Below, piece by piece: positions 1-64,000 of a stretch of DNA of 64,000 bases; the stretch's first letter is position 1, and every line of letters starts with the position of its first letter. This DNA comes from Shigella phage ESh19. The stretch lies in sequence record ON528729; one strand, 5' to 3'. A program made the position numbers and the translations under genes. Under the pieces are notes generated by a model that worked only from the letters and a program-made list of their open reading frames with translations, made no database searches and was not told where the DNA came from.

Positions 1-283
1 AATCTTTCAGGTTTATATCTTGAATTGATTCTAGAAGTATGTCATAATCACTGATTAACTTAAAATCACCTTCTAGAATGTTATCAATCCGATATGTCTC
101 TGCTTTAAATCGAAAGCTCATCTCTAAGCGTTTCAATTGTTCTAAGCTTAAACGCTCTAGAAAGCCACGTACAAGGTTTATTTTTAAATCCCTTGATAGT
201 GCCTTATTAGCTATACTGTGCGCTTGTAAGGCTTTATAGAGCGCCACAATAGAGATAAAAATTGCAGCGTATGTGATTAACAT
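1..283 (-). CDS. hypothetical membrane protein, 5' part only (gene runs off the window start)
   Basis: ATG at 283 on minus strand overlaps the stop of the upstream gene (ATGTTAA); frame open to window edge; hydrophobic N-terminus MLITYAAIFISIVALY; not in ORF track because truncated. Confidence 0.4.
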   Translation of the reverse strand, partial: MLITYAAIFISIVALYKALQAHSIANKALSRDLKINLVRGFLERLSLEQLKRLEMSFRFKAETYRIDNILEGDFKLISDYDILLESIQDINLKD

Positions 284-573
284 TTGTTTTTACCTTTGTG
301 GAATAGTTTACCAGTGTGACTAATTTCATATGAATCAACCATATCTCTAGTAGTCTTAATCGATGACTTATTAGTGTTATCATATATATCAACCTGAAGC
401 AATGGTTTTTTGTATTCTTTGCAAAAGTTCCATACACAAATTATTACTTCTTTTTTGTTAATCTTTCCATGATACCACTCTACGGCTTCAGAAGTACGGC
501 GCATGGATTCAATGAATTGAATATTACTTAATAGCTGGCTTAATTTAGTTCTAACGTTTGCGGCAATAAACAT
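277..573 (-). CDS. hypothetical early protein (98 aa)
   Basis: ORF preceded by conserved cassette ending in GGAGA SD; member of co-oriented small-gene operon. Confidence 0.55.
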   Translation of the reverse strand: MFIAANVRTKLSQLLSNIQFIESMRRTSEAVEWYHGKINKKEVIICVWNFCKEYKKPLLQVDIYDNTNKSSIKTTRDMVDSYEISHTGKLFHKGKNKC

Positions 574-657
574 TTTAGGTTCTCCAGTTTAGGATTGTTT
601 GTAAAGCTCTTTATCTGGGGCTATCTTATCAACTTGATAACCCCATGTAAAGCACTT
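574..657 (-). promoter_or_regulatory. conserved intergenic cassette, copy A (GGGG..CCCC hairpin, TTTACA box, conserved 5'UTR AACAATCCTAAACTGGAGA)
   Basis: near-identical flanks shared with copies at 1171-1262, 1521-1611, 1993-2076; fills whole intergenic gap; SD GGAGA 6-9 nt before ATG. Confidence 0.6.
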
Positions 658-1170
658 TTAGATATTAAAGATATTCATAACAGAATCTTTCAAGGCTTCT
701 AAACGCTCCATTACTTCAGATTCTCCATCGGAGTTCGACACTTCCTCTTCTAATCGTGAATCTAAATCTTCCCCGTCAAGATAGCACCAATCGAAGCCAT
801 AAGCAAGAGAAAAGCTATTTAATACTGTATTACCTTCTTTATCTTCTACCTTTGCAAATAGTACATAGCTATTAGCTTCTAAATCCCTTTGCAATTCATC
901 TTGTAAGCTCTTGTAAGCCTCTATAGATGGATTTTCACGGCCTTGTTTAGCATAATCACTCATCAATTGTGAAAGGCTGTAATGCTGTGGAATTGCATAT
1001 TTGTACCCGTTACGCTCTGGATTTTTAAGTTTGATTGTAACCCCGCCTTTGTGCTCATCGGTAAACTTCCAATTTTCCACACAATGGGATGCTTCACAAG
1101 CATTAACAGCTTCATAGATGATGGTGAATTTTTCTTTCTGAACTTCAAAGGTAGCTTCAACGTATGACAT
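658..1170 (-). CDS. hypothetical early protein (170 aa, acidic C-terminus)
   Basis: ORF with cassette-derived SD upstream; no recognisable motif. Confidence 0.55.
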   Translation of the reverse strand: MSYVEATFEVQKEKFTIIYEAVNACEASHCVENWKFTDEHKGGVTIKLKNPERNGYKYAIPQHYSLSQLMSDYAKQGRENPSIEAYKSLQDELQRDLEANSYVLFAKVEDKEGNTVLNSFSLAYGFDWCYLDGEDLDSRLEEEVSNSDGESEVMERLEALKDSVMNIFNI

Positions 1171-1262
1171 TTTTAGATTCTCCAGTTTAGGACTATTGGT
1201 TAGTAAAGCTCTTTATCTGGGGCTTAAGATACTAGCTTTTAAGCCCCATGTAAAGCACTTTA
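1171..1262 (-). promoter_or_regulatory. conserved intergenic cassette, copy B
   Basis: hairpin GGGGCTTAA-loop-TTAAGCCCC (1220-1248) flanked by CATGGGG and CCCCAGATAAAGAGCTTTAC conserved arms. Confidence 0.6.
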
Positions 1263-1520
1263 TTAGATTAAATTGTCAGTTAATGATAAGTGCATTTTAT
1301 AGCCTTTCTTTGTGTAGACATTAGTTCTACCAATTGCTCTTACACCTTTGAAAAGGTCATAGGAACTACGCTTCAGAGTAAGATGCTTATCACATTTCAC
1401 GCCCCATCTTACAGCAGATTCTTTTCCGTTGTCAACCACTTTACCATTTAGTTTTTTAGCAGTTGCGCGAGCGTCATCACGAGATTTTGCAGATACAATG
1501 ATGTTTTTGATAGTAGCCAT
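1263..1520 (-). CDS. hypothetical early protein (85 aa, basic)
   Basis: ORF between cassette copies. Confidence 0.5.
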   Translation of the reverse strand: MATIKNIIVSAKSRDDARATAKKLNGKVVDNGKESAVRWGVKCDKHLTLKRSSYDLFKGVRAIGRTNVYTKKGYKMHLSLTDNLI

Positions 1521-1611
1521 TTTTGATACTCCAGTTTAGGTTGATTGTTTGTAAAGCTCTTTATCTGGGGCTTATCTTATCTAACTATAAACCCCATGTA
1601 AAGGACTTTAT
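1521..1611 (-). promoter_or_regulatory. conserved intergenic cassette, copy C
   Basis: same conserved arms, divergent hairpin core. Confidence 0.6.
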
Positions 1612-1992
1612 TTAGTTAATTTTGAAAACTGTAACGTAGCCGTCACTACCAATTGTTTGAGATACTCCAGCTTTCTCTACATCATACCCCATTTTATCAA
1701 GATGGTACATTGCATCTTCATACCCATATTTTCCGCCTTGATAGCGTCTTTTTTCGCATCGTATCACAGTTTTACCACGTCCTGCAATAGCATTTATGAT
1801 AGCTTTTTCACCGGATAATGTACCGTCAAGCATAGTAGCTTTGTAGTGGTTAATACGGTTACCATTAACATCATACTTAAAATTGTAAGCGTGAACAACA
1901 ATTATTTTTCCTTTGAAGTTTTCTTTCATAGTTTCCTCTAAGATACTACGAAAGTTTTCTTTGTTGATAAATTTAGGCGCACGATATTTCAT
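1612..1992 (-). CDS. hypothetical early protein (126 aa)
   Basis: ORF; ATG 8 nt downstream of GGAGA of cassette D. Confidence 0.55.
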   Translation of the reverse strand: MKYRAPKFINKENFRSILEETMKENFKGKIIVVHAYNFKYDVNGNRINHYKATMLDGTLSGEKAIINAIAGRGKTVIRCEKRRYQGGKYGYEDAMYHLDKMGYDVEKAGVSQTIGSDGYVTVFKIN

Positions 1993-2076
1993 TTCAGATT
2001 CTCCAGTTTAGGATTGTTGGTAAAGCTCTTTATCTGGGGCTTAAGATACTAGCTTTTAAGCCCCATGTAAAGTACT
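1993..2076 (-). promoter_or_regulatory. conserved intergenic cassette, copy D
   Basis: hairpin GGGGCTTAAAAGCTAGTATCTTAAGCCCC plus conserved arms. Confidence 0.6.
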
Positions 2077-2238
2077 TTATGCAATAATTTTTATAAAATC
2101 TTTCATGGTTATTTTATCGCCATTTGTAAGGGCTACGCAAGCGTTACCCATAGCAGATTTATAGAGATAGAAGACTTTACCAATTTTTGGGTATCCGTCT
2201 AAATCTTTGTACTGTATTACATCGTTTTCTTTAATCAT
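2077..2238 (-). CDS. small hypothetical protein (53 aa; below ORF-track cutoff)
   Basis: hand-translated MIKENDVIQYKDLDGYPKIGKVFYLYKSAMGNACVALTNGDKITMKDFIKIIA; SD AAGAAGG 7 nt upstream; fills gap between 2251-2457 gene and cassette D. Confidence 0.35.
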   Translation of the reverse strand: MIKENDVIQYKDLDGYPKIGKVFYLYKSAMGNACVALTNGDKITMKDFIKIIA

Positions 2239-2250
2239 TGTCAAGCCTTC

Positions 2251-2457
2251 TTAAACGTTGTAATAATAAATTGCTGTATGTCTTGTAAACTGTCTTGTAT
2301 GATTTGTCAAGTAACAATCTGACCTGATTGATGTATCAACATATTCGTCAAAATCCTTTTCTGAAATACGTTGCCAAACATCACAAATTAGCATATAGAA
2401 ACGACGCTTATTTGTTTTGTTGTTGTCAACAATCATTAACTCACGTTGATATAACAT
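2251..2457 (-). CDS. hypothetical early protein (68 aa), first gene of operon
   Basis: ORF; upstream partial cassette (2458-2490) supplies the conserved 5'UTR and SD. Confidence 0.5.
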   Translation of the reverse strand: MLYQRELMIVDNNKTNKRRFYMLICDVWQRISEKDFDEYVDTSIRSDCYLTNHTRQFTRHTAIYYYNV

Positions 2458-2507
2458 TTTAGATTCTCCAGTTTAGGATTGTTGGGATGTTTCCCGTTGA
2501 TGCAAAT

Positions 2508-2535
2508 ACTATAAGACTGGATTTATGAAGTCAAC
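2508..2535 (-). promoter_or_regulatory. candidate sigma70-type promoter of the small-gene operon
   Basis: minus strand GTTGAC(T)-N15/16-TATAGT about 50 nt upstream of ATG at 2457. Confidence 0.4.
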
Positions 2536-2708
2536 AAAATTTTTAAAAATATTTTTGATGTTTCGTGAATAGAACGCACGTATGCGGATACACTAAAACA
2601 GGAATCTAGTCAAGAATTATTTTTGAGTTCTCTACAAATTTTTCTCTTGACTTTTGGGAGGAAGGGGAGTAAGAGGGGATGGTGGGGCTGGCTTCCTACA
2701 GCTACCTA

Positions 2709-2934
2709 CCTGCACAATTCGAAAATGAATTTTCCCTTTGGAGTCCAACTGCATCTGCACAAATTGAAAATGAAAAATCCCTTTGGAGTCTAGACCTGCA
2801 CAAATTTGAAATGAATTTTCCCTTTGGAGTTCAGCTAAAGAAATCTGTCCAGAGTTCTATGCAACTATACCTGCACAAATTTAAAATGAAAAAGCCCTCC
2901 TTACCTGAGATTTTAAACTCAAACTTTGGAGGGC
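2709..2934. repeat. degenerate direct-repeat array (4 copies of ~37 bp unit CCTGCACAAATTnGAAAATGAAnnnnnCCCTTTGGAGT)
   Basis: copies start at 2709, 2754, 2795, 2870; the fourth carries a 25 bp insertion; non-coding (indels break frame). Confidence 0.7.
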
Positions 2935-2935
2935 T
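2893..2935 (-). terminator. possible long-loop terminator after macrodomain gene
   Basis: GCCCTCC...GGAGGGC inverted repeat followed on minus strand by T-run; loop is long (25 nt) so weak. Confidence 0.25.
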
Positions 2936-2960
2936 TGTCTATGTCTATGTAGGTGACTTA

Positions 2961-3755
2961 TTAGTTACGTGCTTCAACATAGTTTACGTTTTCATGTGTG
3001 ATATAATCTTCTGCAAACTCTTCTGTAGTCGAATTGATATACACACTTGCATCATCACCAAACGTTACCGCTCTGTGGTGGTGACCTTGTAACGGGTGGG
3101 TAACTTGAGCGTTACTTCGATTGTACTTCTCAACCGGAGGGTAACTGGTGTGTACCTTGCCATTACGCTTCACCTTGAGGGTAACTTTATCCTTGCCTAC
3201 CACAGCAACACCATCAAAATATTGAGGCTCACTGAAGTTCTCCCAACCAGTAACAGGACTAGTCAACTGACTGTACATCTTATCTTCATAGACATACATA
3301 TATACGTCAACATCTTTCATAGTCTGATTAATAATGGACAGCACAGCCATACTATCAAGACCACCAATCCCTGCACAAATCATAGGAAGCCCAACTTTCT
3401 TAAGTTGGTTGACTTTGCAGTAATTATTCAGACGCTGCAAAGCTGCTTCTAAAGCATTGTACCGTGCATCTTTGCCAGTGATAACCTGAGTATAAAGGTT
3501 AGCAATCCGACCCTGCTTAAAACGTGCTACAGAGATGTTACCAAGCATTAGGTGCTTAGGGTTATGATTTTCACCACCTACTGTAGCATAAACCTCAGCG
3601 TCAGTTTCATAAGCTTTTGGGTAGCGTTTAGCAATTGTTGCTGCGATACCTGAACCCATCAAGTTCATGCAGTTACAACCGTGACCAATGATATCAAACT
3701 TCTTACCATCAAAGTCTTTAAAGATATCACCTTTAATAATTTTTACGATACCCAT
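2961..3755 (-). CDS. macrodomain protein, TARG1/DarG-like ADP-ribose hydrolase fold, with extra C-terminal domain
   Basis: KGDIF..DIIGHGCNCMNLMGSGIAATIAKRY matches TARG1-type macrodomain signature (catalytic Lys in KGD, G-rich phosphate loop); start re-set to ATG 3755 (MGIVKII), since track start 3812 overlaps the upstream gene and lacks an SD. Confidence 0.6.
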   Translation of the reverse strand: MGIVKIIKGDIFKDFDGKKFDIIGHGCNCMNLMGSGIAATIAKRYPKAYETDAEVYATVGGENHNPKHLMLGNISVARFKQGRIANLYTQVITGKDARYNALEAALQRLNNYCKVNQLKKVGLPMICAGIGGLDSMAVLSIINQTMKDVDVYMYVYEDKMYSQLTSPVTGWENFSEPQYFDGVAVVGKDKVTLKVKRNGKVHTSYPPVEKYNRSNAQVTHPLQGHHHRAVTFGDDASVYINSTTEEFAEDYITHENVNYVEARN

Positions 3756-3756
3756 A

Positions 3757-3957
3757 TTAGTAATGCTCCCAACGTTCGTTATCTTCAGAGGGTTTAACTC
3801 GGTTACCTTCATGGTCTACCCATAAAGCACCACAGCCTTCACAGATTACTGGCATTGCTGAACCAGCTTCAAACTCTGCTTTTGTAAAGAGACCTTTTAA
3901 GTCTCCTGTATCTTTTCCAAACATCTCAACAGAACACTTAGTGCAGAAATCAGCCAT
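3757..3957 (-). CDS. small zinc-ribbon protein (66 aa)
   Basis: CxxC ... CxxC pairs (CTKCS, CEGCG). Confidence 0.5.
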   Translation of the reverse strand: MADFCTKCSVEMFGKDTGDLKGLFTKAEFEAGSAMPVICEGCGALWVDHEGNRVKPSEDNERWEHY

Positions 3958-4210
3958 TTGAGATTACCTCTTGTAAGAATACTCTGTCACCGTATCTTTC
4001 CTTAATGAGGGTCTTCCAATATCCGAGTTCCTCTCTTAGATAGCCCCTGTCAATATAGTGACAAAAGTCACCAGCCTTAAAGTGGCTATGTGATAGTACA
4101 GAACCTTTATAGATTCGTGAACCAAATGGCATCACCTCATCCCTTCCAACAAATATAGCCCCTGCTAACACTTGACGTGTAACTTTACTTCTTACCAGAA
4201 TTGCTTTCAT
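3950..4210 (-). CDS. hypothetical protein (86 aa)
   Basis: ORF in operon, short overlap with neighbours. Confidence 0.45.
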   Translation of the reverse strand: MKAILVRSKVTRQVLAGAIFVGRDEVMPFGSRIYKGSVLSHSHFKAGDFCHYIDRGYLREELGYWKTLIKERYGDRVFLQEVISNG

Positions 4211-4511
4211 ACATCACCTTTTCAGTTAGCTCAAACAGGTCAACATGTTCGATGCTTTCAATATGGATACCAACTTTTGCATAGCGTTCTTTAACATTCT
4301 CTGCATTAAGCCATATCAGACACCAATGATTCTCTATGGATTCTTCAAGCTTGTCAACACAATCTTTAAAAGATTTCATATCTCCACGAGTGCCAATGAA
4401 TGCAACAACCCCATAGAGAAACTCTTTACCACTGTGACAGACTTGTGCTGTACCAATTTCTTTTTCACCATCTGAAAAGACGGCTACATAATTCTTACCA
4501 TCTAGTTGCAT
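4185..4511 (-). CDS. hypothetical protein (108 aa)
   Basis: ORF in operon. Confidence 0.45.
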   Translation of the reverse strand: MQLDGKNYVAVFSDGEKEIGTAQVCHSGKEFLYGVVAFIGTRGDMKSFKDCVDKLEESIENHWCLIWLNAENVKERYAKVGIHIESIEHVDLFELTEKVMYESNSGKK

Positions 4512-4513
4512 AA

Positions 4514-4786
4514 TTACTCTCCAATGAAGAACTTAACCCTGCTATTTCTTTTTAGGTCAGTGAAGTTAAAGAAGAAGTCTTTACAGTTAGAGCGGCCTTT
4601 CCTTTTAACCCCACAAAACTTTTGTTGGTATGTCTTCTTCTTAAACTCCAGATTACAGCATGGGCATTTAATCAAATCACCTACCTTGGCATTTGCATTA
4701 AGATAATACCTTGTTAGACAAATGTCCATTCTTTGTTGCAAACCTAAACCAGAGTTCATTAGATTGTTTTGGTGTATAACATACAA
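4514..4786 (-). CDS. hypothetical Cys-rich protein (90 aa)
   Basis: CPCC and C..C motifs; ORF in operon. Confidence 0.45.
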   Translation of the reverse strand: MYVIHQNNLMNSGLGLQQRMDICLTRYYLNANAKVGDLIKCPCCNLEFKKKTYQQKFCGVKRKGRSNCKDFFFNFTDLKRNSRVKFFIGE

Positions 4787-4909
4787 AGGAGATTTTGGAA
4801 AATCCTTTTGTGTATACTCTACAGTTGTTTTAGAGACCTCACCAAGAGGTCTCTAAACTCTGCCTTTAAATCTTGAAGTTCAGCCCAACGGTCTGCATCA
4901 TCTGCACAA

Positions 4910-5071
4910 TCACCCATTTGCAAGAACCTCTTTAATTTGTTGGAGTAAGGCTGCTGAGGATTCTTCCCAGAGTGTTAAACCCTCTATAGAGCCTACACAA
5001 CTTTCTCCAGCTTCATTGTAACGAGAATCACCATACTCTTCAATCAGTTTAAGCAACTTTTGCTTGTCCAT
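4910..5071 (-). CDS. hypothetical protein (53 aa; track ORF 4910-5212 trimmed to internal ATG)
   Basis: ATG 5071 with SD GAGGAA 6 nt upstream, immediately after stop of 5073-5342 gene. Confidence 0.4.
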   Translation of the reverse strand: MDKQKLLKLIEEYGDSRYNEAGESCVGSIEGLTLWEESSAALLQQIKEVLANG

Positions 5072-5072
5072 G

Positions 5073-5342
5073 TTATTTCCTCGTTTTAAGGACTGCATAG
5101 ATTTCTTTAGAATCTTCCCCAAACCATGTGTAGTGATTCTCGTTGATTTCAGGATGGTTGTCAACACGTATTTTGCAATCTCTTCCAACATGTTTAAGTT
5201 GTGCAGAAACACCCTGCATAAAGATGTGACAAGTTACATCATCCATAACCGTTGGCATAATGTCAAATCTCATGTAAGTGTTACTTGGTCTTGGTAACAG
5301 AAGATAACCTTCCACAAAAAATGTTTCATTCTTCTCTGTCAT
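5073..5342 (-). CDS. hypothetical protein (89 aa)
   Basis: ORF, stop/start coupled with o-spanin gene. Confidence 0.45.
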   Translation of the reverse strand: MTEKNETFFVEGYLLLPRPSNTYMRFDIMPTVMDDVTCHIFMQGVSAQLKHVGRDCKIRVDNHPEINENHYTWFGEDSKEIYAVLKTRK

Positions 5343-5608
5343 TGCTGCTTATTCCCTAACAAAATCATATCAATTAAATTGTTTGCCTTAATAGTGCATT
5401 CATAGTAACCATCACGATAAAACTCAAGAGCACTTGCAAGGTCTTCACCTTTAGTGCCTTTAACCTCATATCGTGCTTCTTCTTGAGTGTACTTGTCACT
5501 CTCACTTACTTGGGAGTTTTTGAAGGTACTGTTCACTTTGTTCGTTGAACACCCTGACATAAGGCTCAGTAGCACAATCATTAATAAAGACTGTCTTAGT
5601 TTTTTCAT
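5339..5608 (-). CDS. putative o-spanin (outer-membrane lipoprotein, Rz1-like)
   Basis: lipoprotein signal MKKLRQSLLMIVLLSLMSGC with lipobox; gene starts inside 3' end of i-spanin gene in another frame (overlapped architecture). Confidence 0.5.
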   Translation of the reverse strand: MKKLRQSLLMIVLLSLMSGCSTNKVNSTFKNSQVSESDKYTQEEARYEVKGTKGEDLASALEFYRDGYYECTIKANNLIDMILLGNKQQ

Positions 5609-5849
5609 AGTTCAATACCTCTTTGGTGTGTTTGTTTTTAGCAAGCACATCTTTCAAATCATTTTTGTAATTGGAGCTAAGATTTGATAAACCTTCTTGA
5701 TAAGCATCTTTAGCAACACTAACAAGCTTCTGATTAGTCAACTCTTTCTCGTTAACTTGGCTAGTCTTGTAAGTATAGCCACCCCAAGCACCTACACCTA
5801 ACAAAAACATGATTACAAAAGCTGCTTGACAAAATTCTTTGAATGTCAT
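5502..5849 (-). CDS. putative i-spanin (Rz-like, N-terminal TM + coiled coil)
   Basis: single N-terminal TM (AAFVIMFLLGVGAWGG) followed by charged helical region; overlaps lipoprotein gene; SD GGAGA. Confidence 0.5.
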   Translation of the reverse strand: MTFKEFCQAAFVIMFLLGVGAWGGYTYKTSQVNEKELTNQKLVSVAKDAYQEGLSNLSSNYKNDLKDVLAKNKHTKEVLNYEKTKTVFINDCATEPYVRVFNEQSEQYLQKLPSK

Positions 5850-5868
5850 TTGTCAATCTCCTAGACTA

Positions 5869-5970
5869 TTATAAGATAAAAGGCCAAAAAGCAGGGCAAA
5901 GCATAAGTATGATACCTACCCCTACTATGAGCATTACCAATGATGGTATTATCTTGATAACTTTAATCAT
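5869..5970 (-). CDS. possible small hydrophobic peptide (33 aa)
   Basis: hand-translated MIKVIKIIPSLVMLIVGVGIILMLCPAFWPFIL; ends 19 nt upstream of i-spanin ATG; not in ORF track; sits just after a terminator so expression uncertain. Confidence 0.25.
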   Translation of the reverse strand: MIKVIKIIPSLVMLIVGVGIILMLCPAFWPFIL

Positions 5971-5995
5971 AATATACCCCTTACATAAATGAAAA

Positions 5996-6011
5996 GGCTC
6001 CCGAAGGAGCC
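5996..6011 (-). terminator. rho-independent terminator (GGCTCC-UUCG-GGAGCC + U-run on minus transcript)
   Basis: perfect 6 bp stem, UUCG tetraloop, followed by TTTTCATTT on minus strand. Confidence 0.6.
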
Positions 6012-6023
6012 TCTATAATAACT

Positions 6024-6488
6024 TTAACCAAGAACTTTCGCAAGGACATTTGCTGCCATTGTTGAGGCTTTTGAAGCAGCAGCTACGCCAGCCTTAATGG
6101 TATTGTCCTTAATCGCAGAAACCGTTGCAGTATCTGTGAAGAGGTAAGTGGTAGTTTGAGAACCACTTGTAAAGGAAAGCATAAGAGCAGTTTCCAGATT
6201 GAAAGAACGGTAAGGAGCACCGGATTGTACAATCCCTTTTGCACCTAACTCTGAAGCCATACCCATATCATAGATAGTCATCAGATTTTCTTTATGAGCA
6301 GTAGTTGAACCAACACCCTTAACGTGTTTTGTGACATTCAACATGGCACGATACTCACGAATGTTACCATCAGCTTTCACGTTTACTGCACGAAAGATTT
6401 TACCATCGAAATTACTTTTGATAATCTCACGAACTACCTGTGATTTGTTACCGGAAGCATCGATAGCTACTGTAATAATGTTTTGCAT
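6024..6488 (-). CDS. hypothetical protein (154 aa)
   Basis: ORF with terminator downstream. Confidence 0.5.
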   Translation of the reverse strand: MQNIITVAIDASGNKSQVVREIIKSNFDGKIFRAVNVKADGNIREYRAMLNVTKHVKGVGSTTAHKENLMTIYDMGMASELGAKGIVQSGAPYRSFNLETALMLSFTSGSQTTTYLFTDTATVSAIKDNTIKAGVAAASKASTMAANVLAKVLG

Positions 6489-6499
6489 GGTTTACTCTC

Positions 6500-7195
6500 T
6501 CAGTTTTTAACAAGCATTGTTTTGATGTGTGGTAAGATTCTTTCAACCTTTGCCACGTTCTTCACTGTATCTTCTATAAAGCATACTACATCATAGTAAG
6601 GTAGAATGCAAGACTGAAGCATACGAACTTTTAAACTTTCTGCACTAATCTCATTGTCACCAAATCCACGCATAAACAGTAGGAAATCACTGTCTACATT
6701 CTCATTCAGGAAAAGATGTGTGACAACTCTTTGTGATTCTCCACGAGCAGTTAAGAATCCTATATCAGCATTTCTTGATATACCACACAGGATGTTAAAA
6801 ACATATGTTGGTTTAGCTCTGCGAGAGTCTACCAAGTTAGTATACTGTGAGTAAGTGCCGTCATCTAACAGAGTTGCATTAAGTTTCTTGTCAAAGCTTG
6901 TAAGAACACCATCAATGTCTGCTAAGACCATTTTACGTTTTTCTTCCAAGTTCTTTGCAACCAAGATAAGACTATTACGACCAACATATACAGTTTTACC
7001 TGTTAGCAAATCCTGACAAGGAATCTGTGTCTTTGTTGAGTGGAAGTCTTCAAAGCTACACACAACATCTCTTGCTGTATCTGCAAAGTCAGCTTTAGCA
7101 ATATCTGACCAACTTGCAGAACTGATATCTAAATCAAGTGGCTTGATATCATAAGCATGACACAGAACCATGTCAAATTGTTTTGATTCGCTCAT
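6500..7195 (-). CDS. HAD-superfamily phosphatase-like protein (tentative)
   Basis: MVLADIDGVLT resembles HAD motif I (DxDG[TV]); located mid-protein, N-terminal domain unassigned. Confidence 0.4.
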   Translation of the reverse strand: MSESKQFDMVLCHAYDIKPLDLDISSASWSDIAKADFADTARDVVCSFEDFHSTKTQIPCQDLLTGKTVYVGRNSLILVAKNLEEKRKMVLADIDGVLTSFDKKLNATLLDDGTYSQYTNLVDSRRAKPTYVFNILCGISRNADIGFLTARGESQRVVTHLFLNENVDSDFLLFMRGFGDNEISAESLKVRMLQSCILPYYDVVCFIEDTVKNVAKVERILPHIKTMLVKN

Positions 7196-7721
7196 ATTTT
7201 ACCTTTTTAATGTTTGTTGCAAACTCACATTGAGCCAGCAGTTTCATGTTATTGTACACATCTTGAGAGTATTGTCTAGCCTTTGGAATCTTGTATTTGT
7301 AACCAGCATTATAAGAAGCTAGGACACGCTTCATAGAGTACTTTCCATCTGGGTTACCATGAACCTTAGTCCAGAATAATAGCTCCTTATGAGCCTCTTT
7401 CGCTGAGTAATGGAAGTCGCTTACTAGCTTCTTCTTAGCAACCTTTGGAGATACCTTGTTACGCTTTACAACAGTCTTCAAGTGATTTTGGAAAACACCA
7501 TAATCATGAGTCTTTTTATTTTCTAACATGACACCTAATTGTGACTCTTGTAAGGCTATAGCTGCTAAAGGGATTCCCCAACCTTTTCCCATCTGTCCTT
7601 CGCCATAGTCATATGCTTTTAACATATTAACTTTCTGGCTGATTGTAAGCTCTGGACAGTCAGACGCTGTAGCTAAATGTGCTGTAAAGAATAAGCACAA
7701 ACCTAAAACAAATTTCTTCAT
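7173..7721 (-). CDS. secreted lytic transglycosylase (SLT-domain), probable signal-peptide endolysin
   Basis: signal peptide MKKFVLGLCLFFTAHLATA; SLT motifs AIALQES and SYNAGY; start set to ATG 7721 with AGGAG SD. Confidence 0.6.
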   Translation of the reverse strand: MKKFVLGLCLFFTAHLATASDCPELTISQKVNMLKAYDYGEGQMGKGWGIPLAAIALQESQLGVMLENKKTHDYGVFQNHLKTVVKRNKVSPKVAKKKLVSDFHYSAKEAHKELLFWTKVHGNPDGKYSMKRVLASYNAGYKYKIPKARQYSQDVYNNMKLLAQCEFATNIKKVKYERIKTI

Positions 7722-7788
7722 TTGCACTCCTATTTTGTTAAACATGCAGACAATTATACACTAACCTGCACATTTTTCAAATAAAAAA

Positions 7789-7804
7789 GGCTGCCGAAGC
7801 AGCC
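7789..7804 (-). terminator. rho-independent terminator after rIIB (GGCUGC-UUCG-GCAGCC + U6)
   Basis: stem-loop followed by TTTTTT on minus strand. Confidence 0.6.
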
Positions 7805-7822
7805 CCTTTAGGAATTTACTTA

Positions 7823-8935
7823 TTAGACTTCACGTTTACGCTGAGAAATCAGTTCACCAGCAGTGCCTACAACTACGTGGAGTGCTTCTGAACCATCCCA
7901 CTCTTTGATGATTTCACGGCGACTATTTACAATCGCTGCAACTTCATAACGGGAAGCTCGCATTTTCATGTCGTTGTAGTCAGTTGGTACTGAAACAACA
8001 TCACGAGGATGAACACGAACTTTCAGGATAGTGTCACCAGAGAAGCTAGTTACATAATCCCAAGCACCAACGTGCAGACCCTGAGAGCAGGTTACATGGC
8101 GGTTATTATCAACCATCCAACGTGGCATCTCTACAATGTTACCCAAATCATTTGGAACTTTGCAGGTACGAGAGTCAAACAGTTTACCACCACGAGTTGT
8201 GACTTTCTTCCAACCGATGATATAACCTTCTTCATCAATTTCAACATCGAGGTGTGATACGAAGCCCCAAAGTTGTTCTACAGAATCTTTTGATGGGTTT
8301 TCCATCAGTTTTTCGAAGAATGCAATCAGTCGAACAAAACCATTATCACCTTTCTTCATCATATCCAGAATACGGTCTACCAGAGTTGAGCGCATCTGAA
8401 CAGCACCGTAATACAGGTTGTCGCCTTTGATGGTTACAGCACCCTGAGTGAAGTTCTCAATAGACTTGCGAATGTTCATCAGTTCAAAAGCTTTCTTGTA
8501 CTCACCTGAAACAACAGCCATTACAATATCAGTGTAGTTAGGGTGAGTTGACTCAACAATCTCAGACTCTGCACCGAAAGTCATGATAACAGAATCACCA
8601 GTAATCATGTACTCAATCTGGCTGTTATTCTGCATTGCTTCATGCAGAGCATTTACAGGTTCTGCTTTGACTGCTTCTTTAACAGCTTTTGCAACAGGCT
8701 TCTGCTTAGATACTTTCTTGGTCGCTTTAGCTTTCTTTGCAATATCTTTCAGAGTCTTTGCAGGTTTTGCTTTGGTTTTCCCTGACAGCAGCGTTGCTTC
8801 ATGACGCTCTACAGCACGACCTACCGAACGGGTTGAAGTGTTATACTTCAGAGCGATTGCAGTTTTGGTCAGTTTACCTTCTTTAACCAGTGCATAGATT
8901 TCTGCGTCGATTTGTGCTTTAGTCTTAGTAGTCAT
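7823..8935 (-). CDS. rIIB: rIIB protein
   Basis: C-terminal block CSQGLHVGAWDY..KVRVHPRDVVSVPTDYNDMKMR and central LVDRILDMMKKGDNGF match remembered T4 rIIB; directly downstream of rIIA. Confidence 0.8.
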   Translation of the reverse strand: MTTKTKAQIDAEIYALVKEGKLTKTAIALKYNTSTRSVGRAVERHEATLLSGKTKAKPAKTLKDIAKKAKATKKVSKQKPVAKAVKEAVKAEPVNALHEAMQNNSQIEYMITGDSVIMTFGAESEIVESTHPNYTDIVMAVVSGEYKKAFELMNIRKSIENFTQGAVTIKGDNLYYGAVQMRSTLVDRILDMMKKGDNGFVRLIAFFEKLMENPSKDSVEQLWGFVSHLDVEIDEEGYIIGWKKVTTRGGKLFDSRTCKVPNDLGNIVEMPRWMVDNNRHVTCSQGLHVGAWDYVTSFSGDTILKVRVHPRDVVSVPTDYNDMKMRASRYEVAAIVNSRREIIKEWDGSEALHVVVGTAGELISQRKREV

Positions 8936-8985
8936 TTCAATATCTCTCTTTGTTGTTTAAAATTACTTAGTGGTTCGTATTCTAA

Positions 8986-9001
8986 GGGGCTTTTCAGCCC
9001 C
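8986..9001 (-). other. GNRA-tetraloop hairpin (GGGGCU-GAAA-AGCCCC on minus transcript) between rIIA and rIIB
   Basis: identical 16-mer recurs at 13847-13862; no U-run follows. Confidence 0.5.
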
Positions 9002-9014
9002 TGTCAAACTATTT

Positions 9015-11387
9015 TTATTCCCAACAGTTGGTATCTTCTGGGATGCTCTTAGTGTCAAAACCTAAAAACTTACCAACTTCGACGGGTGATACTTTATTCC
9101 AATCCAGATTAGAAAGCAAGAAGTTTTCTTTACGGCGTTTCTCAAAGTAATCTTTGAACTTGCTTTCAAGACGCTTCTTAGCATTATCCAGTACCTTTCT
9201 TGGCTTACAAGAACCTCTCATATTCCTGCGAATGGTATCAAGAGTGCTGGTGATATCTTTGTAAGCAACTGGTGCAGCAGTGTATGCCAAGCGTCCAAAC
9301 ATTGCTTCTATAGCCTCTTCATTCCCCTCTAAGAAGATAGTCTTCTTAAAGTCTTTACTGTACATGTGGCCTCTGGACTTACGTTTATCAGCAAACATAA
9401 AGTTTCGAGAAATCACATTACAATCAGTGATATCATGATTATTTGTCATGTACTGATATGTCAAGTAACGATGATACTCAATCCAATGAGTGTTATCAAT
9501 AAAATCTTTCAATACTTGTTCATTGACTTCTGTCCAATCTTCAGGAATCTTTTTCCAGTTGGCTTTACGGAAGACATAAACTGACTGTCCAGTTAACTCT
9601 GTCATCAACGTTGCAGCACGTTCTGGTGAACATGAGAAGATTCCACCAATCACTTCATCACTCTGTGCTTTGATATACAGTTGTGGTTCTTCAATCTCGT
9701 CAAAGTTCTCTTTAACCTCTGTATAGCGAATCATGTCGGTATTTGGACATATAAATGCTTTATACAGTTTTACAACACCACGTACAATAGTACGTTTTTC
9801 ATAGTGGTGTTCTTTAGATGACATTGTATGCACACTTAACAGACTTTTGTCAAGCATATGTAAATCTACAAACTCATCAAATTGCTGCTGACTGCTGAAC
9901 AAGAAAGCAATACCATTGTAGCGACGGAAGTTAGAGTCTTCCTGTTCACGGTCACGGCAAGCCCCACGGATAATCTGGTTTTTACCAGTTGTCTTTTCAG
10001 ACCCGTTCTTGTTTCGACGGTCATTGATAAGGAACAAGTAGTTGCTCAACTTATCTTTACTCATCGCTCCAAAGATACTAAACATTGCTGCATCTTGTGA
10101 ATAAGTCGCTGAAGTTGCCCGAATACGGTTCTCCAGACTGCTGTACTTGTAGTATGCTACAGGTTCATACAGATTACCAATATTAGGAACTGGATTACCA
10201 TCTTTATCAAGCCTCAAGTTACCCGCATCATCTTTCAAGAATGACGGAGAACCATCTGCTTCAGTTAACTGACCACGACGAATACCTAACAGTTTTTGTT
10301 CAAGCTTTTTCAAGTTCTGGCCTTGCCATTCCAGAGAATCTTGAACGTGATTAAAGATTTCACGAGCCTCTTTCCTCATGGTATCGTAAGCCTGTGCAGC
10401 ATCAATCAGAGTTGGCTTGTTAGCAATCTCTTTTACCACATCTTCTACGATTGTCTTAGTGATTTTCTTCACAGCTTCAACAATCTTAGTTTTGGTAGTC
10501 TCATTCATCTGCAATGCTTCACGAGATGCAGCAATAGCTACTGAACCAATTGGCATGTAGATGTTAACAAGGTCTACAGCACTACGGAAGAACTGAGGCA
10601 GAATGCTTGTAAACTCTGAACCAAGCAACTCACCCATTTCAACCGGATAAGCAATGTTACCCATGATTACATTGAAATGGACGCTGTTACTATTTGAGCG
10701 CCAGTTCTCTTTGTACTTCATTGCATCATAGACACCATCTTCACGAGAAATGGAAGTCATTGCTTCAAGAATGTCATAGTACTCAACATTACACTCTGGC
10801 TTAACTTTAAAGTACGAGTATACATTGCTCGCTTCTTCATGAAACTTGTTAATACGGTTATCAGATACCGCTACTCGAACAGCTAAACCATTTGGCTCTG
10901 TAGTTGGGTTAGTAGTCAACTTAGTTACTTGAGGGATACCATTCTCAAGGTAAACTGAGTATTTGTTAACTACACCATCAACATAGCTCGATACAGTGAA
11001 TGACTGAGCAATTGCAAATGGTGACTTTGAACCGATACCCATAGCACCAATGTAGTCATTTGAATCGTTCTTTGTGGATTCTCCATAGGTCATGTAAAGT
11101 TTCATAACTTTTTCATGAGTCAGCCCTGTACCAAAGTCACGAACTTCAAAGAATGGTTCAAAACGAGTTGGTAAGTGAACCAAGAAAGGTTTATCAACAT
11201 TACCAGAATCAATGTGAGCATCTACTGCGTTACATGATAACTCACGAATTACAGCACGTTCTTTATATGTGTAAACACCTGAGCTTAGAAGACTGAACAT
11301 TTCAGGTGTCATCTTAATTTGAGCCTGAGAGGTTTCCAGTGTACTTGAGCTTTTAATTACCGTTGCGTGGTCATTTACCATGCGCAT
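9015..11387 (-). CDS. rIIA: rIIA protein (GHKL ATPase-like N-terminal domain)
   Basis: N-terminal RAVIRELSCNAVDAH and DYIGAMGIGSKSPF blocks match remembered T4 rIIA / HATPase N-box and G-boxes. Confidence 0.85.
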   Translation of the reverse strand: MRMVNDHATVIKSSSTLETSQAQIKMTPEMFSLLSSGVYTYKERAVIRELSCNAVDAHIDSGNVDKPFLVHLPTRFEPFFEVRDFGTGLTHEKVMKLYMTYGESTKNDSNDYIGAMGIGSKSPFAIAQSFTVSSYVDGVVNKYSVYLENGIPQVTKLTTNPTTEPNGLAVRVAVSDNRINKFHEEASNVYSYFKVKPECNVEYYDILEAMTSISREDGVYDAMKYKENWRSNSNSVHFNVIMGNIAYPVEMGELLGSEFTSILPQFFRSAVDLVNIYMPIGSVAIAASREALQMNETTKTKIVEAVKKITKTIVEDVVKEIANKPTLIDAAQAYDTMRKEAREIFNHVQDSLEWQGQNLKKLEQKLLGIRRGQLTEADGSPSFLKDDAGNLRLDKDGNPVPNIGNLYEPVAYYKYSSLENRIRATSATYSQDAAMFSIFGAMSKDKLSNYLFLINDRRNKNGSEKTTGKNQIIRGACRDREQEDSNFRRYNGIAFLFSSQQQFDEFVDLHMLDKSLLSVHTMSSKEHHYEKRTIVRGVVKLYKAFICPNTDMIRYTEVKENFDEIEEPQLYIKAQSDEVIGGIFSCSPERAATLMTELTGQSVYVFRKANWKKIPEDWTEVNEQVLKDFIDNTHWIEYHRYLTYQYMTNNHDITDCNVISRNFMFADKRKSRGHMYSKDFKKTIFLEGNEEAIEAMFGRLAYTAAPVAYKDITSTLDTIRRNMRGSCKPRKVLDNAKKRLESKFKDYFEKRRKENFLLSNLDWNKVSPVEVGKFLGFDTKSIPEDTNCWE

Positions 11388-11420
11388 AAGAATATCTCCT
11401 TAGTTGTCGATGTGGCAAAC

Positions 11421-11449
11421 TATATAATTTTATAGATGCCACTGTCAAG
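11421..11449 (-). promoter_or_regulatory. candidate sigma70-type promoter upstream of rIIA overlapping an inverted repeat
   Basis: minus strand TTGACA-N17-TATATA; GTGGCA/TGCCAC inverted repeat (11412-11441) spans spacer and -10. Confidence 0.4.
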
Positions 11450-11629
11450 TTACTTTTTAAATTTCTTTCCAGTTCCATTGCAGTAAGGGCAACAATGTCC
11501 TATACCAACTAACCCAGAACCCTCACACCCATCACAAGGTTCAGTCTCTGAGAAGTACTTGCATAGTAACACTGCAATAGCAACAATACAACCGAGTGAA
11601 AGAACAATTTCTAACCAATAACCTTGCAT
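11450..11629 (-). CDS. small membrane-anchored protein with DnaJ-type zinc-finger repeats (59 aa; below ORF-track cutoff)
   Basis: hand-translated MQGYWLEIVLSLGCIVAIAVLLCKYFSETEPCDGCEGSGLVGIGHCCPYCNGTGKKFKK; two CxxCxGxG repeats; SD GGAGA 6 nt upstream. Confidence 0.35.
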   Translation of the reverse strand: MQGYWLEIVLSLGCIVAIAVLLCKYFSETEPCDGCEGSGLVGIGHCCPYCNGTGKKFKK

Positions 11630-11958
11630 ACCTTGTCTCCTATAGTTCTGAATAGGACAAAACTCCTGTCATGGACAATACTCGAAGATACTGCAAAACT
11701 ATTCTCAAGTATCTTTTTGTTTGGATTGTAAAATTCTTCTTGAAACAAATCAAGAGCTTCTTGATGGTTCTGTGGAAGACCTTTGATATAAACCTTCAAA
11801 GTAACCGTTGTATAAATCTCAGAAGCTAACTCTGATTGTGCTGCTTGAAACAGTTCATTGATAAACTTATGACCATCTTCATGTCGCTTGATGTTTTCCC
11901 AACGTTCTTCAATGATTAAATTAACATTCATCTGTTTAATTTTCATAGTAATCTCCAC
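11611..11958 (-). CDS. hypothetical protein (115 aa)
   Basis: ORF after terminator, SD present. Confidence 0.5.
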   Translation of the reverse strand: MEITMKIKQMNVNLIIEERWENIKRHEDGHKFINELFQAAQSELASEIYTTVTLKVYIKGLPQNHQEALDLFQEEFYNPNKKILENSFAVSSSIVHDRSFVLFRTIGDKVCKVIG

Positions 11959-11968
11959 AAATTAAAAA

Positions 11969-11984
11969 GGCTCCTACGGGAGCC
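11969..11984 (-). terminator. rho-independent terminator after Nampt gene (GGCUCC-CGUA-GGAGCC + U-run)
   Basis: stem-loop followed by TTTTTAATTT on minus strand. Confidence 0.6.
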
Positions 11985-11999
11985 TCTTATCATACTGTT

Positions 12000-13826
12000 T
12001 TAAAGTTGCTTGTCAATAGTATTTCGAACATCACGCAGGTTAACGTAACCATAAGGTTGCGAGTTACTAAATACCAGTTTCAAAGCACTATGACAATTGT
12101 CAATTGCACCTTCAAACTCTGCAAAGCCAAAACCATCTACAGCTACTAGCTTGTCACCATCCCACATAGGGACGACTCCACCAAAAGCAGACTTCTTAAG
12201 ACCACTGTCAGTTTTAGGGTCTTTAGCCAGCATAATTTCTTGACCATCCATCTGTGCAAGAGTTGCTTTAACAGCAAATGCAAATGTGTCACGAGTCAGG
12301 TACTGATAGGTGTATGAGCCTACACCAAACACTACGTTAGAACTTGCAAAACCTTTATCAGCAAGACGTGACAGAATCTCATTAGCCCTTTCCAGAGTGA
12401 TAGAATCACCGTAGATTAGTCCAATGTGCTCATCCAGTACTTTGTACCCTTTGGAGTTAACAGTGCCACCAAAGATGTTATACAGCGTGTGGATAGCTCC
12501 ATCAATTTCTGCTGTTAACATACGCTTCACAGTAAACTGTCCAGTTTTCTGAGCGGTAATCAGGTTGATTGTATCAATATAATCAAAATCTTCATTTTCA
12601 GCAACCATCTCATATCCTTCAGAGATTAACCAAGCAGAGAACCCAAAACCAATATCAGACATTTCACAATTCAAGATTGTGTCATGCAGATGGGTATTAT
12701 CTGGTGCAAGACCTTTCATGTGCTTGTAGAACATTGACTTAGCAGTTTCCCATTCAACGGCTTTGTAACCTGTAACAATGTGAACAGGGTCTCCAGAGTC
12801 TGGACGAATTACCAACTTACCATCACGATTCAGAATTACATTACGTAGCTCTGGCAGAATCTCTGTAACAGTACGCCAGAAGTTGTAAGTATCTGAAACA
12901 ACACTTGCAATACCAGTTGGATATACGTCTACCAGTAAATGCTCAAAGGTTTTAACCTCACCACGCCAACGTTTTGCATCCAGCAAGCTATCAGACCGCA
13001 TGATGTACTGTGAATGAATATCTTCCTCTGACAAGTCTTTCATATTCCATGAAATGTTTGCGCACATCACAGAGTGTTCAGTAGCTGGTACAGAGTTGCC
13101 GATATCACTTACTTCCATAAACTGACCATAAGAACGTTTAGCAGTGTAGACAGCAGGGAAGCTGTCAGTACCTTTAAAGCTTGTCAGGTGTCCTACTGCG
13201 TTAAACGCATCATCTGTGAAGCCAGACATGCCACGCATTGCAAAGTCATGACACTGCCAAGGTAAATGGGAGTCGTTGTCACAGGTTAAATCAGCCCATT
13301 GCTTACAAATACGTTTGTAATGCAGTGCAATAGTTGCAATCGTACAAGCTTTCCAGATTTCAGCAGAGAAAGCATCTTCAAGGTAACCAGCTACCCAATG
13401 GAATCCCTCTACAGTATTTTTGAAGACAATCATCGGGACACGCATAGGGACAATTGTACCTTCCTCTACAGAGTAGACTTCAACAGGTAGGTAACCCAAG
13501 TCATGAAGTTCTTCCCAATGTTGACGACCAATAGTATCTGCACCAAGGACACCATTCATGATTTCCAAGATTTCGTCAATGGCTTCTTTCTTATCACGTT
13601 CAAAGAACGTTGCATTCCAGTGGTCTACCAGATAGTCTTTTACAAAACGCTGAATACCAAAAGCTACAACACCATCAATCTCTAACGGAGAGTTAAACCA
13701 TTTATCTCCACGAGGTGTTAAGTTCAACATAAGATACTGTGTAGCATCTGGATACTGATAGATATGACCCGCTTTATAAGCATCTGCATTAAGACCTGCT
13801 GGTACTGCATAGATTGATTTAGTCAT
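12000..13826 (-). CDS. nadV: nicotinamide phosphoribosyltransferase-family enzyme (Nampt/NadV-like; possibly nicotinamide ADP-ribose transferase)
   Basis: blocks YKAGHIYQYP, HDFAMRG..SFKGTDS, PATEHS, VVSDTYNFW, IRPDSGDP, GVGSYTYQYLTRDT align with eukaryotic/bacterial Nampt; 608 aa, longer than canonical ~490 aa. Confidence 0.8.
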   Translation of the reverse strand: MTKSIYAVPAGLNADAYKAGHIYQYPDATQYLMLNLTPRGDKWFNSPLEIDGVVAFGIQRFVKDYLVDHWNATFFERDKKEAIDEILEIMNGVLGADTIGRQHWEELHDLGYLPVEVYSVEEGTIVPMRVPMIVFKNTVEGFHWVAGYLEDAFSAEIWKACTIATIALHYKRICKQWADLTCDNDSHLPWQCHDFAMRGMSGFTDDAFNAVGHLTSFKGTDSFPAVYTAKRSYGQFMEVSDIGNSVPATEHSVMCANISWNMKDLSEEDIHSQYIMRSDSLLDAKRWRGEVKTFEHLLVDVYPTGIASVVSDTYNFWRTVTEILPELRNVILNRDGKLVIRPDSGDPVHIVTGYKAVEWETAKSMFYKHMKGLAPDNTHLHDTILNCEMSDIGFGFSAWLISEGYEMVAENEDFDYIDTINLITAQKTGQFTVKRMLTAEIDGAIHTLYNIFGGTVNSKGYKVLDEHIGLIYGDSITLERANEILSRLADKGFASSNVVFGVGSYTYQYLTRDTFAFAVKATLAQMDGQEIMLAKDPKTDSGLKKSAFGGVVPMWDGDKLVAVDGFGFAEFEGAIDNCHSALKLVFSNSQPYGYVNLRDVRNTIDKQL

Positions 13827-13846
13827 CTTTTTATCTCTCTCAAAGT

Positions 13847-13862
13847 GGGGCTTTTCAGCCCC
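13847..13862 (-). other. GNRA-tetraloop hairpin between Prs-like and Nampt-like genes (identical to 8986-9001)
   Basis: GGGGCTTTTCAGCCCC exact repeat. Confidence 0.5.
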
Positions 13863-13870
13863 TAAAGTTT

Positions 13871-14770
13871 TTATTCAATATTTGCTACGGTCACTTGTGA
13901 GAAGTGGGAAAGACCACGGTCTTTTTCATCCCCTAGTGAGTTTGTAGTGTAGATATGGTCGATACCATTGTCAAGGAGATTTTCAACACCTTTAGAGAAA
14001 ATCCCATGAGTGACATACAGTTCTACACGTTCTGCTCCAGCTTCACGAAGATACTTTGCAGCCTCGATAAATGTTCGACCACCGTCACAGATATCATCCA
14101 GAATCATGACGGTCTTACCTGTCAAGTCTACATCATCAAGGATTCGCATACCAGTGATTTCACCAGTTTTCAGGTTTCGTACCTTAGCCATTGTAATGTA
14201 AGGTTTCTCAACCTCTTTAGCAGCCTCTTCAGTCTTCTTAGCTGCACCTGCATCTGGAGCCACTAAGTAATCAATGCGTGGGTCACTTGCAAAGTGGACT
14301 GCTGCCTCTTTTTGAGGGAGGTTGTAGAAGCTCTTAAACAAATTCTCTGCAACATTACTGTGAGTATCCAGAGCACATACTGCATCGAACTCCATAGCAT
14401 TTACAAGATTTGCAAAGACTTTAAGTGCTGCTGCATCACCTTTAAACATGTGACGGTCATAGCGAGCATTTGGTAAGAATCCAAAGACAACAGTTTTCAG
14501 GGTTGCTTTCTGAGGAATCAAACGGTCAATTGCTTCTTTAGCCATAGCCAATGCAAAGAGTGTGTCTTTGTCATAACCTTGTACAGTGAATATTACGTTT
14601 TCAATCTTACCAGCAGCATGTTCAGCAAAGTCTACTAAGTCTTCTGAGAAATTACCACCAATCTCCCCAGAAGGGAACTGGATAATGTTGAAGGTCTCTT
14701 GGTGAGTACCTTTGGAATTTGAATTAATCAGGACTCGAATAGTAGTTTTCATAATATCTCTCTCAGTCAA
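13871..14770 (-). CDS. ribose-phosphate pyrophosphokinase-family enzyme (Prs-like; possibly ADP-ribose pyrophosphokinase)
   Basis: PNARYDRH and VMILDDICDGGRTF resemble Prs divalent-cation and PRPP-binding loops; adjacent to Nampt-like gene. Confidence 0.75.
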   Translation of the reverse strand: MTERDIMKTTIRVLINSNSKGTHQETFNIIQFPSGEIGGNFSEDLVDFAEHAAGKIENVIFTVQGYDKDTLFALAMAKEAIDRLIPQKATLKTVVFGFLPNARYDRHMFKGDAAALKVFANLVNAMEFDAVCALDTHSNVAENLFKSFYNLPQKEAAVHFASDPRIDYLVAPDAGAAKKTEEAAKEVEKPYITMAKVRNLKTGEITGMRILDDVDLTGKTVMILDDICDGGRTFIEAAKYLREAGAERVELYVTHGIFSKGVENLLDNGIDHIYTTNSLGDEKDRGLSHFSQVTVANIE

Positions 14771-15041
14771 AAGTTACAAACGTTACAGCCATAGCTGATT
14801 TACATTTCTTTGGGTCTACAATGTGGTAGATAACTGAACAGTTTCCTGTTCCGTCTGGTACTGGTTTTGTCCAAGTACGTTCAATATTTGGTTCTCCAAA
14901 TTCTTTATAGAATCCGTTGGAGTAGTGGTCTATCATCTCAATAGCGAGTGCATCTGGGACGTGACCACGTATCATATACATCTCACTACCATTTCCAGCT
15001 TCGCTAATAAGCTCTTTGATATCCCATTGTTCTCTAGCCAT
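14763..15041 (-). CDS. hypothetical protein (92 aa from ATG 15041)
   Basis: track start is TTG; ATG 15041 has GAGG SD. Confidence 0.4.
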   Translation of the reverse strand: MAREQWDIKELISEAGNGSEMYMIRGHVPDALAIEMIDHYSNGFYKEFGEPNIERTWTKPVPDGTGNCSVIYHIVDPKKCKSAMAVTFVTFD

Positions 15042-15549
15042 GATAAGTTGCCTCATAAACTGTCTCAAGCTTCAACAAGAGTGATATTGCCAGAACTGCA
15101 TATTCCCTGTCAAGCATTGGTGGCATATTATTTTTAAGATATGCTTTCTGTTCTTCCCAAGTCATCTTAGGGGCTTCTGGAAGCTTCTCTCCCTGCTTCT
15201 GGTTATCTTCTTGAGTCTGGATAAACCAGTTAGAGCAATGGTGCTCTCCACCTTTTGTCACGGGCTTATGGTGACCTAACGTGAAAGCTTTCTTTCCAGA
15301 ATATCTACAAAGTTTATTAAGGGTTGCAATGGTGTTCTTGACAACACAATATTCATATAGGTTATCAATAGTGTAGTGAGGGTAATACTGGAACAAGGCA
15401 CTGTCACGGAACTTACCACGGTTCCAAAGCACCATGTGATTAGAATTTGAAGGGTCATACTGATGTGACTCGATGAACTCTTGACGCTCATCAAAATCAA
15501 GACGAAGAACAGACATTGCAGCAGCACGTTTCAGATTTGAATGGTACAT
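15034..15549 (-). CDS. HNH endonuclease-like protein
   Basis: LGHHKPVTKGGEHHCSNW fits HNH core (His-His ... Asn with flanking Cys). Confidence 0.45.
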   Translation of the reverse strand: MYHSNLKRAAAMSVLRLDFDERQEFIESHQYDPSNSNHMVLWNRGKFRDSALFQYYPHYTIDNLYEYCVVKNTIATLNKLCRYSGKKAFTLGHHKPVTKGGEHHCSNWFIQTQEDNQKQGEKLPEAPKMTWEEQKAYLKNNMPPMLDREYAVLAISLLLKLETVYEATYHG

Positions 15550-15568
15550 GATTTCTCCAAAATAAAAA

Positions 15569-15588
15569 GGGAACCTTTTACAGTTCCC
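15569..15588 (-). terminator. rho-independent terminator (GGGAAC-UGUAAAAG-GUUCCC + U-run)
   Basis: stem-loop followed by TTTTTATTTT on minus strand. Confidence 0.55.
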
Positions 15589-15601
15589 TAATCATATACG
15601 T

Positions 15602-15913
15602 TTACTGAGCTATTTTCAAGACTTTTAAGAAACCTTCCTCACCAATTGCATCATAAACGTTTTCAGTTGGCTTGATAAGGTTGTTCAAGCATACAATTTT
15701 CTTACGCTTCTTGTCATAAGTAAGCTTCAGTTGTTTCAACTCTTTGTCATCTTCAGGGTGCTCGTTGTACATCTTCACAGCTTCTTTAAAGCTAATGTAG
15801 CCACCACCTAAAGTAAGGAAACCCGTACCACAATAGTGGGAGTTGTGTTTATCAGCCATAAACTGGCACAGGATAGAAATCTGAATTTTACGAGTGTTAT
15901 AAATCTTTTCCAT
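15602..15913 (-). CDS. hypothetical protein (103 aa)
   Basis: ORF. Confidence 0.45.
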   Translation of the reverse strand: MEKIYNTRKIQISILCQFMADKHNSHYCGTGFLTLGGGYISFKEAVKMYNEHPEDDKELKQLKLTYDKKRKKIVCLNNLIKPTENVYDAIGEEGFLKVLKIAQ

Positions 15914-15924
15914 TTTAGTAATCC

Positions 15925-16182
15925 TTACTTGCTACGTTTACGGTTGCGAGCTTTTTTAGCTGCACGTTTAATTGCTGCTGCACCAGTTTGGCGATGAGCT
16001 TGCTTCTTACCACCTTTACCACGTCCAACATGGATGTAAGGTTGCTGTTCAATCTGGCTTGCAAGAACCTGTGCAACTGCTGAAGCATCTACTCCAACCT
16101 GCTTACCAGTCATTGAAACGATAGCTGCTGCTTTTGCCAGAGCCGCTAAGAAACCTGCTTTCATGTTTGAAAAAATACCCAT
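15925..16182 (-). CDS. hypothetical Ala-rich protein with basic C-terminus (85 aa)
   Basis: ORF; C-terminal KRAAKKARNRKRSK. Confidence 0.45.
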   Translation of the reverse strand: MGIFSNMKAGFLAALAKAAAIVSMTGKQVGVDASAVAQVLASQIEQQPYIHVGRGKGGKKQAHRQTGAAAIKRAAKKARNRKRSK

Positions 16183-16197
16183 TTTAATATCTCTCTT

Positions 16198-16476
16198 TTA
16201 AAGTTTAATACAGAACTGGTCTAGTTCTTCTTTTTCAATACAGACTTGTATGTTTCCGTATCTTACATCAGTGAAAAGCATTAGTCCATCCCCAAGTGTT
16301 GATTTTTCTTCAACTGTGAATGTTACCTGCTTAACAAGTGCAGCTAAAGCCGTTAAGCCATTCTCACCAAATTTTTCTTGAGTATAAACCATCCAAGCAT
16401 CAAGCTTGTTGATGTTATAAATCCACTTACCAGAGTAGCTATTCTGCTCTCCATTGACAGTCGCCTTGCCAGCCAT
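16198..16476 (-). CDS. hypothetical protein (92 aa from ATG 16476)
   Basis: ATG 16476 with GGAGA SD; overlaps 3' end of nrdG by about 38 nt. Confidence 0.4.
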   Translation of the reverse strand: MAGKATVNGEQNSYSGKWIYNINKLDAWMVYTQEKFGENGLTALAALVKQVTFTVEEKSTLGDGLMLFTDVRYGNIQVCIEKEELDQFCIKL

Positions 16477-16930
16477 ATTCTTTTCTCCAAAGTATTTGAT
16501 TGTCAGACCCACGATACGGTTTGTGTGTCGGTTTAGAAGCATCATACTTACCATCTATTACCACGTCAACATATTTCATCACTTCTAAGTGAATTTTTTC
16601 ATGTAGCTGGTAACCTGTCCATAACCAGATAGATTTGTCTGGGTAGATAGACCTAACCTTCTGACAAATCTTTGTAACTTCTTCAACGTTACGGTCATCA
16701 AGTGGTTCTCCACCTAGTATGGAAAGACCGCTTATAGCTTCATCTTCCATGAGTCTTAGAATGCCATAAAGGTTTGCATAAGTAAACTCTTTACCAGCAT
16801 TAAACTTCCAAGATTCCTTGTTAAAGCAACCTTCACAGTGATGTTTGCAGCCAGCTACAAAAAGACTGACACGAGCACCTTCACCGTTTGCTGTATCGAA
16901 TTTTCGTATTTCCATGTAGTTCATTAGCAC
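16439..16930 (-). CDS. nrdG: anaerobic ribonucleotide reductase activating protein (radical SAM)
   Basis: CKHHCEGC radical-SAM cluster motif near N-terminus; size ~160 aa; next to nrdD. Confidence 0.75.
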   Translation of the reverse strand: MLMNYMEIRKFDTANGEGARVSLFVAGCKHHCEGCFNKESWKFNAGKEFTYANLYGILRLMEDEAISGLSILGGEPLDDRNVEEVTKICQKVRSIYPDKSIWLWTGYQLHEKIHLEVMKYVDVVIDGKYDASKPTHKPYRGSDNQILWRKEYGWQGDCQWRAE

Positions 16931-17316
16931 ACCCCAACTTCAAACCTTACATGTTTTGTGACGTACTCTTCACAGTGCTCTTTAATAAATTCCTGAAGCA
17001 GCTCATCTTCCTGAGCACGAGTCATCAAAGCAACATACTTTGGATTCATTGTTTGCTGAATGCTGTAGAAAGACATATCACCAATTTCTGTTCCATATGA
17101 ATCTGACCATGTTCCAGTTACTACTAAGACTTTATCACTCAACTCCGTAGGCAGTCCAATGTCATCATCCTTTGCATCATCAATAACAGAATCAGTTATT
17201 AAAAGAGTACATGCTATGTAAAACTCTGAGTATTTTCTGTGAGTTTTCTCACAAGAGCCACACTCTAAAGCATAGTCTTTAAGCCAGTTCATTTGATTTT
17301 TATTTAATTTAGTCAT
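16924..17316 (-). CDS. hypothetical protein (130 aa)
   Basis: ORF; ATG overlaps stop of upstream small ORF. Confidence 0.45.
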   Translation of the reverse strand: MTKLNKNQMNWLKDYALECGSCEKTHRKYSEFYIACTLLITDSVIDDAKDDDIGLPTELSDKVLVVTGTWSDSYGTEIGDMSFYSIQQTMNPKYVALMTRAQEDELLQEFIKEHCEEYVTKHVRFEVGVC

Positions 17317-17410
17317 TTCTCTTTCCTTTCAATGTATTGTATAAAAGCCCTAACAAGAAACCTAGTAAGACAGAGCCTACTAAAGTGACTAACAAGAATG
17401 TCTTAATCAT
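17309..17410 (-). CDS. possible small single-TM peptide (33 aa)
   Basis: hand-translated MIKTFLLVTLVGSVLLGFLLGLLYNTLKGKRND; ATGA overlap with upstream gene and AATGACTAA overlap with downstream gene (translational coupling on both sides). Confidence 0.35.
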   Translation of the reverse strand: MIKTFLLVTLVGSVLLGFLLGLLYNTLKGKRND

Positions 17411-17757
17411 TCGCCATACCACCATATTGTTTGGTTGTTATCACAAACATACAGATACTCTGTCCCGATTTGCGGGACGATGATTGTAGTGTTGCCTGAG
17501 ATGACTGTCATGTAGTACATGTATTCCCTGCTTTGTGATGTTTGCTGGCAATTGTTTGCATTCATCCAAATTCTTGTTTGATAAGTATCATATACTAGAA
17601 ATCCTATCATAATTGCTAATGCAATTCCAAGGAGCCATAACCAAAATTTAGGCCAAAAGTCATAACTTAGCCTATCTTTGTACTTCATAATACCAAGAGT
17701 AATAAGCAATACTAAGCAAGCCAATGTGCAGACTGTAACATAAACCCATACGTTCAT
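17407..17757 (-). CDS. membrane protein with two predicted TM helices (116 aa)
   Basis: hydrophobic segments VWVYVTVCTLACLVLLITLGIM and FWLWLLGIALAIMIGFLVY. Confidence 0.5.
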   Translation of the reverse strand: MNVWVYVTVCTLACLVLLITLGIMKYKDRLSYDFWPKFWLWLLGIALAIMIGFLVYDTYQTRIWMNANNCQQTSQSREYMYYMTVISGNTTIIVPQIGTEYLYVCDNNQTIWWYGE

Positions 17758-17821
17758 AATTATTGCTCCAATAAAAAAGGTGATGTAAGCCTATCAAGAC
17801 CTACACCACCTTGTCAACTAC

Positions 17822-19963
17822 TTACATAGATTTTCTATCCTGAATCTCAGCAATTTTTGCATCGTTCATTCTGGAAGTACCTTTAATCTTAGTCCAGCCA
17901 AGATAACCACATACACGGTTAATCACAGAGATATCATGTGAGTTACACTTAGGACACAATTCAACATCTGCACTTGGACGGTGACCACAATTCTCACAGA
18001 TTGCCAAGTCAAAGTTAACACCTTGATAGAAACCTTTACCCATACCTCTTGTCACACAAGCCCTGATAGCTTTATGATTCTCTGGGTTAGCAATACGAAT
18101 GTACTGGATATGTCCTCCATTACAAGCATGGAAGAAAGGTTCTTCTAAGTCTTGCTTTTCAAATGGTGTAATATCCGCACCAACATTCATGTGGAAACTG
18201 TTTGTAAAGTATTCTTTATCAGATACACCTTTAACAACTCCAAACATGTTTCTAAACTGCTTCAATTGCGTACCACAAAGGCTCTCAGCAGGTGTACCAT
18301 AGAGGGCATACAAGAAACCATCTTCCTGTTTAAACTGCTCCAGCTTGCCATTCAGGTAGTTTAAAACCTTACTTGCAATATCACCGTCTGACTCATGTAA
18401 TCTTTTACCTTGTGCAAGTACTGTTAACTCATCTAATGCAGTAACACCGAAAGAGGCTGTAAAAGATTTCACAGTATCCCAACCAATCTTGTCAGTTGGC
18501 TTCTTATGGCCTTTATACAAACCACCTTGTGTGAATGCTAGAGGGTTAGAGCTTGCTGGCATATTAGCAATCATCTCATAACGCTTTTTATGAAAGCTTC
18601 TAATCATCTCAAGATACTTGTCAAGTTCTGTCCAGAAGTCTAAACCATTCTCTTCAGAATACTTGTAAATCATTGGCAGATTGAGAGATACTGCACCGAT
18701 ATTTGCTCGCCCTGTGTAGAACTCTTTACCATCTTCATCATAATATGGTGATAAGAAAGCCCTACAACCCATTGGAGAGATGACTGCACCTGAACGCTCA
18801 AAAGCTTCTGCAACAGAACCATGACCAGAAACACTTAAGAAGTCTGGATACATAGCTTTAGAACAGCACTCAATAGCTTTGTCATAAAGAGTTCCCTGCC
18901 AAGGGTCTAACATGTGCCTTGTCTCATCATAAATGTAAACCAGTTTAGGGAATACAACAGGCTTCTTAGACTTGCCTTGACCATTCATTCTCACATCAAG
19001 AATAGTCTTTGCAATCATAAATTGCAAGCGGTTATCTTCACTAGCCATATCTGGTTCGAGTAAACCAAACGTTAAAGTTGTGAATGCAAAATCACCACGG
19101 CTGCAAGGAACTGTATTCAGTTTCATTTCCAGAGATTGGAAGCCTTGGGTTAGCTCAATCTGAAGTTGCTCTTTAGCGTAGTGGTATACTTCTTTACTTG
19201 GGATATTATACTGCTTTGCTTTCTCCAGATGATACTCAAAAGACTTCTTAGCATATGGCACAAGAACCTTGTCAATCTCTGGGATAGTAAACCCACCAAA
19301 TTGCTGTGCAGTTGCTGAGAGTACAACGTCACCAATGACCTGTAAAGCTGAAAGTACAGACTTTGGTTCACAGTATTCGATGCCTGACATTTCAAAACCA
19401 CCTTTCAAGACGCTTCCAATGTCAAACAAGCAACAGTTAATACCACCGAAGATTAAATCTCTCAGGTCATGGATATAAATGAATCCATCTTCAATAGCAC
19501 TTGCTTCTTCTGGTGTCAAGTGATACTGCTTAAAGATTTCTTTTGTCAAATATCCACGGATGATTGAGCCTTTTGTAGAGATTAAGCTACTGTCAAAGTT
19601 AGCATTCTCACGGTCACCTAAGAAGAGTGTGTCTTTAGTTTTCTGGTAAAGTTCATCCCAATTCTGTGCAACCTCTTTACGATAGTTTCTGTAGGTTGAG
19701 TATGACTCATAGATTTCATGGTTTACCTCTGCCAGAGTTCCTTCCACAATACTGTGAACATCATCTACAGAGATGAGCATAGCATTCTGATTAGTTGCTC
19801 TGACAAGCAGTCTCATAAAGGCTGATTCAAGAGCATGGATAACTTCTAGTGGTAACTCTTTGTAGCCGACTCTATTAGCTGACTTGGTAACTGCTTCGAC
19901 GATTTTATTTACATTTGGTTTTTCCAGTGAACCGTCTTTCTTAATAATTTGTACTTTAACCAT
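17822..19963 (-). CDS. nrdD: anaerobic ribonucleoside-triphosphate reductase (class III)
   Basis: C-terminal glycyl-radical motif RVCGYLG and Zn-ribbon CENCGH..CPKC; start re-set to ATG 19963 (MVKVQII) with AGGAG SD, directly after terminator. Confidence 0.85.
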   Translation of the reverse strand: MVKVQIIKKDGSLEKPNVNKIVEAVTKSANRVGYKELPLEVIHALESAFMRLLVRATNQNAMLISVDDVHSIVEGTLAEVNHEIYESYSTYRNYRKEVAQNWDELYQKTKDTLFLGDRENANFDSSLISTKGSIIRGYLTKEIFKQYHLTPEEASAIEDGFIYIHDLRDLIFGGINCCLFDIGSVLKGGFEMSGIEYCEPKSVLSALQVIGDVVLSATAQQFGGFTIPEIDKVLVPYAKKSFEYHLEKAKQYNIPSKEVYHYAKEQLQIELTQGFQSLEMKLNTVPCSRGDFAFTTLTFGLLEPDMASEDNRLQFMIAKTILDVRMNGQGKSKKPVVFPKLVYIYDETRHMLDPWQGTLYDKAIECCSKAMYPDFLSVSGHGSVAEAFERSGAVISPMGCRAFLSPYYDEDGKEFYTGRANIGAVSLNLPMIYKYSEENGLDFWTELDKYLEMIRSFHKKRYEMIANMPASSNPLAFTQGGLYKGHKKPTDKIGWDTVKSFTASFGVTALDELTVLAQGKRLHESDGDIASKVLNYLNGKLEQFKQEDGFLYALYGTPAESLCGTQLKQFRNMFGVVKGVSDKEYFTNSFHMNVGADITPFEKQDLEEPFFHACNGGHIQYIRIANPENHKAIRACVTRGMGKGFYQGVNFDLAICENCGHRPSADVELCPKCNSHDISVINRVCGYLGWTKIKGTSRMNDAKIAEIQDRKSM

Positions 19964-19984
19964 TCTGACTCCTAATGCAAAAAA

Positions 19985-20000
19985 GGTCTCCGAAGAGACC
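19985..20000 (-). terminator. rho-independent terminator (GGUCUC-UUCG-GAGACC + U6)
   Basis: stem-loop followed by TTTTTTGC on minus strand; nrdD SD follows. Confidence 0.6.
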
Positions 20001-20012
20001 CTTATATTAATT

Positions 20013-20213
20013 CTACTTAGAAAACTTTTCAATAAGCTTTTTAAGCTTTCCACTCAAATCATGTTTGATATCTAATATCTCAAAGATAACCCATACTAGC
20101 ATAGCTCCAAATAGAGCACCTTGTTTTAAATCAGTAAACAGGCTAGTAACCATGAATGCCAGAGCAATCATCGGAGCATCTTCAACAAAACCATCCCATA
20201 AACGTTTAAGCAT
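20013..20213 (-). CDS. small membrane protein (66 aa)
   Basis: hydrophobic core MIALAFMVTSLF..LFGAMLVWVIF. Confidence 0.4.
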   Translation of the reverse strand: MLKRLWDGFVEDAPMIALAFMVTSLFTDLKQGALFGAMLVWVIFEILDIKHDLSGKLKKLIEKFSK

Positions 20214-20448
20214 TATTCACCTCTGCCATAAAGTTCTGTAGTGTTCCAACAGGTTTCATTTCATTGTCTTCAACCTTCATAATGAAAGGCATCTGACGAA
20301 CAGGTATCTTTGCAATATCCATCAGGTCACTTAGCTCATAATCTTTCCCAAGCATTCTAACAACATGGTCTAAGCCACGAGCCTGAGCAAAGTTCTTAGC
20401 AGTCACACACTGTGGGCATCCATCTTTTGAGTAAATTACATAAGTCAT
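20206..20448 (-). CDS. glutaredoxin/NrdH-like redoxin
   Basis: CPQC active-site motif near N-terminus, 80 aa, between nrdB and nrdD. Confidence 0.7.
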   Translation of the reverse strand: MTYVIYSKDGCPQCVTAKNFAQARGLDHVVRMLGKDYELSDLMDIAKIPVRQMPFIMKVEDNEMKPVGTLQNFMAEVNNA

Positions 20449-21521
20449 TAAGGAACCTCTAAAAATCCTGAATTTAAATCATCAACAACGGTATTCAAAA
20501 GGTACGCACCATTTTGTTGTTCTTGGTTAGCGTTTTGCTCTTTATCAATTTCCATCTTCTTAATCATATATTTCAAAGGTGGTTCTTTAGGAGCTACGAA
20601 GTCTCTTGGAATACCAAACATATCATACAATGGAGCAGCGTTGTAGTAAACCCATTCGTGAAGAAGTTTTGTATTCAAACCTACAACAGCACGTCCTTCA
20701 GAGAAGATATAATAAGACCATTTCTCTTCACTTTCAACTACTTCATCCAGAATTACTTTAATCTCTGGGAGTACTTGACGGAAAGCTTCTTGCCACTCTT
20801 CATCTTTCAAAGTTTCTTTTAATGCTTCGATATCAATCTTTGTGTGAATGATTTCGTCAAGCATAATTTTCTGTACTGCTTGTGCAATCCCTTGGAATTT
20901 ATCTTGTGCATCAAGTGCAAAGGTACATGCAAAGGATGCCATGAAGGAAATACCCTCAAGTGCTGTTACTGCAAAGAGACCTTTTAAGATTACTTTGTGG
21001 AAGTGTAAAGGGTCTTTCTCCATTAGCTCTTGACGAACATAGCTTAAACGATAGTTAATACCTTCGTCAAGTAATTCTGCCAGTGCTCTGTTCACAGTCT
21101 TCAATCTGTCCTGAACAGCAGCGTTCTGGTTAATCTCATCAAGGATTGTTTCAGGGTTCTTGATACACTGACGAACAATCTCTGAATAAGTTAGTGCATG
21201 AAGGTTCTCAATTTCTGATTGCTTCATGATAGCAGTTGCATAGATATCATCAGAGATGAATGGTGCAAATGCAAAAGCTAAACTCTTAGCAACCTGTGTA
21301 TCTGCTTCCCATTGCCATTTCAGAATCTCAAGCATTACACCAGACATTGATTGAGGGACACTCTCAAAGTCTAAACGTGACTGTTCAAATGGGAACTCAT
21401 CTTCAGACCAGTCTTGAGCTTTCTGCTGCTTATACAGTTCAAAGATTTTTGGATAGTGTTTATTAAGTGAATCAAAAGTCTTACGTTCTTCACCTAAGAA
21501 GATTGGATGTGAATTAATCAT
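20448..21521 (-). CDS. nrdB: ribonucleotide reductase class Ia small subunit
   Basis: di-iron ligand pattern (EGISFMASFA..., DEIIHT) and size 357 aa; adjacent to nrdA. Confidence 0.85.
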   Translation of the reverse strand: MINSHPIFLGEERKTFDSLNKHYPKIFELYKQQKAQDWSEDEFPFEQSRLDFESVPQSMSGVMLEILKWQWEADTQVAKSLAFAFAPFISDDIYATAIMKQSEIENLHALTYSEIVRQCIKNPETILDEINQNAAVQDRLKTVNRALAELLDEGINYRLSYVRQELMEKDPLHFHKVILKGLFAVTALEGISFMASFACTFALDAQDKFQGIAQAVQKIMLDEIIHTKIDIEALKETLKDEEWQEAFRQVLPEIKVILDEVVESEEKWSYYIFSEGRAVVGLNTKLLHEWVYYNAAPLYDMFGIPRDFVAPKEPPLKYMIKKMEIDKEQNANQEQQNGAYLLNTVVDDLNSGFLEVP

Positions 21522-21793
21522 TCTGGTAATTTTCCTGTTCTGAACATATCTCTCGCAGCTTGTCTTGTAAGGACTAGCCAGTTTTCCATATTAAATAACT
21601 CAGGTGCTCTAACATATTCTTTGCCGCCATTAAAGCAGTCAATATATCTCACACATTTCTTCCAAGAATCATCATCCTGCTTTACCATTACCTCTGTACT
21701 GGCAACATAGTAAAGTGTATTTCTTGGCTTATACATCAGATAAACAGATTTACCTTCTGCTTTATTTCTTGCGGATTCTATTAAGTCTATCAT
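21518..21793 (-). CDS. hypothetical protein between nrdA and nrdB (91 aa from ATG 21793)
   Basis: track ORF trimmed to ATG with GGAGA SD; preceded by hairpin GAGGGTC-loop-GACCCTC (21816-21836). Confidence 0.4.
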   Translation of the reverse strand: MIDLIESARNKAEGKSVYLMYKPRNTLYYVASTEVMVKQDDDSWKKCVRYIDCFNGGKEYVRAPELFNMENWLVLTRQAARDMFRTGKLPE

Positions 21794-21848
21794 AGACTCT
21801 CCAAAGTTAATTTTAGAGGGTCTTTTACGACCCTCATAGTTATTGAAA

Positions 21849-24083
21849 CTAAACACCACAACCTTCACAGTAAGCATCTTGTAGTGCTGACTTACCAACA
21901 CCAATACGACTGTTAAGATAATACATGGTTTTCATACCAACTGAGTTAGCATAAATCATGTACTTCAGAGCTTGCTCTAATGATACCTTCTTAGACTTCG
22001 AGTAGTCAACATAGAAATCTGAAGAGATAGCTTGACCAGTGAACTTTTGAACAATTGCATAGCAATCAATCATATCAAATGTGTCAATATCCCAAGCAAT
22101 TTCATAGACATACTTCAACTCTTCGTAGTCTGGTACGATAAACAGTACGTTACCAGTGGCAGACTTTTTAGTTAAGATGAAGTCACGAATAGGGTACAGA
22201 CCGTTTGTTGTGTTAGTTGCCAGAGAAGAACTCTCATTAGGCATGTAAGCCTCTAACACAGAGTTACGGATACCTCCATTTTCTTTGATTCGATGTGACA
22301 GGTCATCCCAATCATAACGAAGTTTTGCATCGTGCTTCTCATCAATTTTCTTGTTAGCAGTCTTTGGTGGAACCCAACCATCAGGGTACTTAGTAAACTG
22401 CATGTACTCTGGTACACCACGCTCTTTTGCGAGTCTTAAAGATGCTTCATGCAAGAAGTAAGAGTGCATCTCAGCCAACTCATGTAGTTTGGTTTTACCT
22501 GCTCTTGATGAGTAATTCACATAGTTCTTCGCAAGGTAGTGAGCCACATTAGTAAGGCCAATACCAACAGAACGACGCTTCTGAACATGGTTACGCATCG
22601 ACGGATACGGATAATCCATAAGGTCAATAACGGAGTCAACCATTGCCAGAGCATAATAAGCAACGTCAGCGTATTCATCTTCTGAGATTCTCCCTGCAAC
22701 CAAACTAGCTAGGAAGCAAAGAGCAACTTCACCATCTTCTTTCTTGGCTGTGTAGCTGTATAGGTCTCGTTCATCTTCAAAACCATGTACTGGCAATACA
22801 ATTTCCATACACAGGTTTGACATTTTCAAAGGCTCTTTGAAAGGTGTATGATAGTTTGCGTTGTTAGTAAAGAACGGGTAAACACGTCCTGTAGCATAAC
22901 GTTGCTGAATAAACAACTTGGCAACTTCACGAGCCTTTACACGTTTATGTTTAACACCTGTATGAACTGCGTGACCTACTGCCATAGCAAATTCATCAGC
23001 ACTTGCTGTGTAGAACATGTCATACAGTCTTGGTGCATCTTTGTAAGAGAATAGCAACCAATCTGTATCGTACTGTACACATTGCCAGAAGTAATCATTT
23101 GCACCAAATGAGTAATCCATTTCATTAATACGCTTTGCAGGAACCGTTGTAGGGTGCTTCAAGCGTAGCAAATCCTCAATCTGTGGGTCTAATGCAGTGA
23201 AGAAGTTATTAGCTGAACCACCACGACTCTTCTGCTTATTAGCCTCTACAGCAGCACGTACAAGCTTATAATAAGGGAGTTTTCCCATATGCTCAATAGT
23301 GTTTTGTCGGATTCCATCACCAATTGTTCTGGTCTCCATCAGCATACCAATACCTGCTTGCTTAGTGGTCATGTCATAAGCTACTTTTGTAGCAATGCCA
23401 AGAGATTCAGCAGTATCATTTGCTTTAATTAGGCAACATGAAGCATAGCCAGATTTTGTAGCTCTCAGACCATTCAGATACGGTGTAGGGGCATTAATCT
23501 TCAGGTCAGATAGATATGTGTAGAGCTTAATAACATCATCTAAACGACGCTGTTTAGGCTGTCTTTCAAAGGCTTTCATAGCCATACCCATGAACATAAA
23601 CTGTGGAGACTCAAACAACTTACCACTTTTAATGTCACGGATTCCATACTTATCACGGAACTGCTTCAGCACTGCATACCCATAAGAGATATCTTTTGAA
23701 TGTACGATGTGACCTTGTAAATAGTCAATCTCTTCAGGTGTGTAATCCATGTGTTCCCAAAGCCCCATCTGCTCCATCTTCATCACAAATGGAAGTAACT
23801 GAGGAACCTTTGTAAATCCACCAAAAGCTTCTTTGTAGATAATGCCAAGAAGTAGCCTCCCAGCCATATCAGAGTACTCTTGAGTTTGCTTATCAATACA
23901 AACGTCAATCATAGCTTGGTGCATTTCTTTTGTTGTACAACCTTCATAGACACGCTTCATAGCTTCCATTACAACTTCTGACCAGATAATTCCTCTCTTG
24001 TCAGCCCATGAAGCCCATTTATTTAAACGTTCTGGTTCGAATGGTACAATTGTACCGTCTGATTTGCGAATAGTGGTAATCAT
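21849..24083 (-). CDS. nrdA: ribonucleotide reductase class Ia large subunit
   Basis: N-terminal ATP-cone, active-site NLCMEIVLP block, 744 aa. Confidence 0.9.
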   Translation of the reverse strand: MITTIRKSDGTIVPFEPERLNKWASWADKRGIIWSEVVMEAMKRVYEGCTTKEMHQAMIDVCIDKQTQEYSDMAGRLLLGIIYKEAFGGFTKVPQLLPFVMKMEQMGLWEHMDYTPEEIDYLQGHIVHSKDISYGYAVLKQFRDKYGIRDIKSGKLFESPQFMFMGMAMKAFERQPKQRRLDDVIKLYTYLSDLKINAPTPYLNGLRATKSGYASCCLIKANDTAESLGIATKVAYDMTTKQAGIGMLMETRTIGDGIRQNTIEHMGKLPYYKLVRAAVEANKQKSRGGSANNFFTALDPQIEDLLRLKHPTTVPAKRINEMDYSFGANDYFWQCVQYDTDWLLFSYKDAPRLYDMFYTASADEFAMAVGHAVHTGVKHKRVKAREVAKLFIQQRYATGRVYPFFTNNANYHTPFKEPLKMSNLCMEIVLPVHGFEDERDLYSYTAKKEDGEVALCFLASLVAGRISEDEYADVAYYALAMVDSVIDLMDYPYPSMRNHVQKRRSVGIGLTNVAHYLAKNYVNYSSRAGKTKLHELAEMHSYFLHEASLRLAKERGVPEYMQFTKYPDGWVPPKTANKKIDEKHDAKLRYDWDDLSHRIKENGGIRNSVLEAYMPNESSSLATNTTNGLYPIRDFILTKKSATGNVLFIVPDYEELKYVYEIAWDIDTFDMIDCYAIVQKFTGQAISSDFYVDYSKSKKVSLEQALKYMIYANSVGMKTMYYLNSRIGVGKSALQDAYCEGCGV

Positions 24084-24108
24084 TATATTAAATCCTACAG
24101 GTGAAAAA

Positions 24109-24126
24109 GGGTCTCCGAAGAGACCC
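24109..24126 (-). terminator. rho-independent terminator (GGGUCUC-UUCG-GAGACCC + U5) upstream of nrdA
   Basis: same stem sequence as 19985-20000. Confidence 0.6.
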
Positions 24127-24134
24127 CTTAGAGA

Positions 24135-24470
24135 TTAAATGCTAAAAATCTTTTTACTTACCCAGAGTTCAACGAACTTCTGTGATACTTTTGTCAGTGA
24201 ACCTTTAGACATTGCATTCATGTACCAGTAACGCATACCATCATCGAATGCCATATCAAGTTTTTCACTAACATCATCTTCAAGTCGTGCAATTGAAAAG
24301 TTACCACGTACTTTGCAGACAACTCGTCCAAATTTGATATCACTGCGACCTTTGCAATCTTCAGTGTACATTACAAAGTCACCATGACGGAGTGTCTCAC
24401 CAAACTTATCAGTGCCTAGTTCTTCACCAGCTTTGATTTCTTCTTTAGTTAACTTTTTAATTTTAGACAT
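24135..24470 (-). CDS. hypothetical protein (111 aa)
   Basis: ORF. Confidence 0.45.
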   Translation of the reverse strand: MSKIKKLTKEEIKAGEELGTDKFGETLRHGDFVMYTEDCKGRSDIKFGRVVCKVRGNFSIARLEDDVSEKLDMAFDDGMRYWYMNAMSKGSLTKVSQKFVELWVSKKIFSI

Positions 24471-24789
24471 GATATCTATCCAAGTTTCGTTTCAAGTAAA
24501 TCCACTGGTCATCTGTGCGCTCTACACCCATGAACAGTGGGGCTACAACAACTTTACCAAAAGTATTTCTGTGCTGGCAAATCTCGTAAGAGTACGGTTT
24601 ATCAATATTTAAGCCATACTTATACAACACTGCTGCTAATACTTGTTCATTATCCAGAATCGTTTCTGGCTTCTCTCCGTACTTGTCTAACAGTGAATCA
24701 TTCATAAACACTGTCATAGAGAGGTTGTAGTTGGAGAAGTGGCTTTTTGCCACCACTTCTTCACCTTTATTAATGTTCTGTGAATCCAT
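24463..24789 (-). CDS. hypothetical protein (108 aa)
   Basis: ORF. Confidence 0.45.
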   Translation of the reverse strand: MDSQNINKGEEVVAKSHFSNYNLSMTVFMNDSLLDKYGEKPETILDNEQVLAAVLYKYGLNIDKPYSYEICQHRNTFGKVVVAPLFMGVERTDDQWIYLKRNLDRYHV

Positions 24790-25525
24790 TATAACCGACT
24801 CCTTTCAACCACTGCTTGAGGTTGATTGCATCATAATTCAATTTCGGATATGAGGTTACATGGAACTTCTCACCATCATAGTACACAATATCCGCAAGCC
24901 ATAATCCATTCTCACGGCAGAAGTCTTTATCTGCTTTTGAAGAGATTGGTTCAACTTTAGAAAAGTTTTTAATGCCAAGACTACCAAGACTTCCAATCAG
25001 TCCTTGGCAGATAACGCATGTGTCAGATGTTACCACAAATAATTCTTTTGCGTCAACTTCTGCAATAAAACTTTCAAGTTGAACTTTTGGAAGATTAGAC
25101 TGTTTCATAATCTTACCATCAGACTTGCGAATAATCGCAAACCACTCTTTACCTTCGATGATTGATTGACGCAGGTAACATTCATCACCAGTACGTTTCT
25201 CAATATCAAACATTCGCTGTAAAGCTTCTTGATAGTCGTCTGTGTATTTGAGGTTGTTGTTTTCACAAACAGCCTTGATAGCACCATCATGGTCATGTTG
25301 TGTCAGGAAAATTAAACCGTCAAGTACATACTGCAAATCAGCTTGAGCATCAAGGGTCTCAACAGGGTCTTTGGATTCTACTGCTGCGACTAACTCTCTA
25401 GCTTCTTCAAGCATACACAGAGATTGACTTTTCAGTGATTCCCAATACTCTGTGCTGTATGGTTCTTTTGGATTATTGCCACAACGTAGATTCCAATTTT
25501 TTACGGATTCTCTGGAATTAAACAT
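24770..25525 (-). CDS. hypothetical protein, N-terminal region MazG-like (tentative)
   Basis: EYWESL...LEEARELVAAVE...DAQADLQYVLDGL resembles all-alpha NTP pyrophosphohydrolase pattern. Confidence 0.4.
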   Translation of the reverse strand: MFNSRESVKNWNLRCGNNPKEPYSTEYWESLKSQSLCMLEEARELVAAVESKDPVETLDAQADLQYVLDGLIFLTQHDHDGAIKAVCENNNLKYTDDYQEALQRMFDIEKRTGDECYLRQSIIEGKEWFAIIRKSDGKIMKQSNLPKVQLESFIAEVDAKELFVVTSDTCVICQGLIGSLGSLGIKNFSKVEPISSKADKDFCRENGLWLADIVYYDGEKFHVTSYPKLNYDAINLKQWLKGVGYNGFTEH

Positions 25526-25755
25526 TAAGCCTCCTTATCTTCAAACAACTTTTGTTGAGACTCAATATAGTCCATTCGTTCTTTGAGTTCAACACGTTTG
25601 CTTAACAGATGTTGAATTTGTGATTCCAGAGCATCCATCTCAGCTTCTGTAGCTGACTTAGCTTTGCTGATAGTTTCCTTCAGTGCTGCTACGCCACTCT
25701 GGATTTTAGAAACATGGTCATTTTTGATTTTATTAAACATTTTAAACTCTCTCAT
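25525..25755 (-). CDS. small coiled-coil protein (76 aa)
   Basis: ORF, heptad-like charged sequence. Confidence 0.4.
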   Translation of the reverse strand: MREFKMFNKIKNDHVSKIQSGVAALKETISKAKSATEAEMDALESQIQHLLSKRVELKERMDYIESQQKLFEDKEA

Positions 25756-26242
25756 TAAGTTTCATGATTTTAGTGATTCTCTTCTCAGCTTCATCATAAG
25801 TCTCTTTTGTAAGAAACTTGATTGCTGCAATGTTCGCATTGTAGAAGAGTCGAAGCTTAGAGTCAATCCTTTTTGTCATGACGTCAAACTTATGTTGTAG
25901 GTTAGCTTCGCCATAAACCAAGCCACCTCGCGTATAGTAAGTCTGGATGATGTAGAAGTCAAACTCTTTTTCACCAAAAGATTCAATATCCTTCTTAATG
26001 TATTCAGAAGATGTTTGATAAGTCATCCAATCACTTTCTTTTGTCACGACTTTACGTCTGGTCTTTCCAGCAACCTTTCTCTTAGTGACGTTATTAAATT
26101 GTTTCTTTCCAATATAATATTGTCCAGTTTTCTTACAGTATACTAAATAGACAAAACCAAAATAGTTAGCGGGGTCAATTTCCCCGCACAGTGAAATCCA
26201 ATGTCCATAAACAGGGCAATTTCCAAATCCTTTAATCTTCAT
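25742..26242 (-). CDS. GIY-YIG-like endonuclease (tentative homing endonuclease)
   Basis: GFVYLVYCKKTGQYYIGKK resembles GIY-(10 aa)-YIG module. Confidence 0.4.
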   Translation of the reverse strand: MKIKGFGNCPVYGHWISLCGEIDPANYFGFVYLVYCKKTGQYYIGKKQFNNVTKRKVAGKTRRKVVTKESDWMTYQTSSEYIKKDIESFGEKEFDFYIIQTYYTRGGLVYGEANLQHKFDVMTKRIDSKLRLFYNANIAAIKFLTKETYDEAEKRITKIMKLNERV

Positions 26243-27272
26243 TCATAACTGGCTCCCAATTGTATTTTTTAAACGTAAAATCATCTTTAGGATTTCGTTC
26301 TTGATAAGCAATCCAGAAGTGCTGCTCCATTAGTTCTAGTGGAGTTCTTGTCACAATCTGACCATCCCACGATTCATAAGTATATGACTCTTTCTTAGCA
26401 TAAAGTTCATAGATTGCGTCTAAGCACTCTTTGTAGGTAGTTTTACCTTCCAGTGCATTCATCACCGCAACTTTACCAGCACCTTTTAAACCGAAGTAGT
26501 TATCTGCATTATCACCTGCTACAGCTTGATAGCAGAGGAATTTAAAACCTACCCCGACTGTCTTCTTAGCTTTCGGTTTAGATTTGATAGGGCAATCCCA
26601 AATCTCACCAACGTTATTATCTGCAATGAAAATTAATGGAGATTTCTCGTAAGTCATATCAATACAGTAAGTTCCTTCAGCTTGACGAAGGTCTTTATCA
26701 ATACTCATCAGAGCAGCTTTTTTACCCATCTTCTCAGCTTTTGCAATAACGATAGAGTCTGCTTCGAAGCCCCCCTTTAGGAGCTTAAACTCTGGTCGTG
26801 ACAGAAGATACTCACGACAAGCAACTAGGTGTGTAGGTGTTACAGCTTCTTTTCTGTTACCTTGGTATTGGTGTTCAAGACCTTTGATATCCTTGTGTTT
26901 GTGAACACCTTTCTCAGTAAGGTAACCCATCCATTTGCGTTCTTTACCAACGACTTTCAACCACTCCTGAAGAACTTGCTGTGTAGCCATAATTGCTTCA
27001 GCTTCACTCTTAGCTTCTTTCCAAGTCTGTCTTTCCCATTCATCTTCATCAAAGTCAAGTCCTAACTCTTCAGTTAAAACTCTTTGGTCAGACAACCATT
27101 GTGCTGCCAGTTTTGCACTATCAAAAGCGTCGGATTCTTCAGCAGTGATTTTATTCACATACTTGTACTTTGCTTTTTCAACTACACAAGCACCTTTGTA
27201 AGCAATGCTATCAGAGTCAATAAAGACGTGTGTAACGCTCTCTGGGAGCTTTGTTAAGGTGTATTGTTCCAT
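26232..27272 (-). CDS. 5'-3' exonuclease / flap endonuclease (RNase H-like)
   Basis: THVFIDSDSIAYKGA and FEADS..SIDKDLRQ blocks match remembered T4 RNase H / FEN motifs; start set to ATG 27272 with GGAGAG SD. Confidence 0.65.
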   Translation of the reverse strand: MEQYTLTKLPESVTHVFIDSDSIAYKGACVVEKAKYKYVNKITAEESDAFDSAKLAAQWLSDQRVLTEELGLDFDEDEWERQTWKEAKSEAEAIMATQQVLQEWLKVVGKERKWMGYLTEKGVHKHKDIKGLEHQYQGNRKEAVTPTHLVACREYLLSRPEFKLLKGGFEADSIVIAKAEKMGKKAALMSIDKDLRQAEGTYCIDMTYEKSPLIFIADNNVGEIWDCPIKSKPKAKKTVGVGFKFLCYQAVAGDNADNYFGLKGAGKVAVMNALEGKTTYKECLDAIYELYAKKESYTYESWDGQIVTRTPLELMEQHFWIAYQERNPKDDFTFKKYNWEPVMNED

Positions 27273-27334
27273 TGTACTCTCCATACGAAAAAGCCCCATA
27301 CGTCTGTACAGGGCTTTGTAGTAGTTACTGACTA

Positions 27335-28195
27335 TTACTCGTCGTCAGTTTCGAAATCATCTTCGTCGTCATCATCTGGGTTTGGTAGGTCGTCATCATC
27401 GTCATCACCACCTTTACCTTCATCACCAGAATCTTTTGCATCTTCTTCAGTGATTTCACCGTTATCTTCAACACCCGCAAGGCCAAGCATTGCCAGTTCA
27501 TCTTCATCCAGTTCGGTTTCAGTAGCACCACCAGTACCACCAGTGTAAGGAACCAGAGTATCAATGATGAATTGTTCCTGAATTGGCTTGGTCAGAACGT
27601 TACCTTCAAAAGTGTAGAAGTGAGTCGCCAGAATCACACTACCAAATGAACCGTTACCGACTGCAATATCTGGATGAATTACATCGTAAGTCTTGTCATC
27701 ATCATGTTTGTCAGATTTTGCTGCCTTGATTTTCTTCATAGGCTGCTTAACTGCAACACGTTTACCGTTGATTTCTTCAACCAGCATTACAGGGAAACTC
27801 TGTTTTGCTGACCAAACAGCACCATCTTTGTATGCTGCTGAACGGCTAACCTTCAGGATGTGATAGGTTTCAGCTTCGAATGGAGGCTCACAACCAAACT
27901 TCTCTTCGAAGTCATCTGCATCAACAGCCTCTGTAGTAACTTTATCCCAACCTTCAGGATTCTTCTTAGTCTTGGTGAACTCTTTAAAGAGCTTGTTACC
28001 ATCTTTTGCCAGAATTGAAACGCTGTAGTTACAATCTTTGCCCGGAAAATGCTTATCCACAGATTTACCCTTTTGAGGGCGTGGAATAGTGTTCAGGTAA
28101 TAGAACCAAACATCTTTCAGCAGGTAACGCAGAGTCTCACGTTCTTGACCATTGTACTTCTCTACCGGAGCTTTCATTTTAACAACTTTAGACAT
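27335..28195 (-). CDS. putative ssDNA-binding protein with acidic C-terminal tail
   Basis: C-terminus DDDDDDLPNPDDDDEDDFETDDE; located beside primase-helicase; fold not verifiable. Confidence 0.4.
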   Translation of the reverse strand: MSKVVKMKAPVEKYNGQERETLRYLLKDVWFYYLNTIPRPQKGKSVDKHFPGKDCNYSVSILAKDGNKLFKEFTKTKKNPEGWDKVTTEAVDADDFEEKFGCEPPFEAETYHILKVSRSAAYKDGAVWSAKQSFPVMLVEEINGKRVAVKQPMKKIKAAKSDKHDDDKTYDVIHPDIAVGNGSFGSVILATHFYTFEGNVLTKPIQEQFIIDTLVPYTGGTGGATETELDEDELAMLGLAGVEDNGEITEEDAKDSGDEGKGGDDDDDDLPNPDDDDEDDFETDDE

Positions 28196-28280
28196 TTTAA
28201 TACCTCTTTCTCAAATTAACTTTTAACTCAACTATCAAGGAGTACAATCTTACAGACTTCGTACTCCCTTGTCAAATACT

Positions 28281-28418
28281 TTAAGCAGATTTCTTAGCTG
28301 CTTTACGAGCCGTCTTACCTGTACGTACCCGCTTCTGTACATAGTGTTCAGCAGATTTACCAGCAGTTGCTTTCATGGAATCGCCAAATACTTTCTCGAA
28401 TGCTTTAGAATGTTTCAT
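28281..28418 (-). CDS. possible small basic protein (45 aa; below ORF-track cutoff)
   Basis: hand-translated MKHSKAFEKVFGDSMKATAGKSAEHYVQKRVRTGKTARKAAKKSA; SD GGAGA; ATGA overlap with upstream stop. Confidence 0.3.
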   Translation of the reverse strand: MKHSKAFEKVFGDSMKATAGKSAEHYVQKRVRTGKTARKAAKKSA

Positions 28419-28696
28419 GAATCTCTCCGATATATTTCATATTCAAAATGTTTATTAGTCAAGGTAAAGATGTAAACTGTGGACAAATTATCAATTGCTA
28501 ATGCAAACATCTCAACATTGTCTTTTGATATATGTTCAAACTTTACTTTATGTCCCTTGTTGATGAGTACTTTACCGAACTGTTCTATCTTAGTCAAGCA
28601 CTCATTTACAAATTTTTCTCTACTTTCTTCTGAATAGAAGGGTTCAAAACCCTCCTTCAGATAACTATCAATCAGTTTCGAACGGACAGTCATCAT
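28415..28696 (-). CDS. hypothetical protein (93 aa)
   Basis: ORF overlapping 3' end of primase-helicase. Confidence 0.45.
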   Translation of the reverse strand: MMTVRSKLIDSYLKEGFEPFYSEESREKFVNECLTKIEQFGKVLINKGHKVKFEHISKDNVEMFALAIDNLSTVYIFTLTNKHFEYEIYRRDS

Positions 28697-30659
28697 TATC
28701 CTCGTTAATCACAGGTGGAATGGTAGAACTTTCACGTTGCTCTTGTGTGTAAATCTCTCCAGATTCACGGTCAAAATCAACATCTTCATAGTGTGGCATA
28801 GAGTCATCGTAATGGTCTTCAGCCTCACCAATACCAAACTGCTGACGAATATTCTCTGCTGCACCATCAATATCAACACCACATCCAGCAGCCTTTACAA
28901 GACGACCTGTATCTGGATTATACCAAGTGTGACCAGCAATACCAGTTGATTTACCATGACGACGACATTTCGTTAACTTGATTTTTGTCAAGTTCTTTTT
29001 AACAGGGTCTGGGTCAACCTTGTTACGCATAAGCAAAATGTTGTTCATGGAAATCTGGAAGTATGCACCAGAACCCTTGATATCTTCTTCAGAAATATCA
29101 CCACCTTCAGAGTTGGCCTTTTGACCACCTGCACTCTTACGAACGTGACACACGTTTACCTGAGCATACTGGTAACGCTTACAGCGACGAAGTAACTCAG
29201 ACAGAACTTCCTCTTCATCTGTATCAGAGCGTGACAGCGCCAATGTAATAGGGTCAAGGATGATAATCTTACAATCAAGACTGTTAACCAGATAGTCAAC
29301 AAACTCCAGCAGGTTATCTTGGTCAATTGCCCCTTGGTGGTCTACGATGTGAATACGACGACCTTTTGACAACTCAGCATGTGCAACCTTAATCTCATCC
29401 CAATTACGCTCATCGTAAGGAATCTCTGAAATCTGCTTACTAAGATGGATTGCACAGAGCATTTCCATAAGTTCTTCGTAAGTATCTTCTACAGGAATTA
29501 CACCGATGTTGTACTCAGTATCTTTCCATGCTTTGTAAATCATCTCACGAGTATATGCAGATTTACCTACAGATGAAGGTGCAGCAAGGGTTGTAATCTC
29601 ACCTAAACCATACCCGCCATAAGTCAGCTTATTCAAATCCCCGAAAGAATCTGGGAAAGGAATTAAAGGAATCTGACCACGATTCTTCATAGCATCGAAA
29701 CCATCTGCAAAGTTCTTGATACCAGCAGGGCAGTAACGAGGTGCATTGTAGATTCGTTGTTTAAATCCTTCTAAGACTGTATCTTTGTCTTTGAAGAACT
29801 TAGTCCACCACTCACTAAGGTCTTTAATACCTTCAGGATACTGGAACAGTCTTACTTTCTCAATAGGTAAGATACCAGCAGCTTCCTTAGTTGCTTTAGC
29901 CCCTGCTTCATCATTATCAAAGCATAGGTAAATCTCATCAAAGGAAGTAATATACTGATAGTTCTCTTTGATAGACTTAACATTAGCACCAGATGGTACA
30001 GAAACGTGGCAGTAATTCTTACGTCTAGACTTATCTTTAATTGCTAAAGAAGTCATGTAGATTGCTGTAGCACATTCCATCTCACCTTCCCAGATGAAAA
30101 GACGGTTACCACCTTCTGGAGCAATCCATGAACCGAACATAGCCAGTTCACCTTTAATATCTCCGACACCACCAGAAAAGTCTTTCAACTTCCCACGTAA
30201 GTGCTCTTTGTGATAGTCATCTGGATATTTGTGACGAACACGATAACCTACATGTTGCAACTTACCATCTTCATCTTTTTTGTATGTTGGATAGAAATGT
30301 GCATCAATGTCGCCATTATCGTCAATATCAACTTTAATACCAAGACGCTCAAGGACTTTTGCAGGAATCTTCCTGTCTTTTAAATCCATTGCTTCTAGGT
30401 TTTCTTTCACATCATCCAAATCCATACCACGAAATGTACGGTTTTTATTCTCTGAACCTGAAGTATGAGTACTCACAATCTGCCCTTTATCAAAATCCCA
30501 CTCTGGAAAACCTTTTCCACAACTGAAACATGTCATTGAATATGAACCGTCATCATGACGATATATAGAACCTGCATCTGAAGATAAACATTGAGGGCGT
30601 GGACATGCACAGTGACCTACAAATGTTCCAGCATCTTTCAGTTTTCTCTGTTTAGCCAT
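28668..30659 (-). CDS. DNA primase-helicase (zinc-binding domain, TOPRIM, SF4 helicase)
   Basis: N-terminal Cys4 zinc ribbon; TOPRIM E (IWEGEMECA) and DxD (DNDEAG); Walker A AAPSSVGKSAYT. Confidence 0.85.
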   Translation of the reverse strand: MAKQRKLKDAGTFVGHCACPRPQCLSSDAGSIYRHDDGSYSMTCFSCGKGFPEWDFDKGQIVSTHTSGSENKNRTFRGMDLDDVKENLEAMDLKDRKIPAKVLERLGIKVDIDDNGDIDAHFYPTYKKDEDGKLQHVGYRVRHKYPDDYHKEHLRGKLKDFSGGVGDIKGELAMFGSWIAPEGGNRLFIWEGEMECATAIYMTSLAIKDKSRRKNYCHVSVPSGANVKSIKENYQYITSFDEIYLCFDNDEAGAKATKEAAGILPIEKVRLFQYPEGIKDLSEWWTKFFKDKDTVLEGFKQRIYNAPRYCPAGIKNFADGFDAMKNRGQIPLIPFPDSFGDLNKLTYGGYGLGEITTLAAPSSVGKSAYTREMIYKAWKDTEYNIGVIPVEDTYEELMEMLCAIHLSKQISEIPYDERNWDEIKVAHAELSKGRRIHIVDHQGAIDQDNLLEFVDYLVNSLDCKIIILDPITLALSRSDTDEEEVLSELLRRCKRYQYAQVNVCHVRKSAGGQKANSEGGDISEEDIKGSGAYFQISMNNILLMRNKVDPDPVKKNLTKIKLTKCRRHGKSTGIAGHTWYNPDTGRLVKAAGCGVDIDGAAENIRQQFGIGEAEDHYDDSMPHYEDVDFDRESGEIYTQEQRESSTIPPVINEDNDDCPFETD

Positions 30660-30852
30660 TCACACCTCTTCGTTGTAGTTCTGCCTTAAGACCGTTTTCA
30701 ATCTTATCAAGCTCATGGATTTCTTCTGCAATCTCTTTCCTTCTTGAAGCGACCCTTTCAAGTCGCTCCATCATAACTTCTTTGGAAAGAGATGAGAGTT
30801 CCACTGTACGGTGGTCAATTACTTTAAAGTTATTCTCTCTCATCTTCAACAC
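30652..30852 (-). CDS. hypothetical protein (66 aa)
   Basis: ORF. Confidence 0.4.
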   Translation of the reverse strand: MLKMRENNFKVIDHRTVELSSLSKEVMMERLERVASRRKEIAEEIHELDKIENGLKAELQRRGVNG

Positions 30853-30855
30853 CTT

Positions 30856-31596
30856 TTATAGATTGATAATGGTTTTAAGTTTACTCTCTAACTCTTCCAT
30901 CGTTCCGTTATTCTGGATAATATCACGGGAGAAGTTAGTGGAGATACCACGTTCAGAGCTATGGGAAGCCACCTGAATAGCATCTTTTCTTGTAATCTCA
31001 ATTATCTGGCTATCATAGCTTTGAAGGAACTCAGCTTCAATATCAAATCTTAAATCACATACCAGTGCAATACCTATGTGACTTTTCTTAACGCAATCAC
31101 CATAGAATTTTTCAATACGTTCTGCCAAATCTGTAATCCAGAAACGCTCTCCAAGAATTTTACGGATAACCTCACTACCCCAGACTTGCTGTATTTGTCT
31201 TGAGGAAATCATATATTCATTTTTCAAACCAAGCTTTGTAAGCAATGTTGGCTTACCAACTTTCTTTAACTCTTTGATAAGTCTGTCTGTGATTTCCCCA
31301 CAAAGTTTTGCATCATCTTGTATACCCTTGCTTTTCATGTTTATATTGAAAGCCCATGCCACACGAGAGTTAAGGTTGTCAAAATCTAAGCTAAACTTTT
31401 TAGGCGTTTCTTTCGTATCACCATATAGGTCGTGCCAGTTTAAGTCAAAGATAAACCCAGCAGTTGCTTTTAAGTTATCGGCAAACGCAAACACTTTAAC
31501 AGTGTATCCAGCCTCATTCAATAGATTTTTTACAATGCTGCAAGACGTATCCTTTCCAGAACGAGCTTTTCCAGTAAATGCAATAACACTTTTCAT
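30856..31596 (-). CDS. deoxynucleoside monophosphate kinase (T4 gp1-like)
   Basis: P-loop FTGKARSGKDT and C-terminal GTMEELESKLKTIINL match remembered T4 dNMP kinase; start set to ATG 31596 (track start is TTG). Confidence 0.7.
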   Translation of the reverse strand: MKSVIAFTGKARSGKDTSCSIVKNLLNEAGYTVKVFAFADNLKATAGFIFDLNWHDLYGDTKETPKKFSLDFDNLNSRVAWAFNINMKSKGIQDDAKLCGEITDRLIKELKKVGKPTLLTKLGLKNEYMISSRQIQQVWGSEVIRKILGERFWITDLAERIEKFYGDCVKKSHIGIALVCDLRFDIEAEFLQSYDSQIIEITRKDAIQVASHSSERGISTNFSRDIIQNNGTMEELESKLKTIINL

Positions 31597-31653
31597 ATCG
31601 TTCACTCCATAATAAAAAGCCCCCAATTAAGGAGGCTGAAGGGTATGCCACAA

Positions 31654-32448
31654 TTATTGTAGTTGAGAACCAGTGAGTTCACGCTCAGACATTGCTTCTA
31701 GCTGCTGAACAAACTCTTCACCGAAGTTGATTGCAATCTTGGTGCTAAGGACTGCTGCACCAGTTTGGCTAAATACATCCCCTAGTGCTGCTGTATGAGC
31801 ACCTTGTGAAATGCTCTCTACAAAGCTTGGGTCAGACTCTAACATTTTTGACACTTCAAGTAAAGCATGAATACCCATGATACTAAAGATAGCGTTTAAC
31901 AGTGAAGTTACCTTAACCTGAATAGGGTCTAAAGAGAGACCATTAGTAATCTCTGACAGCTTATTCATTGTCTCATCAGCGTACTGAATTGCCTTGTCAG
32001 AGACTTCATCAAAGCCCCAATCCAGTTTTGCATAACGTGGTGACTTATCATTCATACGCTTCTCTAGCGATGCCATTACAGCAGCAACTGGTGTACAAAT
32101 ACCTTTCAGAAGGTCTTCATCACTCATGTTATCAAGCTCTTTAATACCCTTCTCAGTAATCTGGATGTATCCACCTGAATACATTTCATCAAAGATGTAT
32201 GTTGCAAAGGCATCAACACCAATGAGGATGGTTTTCAGAGCATCAGTCTTATTAGCCAGCAGGTATTCAACCTCTTTACGGAAATCTTCGTCATTCTCTA
32301 CAGCGTTTTCTACAACACGCAGAGATTCAGGGATAAATTTTCCTGACAGTGAGTTGCTACGCATAATGATAGCAAGAGTCTCAACAGTGTTCAGCATGAA
32401 TGCTTCGTCAATACCTTTTTCTTCCAGAATCTCATTTACAGTTTTCAT
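31654..32448 (-). CDS. hypothetical protein (264 aa)
   Basis: ORF. Confidence 0.5.
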   Translation of the reverse strand: MKTVNEILEEKGIDEAFMLNTVETLAIIMRSNSLSGKFIPESLRVVENAVENDEDFRKEVEYLLANKTDALKTILIGVDAFATYIFDEMYSGGYIQITEKGIKELDNMSDEDLLKGICTPVAAVMASLEKRMNDKSPRYAKLDWGFDEVSDKAIQYADETMNKLSEITNGLSLDPIQVKVTSLLNAIFSIMGIHALLEVSKMLESDPSFVESISQGAHTAALGDVFSQTGAAVLSTKIAINFGEEFVQQLEAMSERELTGSQLQ

Positions 32449-32872
32449 CTTTAATCTCTCTCATTTTGTTAATAGTAAGTCGTGATAATCTTAAGCTTTC
32501 TTGTGAAGAGAAGTCAAGTCCTTTTTCAGACCGTGGGAAGTAATTTCTGTCCCAAGTATTCTCTGCATCCTGAAGCAGTTGGGATAGACTATCTAAGTCC
32601 GTTCCATTTTGCAACTTATTTTTTAAGGTATCTATCAAAAAGATTGTGTCTTTCGCTTTACGTCTTTCTGAAGATATCTCTTTCATGTGCTCAAATACCG
32701 AGCACTTTAAACCTTCGTCATATCCACTTGATAGTTCTATCTCATGCTGAACATCAACCATTCGACGATGTTGATAAGCATACTCCTTCTGAGCCTCAAT
32801 GTAAAGTGCTTCAACTTTTTCTAAAGCTTGGACAAGGTTATTGATATCTGGGTGAACGTACATCCTCTGCAT
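32432..32872 (-). CDS. hypothetical protein (146 aa)
   Basis: first gene of minus operon facing divergent region. Confidence 0.5.
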   Translation of the reverse strand: MQRMYVHPDINNLVQALEKVEALYIEAQKEYAYQHRRMVDVQHEIELSSGYDEGLKCSVFEHMKEISSERRKAKDTIFLIDTLKNKLQNGTDLDSLSQLLQDAENTWDRNYFPRSEKGLDFSSQESLRLSRLTINKMREIKDENCK

Positions 32873-33131
32873 GATTGCCTCTGTTAAGTATCTATAAAGA
32901 TTTTAATCTCTTATCTTTATGTATGTTATACATATAACTTTAAAGATTTTTAAAAGCTATTAAAAATCTTTTAAGACTTTTAAAGAAACTGTATAGTTAA
33001 TCTATAAAGGGAGTCTATTAAGATAAAACCCACTTCGAAAAGACTAACACCTTGTCAAGTAGTTTGTCAACTTGCTTTTTGAAGAAAATTGCTGTAGGGT
33101 ATTATCCAGAATGATTTGAGAGGGAGTAAAA
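32873..33131. promoter_or_regulatory. AT-rich divergent intergenic control region
   Basis: between divergent operons; repeated TWTAAAGA boxes, palindrome GTTATA-CA-TATAAC (32925-32938), tandem TTGTCAA (33051-33070), TTTGAA-N16-TATTAT upstream of DNA polymerase. Confidence 0.45.
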
Positions 33132-35831
33132 ATGGACAATGTAGATTTCGAAAAATTACATTTGGTTGGTGATACAGAAACTGATGGGTTGCTCCTTGAG
33201 TTTACAAAAGCACACGTAATGGCTTTCGCAGACTATAAAGATGACAGTGATGAACCTGCTGTGTGGGTTTTCACTGATGAGCCTATTCTTGGTCACAAGT
33301 ACACAAAATACATCAAAGGTGGTCTGCGTGAAGGTGTTGAGTTTGCACTGAAAGCTAAACGTCTTTGCATACATAATGGTTTAGGTTATGACTGGTGGGT
33401 GTTTAATCACATTGCACCTGACCTGTGGAACTTTGAGAATCCTAAGTGCAAGCCTTGGAGTGACTTCTTTCAGGATTCACTTATCCAATCTCGCGTACAG
33501 TGGATGGATAGACCTACACCAAAAGGTTACAAAGGTGCTCATGGTTTGGCTGCATGGGGTGCTCGTGTTGGTGTTCGTAAACCAGAGATTGAAGAGTGGG
33601 GTGTCTGGAATGCAGAGATTCTTACTCGTGTTGTAGAAGATATTAAGATTAACGCCAAAACTAAACGTGCTCTTGATAATGAGTACCTCAAGCTTAAGAA
33701 GTGTGGTGTTGACACTTATGAAACCTACATGCGAGCTAAAGAAACATCTTTCTGGATGAGTCAGCAAGCTATCAACGGTTGGAAAGCTGATGTAGAACTT
33801 ATGCAGTTCCACGTTAAAGAGCTTGACAAGTTAACTAATGAGTTGGCTGCTGAGGTTGAACCACACCTTCCACCAACTATTAAGACAAAAGGTAAAGTCA
33901 CAGGTGAAGAATTTGCCAAGTCTTGGAATGAGTATGTAGATACATTTGGTCACGTTGACGGTTTAAAAAGGATTACCAAGTACCCTAAGACAAAGTATCG
34001 TGAACAGATGCGTGAAGGTGAGTTGAAGCAGTACCCTATCAAGCCATATGGTAAGCCAACCACAAAGATTTTTAATGTTGAGAAACGCAACTGCTACACT
34101 CCAACTAACACGGTCACAAAAGAAGAGTACCCTGAAGGTTTTGTAGCAATGAAAGATGCTCGTGCAGTTTGTAATGAACTGAATGAGAAGATTGGCAAGA
34201 AGTGTAAAGATTGGAAGCCAGTTAAGACTGTGAAAACTGTGAAGTACTACAACGTTCACGTTGTTAATCACTTTGAGTTAGAGTCTAGTCGCTACACTGG
34301 TTTGATTGATGCACCATTCACACCAATTGAGTTTGAAGTTTCACGAATGACTCAGGTAGCTGTGGTGAAGGATTACTTAAAATCCGTTGGCTGGATTCCT
34401 GATGATTGGAACTATAAAAAAGATTCTGACGGTCGTCCTATCAAGGTTTGCAGGTTCAAAGACAACAAAAAGATGATTCGCAAACATCCTAAGTGGGATG
34501 AGATGGTTGAACGTTGTGGGTTGAACTATATTGAGCATGAAGGTGTCTACTACATCGAGCATAACTGGTCTGTTAAGAAGTACACAGATGTGCTTGAGCC
34601 TTGCTTGATTAGGACTTCACCAAAGCTTACAGAATCTTCTTATGATACAATCGAAGGTGAGCTTGGACAGAAGATTGCGAAGTACTATACTTTGATGCAC
34701 CGACGCAGGACTATCGAGAACTCAAAGGATGATGAGAAAGGTTGGCTGAACCAGATTCGTCCAGATGGTCGTTTGAGTGCAGGTGCAATGGTGTTTGGTA
34801 CTTCTACTGGACGTATGACTCAGTATGGTATTGTGAACGTACCTTCTGGTGCTGCTGTGTACGGTGAGCCAATGAGGGCAGTGTGGATTTGTGAAGAGGG
34901 AACCAACGTAGTATCTGTTGATATGAACTCTGCACAGCTTGTACTACTCTGTAACTTCATGGGTGATAAAGATTTCACCAAAGCGGTAACAGAGGGTAAA
35001 GAAGAGATTGAGTTTGTTCGTCAAGAGGATGGAAGATACTACTGTAAACACTTTGACCAGTATCTGAATCCAGAGATTGACAAGTATCTGCGTTACGACT
35101 CTGAAAACGATTTGTACGTAGTTTACTCAGGGACTGATGCTCATACCCTGAACAGTATCTACTTCAGCCTTAATGATGAGCAAGATATCTTGACTTGTCG
35201 TGCTACTCAGGATGAGAATCTTCTTCATGAGATTAGCAAGGGACGTAAGAAAGCTAAGAATGGTATCTATGCCCTGTTGTTCGGTGCAGGTGATGAGAAG
35301 TTTGCTAAAACAATTAAAGCAGCAACTACTCAGGAAGGTGCATTGACTAAGCAGACTTACTTTGTGCGTTTACCGAAGATTAAGAAACTGTTAGACAACT
35401 TGGAAGCTGATTTCAAAGCAACTAAGAAAGCACTTGAAGAGGTGTTTGGTAAGACTGCTGCAATAGCTAAAGGTGGATTTGTTCAGGTTGCTGGGGCGTG
35501 GTTGTGGTGTAAATCTCCACACAAACTCTTGAACTATCTGTTGATGGGTTCAGAAGCACAAGTTCAGAATGAAGCAATCAACCTTGCTTGTCGTCGTATG
35601 ATTGATGAAGGTTTGATGAAACTAAATGGTCGTAAGCCAGCTATCGGTGCTCGTTTACTTTGTGCTTACCACGACGAAACAAGCTGGGAATGCCCAGAAA
35701 GCATGACAGCAGAAGTTAAGGCAGTAACTGACTGGTATTATGGTCAAGCTTCTAAAAACTTGGGACTGAAGAAGGATACTTTGGTAACGGGTACTGGTAA
35801 GGTTGGTAAATCGTGGCTTGAAGTCCACTAA
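33132..35831 (+). CDS. DNA polymerase, family A, with 3'-5' exonuclease domain
   Basis: Exo I DTETDG near N-terminus; Pol A motif C LLCAYHDETSWE; 899 aa; SD GAGGGAG. Confidence 0.85.
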   Translation: MDNVDFEKLHLVGDTETDGLLLEFTKAHVMAFADYKDDSDEPAVWVFTDEPILGHKYTKYIKGGLREGVEFALKAKRLCIHNGLGYDWWVFNHIAPDLWNFENPKCKPWSDFFQDSLIQSRVQWMDRPTPKGYKGAHGLAAWGARVGVRKPEIEEWGVWNAEILTRVVEDIKINAKTKRALDNEYLKLKKCGVDTYETYMRAKETSFWMSQQAINGWKADVELMQFHVKELDKLTNELAAEVEPHLPPTIKTKGKVTGEEFAKSWNEYVDTFGHVDGLKRITKYPKTKYREQMREGELKQYPIKPYGKPTTKIFNVEKRNCYTPTNTVTKEEYPEGFVAMKDARAVCNELNEKIGKKCKDWKPVKTVKTVKYYNVHVVNHFELESSRYTGLIDAPFTPIEFEVSRMTQVAVVKDYLKSVGWIPDDWNYKKDSDGRPIKVCRFKDNKKMIRKHPKWDEMVERCGLNYIEHEGVYYIEHNWSVKKYTDVLEPCLIRTSPKLTESSYDTIEGELGQKIAKYYTLMHRRRTIENSKDDEKGWLNQIRPDGRLSAGAMVFGTSTGRMTQYGIVNVPSGAAVYGEPMRAVWICEEGTNVVSVDMNSAQLVLLCNFMGDKDFTKAVTEGKEEIEFVRQEDGRYYCKHFDQYLNPEIDKYLRYDSENDLYVVYSGTDAHTLNSIYFSLNDEQDILTCRATQDENLLHEISKGRKKAKNGIYALLFGAGDEKFAKTIKAATTQEGALTKQTYFVRLPKIKKLLDNLEADFKATKKALEEVFGKTAAIAKGGFVQVAGAWLWCKSPHKLLNYLLMGSEAQVQNEAINLACRRMIDEGLMKLNGRKPAIGARLLCAYHDETSWECPESMTAEVKAVTDWYYGQASKNLGLKKDTLVTGTGKVGKSWLEVH

Positions 35832-35892
35832 TAGTGTTGACAAGGTGCTCATGGAAGAGTACCTTATACTATATATTATATAGGAGACTTGT

Positions 35893-36093
35893 ATGACTAT
35901 TTCAGAAATTGAAGTTCAACTGCAATGTGCTGGATATTCTCAAAGTGAGATTGAGGCTATGTGCATCATCATTTGCAGTAGCCATAAGCACCTCAAGCTT
36001 TCTAATGAAAATCTTAGCAAGGTTGATATTTTTATTGCTGGAGGTAAGATTATCAAGGATAAGACAGGATACCTTAAAGGTGAACGTCTATGA
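35893..36093 (+). CDS. hypothetical protein (66 aa)
   Basis: ORF with AGGAGA SD. Confidence 0.45.
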   Translation: MTISEIEVQLQCAGYSQSEIEAMCIIICSSHKHLKLSNENLSKVDIFIAGGKIIKDKTGYLKGERL

Positions 36094-36299
36094 GCCATCG
36101 TGGAAGAACTCATCTCGCTATGATGCAAGGTGCTTCAAAAGAGACTATCAAGAATCGGAAGAAAACTCTTTTTGACAGAATGAATAGACTCATTGATAAT
36201 GCGAGCCTACCTAACTCTGAAAAGGTTTTCTTGAAAGGGAATCTGAAGAGTATTGCACAGGAACTTATTGACATTGAATTTTGGAGACACCAAAAATGA
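36090..36299 (+). CDS. hypothetical protein (69 aa)
   Basis: ORF, ATGA-coupled. Confidence 0.45.
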   Translation: MSHRGRTHLAMMQGASKETIKNRKKTLFDRMNRLIDNASLPNSEKVFLKGNLKSIAQELIDIEFWRHQK

Positions 36300-36547
36300 G
36301 CAATAAAGAGCAAGAAGCTTTAGCAATCTTCAAGAGCGAAGACAAATCAATAGCTTTTGTCTCAGAGGCTTGGTGCAGGGATTTGGGGTATGATTGGTAT
36401 ATCTTCTTATGCGCTAAGAAAGATGTTAAACCAGTTGATGAAACCCGATTCAAAGAACTGTATACTATCTGCCAAGAGGGTTATGAAGAACATTACGAAG
36501 GTTCTTTGAATCCTGTAAATTCAAAAGCTTCAGATTTATTTTATTGA
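36296..36547 (+). CDS. hypothetical protein (83 aa from ATG 36296)
   Basis: ATGA overlap with upstream stop. Confidence 0.4.
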   Translation: MSNKEQEALAIFKSEDKSIAFVSEAWCRDLGYDWYIFLCAKKDVKPVDETRFKELYTICQEGYEEHYEGSLNPVNSKASDLFY

Positions 36548-36557
36548 GAGGTTTAAA

Positions 36558-36803
36558 ATGTTAAAATTATTGATACCAGCTTTAGCAGTCCTACTGGTTG
36601 GGTGTAACCCTTCTTATGAGAATAAGGATGCTTCTTACAGACTTCCTCCAGAAATGCAAGACTGCAAGATTTATAAGCTTAATGGTGATGCCATTAGCAG
36701 GGATGTTATTGTAGTTCGCTGCCCAAATTCTCAGACGACAACTTCTTACAAGTATGGGAAGAATAGTCAGTCACACGCCACAGTTTTTGATGAGGGATAT
36801 TGA
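36558..36803 (+). CDS. putative lipoprotein (81 aa)
   Basis: signal MLKLLIPALAVLLVGC with lipobox. Confidence 0.5.
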   Translation: MLKLLIPALAVLLVGCNPSYENKDASYRLPPEMQDCKIYKLNGDAISRDVIVVRCPNSQTTTSYKYGKNSQSHATVFDEGY

Positions 36804-36804
36804 T

Positions 36805-37011
36805 ATGCAGGTTCTGGTAAACTTTATCTATAAGTATGAAAACATCTTCAGCACTATGACTGTAGCTCAACGCAATCCAGTTATTCCCCGAGAAGGGGAG
36901 ACTGTTGAGATTAATGATTGGAACTACAGAGTTGAAGAGGTCAAGCATAAACTTAAAGATGGTTATGACCACCAAGTTGTAAATGTGTATTTAAAAGGTA
37001 AGTGGCAATGA
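36805..37011 (+). CDS. hypothetical protein (68 aa from ATG 36805)
   Basis: SD GAGGGA 7 nt upstream. Confidence 0.4.
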   Translation: MQVLVNFIYKYENIFSTMTVAQRNPVIPREGETVEINDWNYRVEEVKHKLKDGYDHQVVNVYLKGKWQ

Positions 37012-37250
37012 GTAGAGAAGACCAGTTAATTGATATGCAAAATGACAAAAATGAGGCAATATCCATAATCCCAATATTGTGGGGGCATGACTGCACATAT
37101 GGTAACTATCTGTGTGTTTGTGAAGACCGAAACATTGAACCCGTAAGCCGTGATGAGTATCAAAAACACTTAAAGGCTCTTGACAATTACTTCACAGATA
37201 ATAAATGCTCTCAGATTTCAAGTGAGGTCTTGCATGAAGATTTTTATTAA
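37008..37250 (+). CDS. hypothetical protein (80 aa from ATG 37008)
   Basis: ATGA overlap with upstream stop; track start is GTG. Confidence 0.4.
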   Translation: MSREDQLIDMQNDKNEAISIIPILWGHDCTYGNYLCVCEDRNIEPVSRDEYQKHLKALDNYFTDNKCSQISSEVLHEDFY

Positions 37251-37331
37251 AGTTATTGATGAAGATTTTGGAGGGTGCTCTTGGCACTCATTTTTCACAA
37301 AAGGTTGTCTAGCTTGTGAGGCACGTAATAA

Positions 37332-38432
37332 ATGACAATTCTGTACAAACAAAACAAAGATGGTTCTTTCAACGTCTGGTCATGTGTTGCTGTAGGTGAT
37401 AAAGTCGTCACAACTTATGGTAAAGAAAATGGCAAGATGATGTTTGAAGAGTACACAGCAGAACCTAAGAACATCGGTAAAAAGAATGAGCGTAATGCTG
37501 AACAGCAAGCTCTCTTTGAAGTTGCTGCTAAGTACAAGAAGCAGGTTGACCGTAAAGGATATGCTTACACAAAATCTGAAGCAGAGAATGTTGAGAAGGT
37601 TGGTGTACAGCTTGCTCAGGATGCTTCCAAGATAAGTCACAAGAAGTATCTGGTATTCCCTGCCGATGCTCAACCTAAACTTGATGGTGTTCGTTGCAGG
37701 ATTTCAAGAGATGCTGACTCAGAAAGTTTTACGGCATATTCTCGTGAGAACACGGTATACAACATTCCTGTAGAGTTGATTCCTGATGTTCTTCTTATGC
37801 TGAAACTGCACAAAGATGTTGAGGATTTCGACGGGGAGATTTATGCTCATGGTTGGGACTTGGAAGATATTGTATCTATGATTAAGAATGCTGACAATCC
37901 AGACCGTCACCTTCTTAAATTCTACTGGTATGATATCTGTGACAAGACTAAATCTTGGCCTGAGCGTCGTGAAGTTATTGATAATTCACCAATCGTTGAA
38001 CTCGGTGATGCTTGCAGGGTTGTACCTGTTCAGACAATCCGTGTTAACTCTTGGGAAGAATTTGATAATGCTCATGACAACTGGGTTAAACTCAAGTTTG
38101 AAGGGGCAATGTATCGGTCAATCTCACCAGATTCGTTCTATGAGTGTGGTCATCGCTCTTACTTCCTGATTAAGCACAAGAAGATGCACACACAGGAATT
38201 TAAAGTAACTGGTGTAAAGACTGATAAACGTGGTCATGGTAAGTTCGTTGTAGAGACTCTTCCTAACGTCTTTGTAGATGTTTCATGGAAAACTACACAC
38301 GAGAAGAAAAAGTATCTTGCTGAACATCCTGAAGAGTTTATCGGGAAGCCTTTAACGGTTCAGTTCCAGAAGATGACTCGTAAGGGTTCTTTACAGTTCC
38401 CTGTTGGGCTAGTAATTCGAGATTATGAATAG
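37332..38432 (+). CDS. ATP-dependent DNA ligase
   Basis: adenylation motif I PKLDGVRCR (KxDG); 366 aa. Confidence 0.8.
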   Translation: MTILYKQNKDGSFNVWSCVAVGDKVVTTYGKENGKMMFEEYTAEPKNIGKKNERNAEQQALFEVAAKYKKQVDRKGYAYTKSEAENVEKVGVQLAQDASKISHKKYLVFPADAQPKLDGVRCRISRDADSESFTAYSRENTVYNIPVELIPDVLLMLKLHKDVEDFDGEIYAHGWDLEDIVSMIKNADNPDRHLLKFYWYDICDKTKSWPERREVIDNSPIVELGDACRVVPVQTIRVNSWEEFDNAHDNWVKLKFEGAMYRSISPDSFYECGHRSYFLIKHKKMHTQEFKVTGVKTDKRGHGKFVVETLPNVFVDVSWKTTHEKKKYLAEHPEEFIGKPLTVQFQKMTRKGSLQFPVGLVIRDYE

Positions 38433-38440
38433 AGGTTAGT

Positions 38441-38590
38441 ATGTTTAGCACAATTATCCTGTTTGTTTTTGTTGTTTTATCATTATCTTACTTCATAAGT
38501 AAACTTTTAAGCATAACATACAAAGCAGCCTTAGCCCTTACTCTGTTGTCATTTGCAGTAAATGCAGCAGTTAGAATGTATTTAGTATAA
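38441..38590 (+). CDS. possible small membrane protein (49 aa; below ORF-track cutoff)
   Basis: hand-translated MFSTIILFVFVVLSLSYFISKLLSITYKAALALTLLSFAVNAAVRMYLV; SD GAGG 6 nt upstream. Confidence 0.3.
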   Translation: MFSTIILFVFVVLSLSYFISKLLSITYKAALALTLLSFAVNAAVRMYLV

Positions 38591-38595
38591 AATTG

Positions 38596-38656
38596 TTGAC
38601 ATGAGTAACCTGACGGGTATACTACCTATATAGAAAATTATATAGGAACCCGTCAG
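38596..38656 (+). promoter_or_regulatory. sigma70-type promoter with nested inverted repeats (operator-like)
   Basis: TTGACA(38596-38601)-N16-TATACT(38618-38623); outer IR CTGACGGGT/ACCCGTCAG (38610-38618, 38648-38656), inner palindrome CCTATATA/TATATAGG. Confidence 0.5.
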
Positions 38657-38673
38657 AAACCTCGGAGGTGTTT

Positions 38674-39054
38674 ATGAAAAAGTTACTTGTTGGTGTCATT
38701 GCTATTGGTATGAGTTTTAGTGCAGCAGCTATGAAGATGCCTGAAGCAAACTTTAATGGTGTTGCTTTAGAATCTTGTAAGATTGTACAGAAAATCGCTT
38801 CAAATGCTGGAGAGTTGACTAAACCGTTGTCTGCTCAGACTGTTCAAGAAATGACTGATAAGATGGTTGACTACAACTACCATTTTATGGGAGATTACTA
38901 TGACAGATTAGCAGATGAGATGGTCACTCAGAACGTTGACCTTCTTGATAGCAAAGGTATTGAGACTGTAGAAGATGTGAAAGACAACTTTATGCGTGAG
39001 TCTTTCAAAGGTGTTCAATACTTTATTGAAAATCGTCACTGCATGGGTTTATAA
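38674..39054 (+). CDS. secreted protein of unknown function (126 aa)
   Basis: signal peptide MKKLLVGVIAIGMSFSAAA; start at ATG 38674 after GGAGG (track start is GTG). Confidence 0.55.
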   Translation: MKKLLVGVIAIGMSFSAAAMKMPEANFNGVALESCKIVQKIASNAGELTKPLSAQTVQEMTDKMVDYNYHFMGDYYDRLADEMVTQNVDLLDSKGIETVEDVKDNFMRESFKGVQYFIENRHCMGL

Positions 39055-39056
39055 TC

Positions 39057-39260
39057 ATGAAGAAGAACATCTGTAGAACAGACTATGGTGAAGTGGTCGA
39101 TGATGACGGAGTAGTTATTTACAGAGTTTGGGCTAATGATTTTGCAACCGTTGTAGAGTCTTTAGATAACTACATCAATGGGACTCGTGAAAACGTCAGA
39201 GCAACTAATCTTGATTCGTTAATAGACACTTCTCGAAAACGGAGAAAGAAAGATGAATGA
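39057..39260 (+). CDS. hypothetical protein (67 aa)
   Basis: ORF. Confidence 0.4.
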   Translation: MKKNICRTDYGEVVDDDGVVIYRVWANDFATVVESLDNYINGTRENVRATNLDSLIDTSRKRRKKDE

Positions 39261-39552
39261 AGTCTTTGACCCATATGCACCTCAAGATTCTTGGGAGGCT
39301 GATAGAGAGGCTGAAATGGAGAGTTATGTCTGTCCAATGGATATAGAAGAGATGAAAGACTTTGTATCTTTCAGATTCTCTAAAGAGATTGAGAAGCTAA
39401 AACTTTCTCAGGCTCAAGTAGCAACTGTTTGTGAAATCTCACAGAGTCGTGTGTCAAATATCATTAACGACCCTCAAAAGATTTCTTTAGAGTACATGCT
39501 TAATGCTTGTACAAAACTTGGTGTAAATTTTAACTTAAGGCTGGCAGATTAA
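39253..39552 (+). CDS. putative HTH DNA-binding protein (99 aa)
   Basis: LSQAQVATVCEISQSRVSNIIN resembles XRE-type helix-turn-helix. Confidence 0.4.
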   Translation: MNEVFDPYAPQDSWEADREAEMESYVCPMDIEEMKDFVSFRFSKEIEKLKLSQAQVATVCEISQSRVSNIINDPQKISLEYMLNACTKLGVNFNLRLAD

Positions 39553-39553
39553 T

Positions 39554-39913
39554 ATGAAACGTGAAAATGCAATCTTTAACGATAACTTTGCAATTGGCTT
39601 CTATGGTAAACCAACTCCAGCAGAGAAACTTTATGGTAATGCAATTCTGGAGACCTTGAAAGAGGTTTACACAACTGGTGGTATGAAGCATACTGAAGCA
39701 AACCGTGTAAGAGGTTATATGGCAATTGGCTCTGCAATCTCTAACATCAAACTTGAAACTACAAGTGCTAAAAAGGTGCGAGACCACTTCATCAAAGAGT
39801 TGTCAGAGAACCTAGATGGTGTTGAAGTCAAGGCTGTCTGGTTAGATGTTGATGGTCACAACTACACAACTTTTGTGTTTAAAAATGAGGATATCAAATG
39901 TCTCTTCCCTTAA
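39554..39913 (+). CDS. hypothetical protein (119 aa)
   Basis: ORF. Confidence 0.45.
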   Translation: MKRENAIFNDNFAIGFYGKPTPAEKLYGNAILETLKEVYTTGGMKHTEANRVRGYMAIGSAISNIKLETTSAKKVRDHFIKELSENLDGVEVKAVWLDVDGHNYTTFVFKNEDIKCLFP

Positions 39914-40401
39914 AACTTGATTTATACTTTGGTTACAGTGTATTACAGGGTAGCATACTTTCACTACCAAAGTCAGATTACCGTTGTGATTTAGGTTCTG
40001 TGAAACGTGCATCACACTTCAATAACAACATTTTAGGCTTGCAGACACTTCACAGGTGGCTTGAGGAAGATGGACGGTTGAATGAGTATCTTCACCAACT
40101 CGAACTAGCCAAAGAAGAAGGTCATATGGGCTATGAGATGCTTCCACATCTTTACAAACCTGTAAGCCCAAATGAGATTCGTTGGAATGAGCAAGCTGTT
40201 GAGAGCTATAATAAATTTAATATAACTATTGGCTCCAGAGCTTGGAAGGAGTATATGAAACTCCGTGAAATCATCATACAGACTATTGGAAAGCGTGTAG
40301 CAAAAGGTCTTGTTTATGATGAAAAGGTTGACTGGAATACACAAAAGTGTATAAAATTCTTCAAGTACGATAATGACAAGGATACTTTTGTAGAGGTTTA
40401 A
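39898..40401 (+). CDS. hypothetical protein (167 aa)
   Basis: ORF with GAGGA SD. Confidence 0.45.
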   Translation: MSLPLKLDLYFGYSVLQGSILSLPKSDYRCDLGSVKRASHFNNNILGLQTLHRWLEEDGRLNEYLHQLELAKEEGHMGYEMLPHLYKPVSPNEIRWNEQAVESYNKFNITIGSRAWKEYMKLREIIIQTIGKRVAKGLVYDEKVDWNTQKCIKFFKYDNDKDTFVEV

Positions 40402-40402
40402 C

Positions 40403-40918
40403 ATGAAAATTGGAATTACCCTTTGCCAGCCTGAAGCAGAGTTCTTGAAATCAATGTTGTCTGAGCATATGAAAGCTACAAATCATACTGAGAAGGCATT
40501 CTTGATTGATACCAACTATGATGCAGGAACTATTGAGTTCATCGATGAAGACACTGCTGACTCTCTGTGTGTTCTCCCTGCTCATCTGTTCACTCCAGAA
40601 TTACGTGATAGTCGCTCTATTGAAGTTAATATGGAGCCAAGTATTGAACTGTACTCAGATACACAGTATCCAAGAAGTTTTAAAGCATTGCTAAACATCT
40701 TCATAGCTGATATTGTAGAAATTGTTAAACAAACTGAAGGTGGTCATGTAGTGACTGCTGAGTACGAACAAGGTACTATTAAGTTGACAGGTGATTTTGG
40801 TTCTATGAGTTTCTTAGACTTTGTTCCAAAACACTTCGAAGATTTCTTGTCAAGTGAAGTTGATGACCTTGACTTCATACTCAAATTTGAACGCACTTTT
40901 AAGGTAAACAAAAAATGA
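40403..40918 (+). CDS. hypothetical acidic protein (171 aa)
   Basis: ORF with AGAGG SD. Confidence 0.45.
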   Translation: MKIGITLCQPEAEFLKSMLSEHMKATNHTEKAFLIDTNYDAGTIEFIDEDTADSLCVLPAHLFTPELRDSRSIEVNMEPSIELYSDTQYPRSFKALLNIFIADIVEIVKQTEGGHVVTAEYEQGTIKLTGDFGSMSFLDFVPKHFEDFLSSEVDDLDFILKFERTFKVNKK

Positions 40919-41187
40919 AAATCTTAAGCGGAGTATCACAGTGTTACATGAATGATGGTGAGCCAGTTAAATGCTGCCATTGTGGAGGTGAGAACTTCCA
41001 AGGTGAAGTTTCAGAGATTGTCTCTGGCAATATCGCTGAAGAGTACACCCGTTGCTGTGGATGTGGAAAGATTTTATCTTTTTGGGCTTATGGAAGTTAT
41101 GAACCACAACCTCACCTTATTTACCATCCAAACAGGATTGTGAAGCGTGTTCTGAATTGGTTCATTATCAAAGGATTTACAAAATGA
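40915..41187 (+). CDS. zinc-ribbon protein (90 aa)
   Basis: CCHCGG ... CCGCGK. Confidence 0.45.
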   Translation: MKILSGVSQCYMNDGEPVKCCHCGGENFQGEVSEIVSGNIAEEYTRCCGCGKILSFWAYGSYEPQPHLIYHPNRIVKRVLNWFIIKGFTK

Positions 41188-41729
41188 TTAAGTTAATTTT
41201 TGCAAGTGGTATTAACGGGGAGTTTGGCACAGCTACTGGAATGCCTTGGCCTCGTAATAAACAAGATATGGCAGAGTTTAAGAAGCAGACTATTAACCAG
41301 TTAGTCTTGATGGGTAGCGAAACTTGGAAGACTCTTGGGAGCAAGCCTTTGCCAAACCGTGATAATATTGTCTTGACAAACTCTCTTGACTTTTATGGTC
41401 TGGATTTTAAAGATGACTCTCATTGTAAAGCAAGAGTTAAGCCTGAAGCTTTTGGGGCTTTCCTGAAGTATATTGATAGTTCTATTGATGAAGATGTTTT
41501 AGTAATCGGTGGAGCCAATATCTTAATCTCAGCTTTGCCGTATGCTGACGTAGTTTTCCACAGTGTTATTAAGGAAGTTACTGAAGAGGCTACTGTCAAG
41601 CTACCTTATGAGGGTTTCTTCCAGTACTTGTATGACACAGAGTTATTTGCTAAAGTACAGTCCAAACCTTCAGAAGATAAGTCTGTGGTTTTTGATACCT
41701 ATGTTCCACAAGTAAGAGGACGTTTCTAA
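41184..41729 (+). CDS. dihydrofolate reductase
   Basis: GMPWP, LVLMGSETWKTLG, PNRDNIVLT, VIGGANIL; start set to ATG 41184 (ATGA overlap). Confidence 0.8.
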   Translation: MIKLIFASGINGEFGTATGMPWPRNKQDMAEFKKQTINQLVLMGSETWKTLGSKPLPNRDNIVLTNSLDFYGLDFKDDSHCKARVKPEAFGAFLKYIDSSIDEDVLVIGGANILISALPYADVVFHSVIKEVTEEATVKLPYEGFFQYLYDTELFAKVQSKPSEDKSVVFDTYVPQVRGRF

Positions 41730-41730
41730 T

Positions 41731-42630
41731 ATGTCACAAGCAGATGTAAGCTACAAAGCTATTTTAAACCACGTTTTATCAGTTGGTGAGTTGCGTAATA
41801 CCCGAACTGGCTCAGTGATTTCAACATTTGCTCCACCTGAGTTTCGTTTTGATATGCGTAGTGGATTTCCATTAATCACCTCAAAACAAACATTTATGCG
41901 TCAAGTTCTCGGTGAAGCATTATGGTTTATGAACGGAGAAAATCAACTAGGGCATTTGCGTTACAGAACTTGGGGAGAGAACGACGGAGAGCGTTGGACT
42001 ATCTGGACAGATGATTTTAAACGTTGGTTGAAAACAACCTATGCTACAGAGAATGATTGGCTGGAGGACGCTGGAGGAAGAATCTACGGAGTCCAATGGA
42101 GAGCCTACGAAGGTCATGGTGGCGTTGTTGTAGACCAGTTGAGTAATCTTGTAGAGAAGATGAGAAAGTCTCCTACAGACCGTTACATGCTCGTTAACGC
42201 ATGGAATGCAGCAGATATCTCAAGTAACTCTATGGCATTAGCACCTTGTCATGTACTTTTTCAGATTTATATCTCGAACACTAATGAGGTTGATTTGAAA
42301 TGGTATCAGCGCTCTTGTGATACATTCTTAGGGTTACCGTTTAACATTGCTTCCTATGCCTTTATCTTGGAAGTGTTGTGTAAACTGACGGGATATACAC
42401 CGCGATATCTGATAGGGACTTACGGTGATACTCAAATCTATCAGAACCATATGTCGCAGGTTTTTCAGCTTCTTGGCAATGAAGAGTTTCCAGCACCTAA
42501 GTTTGAAATTCATCAAGATTTGAAGTCTCTTGAAGACTTGAGACATATGACAGCAGATGACTTCCTAGGTGGGTTGAAAGGGTATAAACATGCTGGTAAG
42601 ATTGAAGCTCCCTTGTCAGTAGGTAAGTAG
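41731..42630 (+). CDS. thyA: thymidylate synthase
   Basis: LAPCHVLFQIY, YQRSCDTFLGLPFNIASYA active-site blocks. Confidence 0.9.
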   Translation: MSQADVSYKAILNHVLSVGELRNTRTGSVISTFAPPEFRFDMRSGFPLITSKQTFMRQVLGEALWFMNGENQLGHLRYRTWGENDGERWTIWTDDFKRWLKTTYATENDWLEDAGGRIYGVQWRAYEGHGGVVVDQLSNLVEKMRKSPTDRYMLVNAWNAADISSNSMALAPCHVLFQIYISNTNEVDLKWYQRSCDTFLGLPFNIASYAFILEVLCKLTGYTPRYLIGTYGDTQIYQNHMSQVFQLLGNEEFPAPKFEIHQDLKSLEDLRHMTADDFLGGLKGYKHAGKIEAPLSVGK

Positions 42631-42641
42631 ATACAAAAAAA

Positions 42642-42661
42642 GGCTCCTTTTTACGGGAGCC
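42642..42661. terminator. bidirectional terminator at convergence of plus and minus operons
   Basis: GGCTCC-TTTTTAC-GGGAGCC flanked by A7 upstream and T-rich downstream. Confidence 0.6.
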
Positions 42662-42667
42662 TTAGCA

Positions 42668-43042
42668 TTATTTCTTTTTAGCATTCTGTGTATTTTGTTC
42701 GGTAATTGCTTGTAAAGCTGATACAGACTGTGCTAAGTTGTTCACACTATCTGAGAATTTATCAAGGGTTTTGGTCAACTTAGCGTTCTCCCCTTTAACG
42801 TTCTCTAACTGCACTTTCTGGTTTTCCATCCCTAACTGAAGGAGTTTCATATCAGACTGTAAATCACGAATAGCTGAATAGTTACCTTTTGAGTAACCAT
42901 CCAACTGTTGTAACTTTGTGTTGATAGAAACTTCTTGCTTTCCATCAGAGACCTGCATCGTAGTGTACATACCAATTACACTGAAAATACCTACAACGAT
43001 TGCACCAATATTATTCTTAAAAGCATCTTCAAGCCACTTCAT
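42668..43042 (-). CDS. membrane protein, N-terminal TM + coiled coil (124 aa)
   Basis: TM IGAIVVGIFSVIGMYTT then heptad-rich region. Confidence 0.5.
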   Translation of the reverse strand: MKWLEDAFKNNIGAIVVGIFSVIGMYTTMQVSDGKQEVSINTKLQQLDGYSKGNYSAIRDLQSDMKLLQLGMENQKVQLENVKGENAKLTKTLDKFSDSVNNLAQSVSALQAITEQNTQNAKKK

Positions 43043-43236
43043 TATTTCTCACCTTTAAAAGCCTTTTCCAAGGTATCTACAAATTCATCATCAATAGGTG
43101 TATCTGTTTTACTCGCAAGGTATCTTGCAAGCTTAAAGAACACTTTTTCAATCATGTATTCACTGAGAAGAGAAAAAAGAAGCTTCCAAAAGAATGCCCC
43201 AAGGTTTTTCATGAAGATTGCTAGAATGGTTGGCAT
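43042..43236 (-). CDS. small membrane-associated protein (64 aa)
   Basis: hydrophobic N-terminus ILAIFMKNLGAFFWKLLFSLL. Confidence 0.45.
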   Translation of the reverse strand: MPTILAIFMKNLGAFFWKLLFSLLSEYMIEKVFFKLARYLASKTDTPIDDEFVDTLEKAFKGEK

Positions 43237-43322
43237 TTAATCACCTTACTTCTTGAGCCAAGATGGTGAGAATACCTACTAAGAAATATTAACACCATCT
43301 TGACAGTTAGTCAACAAGGTAA

Positions 43323-45698
43323 TTATGCAGTTCTTACCCAAGCCATTAATTTAATGTAAGTGTTAAGAACACTGAATGCTGCACCAGAACCAGTTGCACC
43401 AGTGTTACCACTGAATGTGTGGTTGTGAGCACCAATACCTACACCGTGACCGTGAGCACCTACCCAACTTGTTCTCCCTGTCCAAGTTCTGGAAGCATAG
43501 AAGTTAACTGGCGCACCATAAGTGAAGTGAGAACCTGTCCAGCTATGCCCACCTTGGCTACCACTCATTGCAAAAGCACCGTCTGCAACGTAGAACGAGT
43601 TATTATCACTTCTAAACCATCCAAAGTTACCAGAGATTTCCATATTACCTCTGTCATGGTCGTGAGCACCTTGAGCGTCTGTGTACTTAGTGCCATAATC
43701 AAATGTACTTGTTGTTCCAGAGAAGCTATGAGTGTGCGCAGGAATATGACCAACACTTAGAGCCACCGTATCAGAACCACCAAGACCTTTCACATCGGAA
43801 CCATTTGCAGAACCAATTCTAATAGTTCTGTTTGCACCCTCTGTCAAGTAAGTCCAAGTAGTGCCTGGGAAAGCTGTATTTGGGTTGACATTAGAAGCAA
43901 AGAACGTCACAATACCAACTGGATACACTTTTTTAAGGTCTGTAGCATCAGTTACAGCGGAAGCAATACGTTGGTCTACTTCAGCCTTGGTGTAAGCACC
44001 AAGTTCAGAGGGTGTAGGTTTGTCTTGGTCTGTGTAGATTTTAGCCCAAACCTCTTCAAAACCAAATCCATCCCTTGCTGTTCTATAATAGATTCCAGTA
44101 TTCTTGTAGTTAAATTTAAACTGTGCAGTCGGTGTAGATGCACCAACTCCAAGGTACATTTGGTAAACTAAGTGAGTAGACCCACCAGTTGAATTTGTAA
44201 CACTGTACAAACCTGTTTTTGAATTCCAAGCAATACCTGTTGCATCACCAACTTCTGTTCCCGTTCCAGATACACCAGACAACATATATCTTGAGTTTGA
44301 AGCAGATTGTGTGTAGTATCTTGAGTCAAAGTTTGACCAATCGCTTGGTCTTACTTGTCCAACAATATTCACATGTGTATTCACATCTAAATCAGTACCA
44401 ATATTGATTGCCTTTCCTGTTACATCATTGTTAAGTACCACATTGTTTTGACCAGCATCACCAATACCCAACCACCATCTCCTGCTCCCATTAGCATTAT
44501 GTGCAGACATGTAGATTCCAGAGTCTTGTACTGTTGCCTGTAGTCTAAAAGGATTGTCGCTGTCAGTATTGATAGTCTGTGGACTAGTAAAAACGTTTGC
44601 AGCATTAGTTCTTGCAAGAACATTCGTTAAAGAGCTTGGAACGTATCTTGTATCAAAGTTTGCAAAGTCACTTGGTTTTACCTGACCAGTTACATTGATA
44701 GCTTTATTAAATGAAAACTCTGTAGCAATTTTCAAGTTAACATTTGTCATCTGATTTGCTAAAACAATCTCAGACTGCGTACCATCTGGTTGACCTACAT
44801 ACCAAGTTCCTGTCCCAGCACTGTTATAACCACGCATAAATAATGCAGCATTCTCTGTAACCGCTCTTAAGTTAAGTGCATTACTATCTGCAATAACATA
44901 AGTCTTACCATTGAAGTTGTTAACCCCAACAAAGTTATTACTTGCATTAAGTTTTGCAAATCTCTGGTCAGCAGCAGTCTGTGTAAAGAATCTTGCATCA
45001 AGGTTATTCCAGTTATTAGGCTGAACCTGTCCATTGATTTCAAAATTCTTATCAACACTAACAGAGTTTGTGCCAAGAGTCAACGTAGCACCCTTACTAT
45101 TAACTAATGTAACATCAGTACCAGAAGTCAAGTTACCAACTGTGAATCTCAAAGCATTATTTGAATCCCTTGCTTCAATATATGCTCCACCATCTGGTAA
45201 GATACTTTTAAGTGTTAAACCAACACCGTTGATATTAATGATTTGTCTTGCCAAGAAGGTATTTTCAGTTTCCTTCATAGCGTATCTTGCATCATTTTCA
45301 GTATTAGTTCTCATACCTAATTCATTAGGAGATGGTTTATTAAGTGTGTGATAAACTGTTGCAGACCTTGTGGCATCATTTACAGTTAATCTTAAAGCAC
45401 TTGCATTAATTCTAAAGGTCTTGGCAGTGTCACCGAGAATAACCTCAGAAGAACCTGTTGGGTCTAATAAGTCTTTTCCACCGTATCTTAATTTGACGAT
45501 GCCAAGATTCCCTGTCATATCCCCACCAGTTAGTTGTAAGAATCTTTCTAGTTTGAAAGAGGCAAGGAAATTTGCATAGGTCATTTTACGGTCTTCATCA
45601 CCTAGCATATCAGACCTTTTGATAATTCTTAGGTGAAGTAAATCTTCTGAGCGAACTGTATCAATACTGTTTAGCTCACTTAGCTTATATTCAGCCAT
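43323..45698 (-). CDS. tail fibre protein (long), His-rich C-terminal domain
   Basis: GGDMTG fibre motif, three internal ~35 aa repeats (VQPNNWNNLDARF / VKPSDFANFDTRY / VRPSDWSNFDSRY), C-terminal HxH repeats ending AWVRTA. Confidence 0.7.
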   Translation of the reverse strand: MAEYKLSELNSIDTVRSEDLLHLRIIKRSDMLGDEDRKMTYANFLASFKLERFLQLTGGDMTGNLGIVKLRYGGKDLLDPTGSSEVILGDTAKTFRINASALRLTVNDATRSATVYHTLNKPSPNELGMRTNTENDARYAMKETENTFLARQIININGVGLTLKSILPDGGAYIEARDSNNALRFTVGNLTSGTDVTLVNSKGATLTLGTNSVSVDKNFEINGQVQPNNWNNLDARFFTQTAADQRFAKLNASNNFVGVNNFNGKTYVIADSNALNLRAVTENAALFMRGYNSAGTGTWYVGQPDGTQSEIVLANQMTNVNLKIATEFSFNKAINVTGQVKPSDFANFDTRYVPSSLTNVLARTNAANVFTSPQTINTDSDNPFRLQATVQDSGIYMSAHNANGSRRWWLGIGDAGQNNVVLNNDVTGKAINIGTDLDVNTHVNIVGQVRPSDWSNFDSRYYTQSASNSRYMLSGVSGTGTEVGDATGIAWNSKTGLYSVTNSTGGSTHLVYQMYLGVGASTPTAQFKFNYKNTGIYYRTARDGFGFEEVWAKIYTDQDKPTPSELGAYTKAEVDQRIASAVTDATDLKKVYPVGIVTFFASNVNPNTAFPGTTWTYLTEGANRTIRIGSANGSDVKGLGGSDTVALSVGHIPAHTHSFSGTTSTFDYGTKYTDAQGAHDHDRGNMEISGNFGWFRSDNNSFYVADGAFAMSGSQGGHSWTGSHFTYGAPVNFYASRTWTGRTSWVGAHGHGVGIGAHNHTFSGNTGATGSGAAFSVLNTYIKLMAWVRTA

Positions 45699-45706
45699 TT
45701 ATAAAT

Positions 45707-45722
45707 CCTCTTTCTAGGGGCT
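45707..45722 (-). other. hairpin GGGGCU-loop-AGCCCC between fibre genes
   Basis: GGGGCTGTGTAGCCCC; same stem as 8986/13847 hairpins. Confidence 0.4.
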
Positions 45723-45743
45723 GTGTAGCCCCTTATAAAATAA

Positions 45744-46919
45744 TTACGCAGTTCTCTTCCAAACATATACAACATAAGAAGGTTGCTCAATATTAAATGC
45801 TTGTCCAGCACCAAATGCACCAGTTGTACCTGAGTGAGTGTGCTCAGAAGATTGAACTGTCACAGTACCTGAGTGTCCATGTGAACCAATTGCAACGCTG
45901 TGTCCATGTGCTCCAATATACACACTGTGAGAGTGGTTACCACCAACTGAAGAGTTAACGTTGAAGGTATGTGTGTGAACCCCATCAAAGTCTGTATATG
46001 ACGCATTACCAACACCTGCATCAGCCGTTGCCGTAATAGCGTTTACACCACCCCTGTCGGAACCCCTCAATGGAATCCTGTGGCTGTGACTACCAGCACT
46101 GCTTACAGAACCATTAACGTTATGAGCGTGGCTTCCAGAGTCGTTTGTGGCCTTAGAACCATAATCAAAACTTGATGTGCTCTTAGTCCCATAGTCAAAG
46201 CTAGAAATTACTACTGTTGCATTATGGGAGTGTCCACCACCAGTTAGTAATACAGAGTGTGTGTGACTTGGAATGTTATTTTGTGTAAGTGTTACAGTAG
46301 CAGAACCAAATACTGATTCTACAGGTCTTGTATCTGTGTCATAACCAACAAGAGACCTTCCTTTAGAAACTAACTCCCAAGTACCACCACAAAGTAAATA
46401 TGTAGATGGGTTTGCAGGGTTAACTGACAAATGAATAGTACCAATTGGATAGCTATTCTGGATAGCTCTGTATAAAGCATTCACAGCTTTTGCAGTAGCG
46501 TACTTATCAGCATCTTCAGAGTAAGAGTTTGAGTATGTCCAGTTTTGAATATTAGACAAACCTACTTGAATCTTGTTAGTGTTGTGAGGGTTATTCTTGT
46601 CATTAATGTGATTTTGAATAAGGGCATTAACTTCATCACTTGATAGAATATTAAGGTTCTGTCTAGCCTCTTCAACACTAACCACGTCTGACAAGTTATT
46701 AGCAGCCACTAATTGGAGTGCGTTAACAACATTACCAAGTTCTACGTGAACCTTTGTAACACCGTGTGGGTTATTTCTTAAAGATGCGTGTGGAGCAAGT
46801 AATTGCTCAAGTGTGCATCGTTTATCCTCAATACCTTGCTTCAGGTGAAAGATATCACTTAAATCAATCGGTAATGAGGCTTGAGGCAATGCACTAATTT
46901 GAATTTCACCGACTGCCAT
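45744..46919 (-). CDS. tail fibre protein (short), paralogous C-terminal His-rich domain
   Basis: C-terminal HSH/HTH/HGH repeats and ending VWKRTA shared with 43323-45698 product. Confidence 0.7.
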   Translation of the reverse strand: MAVGEIQISALPQASLPIDLSDIFHLKQGIEDKRCTLEQLLAPHASLRNNPHGVTKVHVELGNVVNALQLVAANNLSDVVSVEEARQNLNILSSDEVNALIQNHINDKNNPHNTNKIQVGLSNIQNWTYSNSYSEDADKYATAKAVNALYRAIQNSYPIGTIHLSVNPANPSTYLLCGGTWELVSKGRSLVGYDTDTRPVESVFGSATVTLTQNNIPSHTHSVLLTGGGHSHNATVVISSFDYGTKSTSSFDYGSKATNDSGSHAHNVNGSVSSAGSHSHRIPLRGSDRGGVNAITATADAGVGNASYTDFDGVHTHTFNVNSSVGGNHSHSVYIGAHGHSVAIGSHGHSGTVTVQSSEHTHSGTTGAFGAGQAFNIEQPSYVVYVWKRTA

Positions 46920-46921
46920 TA

Positions 46922-47221
46922 TTAGCTCCCTTTATATTCGTATGTGTAAAGGTTAGTCGTGCTGGTGTGTGCAGTTCCTGTTACTGTGTCAATTAATTCC
47001 CAACCATTGGAAACTAAATCAGGTTGCTCCGTAGCAAATGAACGAACCTCTCCAACCGTACCATTTACTTTGTTAAGCAAATAGTTGATAATATAGTTAA
47101 ACCACTGACGACCCATAGGTTCACCCCTTAATAGGCCAGTGGCTTGAATTTCTGGAGGTGGTAAAACTTTAAGCTGGTTACCATCAGCATCAACTGTATC
47201 TGTAGACCATGAAAGAGACAT
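46922..47221 (-). CDS. hypothetical tail protein (99 aa)
   Basis: ORF between baseplate and fibre genes. Confidence 0.45.
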
Positions 47222-48078
47222 TATGAACTTCCTTCTTGTTGAGATTTATCTTTTCTGCCTTTGACGATTTGGGCGACTTCTGCCATAATCCCATAATCAC
47301 CACCTGCTACTGTTTCTTTACCAGCAATGAAATAGTCGTTGCTATTGTTTGTTTTGCTGACTTTTAAATAATCTTTACTGGTACTTCCACCAGTTTTATC
47401 CACTCTTACATAACCATCTCTTACACCTGCATCTGCAAAACTACCTAATTTGTTTGCTTCTAGAGAGCCACCTGTGTTATTCGTAATAAGACCCTTGTTA
47501 GTGTTTGTTACAAACCAGTTATTGTTCTCATCAGTGATTGCCAGAGATGAATCAGCAACCTCTACAGGAGTCCAAGCAGTACCATTTAAGGTAACATCTC
47601 TAAGGATAACTGCCGAACCAATAGTTGTTGCAGCAATCTTAGAAAGTGTGTATGCTGTATCTAACACGTTATTACGAGTGTTTACACGGACAACGATTCC
47701 ACCAGTCATTGGTGTAATGTGCTCAAAAATCTGACTGAATGATGCGTTGTAAAGGGTCATAACAGCCCTTTGTAAGAAGTTTGGTGTGGTGTCAGAACGT
47801 CTTAAGAAAATTTGAATGTAGAGGATAGCTCTGTAAGTGTCATCATCAGCACCAATAGGTCTAGGGACTTTAATCAAAGCCCCAATGTTATCAAGTTGTG
47901 TGCCAACACCTACACGAATATTTCTTTCAGTATATAACTGGTTACTGATATCCTCTAATAATTGTAACTCATCTGTGATAGATTTCAATAGACTTGTGTA
48001 AATAAACTTATCTTTGAATTGAGTTACAGTTCTTTCGTCCAATGTTTTCTCATAAAAGTTTTCAATCTTTTTAAACAT
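47221..48078 (-). CDS. baseplate protein (P2 gpI-like by synteny)
   Basis: follows J-like gene; start set to ATG 48078 with AAGGAG SD. Confidence 0.45.
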
Positions 48079-48080
48079 TG

Positions 48081-49550
48081 TTACTCCTTGGTAATTGTAT
48101 ACTGTGAGCTTTCCCAAACAGTGTACTGGTCACCATCAATAGTGATTCTTGAAGTTGTGTACTGCCCCTCAGCAGGTGGAATTGCTTGGTTATTTGAAAG
48201 TGCAACCTTAATCTCGTTAATCTCGATACCTTGAATCACATCATAGATATGTCCATAGATTCTGTTAGGGATTACATCGTTACCAACTTTCAACGTTCTA
48301 CCATAGGCATTAATACCTTGAACAATTCTGTCATGAATATCCTGTTCAGGGATGTTAAGAGTTTCTTCATCGTAAAGAGAGTAAGTAACCTTGACAAAAA
48401 CATATTTAGGCATTGGTCTGCTAAAGTAAACATCATGAGGGAGAGAACCTAAGTCATATGCAGTCCCAAAGATTGAACCATATGGGCGAATACCAGCAGG
48501 TTTCGTGTCCCAGATTGCCTGTGCAATATTATCATTCTGACCACCAACTACAACAATCTTAAAAGACTTCGGAGGAAGACCATCAGCGTTTGTTGTCTCA
48601 GTATCATTTTCTACACCAGAAGCATCAGACACACCTTGCACTCTCTTGACAGCAGCTACAATAGCATCCAGAGTACCTACACCAGTAACAGCCAGAGATT
48701 CTAAGTAACGCTGTCTCAGTTCTGTGTCAGTTTCCTCATCACGACCTGTTGTCAAGTCATATCTGTTGAAAACACTATCAAGACCATCTACAGTTGTTTC
48801 AATCTCAATCAAGGTTCCTGCAAGAGTCTGGATAGCTCCAGTTTCATCTGCTACAACGTCACTGATTGAAGTAATCTTTGTAAATGTTAAGAATGTCGTT
48901 GCAGTAACAACCATAGGGTTAGTTCTGGCAATGATATCTCCAGTGTCTTTATAGATTCTTAGAACTGAGCCATCATTAATAACTTCAGCCTTTGCAATAA
49001 TACCACCATTGATAGCATCTGCAAGTTTCTGTAGCAATGTTGTAATGGTATCAGAGCTAGTCGGATGATATGAATACTCAATGTTGTCAATGATAATAAC
49101 ATAGTTTGCATCTGTTCGTAAAGAGTTAACTTCTAAGTTTGCCTCTACACAGTAAGATGGAGTCAGCGTGAAAGTTGACACAGGGTAAAAGATATTACCT
49201 GCTGTGCTTCTTAACCTTGTAGTGGCTGGTACAGGAGCACCAGAATTACCAGTGAACTCAGCTTGACCTCTTGTAGCCTGTGCCACATATCTGTATACAG
49301 CGTTCAAAGCTGTTACATCATCTAAACTGAATCCTTCAGCTTTGTCAATAGTACCACCGTCATAGATTTCTGACAAGATTTCATGAACGTCTGCAAGACC
49401 TCGGCAAACAGAAGCTAAGAATAACCCAAGTTCGCTATCTTCAGAAACATCAAGGTTTGGTGAGATATCTCTATACAGACTTGCTTTAACATCATCCAAG
49501 ATTTCTTGATATCTTTTTGTTTGTAAACCTGTAGTTGTTAATCCAGCCAT
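48081..49550 (-). CDS. baseplate J-like protein
   Basis: [10 protein letters not shown] block typical of baseplate J family; 489 aa. Confidence 0.55.
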
Positions 49551-49965
49551 TAAATGTTTACCTCTGTATTAATTTCAACATCGTCAGCAGTTGTCGTTGC
49601 ATTAAATCTTACTGACACTTTTCTCATTGCATTATCCATTGTTGAAGAGTAGTTGTAGATGTTTGTTACATCTCTCGTTTCAACAAGGTAACCTTTCATA
49701 TAATTATCAAAAATAGAGGTCTTCTGCTTGAACTTAGCAAGCTGTAAATAAGGGAATCCAGCAGATGTATTAAAGAATACCTCTCCAGCCCTTAGAAGAC
49801 ACCTAATATGTAATCTTTGAGCTACCTGAGTAGCTTTATCGTCTTCTGGGATAATTCTAATCTGATTACCCGTAATTTTTAAATCTCCGTGAGCAACGTA
49901 TACAGAATCATTTCCTAATTTAGCTACGTAGTCACCACCAAGATTAATTGCAAAATCTGTTTTCA

Positions 49966-49966
<1 letters not shown>
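49550..49966 (-). CDS. baseplate wedge protein (gp25/gpW-like by size and synteny)
   Basis: 138 aa directly upstream of J-like gene. Confidence 0.45.
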
Positions 49967-52727
<2,761 letters not shown>

Positions 52728-52728
<1 letters not shown>

Positions 52729-54965
52729 TATTCATCCTCTGGGTAGCTAGAGTTTAACAGAATATCTTCCTGACTCTTATCAGTGATATCCACCATCTTA
52801 GTAGCAATCTGCTTACCATCCAGATTAAAGGAAACGTTAAGCGTCTGCTTAGTTTGCAATGGTAGTCCAGAGGGAGTCATCATCATAGGTGTCTGGTTAA
52901 ACTTGTTTGCAAAGTTATTTAGAGACTCAGACAGGTTGTTCATGATAATATCCCAATTTGACAAACCATTATCAACCCTCTGAATATTTCCAGAAGTGTC
53001 TGTGGTATATTGTGCAAACTGAAGTTGTCCATTCTGGTCAAAGAACATTGGACGTTTTGGATTAGTGATTCCTGAGATAGCTTCATTGAAAGGATTAGGT
53101 GTGTTAACCTCGTTAAATCTCTTTCCAGCATTCTTGTCAACTGAACCAGATAACATTAATGCAGAACCACCTACACCAAGAGCCATTCTGGTTGCTGATA
53201 CACCAGCCGTTGTAGCTGCTGTTTCTGCTGCTGTAGTTAACCCAAACTTCTGTGCAATCTTAGCTAAGATACCTTCTTCAAAAATACTCTTGACAAATGC
53301 TACAGTACCACCAAAGATTTTAGCAACTTTTGTAATAGCTGCAATTGAAACACCGATAGCGGTGAACGTAGCAACTAACTCAGCAGAGTCCTTGATTAGT
53401 TTCTGTTGACTAGCATCTAATTCCTTGAAATAACCCATTGAGGTGTAGTACAATGAAGAAATGCGGTACATGATATCTGTCACGAAATCTAGGAGGTTAC
53501 TAGCACCTTTTAAGAGGTAACCAATACCTGTACCAAGTGCTTCAGATGTACCAAGGGAACCTTGCAAGAACATTGCAACTGAGTTAGAGAGTTGTGAAAT
53601 ACCTTCGCTAGAGTTGTTAAACAAAGCTACAAGGGTGTTATCCCACATTGCCTTTGCTTGACCCATAGAGGTAGCTGTCTGCTTAGAAACTGCATTCATA
53701 CCACCTGCTGCTTCAACAAGCTCTCTCATTTTTTCTGAGACTTTTGGTAGAACGTCTTTTGCAAGAAGCTGACCATCTTTCATCATCTTGTCAAGTTCTT
53801 GTGGAGTTTTACCAATAGCATCAGCAAATAACTGAACAGCACCTGCCAAACGGTCACCTAACTGTCCACGAAGTTCTTCAGCCTGAATCTTACCTTTAGA
53901 TGCCATTTGCTGGAAAGCAACCATGATACCTTTCAAGTCTTCATCAGAAGCACCACGAATACGTGAGAACATAGCAGCATTCTTATAGAACTCTTGAGTT
54001 CCTTTAAAACCTAACTCTGGTTGAGCACCAGCAGCGAAGTTTGAGTACTGCTTCATAGTGTCTGTGTAGTTCTGACCAATCTGGTGAGAGAACGTAGCAG
54101 CGAACATTCTAGCTTGCTGTGTATCCCCTCCAAAGATAGCTGTTGAGGCTAACTGTGCAGACTGTCTCTTTACACCTGCATCAATAGTCTTCTGAGCTAA
54201 TTCCAGCATAGCATACGCTGAAACAAAACCACCTACAAGCTGTCTTAGTGAAGAGTTTGCTCTGTCTTGTAACCAAGCTGACTCTCTGACTGCCTTAAGT
54301 CTAGCATTTTCTGCAATAACCCAACGTTTGGTAGTGTCAATGAGTTTCTTGACTTCCATCTCATACTCACCAACTTTACCACTACCTTTGTACTTATTAT
54401 AGATTCCTTGTAAGCTTCCTCTGAAGGAAGTAGCCATTTGGTTACCTTGTCCACCAATTGTTTCAAGACGACGAGTCAAACCAGAGTAGAAGTTGTTATT
54501 AAACATTCTTTCCATTTGTCTTTGAGCAATATCAGGTCTAACTCTAGGTGAACCACCACCTCCAACCGGAGGGATAGTATTACCACGGCCTCTACCAACT
54601 CCACCACGAACATTAACTTTACCTTCAACATTCATAGCTTGTCTTAGAGCCTTATTAATCTCTTTGGCTGTTTTCTTACCCTGTGTTTCTAATCTACGAA
54701 GTGATTTTACACCTTGTGAATCTAAATTCATAGCATTGTTTAGGGATTTATTGATTCTGCCTGAAGCAGTCTGAGCGTTTTTTACAAGTCTGTTTAGAGC
54801 GTCTTGTGAACTTCTATTAGGCTTCACATCAAAGGCTTTATTGATATTGCGTTCAATACGTTGAGCAGACTGCATAGCCATTTTCTCAACTCTTTGCAAA
54901 CCCTTAATAACCTTTTCACTGAATCCAAGTTCAACAATAAAACTATCAACTGTATATTGTGCCAT
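52728..54965 (-). CDS. tail tape measure protein
   Basis: 745 aa, Gly/Ala-rich hydrophobic segments, preceded by chaperone pair. Confidence 0.7.
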
Positions 54966-55192
54966 TAAATTTTACCTGCTTTTCTGAGTTCGTTGTAAGC
55001 CATTTCTTCTTTATATGACTTCTGGATTTCTAAATATTGACGTAGAGATAATAAATCAACGAAGGTCATATCAAAAAGTTGGTTGAGTGTTTCTTTACAC
55101 CCATCCATACCATAAATAGCAAGCACAAATTTCATCTCATCTGCTTCATCATAAGTTGCCTTTACAGCCCCGTCAGTCAGCGGGGTCTGCAT
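54965..55192 (-). CDS. tail assembly chaperone, frameshift extension ORF
   Basis: -1 frame relative to 55201-55602 ORF; frame open upstream across slippery heptamer. Confidence 0.5.
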   Translation of the reverse strand: MQTPLTDGAVKATYDEADEMKFVLAIYGMDGCKETLNQLFDMTFVDLLSLRQYLEIQKSYKEEMAYNELRKAGKI

Positions 55193-55200
55193 AGAATAAC

Positions 55201-55602
55201 TTAAGCTTCCTGTTGAGAAGTTAGGCTTTTGAAAATGCTTGCCTCGAAAAAACTTCCGAAGTTTGCCTCCAAAGCAAAAGCTAAAAAGTCAATAAATTCA
55301 CCGTAGTTCGCTTGGAAGTAACTATCAATTTTCAGTGGGAAGTCATTAACTGTTGCCCCCTGAAATAGTGTCTCTGCCATTGCATCAATATCCAGTTCAT
55401 CAACCTTTTCAAAGCAAGCTTCTACAAGCTCTTTAAAGGGAACTTTCACCTCTCCATCTTTTGAGGTTAGTCCAGAGAACATCTGTGCAAATGCTGGTAC
55501 AACTGCTTTACCAAGCTTCATAGAGATACGGATACCATCTCTAGCTCCAAGAAGAATAATAGTTACCTTCTTGCCATTAATCATTTTAGTTTCAGTTTTC
55601 AT
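55201..55602 (-). CDS. tail assembly chaperone
   Basis: 133 aa immediately upstream of tape measure; contains T_TTT_TTC slippery site near 3' end. Confidence 0.55.
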   Translation of the reverse strand: MKTETKMINGKKVTIILLGARDGIRISMKLGKAVVPAFAQMFSGLTSKDGEVKVPFKELVEACFEKVDELDIDAMAETLFQGATVNDFPLKIDSYFQANYGEFIDFLAFALEANFGSFFEASIFKSLTSQQEA

Positions 55603-55639
55603 TGTGATTCCTTAAAAGTTCTGGTATAAAAACACAAAA

Positions 55640-55665
55640 GGGGAAGACCTTTTACAGTCTCCCCC
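55640..55665 (-). terminator. rho-independent terminator after tail tube gene
   Basis: GGGGGAGAC-UGUAAAAG-GUCUUCCCC + U-run on minus transcript. Confidence 0.5.
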
Positions 55666-55678
55666 TTATTAGGATTTG

Positions 55679-56125
55679 TTAAACGCTTGACGCAGGGATT
55701 GTTGAAGCGTAGTCTAACTTCTCACAACCGAAAATCCAAGTTTTAGAGTTCTGGTAACGTCCAAGTTCAATCTGTGGAAGCTCTTGCAACCAAGCATTGA
55801 TACCTGTAGCCAGTACTGAACCGGATGGGTCATAAATTACGAAGTTAGATGAAATGTCTTCTTCAAGTTCCATGTCATCTTGTTTAGCTTGAATTGCAGA
55901 AAGCATCTGGTTAGATAGAGAAGTCTGCATTAGCTCAATCTCAATCGTACCTGTCTTGTCTGCATTTCTTGTCAGAGCTACTTGACCACCTGCACCTACA
56001 ACTGGCGTAACAAGTGGAGAAGTTCTCTGAAGACGCAAGAATGAGTCTGGTGCAAAACCTTCAATGGCAATGCCATTCCAGCTACAAACTACATCTTTAG
56101 GGGAATATTGCTGATACATAGCCAT
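55679..56125 (-). CDS. tail tube protein (by synteny)
   Basis: 148 aa between sheath and chaperones. Confidence 0.45.
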   Translation of the reverse strand: MAMYQQYSPKDVVCSWNGIAIEGFAPDSFLRLQRTSPLVTPVVGAGGQVALTRNADKTGTIEIELMQTSLSNQMLSAIQAKQDDMELEEDISSNFVIYDPSGSVLATGINAWLQELPQIELGRYQNSKTWIFGCEKLDYASTIPASSV

Positions 56126-56139
56126 TCCTAATTACTCCT

Positions 56140-57492
56140 TTATTCGTAAGCCACTGTGCCTTTCAAGTCAACATCCAAGATAGCCCCTGCAAGAATACCG
56201 TGGAAGGTAACGTCTTTCAGGATACGTGCTTTCTTATCTGCCAATGCAACTTGTGAGGCTTTAGGAACAGTAACGGTGTAAGTTGACAAAAAGTTTCTGT
56301 TAACTGCTCGCTGAAGAGATGTTTCAATGACCTGACGAATACGGGTAATACCAGTATCATCATAAGTAATCTTACCACCCTTCTGATTAATTAGCAAGTC
56401 TCTCAGAGATGTTTTCAAATCAGATTCAAGCCAATCAACACCACGTACAATGTCAATCCATTCACCACCAGAAGTGATACCTCTGCGCACTACAGGAACC
56501 CCACCATCGAGGTCAATGAAGTTACAGCTACGAGTGTCTAAAGCTGACTTCTGAATGCTTGTCAGTGGTCTCTGGTTAGCGGGTTGTAGAGATGCTGCAA
56601 CACCAGTTAATTGAGCGTTACCCCAAGCAATTGAACCTGCATCGTATGGAGCGCCATATGCGATGTAAGCCATTTCTGGGTAGTCATACTCGGCTGTGTG
56701 ATGCCACAAGCAAACTGTACGAGTGTACTTGCTCTTAGCTAACTGTGCCGGAACATCTGTTGCAGAGGTCAAATCAGTGCCTTGCAGAGCCTTAACATCA
56801 GCATTAGCTGTGAAGAAAATCTTCTTACGAGCCTGAATCTCTGAAGCCATTGCCAAGACAAACTGTTGAGTTCTGTCTTCTGCTGAGATGAAGTACCAAT
56901 CTGTTGAATATGTTTCAATGGATGCCAGAGCAGCAGAAGCCGTGTCAGCAGTTGTTGCTGCAATAGATGTTGTAGGTGTAATAGACGTTACTTTTACGAA
57001 GTCATTATCACCAGCTTTAGTAATAATCATCGTCGCAGAAGCACCAGTACCTGTTACACTAACATTAACACCATCTTTAATTGTTGGGCTTGCTTCAATC
57101 TGTGATTTAAACTCATTCAAGACAATAAGTGCTGTGTCGCTTTCTTTTGCAGTGTACTGGAATGGCTGAGAAACACCACCACCAATAGCAACTGTCAATG
57201 AATATTCACTTCCTTCAGCCACTGTGTCGGGAATAGAAACAGTATATTGCATAGTTCTTCTACCAATATACAGTTGAGTTACTTTTGGAGTTTGGCTCCA
57301 TAGCTGTTTTGCAGCTTTATACGCAGCAGTACTTTCATCAAAGTCTTCAGCTACTTCTGTTAATGAAGTGTAACCACGGATTCTTTCTTCAAAGTTATCT
57401 GTTGAAGCAAGGAATAATGGTAAACCAAAACCTTCTCTTGTAGTTCCTGCTGTGTTCAATGTAATATCTACATTAACAATTGGATTCCACAT
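56140..57492 (-). CDS. tail sheath protein
   Basis: 450 aa, Ala/Thr-rich, positioned upstream of tube in contractile-tail order. Confidence 0.55.
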   Translation of the reverse strand: MWNPIVNVDITLNTAGTTREGFGLPLFLASTDNFEERIRGYTSLTEVAEDFDESTAAYKAAKQLWSQTPKVTQLYIGRRTMQYTVSIPDTVAEGSEYSLTVAIGGGVSQPFQYTAKESDTALIVLNEFKSQIEASPTIKDGVNVSVTGTGASATMIITKAGDNDFVKVTSITPTTSIAATTADTASAALASIETYSTDWYFISAEDRTQQFVLAMASEIQARKKIFFTANADVKALQGTDLTSATDVPAQLAKSKYTRTVCLWHHTAEYDYPEMAYIAYGAPYDAGSIAWGNAQLTGVAASLQPANQRPLTSIQKSALDTRSCNFIDLDGGVPVVRRGITSGGEWIDIVRGVDWLESDLKTSLRDLLINQKGGKITYDDTGITRIRQVIETSLQRAVNRNFLSTYTVTVPKASQVALADKKARILKDVTFHGILAGAILDVDLKGTVAYE

Positions 57493-58092
57493 TTATTTTA
57501 CCCCTTTGGAGTCTACATCTAGATGGATAGTATATTCTGGTGGCTCCTGTCCTTCCTCGTAAACCAATTCACCATCCACAATGATGCGCTCAATAATACT
57601 CCCACGCTCATCTTTTAATACTGAATTTTTTACAAGGGTTACAACAAGAGGTGCAGAATTTTCAAAATCTGTGTTGAGATAAGTATAATCATTTGGGATA
57701 GCCCCTGTATCAAGTACTGAAGCACCTGTCATGTCAGCTAGATAATCTCTTGTAGTACTCATCTCTAATCTTTGTTTTAGCTCAAGCATAATACTGTGAG
57801 CACCTTTACCATTTACAGTAATAAGTACAGGAATCTGAAAAGCAATTCTATAACAAACTACATCATCTTCCACGAACTTATCAAGAACCCAACCATAAGG
57901 TGTGGTAGCATCTTGACAGTATACTGTAATAAAAGGCTGGTCTGGTTTTAGACCTTTATCATTGGAATTATCTGAAGGGTAAGCCCTAATAACGTTTGGT
58001 CTGTTATTCTTGTCTCTCGCTAAACGGTGACCAATAACATCAACCAAAACTCGGACAATACCTTTCTCAAGTTCTGCTGTTTCTAACTGCAT
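57493..58092 (-). CDS. hypothetical head-tail joining protein (199 aa)
   Basis: ORF, synteny. Confidence 0.4.
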   Translation of the reverse strand: MQLETAELEKGIVRVLVDVIGHRLARDKNNRPNVIRAYPSDNSNDKGLKPDQPFITVYCQDATTPYGWVLDKFVEDDVVCYRIAFQIPVLITVNGKGAHSIMLELKQRLEMSTTRDYLADMTGASVLDTGAIPNDYTYLNTDFENSAPLVVTLVKNSVLKDERGSIIERIIVDGELVYEEGQEPPEYTIHLDVDSKGVK

Positions 58093-58468
58093 TCATCTTA
58101 TTCCTTCTAATAATGATATACTCATAATGGGATGTGTGAGCTAATTGTTCAGACCAATCCATTGTCATAAAGACTTCGTATTCGTGTCCCTTAATCATGA
58201 CAATATCAGCTTCAGTCCAATCAACATCATCAGACGTTCTTAACTCAGCTACAGTGAAAAGGATTCTTGTATCTGTCAGTCTGATACCTTCAGGTAAAAC
58301 AATCTGTGTACCATTCTTTACAGAACCCTTAATATAAGGTTGAATATTACCTTTACAGTTAATTGATACAATATCCTGTGAAGCTACCCAATCACCATCT
58401 TCATTGTAATAACCATCTTCAGATACCTTTCTTTTAACTACAAAGCTGTGTCTATTTAAGAGTCTCAT
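58067..58468 (-). CDS. hypothetical head-tail joining protein (133 aa)
   Basis: ORF, synteny. Confidence 0.4.
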   Translation of the reverse strand: MRLLNRHSFVVKRKVSEDGYYNEDGDWVASQDIVSINCKGNIQPYIKGSVKNGTQIVLPEGIRLTDTRILFTVAELRTSDDVDWTEADIVMIKGHEYEVFMTMDWSEQLAHTSHYEYIIIRRNKMNAVRNSRT

Positions 58469-58947
58469 TTTTTAATACCTTTCTTAGTAGAGATTTTATA
58501 AGCAAGGTTATCTCGTAAATCTCCAGTTTCCACAAGAGGGGCATTGAAGCCTTTCTTTTTAACTGTAGATGGAGCGTTAGGAGGCAATATAGCCGTATTA
58601 CCAAAACCTCTTTTAATTGCTTTCTGAGCACTCTTTGCAAATGCTTCTAAAGTATCTGAGGGGTCAGTATTAAGACTGTTTAATTGCTTATAGAGATTCT
58701 TCTTAGTCTGCTCTAACAAGGTCTGTCTGTGTAACATCATAGTAATTTCAAACAACCTACGATATACTTTACCTGAAGCTGCTGGTACACCAATAACTTC
58801 ATGCAAGTACATTAAAGCAGAGTAAGAAAAACCAGAGCTATGTTGACCTTGTTCCTGAAAATACCCAACTTGAGCATTAGCCGTATGCAAGTTCTTCATA
58901 GCCCCGACTAATTTAGCTCTAGCGGGGTGAATAACCCTTTTAACCAT
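58465..58947 (-). CDS. hypothetical head-tail joining protein (160 aa)
   Basis: ORF, synteny. Confidence 0.4.
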   Translation of the reverse strand: MVKRVIHPARAKLVGAMKNLHTANAQVGYFQEQGQHSSGFSYSALMYLHEVIGVPAASGKVYRRLFEITMMLHRQTLLEQTKKNLYKQLNSLNTDPSDTLEAFAKSAQKAIKRGFGNTAILPPNAPSTVKKKGFNAPLVETGDLRDNLAYKISTKKGIKK

Positions 58948-59396
58948 TATTCATCTCGCTCGATAATAAATACACCATTGACACGTTCACAGTAATCTCT
59001 ACCGTAGTATCTAACAGCATCGCCATATTCAGTATATTTCTTGACAGAGCAAGGATTTTGACGACGCATGTCAATATCACACTGGTTAATACCACCCGCA
59101 TAAGGGAGGCCACTAACAGAGCTTTTAACTAGGTCGTCATAGACAGCTTTCAGAGATTTGAATCTGGAAGAGTTTCGTAAATAAACACCACCAACTTTCT
59201 CATCTCCCATCTTGGCTACTTGAAAGAGTAAATATTTAAGAGCTTTGATGGCTGCTTTCTTTTCATCCTTTCCAGATTCTTGGTAGAACCACTCTAGAAC
59301 CGATTGGTCAATGAGGATTTCATTGTTGTCAGTATCGGTGCAGAGGATTCGAACTCTATCAAGAGGGTTATTAGCGGGGTCGCCTGTATAACACAT
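58947..59396 (-). CDS. hypothetical head completion protein (149 aa)
   Basis: ORF, synteny. Confidence 0.4.
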   Translation of the reverse strand: MCYTGDPANNPLDRVRILCTDTDNNEILIDQSVLEWFYQESGKDEKKAAIKALKYLLFQVAKMGDEKVGGVYLRNSSRFKSLKAVYDDLVKSSVSGLPYAGGINQCDIDMRRQNPCSVKKYTEYGDAVRYYGRDYCERVNGVFIIERDE

Positions 59397-59418
59397 TTAT
59401 AACCCTCCTTTCAAGTTA

Positions 59419-60522
59419 TTACTCAGCGTCTGAACGAACGTCAACAAGCAGTTGAGGACGTGTGCAGTATGGCAGCATGTAAGAGTGGGCTTCGAAGTCA
59501 ATACCTTCGTCACGGTCTTTCTCATATTCGAACACATACAGTTCCTGACCCAGAGTGTTTGCATAACCCATCTTAGGACATGGAGCGTAAGCAACTTCGA
59601 AGATGTTGTTAGCTTCACCCAACATTGCTACGTTAGGGAATGCGTGACCTACACCAACATTAGTGTCAGATACACCGTCAATGCTAACCAGCGTATGAGT
59701 CTTACCACGCTTGTCTTTGAACTTACCGTTGTACTGTACGAATACAACACCACCGTAGTAGAAGCGGTTCATGTGAGCCTGAACACCATCAGTACCACCA
59801 GTTCTTAGAGAACCAGTAATCTGTTGCCAAGCCAGCGGAGTCTGCTGTGCAAGGTATGCGTCACGAATCTTAGGATGCTTGATAAGCTTGCTGAAGAAAG
59901 TTCTGTCAACAACGATGTGAATTTCTTCACCGTTAATTACAGTACCTGTCTTAGCTTCATCTTCCATGTGCATACGCAGGTCTTCAATGTGCGCATCGAT
60001 ATCAGAGTTCGGGTTGTCCAAGTCGAAGTAGATAGTCTTCTTAGTTACATCAAACTGCTTGTACAGGTCTGCGTACAGAACACCGTTAGCGTCGATAACT
60101 TTACCCTTCAGAGCTTGCATAAACAAGAACTCACGAGTAATATCAAACTTGGTACGAATCTTCATCAGCTTCTTAGCACGTACAACTGCTTCAGTAGTCA
60201 GTTCATTTGCAGTGCCTGGCTGACGAACACCCTGAATCTCATCAGGAGTGATGCTTTCAACTTCCTTGAAGTACATCATCGGGAAGCTAATCTGACGAAC
60301 ACGCTCAGGAGCGCTAGTCTCAGCTTTACGGCTGGTACGGTCTACCGCATCCAGTAAGCTGATATCCCAATCAGTCAAGTCCATCAGGAAAGTAGTCTGT
60401 GTTTGTGGAGCAGAACGGAACAGTCCCAGACCAGAGATATATCCGTAAGTATTTGGAATAGACTGGACTTCACCAGTTAAGTCAGCAAGGAAAAATCTGC
60501 TTTTTTCAGAATTAGTCAACAT
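59419..60522 (-). CDS. major capsid protein (lambda gpE-like)
   Basis: 367 aa; C-terminal ...YMLPYCTRPQLLVDVRSD resembles lambda E tail (..LMLLADPDEFVSV); follows decoration and protease genes. Confidence 0.7.
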   Translation of the reverse strand: MLTNSEKSRFFLADLTGEVQSIPNTYGYISGLGLFRSAPQTQTTFLMDLTDWDISLLDAVDRTSRKAETSAPERVRQISFPMMYFKEVESITPDEIQGVRQPGTANELTTEAVVRAKKLMKIRTKFDITREFLFMQALKGKVIDANGVLYADLYKQFDVTKKTIYFDLDNPNSDIDAHIEDLRMHMEDEAKTGTVINGEEIHIVVDRTFFSKLIKHPKIRDAYLAQQTPLAWQQITGSLRTGGTDGVQAHMNRFYYGGVVFVQYNGKFKDKRGKTHTLVSIDGVSDTNVGVGHAFPNVAMLGEANNIFEVAYAPCPKMGYANTLGQELYVFEYEKDRDEGIDFEAHSYMLPYCTRPQLLVDVRSDAE

Positions 60523-60553
60523 TGTAAAATTCTCCAGAATGTCTTATTATTAA

Positions 60554-60931
60554 TTACAGGCCAGTTGGGACGAAATCAATACCTTTCGCCTTAAGAGCAG
60601 ACTTGACAGCAGCAGCATCAACACTATCTGCCAGAGTTAGCATGTCTTTCAGTTCAGCGTCACGGTAAATACCAACAACTTTTAACTGACCGTGGTAAGA
60701 CAGTTGTAGGTCTGCGTAGAAGTTAACGATACATACAGAATCTGCCTGAGCTTCTTCACCTGCTGCAACTTTAGTACCATCAGCTTTCAGAACTTCACCT
60801 ACACGATACTCAGTGCTGGCTACTGGAGCGTACTCTTTACGAGAGTGACCAGTTGGTGTAATCTGTTCCCAAAGGATGATATCGTTCAGAGGTTCTCTGT
60901 TACCTAATTTAGTAAAACCTTGATATGCCAT
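60554..60931 (-). CDS. head decoration protein (gpD-like by synteny)
   Basis: 125 aa between protease/scaffold and capsid genes. Confidence 0.45.
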   Translation of the reverse strand: MAYQGFTKLGNREPLNDIILWEQITPTGHSRKEYAPVASTEYRVGEVLKADGTKVAAGEEAQADSVCIVNFYADLQLSYHGQLKVVGIYRDAELKDMLTLADSVDAAAVKSALKAKGIDFVPTGL

Positions 60932-60943
60932 TATTTGTGTTCC

Positions 60944-62290
60944 TTATTTGATAAGAGTTTTCAAAGCATTCTGGAGAGCCAGTTTGCGTTGGTCAGCGTT
61001 AGCATTAGCATTTGCTTCTGGAGCGGTGTCTTTACCGTCATCCACTTCTGCTTCGCCGTCATTGCCAAGTTCTTCCATAGCGTTTGAGTGTTCCAGAACA
61101 GCACCAGCAGTTTCTTTCAGCTTAGTGATTTCAGAATCCTTCTCAGACATGGCAGAAGCGTGGGACGCGATAGTTTCATTAAGTTTCTGGTTAGCACCTT
61201 CCATAGCATTCATAAACAGAACACTCAGAGGGTTGTCAAGACCAGCACCTAAAATAGCTGTTGCAGCTTCTTTTGCATCAAACCCAAAAGTTTCAGCAGA
61301 TGCAGAAATCTTACCAGTTAAATCTGTAAGAACTGCTTCCTGTTCCTTAGCTTTCATTTGAGCAACCTGAAGACGCAGAGCTTCTAGTTCTTGCTTTTCT
61401 TGTTCAGTCATTTCTTCACCTGAATTGTTTGTGTTTAAACTTACAGGAGCTTCTTCAGAACCTTGTAAGTAATTTAAGAAATCATCTTGAGACATGATAG
61501 AGTTAATTAAACCAAGTTCAAGAGCTTCCTGAGCAGAATAAACATTCGCCTCAGTATTCTTTACAGCTTCTTCAGAGATATTACGTGAGTCTGCAACAAA
61601 ACTAGTAAAAGTCTTGTAAGTGTCATCAATTCTCTTTTGAAGTCTATTCTTGCTTTCTTCTGATAATGCTTGGAATGGGGAACCCATACCTTTAAATTCA
61701 CCAGCTTTAATAACGTTAATAGTTACGCCATTCTTTTCAAATGCTTTAGTTAATTCTTGGTGAACCATAATCACACCAATTGAACCAACATCTGCATCTG
61801 GTGATGCAATAATTTCTTCAGCGGAAGATGCAAGAGCATATGCAGCAGAGCAAGCAAACTCATCTACATAAGCAATAATTTTCTTTTGGCCTCTTGAAGC
61901 CATGATGTGTCGTGCCAACTCAAAACAACCTGACGCTTCACCACCACCTGAATCAACGTGCAGCACGATAGTCTTAATAGACTCATCTGCTAGGGCTTCG
62001 TCAAAGCCTCTGCGTAAACCTTCATAAGAACTTAGTCCACCAGTACACATTGCATCCATGAAGGTCATACGATGTGTTAGGCCACCCATAATAGGGATAA
62101 TAGCAATATCATCTTTAACTTTTAAAAGACTTCTTGCCTCACCTTTTGGTTTATCAAAGTTTACTGCTGCTTGTACCTCACCTAACAAGCGGTTATTAAC
62201 ATAAGTCGCTGCTGAGTGGGCTAATGATTCTGTAGCTAGTAAAGGTTGGTTGAATAATCTGTCAGCAAGTCTGAAGATATTCGAACTCAT
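60944..62290 (-). CDS. prohead protease (S49/ClpP-like) fused to scaffold-like coiled-coil domain
   Basis: DSGGGEASG and DEFACSAAYALASSA blocks of S49 peptidases; C-terminal half Glu/Ala/Lys-rich coiled coil. Confidence 0.7.
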   Translation of the reverse strand: MSSNIFRLADRLFNQPLLATESLAHSAATYVNNRLLGEVQAAVNFDKPKGEARSLLKVKDDIAIIPIMGGLTHRMTFMDAMCTGGLSSYEGLRRGFDEALADESIKTIVLHVDSGGGEASGCFELARHIMASRGQKKIIAYVDEFACSAAYALASSAEEIIASPDADVGSIGVIMVHQELTKAFEKNGVTINVIKAGEFKGMGSPFQALSEESKNRLQKRIDDTYKTFTSFVADSRNISEEAVKNTEANVYSAQEALELGLINSIMSQDDFLNYLQGSEEAPVSLNTNNSGEEMTEQEKQELEALRLQVAQMKAKEQEAVLTDLTGKISASAETFGFDAKEAATAILGAGLDNPLSVLFMNAMEGANQKLNETIASHASAMSEKDSEITKLKETAGAVLEHSNAMEELGNDGEAEVDDGKDTAPEANANANADQRKLALQNALKTLIK

Positions 62291-62301
62291 TTTTACTCAC
62301 C

Positions 62302-62634
62302 CTATTTATTTAAGTCAATGGATACTGAAGAGATAACATAAATTCCTTCTTCAGCAAAGAACTGAGGGCTACTTAGAGCACCTGTTGCCACGCACTTAGA
62401 GTTGTCATCCCATAAACTAAAATGAGAAACTGTAGCAGAAGCTGGAACAGTAATATTAACTGTGTCTTCTGAGGCAATTAATCCATTATTAGGTTCTGAG
62501 AAGAAGATAGCCACTGGCTGAGTAACCTTGTTTGCTGTAGGGTCTGCCGTTGGGTCTACATTGTGTAATACAATAGTTGTCGGGGTTAGTGTGGCTAGGA
62601 TTTTATTCTTACCATCAATCGTTAATGTTCCCAT
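62302..62634 (-). CDS. hypothetical head protein (110 aa)
   Basis: ORF. Confidence 0.4.
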   Translation of the reverse strand: MGTLTIDGKNKILATLTPTTIVLHNVDPTADPTANKVTQPVAIFFSEPNNGLIASEDTVNITVPASATVSHFSLWDDNSKCVATGALSSPQFFAEEGIYVISSVSIDLNK

Positions 62635-63134
62635 TAATTAAACCTTACTTTTTGTTTAAGGATTGTTGAATGGTTACCAGATTCATCTACCACATTTACA
62701 ATCATATCATAAACTTTACCTTTGACAAGTACTTTGTAATCATTTTGTGAAAAAATGTACTCAAGTCTGTTAGACTCTTTGTTTACTGTCATTGGAGATT
62801 GAAATGCTGTATCAATGGTAATGAACGCAGCTTCAACACTATTAACGTTAACACGTTTATTCTCACAGTTATATAACTTTACACCCAAAAGGCATGAACT
62901 GTCAAATGGAATTTTAACAATTTCGTTACAATTGTTTGAAATAAACTGTTTTCCGCTCATTGGAGCATCAAGTAACCTGCAAATAGTGAAAACGTCAGAG
63001 GTTCCACCATCACTAACATACCCTGAAAGGCTGACCCTTGAGCCAGCCTCTACAGTTAATTCATCAGTGATAATTAAGACACCTCTATAAGAATGCACTC
63101 GCGTAGCATTGGAAATAGAGATAACTTCTGCCAT
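62634..63134 (-). CDS. hypothetical head protein (166 aa)
   Basis: ORF. Confidence 0.4.
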   Translation of the reverse strand: MAEVISISNATRVHSYRGVLIITDELTVEAGSRVSLSGYVSDGGTSDVFTICRLLDAPMSGKQFISNNCNEIVKIPFDSSCLLGVKLYNCENKRVNVNSVEAAFITIDTAFQSPMTVNKESNRLEYIFSQNDYKVLVKGKVYDMIVNVVDESGNHSTILKQKVRFN

Positions 63135-64000
63135 TATTTGTTTGCCTTATTAGCTGTGCTTGGGTCTTTAGCTGAAGGAGTTTTAGCAGTCCCTTCTCCA
63201 GCAGTTTGATAACCATCACCAGAACGACTTTGAGTGTTTGGGGATAGTTTCTCAGATACTGGTTTAGACTCATCAGCAGGTTCAAGGTCAAGATATTCTC
63301 TAAGCTTGTCAGACAATGGCTTATCAACTTCCAGAGCACCAACTGCAACTGTCTTCTGAATGAATGATGCAATAGCTTCAAGGTCTGGTGTCTCAATATC
63401 ATCATACACAATTTCTACGTGTTCTTCATCATCCCACATATTTAGTGCATAAGTCTGAGCAACCAAATCACGGTTAATTACATTCTTCACTTGCTTCAGA
63501 AGAATATCAACTGACATTGCCAGTAAGCTTGTCTTAGAATCTGCCAGAGAGAATGAACCATATTTTGACTGTCCCATAGCAAGAACATCAGACATAAACG
63601 CCATCATAATTTGCTTAGAGTATCTATCAATGATAGAACCTGTATCATAAGCTTTAGCACCCTGTCGAGAAACTAATGAGAACTCAAAGATATCTTCTTT
63701 AGTTTCTGGGTCGATAAATCTAGGCCAAATTAAACCTGCTCTGTCATTAGCAATTAAATCATTTACTACTTCTTGGCAGTATTTAACAAAAGCTTTCTTT
63801 TCAGGCTCTGCATCTTCACCTAAGTAATCAGGTGGAAGACCAATCTTTGGCATACCTACTAAGTCTCTGGAAACACCAACTGCTTCAAACTCTTCAATTT
63901 GAACTTTGTATTTCCAAGGAACATAAGCATTAAGTAATGGTGAACGTCCCTCTGGGTTACCGTATTCATCGTCATACTTGAACAATAAGAATTTACTTCT
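63134..64000 (-). CDS. portal protein, C-terminal part (gene runs off window end)
   Basis: frame open to window edge (track start is a TTG); position upstream of protease and capsid; Lys/Ala-rich C-terminus. Confidence 0.45.
   Translation of the reverse strand, partial: RSKFLLFKYDDEYGNPEGRSPLLNAYVPWKYKVQIEEFEAVGVSRDLVGMPKIGLPPDYLGEDAEPEKKAFVKYCQEVVNDLIANDRAGLIWPRFIDPETKEDIFEFSLVSRQGAKAYDTGSIIDRYSKQIMMAFMSDVLAMGQSKYGSFSLADSKTSLLAMSVDILLKQVKNVINRDLVAQTYALNMWDDEEHVEIVYDDIETPDLEAIASFIQKTVAVGALEVDKPLSDKLREYLDLEPADESKPVSEKLSPNTQSRSGDGYQTAGEGTAKTPSAKDPSTANKANK

What the first reader, a model, noticed from the sequence alone, without database searches (positions are those of the whole stretch)
54965..55602. 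Predicted -1 programmed ribosomal frameshift in the tail assembly chaperone pair
The 133 aa chaperone ORF contains the slippery heptamer T_TTT_TTC (minus strand, plus coordinates 55246-55252) in the correct X_XXY_YYZ phase about 15 codons before its stop; the -1 frame is open from there through the downstream 75 aa ORF to 54965, predicting a ~212 aa fusion (…FGSFF-RGKHFQKPNFSTGSLSYSMQTPLTDG…) in addition to the short product, as in the conserved G/GT mechanism upstream of tape measure genes.
Basis: partly seen in the sequence, partly recalled or inferred. Interest (0 to 1): 0.45.

Follow-up and report, generated by a model that had tools for sequence, protein, structure and literature searches.

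The report
Known phage tail-chaperone ribosomal frameshift site
The two small genes just ahead of the tape measure gene of this FelixO1-like (Mooglevirus) phage are almost certainly joined by a classic -1 ribosomal frameshift at TTTTTTC; the prediction is correct, but it is already annotated and published for close relatives, so it is ordinary.

Summary
T_TTT_TTC lies at 55252-55246 (minus strand) in X_XXY_YYZ phase, at codons 117-119 of the 133-aa tail assembly chaperone. The -1 frame is open from 55288 to the stop at 54967-54965, giving a 212-aa fusion that ends on the tape measure ATG.

The window is a Mooglevirus (Ounavirinae), 98.7% identical to Shigella phage SFPB.

Comparative evidence is strong:
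- The Ser-Phe-Phe codons are always AGT TTT TTY, and the -1 frame stays open for 90-99 codons, in every relative carrying the Ser-Phe-Phe motif, down to about 28% identity.
- Several lineages (Erwinia, Alteromonas and marine clades) have no usable start codon for the downstream domain.
- Synonymous variation collapses from the slip site onward (4/16 columns versus 55/69, p=6e-5).
- No downstream RNA structure is supported, as in lambda G/GT.

It is not new. GenBank/RefSeq records of Michonne and Mushroom carry the joined CDS. The Moogle, Michonne and Mijalis genome announcements state the frameshift. A 2025 paper analysed the motif across 231 related phages.

No experiment has shown the fusion. 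Transcriptional slippage on the T6 run would give the same protein. Sf14 particle mass spectrometry detected the downstream product but not the chaperone.

The parts
55638..55667 (-). Intrinsic terminator-like hairpin (12-bp stem, then TTGTGTTTTT) between the tail tube gene and the chaperone gene. It probably lowers transcription into the chaperone and tape measure genes.
   Evidence: A terminator is annotated at the same place in Citrobacter phage Michonne.
55201..55602 (-). Tail assembly chaperone, short form (G-like, TAC-N), 133 aa, zero frame. AAGGA Shine-Dalgarno at 55613-55609.
   Evidence: PF21822 Phage_TAC_15, E=4.5e-20. phrog_1613 tail assembly chaperone, E=1e-48. Sequence read.
55266..55270 (-). 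Internal GGAGG, 13 nt 5' of the slippery heptamer. It is a possible Shine-Dalgarno-like stimulator. It is conserved in the enterobacterial clade only.
   Evidence: Sequence and alignment. Absent in the Erwinia, Alteromonas and Pseudomonas relatives. Its function is inferred, not tested.
55246..55252 (-). Slippery heptamer T_TTT_TTC (codons Ser117 AGT, Phe118 TTT, Phe119 TTC). This is the site of the -1 shift; both P-site and A-site tRNAs would be tRNA-Phe.
   Evidence: Phase verified. Invariant in 32 distinct related genes. AGT TTT TTY in all relatives carrying the Ser-Phe-Phe motif. Michonne's annotated slippage point falls inside it.
55201..55245 (-). Dual-coded stretch: the C-terminus of the short form (EASIFKSLTSQQEA) in frame 0, and the start of the linker of the long form in frame -1. 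It shows strongly reduced synonymous variation.
   Evidence: Synonymous variation in 4/16 conserved columns in codons 113-128 versus 55/69 in codons 1-104, Fisher p=6e-5.
54965..55246 (-). -1 frame extension of 93 codons plus stop (T-like, C-terminal domain of the long form). It contains the separately annotated 75-aa ORF 55192-54965. The predicted long product is 212 aa.
   Evidence: phrog_4963 tail assembly chaperone, E=9e-52. Homologous -1 frame products in all clades.
52728..54965 (-). Tape measure protein, 745 aa. Its ATG overlaps the stop of the -1 frame extension (TAATG).
   Evidence: PF20155 TMP_3. phrog_4036, 1491.9 bits..
55679..56125 (-). Tail tube protein, 148 aa, immediately upstream of the chaperone pair.
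   Evidence: PF11681 and phrog_280. The homolog Sf14 gp40 is listed as the tail tube protein in Table 1 of the Sf14 structure paper (PMC11821841).
56140..57492 (-). Tail sheath protein, 450 aa.
   Evidence: phrog_205 tail sheath, E=1.2e-118, and DUF3383. Sf14 gp39.

Best explanation
This is a lambda G/GT-type programmed -1 ribosomal frameshift in the tail assembly chaperone gene of a Mooglevirus (FelixO1-like myophage).

Most ribosomes translate 55602-55201 to the TAA and make the 133-aa chaperone. A minority slip back one base when tRNA-Phe occupies both the P site (UUU) and the A site (UUC) of U_UUU_UUC at 55252-55246. Both tRNAs re-pair perfectly with UUU/UUU. Those ribosomes continue in the -1 frame to 54965 and make a 212-aa protein with the same N-terminal 119 residues plus a 93-residue C-terminal domain.

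By analogy with lambda gpG/gpGT and P2 E/E+E', the shared N-terminal part coats the tape measure protein, and the extra C-terminal domain recruits the tail tube protein. The fixed slip frequency sets the ratio of the two forms.

What is shown: the sequence anatomy, homology to chaperone families, and evolutionary conservation of the slip site and of the -1 frame.

What is inferred: the slip is ribosomal, it is of low efficiency, no stimulatory RNA structure is needed, and the roles of the two domains.
For: - Anatomy verified.
- Gene order is sheath, tube, chaperone, -1 ORF, tape measure.
- The upstream ORF matches PF21822 Phage_TAC_15 above the Pfam cut-off. Both parts match PHROG tail assembly chaperone families.
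- The heptamer, in phase, with an open -1 frame ending at the tape measure start, is present in the 34 related loci analysed (31 IMG/VR loci fetched plus FelixO1, Erwinia phage Coenus and Alteromonas phage PT11-V22), checked in detail for FelixO1, Coenus and PT11-V22. These span 98% to 32% amino-acid identity.
- In 12 loci from a pattern-based search that carry Ser-Phe-Phe (28-46% identity) the codons are always AGT TTT TTY and the -1 frame is open for 92-99 codons. Given the amino acids, a T_TTT_TTY arrangement is expected only about 0.31 of the time per lineage from this genome's codon usage, and specifically AGT TTT about 0.10.
- The first start codon in the T frame lies at T-codon 56-61 of 92-99 in the Erwinia, Alteromonas, L071, L075 and L082 lineages, after most of the conserved domain. 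One Felix-like genome (L025) has ATA where its relatives have ATG. The ATG at 55192 has no Shine-Dalgarno at usable spacing.
- Synonymous variation drops from 55/69 to 4/16 conserved columns around and after the slip site (p=6e-5). This is expected only if both frames are translated from the slip site on.
- In E. coli, UUY A-site codons and all-pyrimidine heptamers are among the frameshift-prone classes (PMC4066793).
- The same join is annotated in Michonne (note 'ribosomal slippage (47149)', inside the heptamer) and in Mushroom. It is stated in PMC4319497, PMC4591319 and PMC5543628 and analysed across 231 Andersonviridae in PMC12846349.
- Sf14 particle mass spectrometry detected the product of the downstream ORF, so that frame is translated (PMC11821841).
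Against: - No fusion protein or junction peptide has been reported for any member of this phage group in the papers I found.
- The Sf14 mass spectrometry detected the downstream ORF product (gp42) but not the chaperone gp41. That is not what a fusion alone would predict. It leaves room for independent translation of the 75-aa ORF in Mooglevirus, where an ATG lies 8 nt after the chaperone stop.
- No stimulatory downstream structure was found, so efficiency may be low.
- The in-phase heptamer by itself is not rare.
- The distant loci were retrieved with a peptide pattern that fixes Ser-Phe/Val-Phe. Amino-acid conservation there is by ascertainment; only the codon choice and the frame openness are independent evidence.
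- Ribosomal and transcriptional slippage cannot be told apart from sequence.
Confidence: 0.85

Rival explanations
1. The same 212-aa fusion is made, but by transcriptional slippage. RNA polymerase adds one extra U on the T6 run (55252-55247), and ordinary translation of that mRNA reads into the -1 frame.
For: A +1 U insertion gives exactly the same protein (...SFFRGK...), by inference. The conserved core across all clades is a T run (T5 to T7), not always a canonical heptamer: the Pseudomonas relatives have only G_GTT_TTT_C. A small conserved palindrome, AACTT-NNN-AAGTT, abuts the run.
Against: From established knowledge, runs of 6 are generally too short for appreciable slippage by bacterial RNA polymerase; efficient sites have 8-9 or more A/T. 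The palindrome is only 5 A/U-rich pairs and follows largely from the conserved Asn-Phe-x-Ser-Phe codons. The run is always placed so that tRNA-Phe can re-pair in -1, the Ser codon is always AGT, and the closest experimentally studied analogues (lambda, P2) use ribosomal frameshifting (PMC5009743).
Confidence: 0.07
2. There is no recoding. The pair is two separate genes, with the 75-aa ORF (55192-54965) translated from its own ATG by coupling to termination of the chaperone. The T run would be a by-product of the conserved Ser-Phe-Phe residues.
For: Many records annotate two separate genes (Sf14, SFPB, FelixO1, HP1). Moogle-, Susp- and Felixounaviruses have an ATG 2-8 nt after the chaperone stop. 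Sf14 mass spectrometry found gp42 but not gp41. Pseudomonas relatives have GGAGG plus ATG ahead of the downstream ORF.
Against: There is no start codon before the second half of the conserved domain in five other lineages, and ATA replaces ATG in L025. There is no Shine-Dalgarno at 55192, and a GC-rich hairpin starts right after that ATG. Invariant AGT TTT TTY codon choice and suppressed synonymous change in the stretch between the slip site and the chaperone stop are unexplained if that stretch is read in one frame only. The -1 frame is free of stops for 18 codons upstream of the ATG, although this frame carries about 0.15 stops per codon elsewhere in the gene.
Confidence: 0.06

Closest known systems
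Citrobacter phage Michonne CPT_Michonne71/70 (KT001916). Same arrangement in Moogle, Mordin and Mijalis, and in Salmonella phage Mushroom (NC_041923)
   Same: Same genus or subfamily and about 96% nucleotide identity over this region. Identical heptamer at the identical codon. The joined CDS is annotated with 'ribosomal slippage' inside the heptamer. The frameshift is stated in the genome announcements.
   Different: Nothing of substance: a few substitutions, for example GAAGGT versus GAAGCT before the stop. In those phages too it is an annotation, not an experiment.
Bacteriophage lambda gpG/gpGT (Levin, Hendrix & Casjens 1993; Xu, Hendrix & Duda 2004, 2013, 2014)
   Same: Two ORFs between the major tail protein gene and the tape measure gene. 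[quoted passage not shown] The review gives a G:GT molar ratio of about 30:1 and says neither product is in virions (PMC5009743). From memory of Levin et al. 1993, no RNA stimulator is needed.
   Different: A different slippery sequence (lambda G_GGA_AAG, from memory, versus T_TTT_TTC). A siphovirus versus a contractile-tailed phage. No detectable sequence similarity was tested or claimed. Ratio, necessity and absence from virions are unknown here; in Sf14 the T-part was detected in particle preparations.
Bacteriophage P2 gpE/gpE+E' (Christie et al. 2002; cited from memory and via PMC5009743)
   Same: A myovirus. The chaperone pair lies upstream of the tape measure gene. -1 slip on a T-rich heptamer (T_TTT_TTG, from memory).
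   Different: A different protein family. The review reports efficiency 2-3 fold higher than lambda for P2; it is unknown here.
TAC-N/TAC-NC locus of Pakpunavirus Adele and other Vandenendeviridae (PMC12846349)
   Same: A homologous chaperone (26-29% identity). The homologous site is ...NFGS[FV]F, with a conserved GTTTTT core and the -1 frame open to the tape measure gene. [quoted passage not shown]
   Different: Those phages have only G_GTT_TTT_C, a Z_ZZN tetramer rather than a full heptamer, and a strong GGAGG plus ATG ahead of the downstream ORF.

Membership tests
Frameshifted tail assembly chaperone pair (lambda G/GT type, Xu-Hendrix-Duda 2004) | Two ORFs placed directly between the major tail/tube protein gene and the tape measure gene | tested here: met
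   Order on the minus strand: sheath 57492-56140, tube 56125-55679, chaperone 55602-55201, 75-aa ORF 55192-54965, tape measure 54965-52728.
Frameshifted tail assembly chaperone pair (lambda G/GT type, Xu-Hendrix-Duda 2004) | The second ORF is in the -1 frame of the first, with an uninterrupted -1 frame reaching back into the first ORF | tested here: met
   The -1 frame is open from 55288 to 54968, with an 85-nt overlap with the chaperone ORF. The +1 frame is closed.
Frameshifted tail assembly chaperone pair (lambda G/GT type, Xu-Hendrix-Duda 2004) | A slippery sequence in X_XXY_YYZ phase inside the overlap | tested here: met
   T_TTT_TTC at 55252-55246, phase verified. It is the only canonical in-phase heptamer in the overlap.
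Frameshifted tail assembly chaperone pair (lambda G/GT type, Xu-Hendrix-Duda 2004) | Slip site and frame arrangement conserved in divergent relatives | tested here: met
   All loci checked that carry Ser-Phe-Phe, down to about 28% identity, keep AGT TTT TTY and 90-99 open -1 codons. The Pseudomonas clade keeps only GTTTTT.
Frameshifted tail assembly chaperone pair (lambda G/GT type, Xu-Hendrix-Duda 2004) | Two proteins are actually made, the short one in large excess over the long one | not testable with these tools
   Needs protein analysis or a reporter assay. I found no published measurement for this phage group.
Frameshifted tail assembly chaperone pair (lambda G/GT type, Xu-Hendrix-Duda 2004) | Both forms are required for tail assembly and are absent from the finished virion | not testable with these tools
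   Only literature bears on it. Sf14 particle mass spectrometry lists gp42 (T part) as detected and gp41 as not detected (PMC11821841). This neither fits nor clearly contradicts the lambda rule; from the methods, the preparation was pelleted lysate.
Pfam PF21822 Phage_TAC_15 / PHROG 1613 (tail assembly chaperone) | Sequence match above the curated threshold | tested here: met
   72.9 bits against a cut-off of 22, E=4.5e-20, residues 9-122. phrog_1613, E=1e-48. The T part matches phrog_4963, E=9e-52.
Stimulated bacterial -1 frameshift sites (dnaX / IS911 type) | Stable stem-loop or pseudoknot 5-9 nt downstream of the heptamer | tested here: not met
   Folding z-scores of 0.60, -1.55 and -1.00 for three downstream windows. 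RNAalifold consensus is -1.11 kcal/mol with no compensatory pair in 9 sequences. No Rfam match.
Stimulated bacterial -1 frameshift sites (dnaX / IS911 type) | Shine-Dalgarno-like sequence about 10-14 nt upstream of the heptamer | tested here: inconclusive
   GGAGG at 55270-55266, 13 nt upstream, is kept in all enterobacterial relatives through TTG/CTG changes. It is absent in the Erwinia, Alteromonas and Pseudomonas clades. The spacing rule is from memory of Larsen et al. 1994.
Transcriptional slippage sites | Long homopolymeric A/T run (typically 8-9 or more) or a strong hairpin next to a short run | tested here: not met
   The run is T6 (T5-T7 in relatives). The adjacent palindrome is only 5 A/U-rich pairs. 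The length threshold is from general knowledge.

The most novel reading that the evidence does not exclude
The least ordinary reading still allowed is that, in these contractile-tailed phages, the downstream (T) domain is not just a transient chaperone part. It would be made by two routes, the frameshift fusion and independent or coupled initiation at the ATG at 55192. A T-containing product would stay with the particle, as hinted by Sf14 mass spectrometry, which detected gp42 but not gp41. Alternatively, the shift would be transcriptional rather than ribosomal.
Probability: 0.1. Interest if true: 0.35.

Novelty: already known. Interest (0 to 1): 0.1.

Why it matters
The main value is for annotation. 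Many public records of this phage group still list the downstream part as a separate small gene, or misname the pair. Examples are Sf14, SFPB, FelixO1 RefSeq, HP1 and the Erwinia and Alteromonas phages. The evidence says it is the C-terminal domain of a frameshift product.

The family is also a clean comparative example. The slip site codons AGT TTT TTY are held fixed while the proteins diverge to about 28% identity.

It does not open a new question. The mechanism and its role in tail assembly are textbook for lambda and P2.

Tried and rejected
- Downstream stimulatory structure. Single-sequence folds of three downstream windows are not better than shuffles. The alignment fold over 9 diverse sequences gives -1.1 kcal/mol and no covariation. 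Rejected.
- Rfam scan of 54800-55800. Only a chance miRNA match at E=0.51.
- NCBIfam. No match for either part.
- PDB sequence search with the 212-aa fusion. Nothing meaningful, best E=0.46.
- Structure prediction. Single-sequence AlphaFold2 of the two parts gave pLDDT 51.8 and 50.2, too poor to use, so no fold search was run.
- Sf14 supplementary files. No peptide-level data are held.
- A numeric frameshift efficiency for U_UUU_UUC in E. coli from PMC4066793. Only general rules are in the text; the values are in a figure.
- Other slip candidates in the overlap. C_TTT_TTA at 55288-55282 is in phase at the very start of the open -1 frame, but it needs a mismatched P-site re-pairing and is not conserved (TTC TTA in relatives). 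Rejected.
- +1 frameshift. The +1 frame is closed. Rejected.
- tRNA genes that could modulate slippage. None in the window.
- The palindrome AACTT-NNN-AAGTT at the 5' edge of the T run was considered as an element of its own. It largely follows from the conserved Asn-Phe-x-Ser-Phe codons and is broken in L072 and L078. Not pursued.
Full report
**What is there**

On the minus strand the window carries a contractile-tail gene block:
- sheath, 57492-56140
- tube, 56125-55679
- a terminator-like hairpin, 55667-55638
- a 133-aa ORF, 55602-55201
- a 75-aa ORF, 55192-54965
- a 745-aa tape measure gene, 54965-52728

The 133-aa protein matches Pfam PF21822 (Phage_TAC_15, tail assembly chaperone) at 72.9 bits against a cut-off of 22. 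The tape measure protein matches PF20155. PHROGs calls both small ORFs tail assembly chaperones: phrog_1613 at E=1e-48 and phrog_4963 at E=2.4e-51.

The region is 98.7% identical to Shigella phage SFPB. It is 96-98% identical to Sf14, Michonne, Mordin and Moogle, so the window is a Mooglevirus (Ounavirinae, FelixO1-like).

**Check of the observation**

Reading and recomputing the sequence confirms every detail.
- TTTTTTC lies at 55252-55246, beginning at the third base of Ser117 (AGT TTT TTC). That is X_XXY_YYZ phase.
- Fourteen sense codons follow in frame 0.
- The -1 frame has 16 stops in the first 104 codons of the gene and then none until the TAA at 54967-54965.
- The predicted long product is 212 aa, with the junction FGSFF-RGKHFQKPNFSTGSLSYSMQTPLTDG.
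- Its stop overlaps the tape measure ATG (TAATG). The +1 frame is closed.

**Is it more than chance?**

The heptamer alone is not. The 66 long ORFs of the window hold 52 in-phase canonical heptamers in 18,126 codons, about 1 per 350 codons. This one has the longest -1 extension of the 52.

Two other heptamers near gene ends also run into the next gene in -1: 20478-20472 on the minus strand and 39045-39051 on the plus strand. There the downstream genes start with their own ATG at the junction. I take these as background.

**Comparative evidence**

- In the 34 related loci analysed, the heptamer is present in phase and the -1 frame runs to the tape measure start wherever the locus extends that far. 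These are 31 IMG/VR loci fetched with the chaperone plus FelixO1, Erwinia phage Coenus and Alteromonas phage PT11-V22 (checked in detail). They span 98% to 32% protein identity.
- A second, profile-based fetch brought in more distant marine and other contigs. All loci with Ser-Phe-Phe, down to about 28% identity, encode it as AGT TTT TTY and have 92-99 open -1 codons.
- That fetch used a peptide pattern that fixes the amino acids. Only the codon choice and the frame openness count as evidence there. From this genome's codon usage, T_TTT_TTY is expected about 0.31 of the time per lineage, and AGT TTT about 0.10.
- The Pseudomonas relatives (Nankokuvirus and Pakpunavirus type) keep only G_GTT_TTT_C at the homologous site, with the -1 frame still open.

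**Can the downstream domain be made on its own?**

- In Moogle-, Susp- and Felixounaviruses an ATG lies 2-8 nt after the chaperone stop, but without a Shine-Dalgarno.
- In one Felix-like genome (L025) that ATG is ATA.
- In the Erwinia, Alteromonas, L071, L075 and L082 lineages the first ATG/GTG/TTG in the T frame is at codon 56-61 of 92-99. That is after most of the conserved domain (alignment). There the domain can be expressed only as a frameshift extension.

**Dual-coding signature**

Among 32 distinct chaperone genes, 55 of 69 columns with a conserved amino acid show synonymous variation in codons 1-104. Only 4 of 16 do in codons 113-128 (Fisher p=6e-5). Codons 115-119 and 121-126 are invariant.

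The block AAGTTTTTTCGARGCAAGCATTTTCAAAARCCT is shared by enterobacterial and Erwinia phages whose proteins are only about 44% identical. This is expected if the stretch between the slip site and the chaperone stop is translated in both frames. It is not expected if the downstream ORF starts at its own ATG beyond that stop.

**Stimulators**

No downstream structure is supported. The fold z-scores are 0.60, -1.55 and -1.00. The alignment fold gives -1.11 kcal/mol with no compensatory pair. Rfam finds nothing.

A GGAGG lies 13 nt upstream of the heptamer (55270-55266). It is kept in the enterobacterial clade through TTG/CTG changes but is absent in the other clades. It may act as a dnaX-like Shine-Dalgarno stimulator; this is inference only.

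In E. coli, UUY A-site codons and homogeneous pyrimidine heptamers are among the frameshift-prone motifs (PMC4066793).

**Mechanism proposed**

tRNA-Phe in both the P and A sites slips from UUU-UUC to UUU-UUU. A minority of ribosomes then continue in -1 to make the 212-aa long form.

By analogy with lambda gpG/gpGT, the common N-terminal part binds the tape measure protein and the C-terminal domain binds the tube protein (review PMC5009743). The anatomy and conservation are shown. The ribosomal nature of the slip, its efficiency and the domain roles are inferred.

**What is already known**

- GenBank KT001916 (Michonne) annotates a joined CDS with 'ribosomal slippage (47149)'. That position maps inside the same heptamer.
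- RefSeq NC_041923 (Mushroom, Felixounavirus) also has the joined CDS.
- The Moogle, Michonne and Mijalis genome announcements state the -1 frameshift.
- A 2025 paper on Pseudomonas phage Adele analysed the locus in 159 Vandenendeviridae and 231 Andersonviridae. [quoted passage not shown]

The finding is therefore correct but already known. Many other records still annotate two separate genes.

**Caveats and rivals**

I found no experimental demonstration of the fusion in this group.

Sf14 particle mass spectrometry lists the downstream ORF product (gp42) as detected and the chaperone (gp41) as not detected (PMC11821841). This shows the -1 frame region is translated. It does not show a fusion, and it is compatible with some independent translation in Mooglevirus. 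No peptide-level data were available.

Transcriptional slippage adding one U on the T6 run would give the identical protein. It cannot be excluded from sequence. The run is short, and the codon phase fits ribosomal slippage.

**What led nowhere**

- Structure prediction was uninformative.
- PDB and NCBIfam searches gave nothing.
- There are no tRNA genes in the window.

**Verdict**

Novelty: already known. Interest: low.

Noticed in passing
window 55165-55189 (minus strand): A GC-rich hairpin (CAG-A-CCCCG / CGGGG-CTG, loop CTGACTGA) starts right after the ATG of the 75-aa ORF (55192-55190). Loci L008 and L009 carry a paired change, CCCCG...CGGGG to CCCCA...TGGGG, both synonymous. Felixounaviruses have lost the hairpin. 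It is too far (about 57 nt) from the heptamer to stimulate slippage. It could hinder independent initiation at that ATG.
   Followed up: partly
window 55638-55667 (minus strand): A strong terminator-like hairpin (12-bp stem followed by a T run) lies between the tail tube gene and the chaperone gene. It is also annotated in phage Michonne. It suggests the chaperone and tape measure genes receive fewer transcripts than the sheath and tube genes.
   Followed up: partly
window 55251-55263 (minus strand): A small palindrome, AACTT-CGG-AAGTT, overlaps the first two T of the slippery run. Its arms are kept with different loops in Erwinia (CTC) and Alteromonas (CCA) relatives, and with C-to-T (G·U-compatible) changes in L008 and L009. 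It is weakened in L072 and L078. It is probably a by-product of the conserved Asn-Phe-x-Ser-Phe codons.
   Followed up: partly
L037 1824-1831 and L079/L080 (Pseudomonas phages G1 and relatives): The homologous site is G_GTT_TTT_C, with no canonical heptamer. The downstream ORF has a strong GGAGG plus ATG of its own. Expression of the long form, if any, may work differently there: single-tRNA slippage, or independent translation.
   Followed up: partly
Literature on Sf14 (PMC11821841, Table 1); corresponds to window 54965-55192 and 55201-55602: Particle mass spectrometry detected the product of the downstream small ORF (gp42) but not the chaperone (gp41). This is unlike lambda, where neither G nor GT is in virions. 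It could reflect contamination of a pelleted lysate, or real retention of a T-containing product.
   Followed up: partly
window 20472-20478 (minus strand) and 39045-39051 (plus strand): Two other in-phase heptamers lie within 10 codons of a gene end, with a -1 frame that continues into the next gene. T_TTA_AAT sits at the end of a 357-aa ORF (20448-21521) ahead of an 80-aa ORF. G_GGT_TTA sits at the end of a 128-aa ORF ahead of a 67-aa ORF. The downstream genes have their own ATG at the junction, so I treated these as chance.
   Followed up: partly
L003 (Shigella phage SFPB, OQ031072) 210-1561, 2098-2499 and 2819 onward: The closest public record has annotation oddities. The sheath gene is split into two ORFs, the chaperone is labelled 'tape measure protein', and the tape measure gene starts 83 nt later than in relatives. 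These look like sequencing or annotation problems in that record.
   Followed up: no
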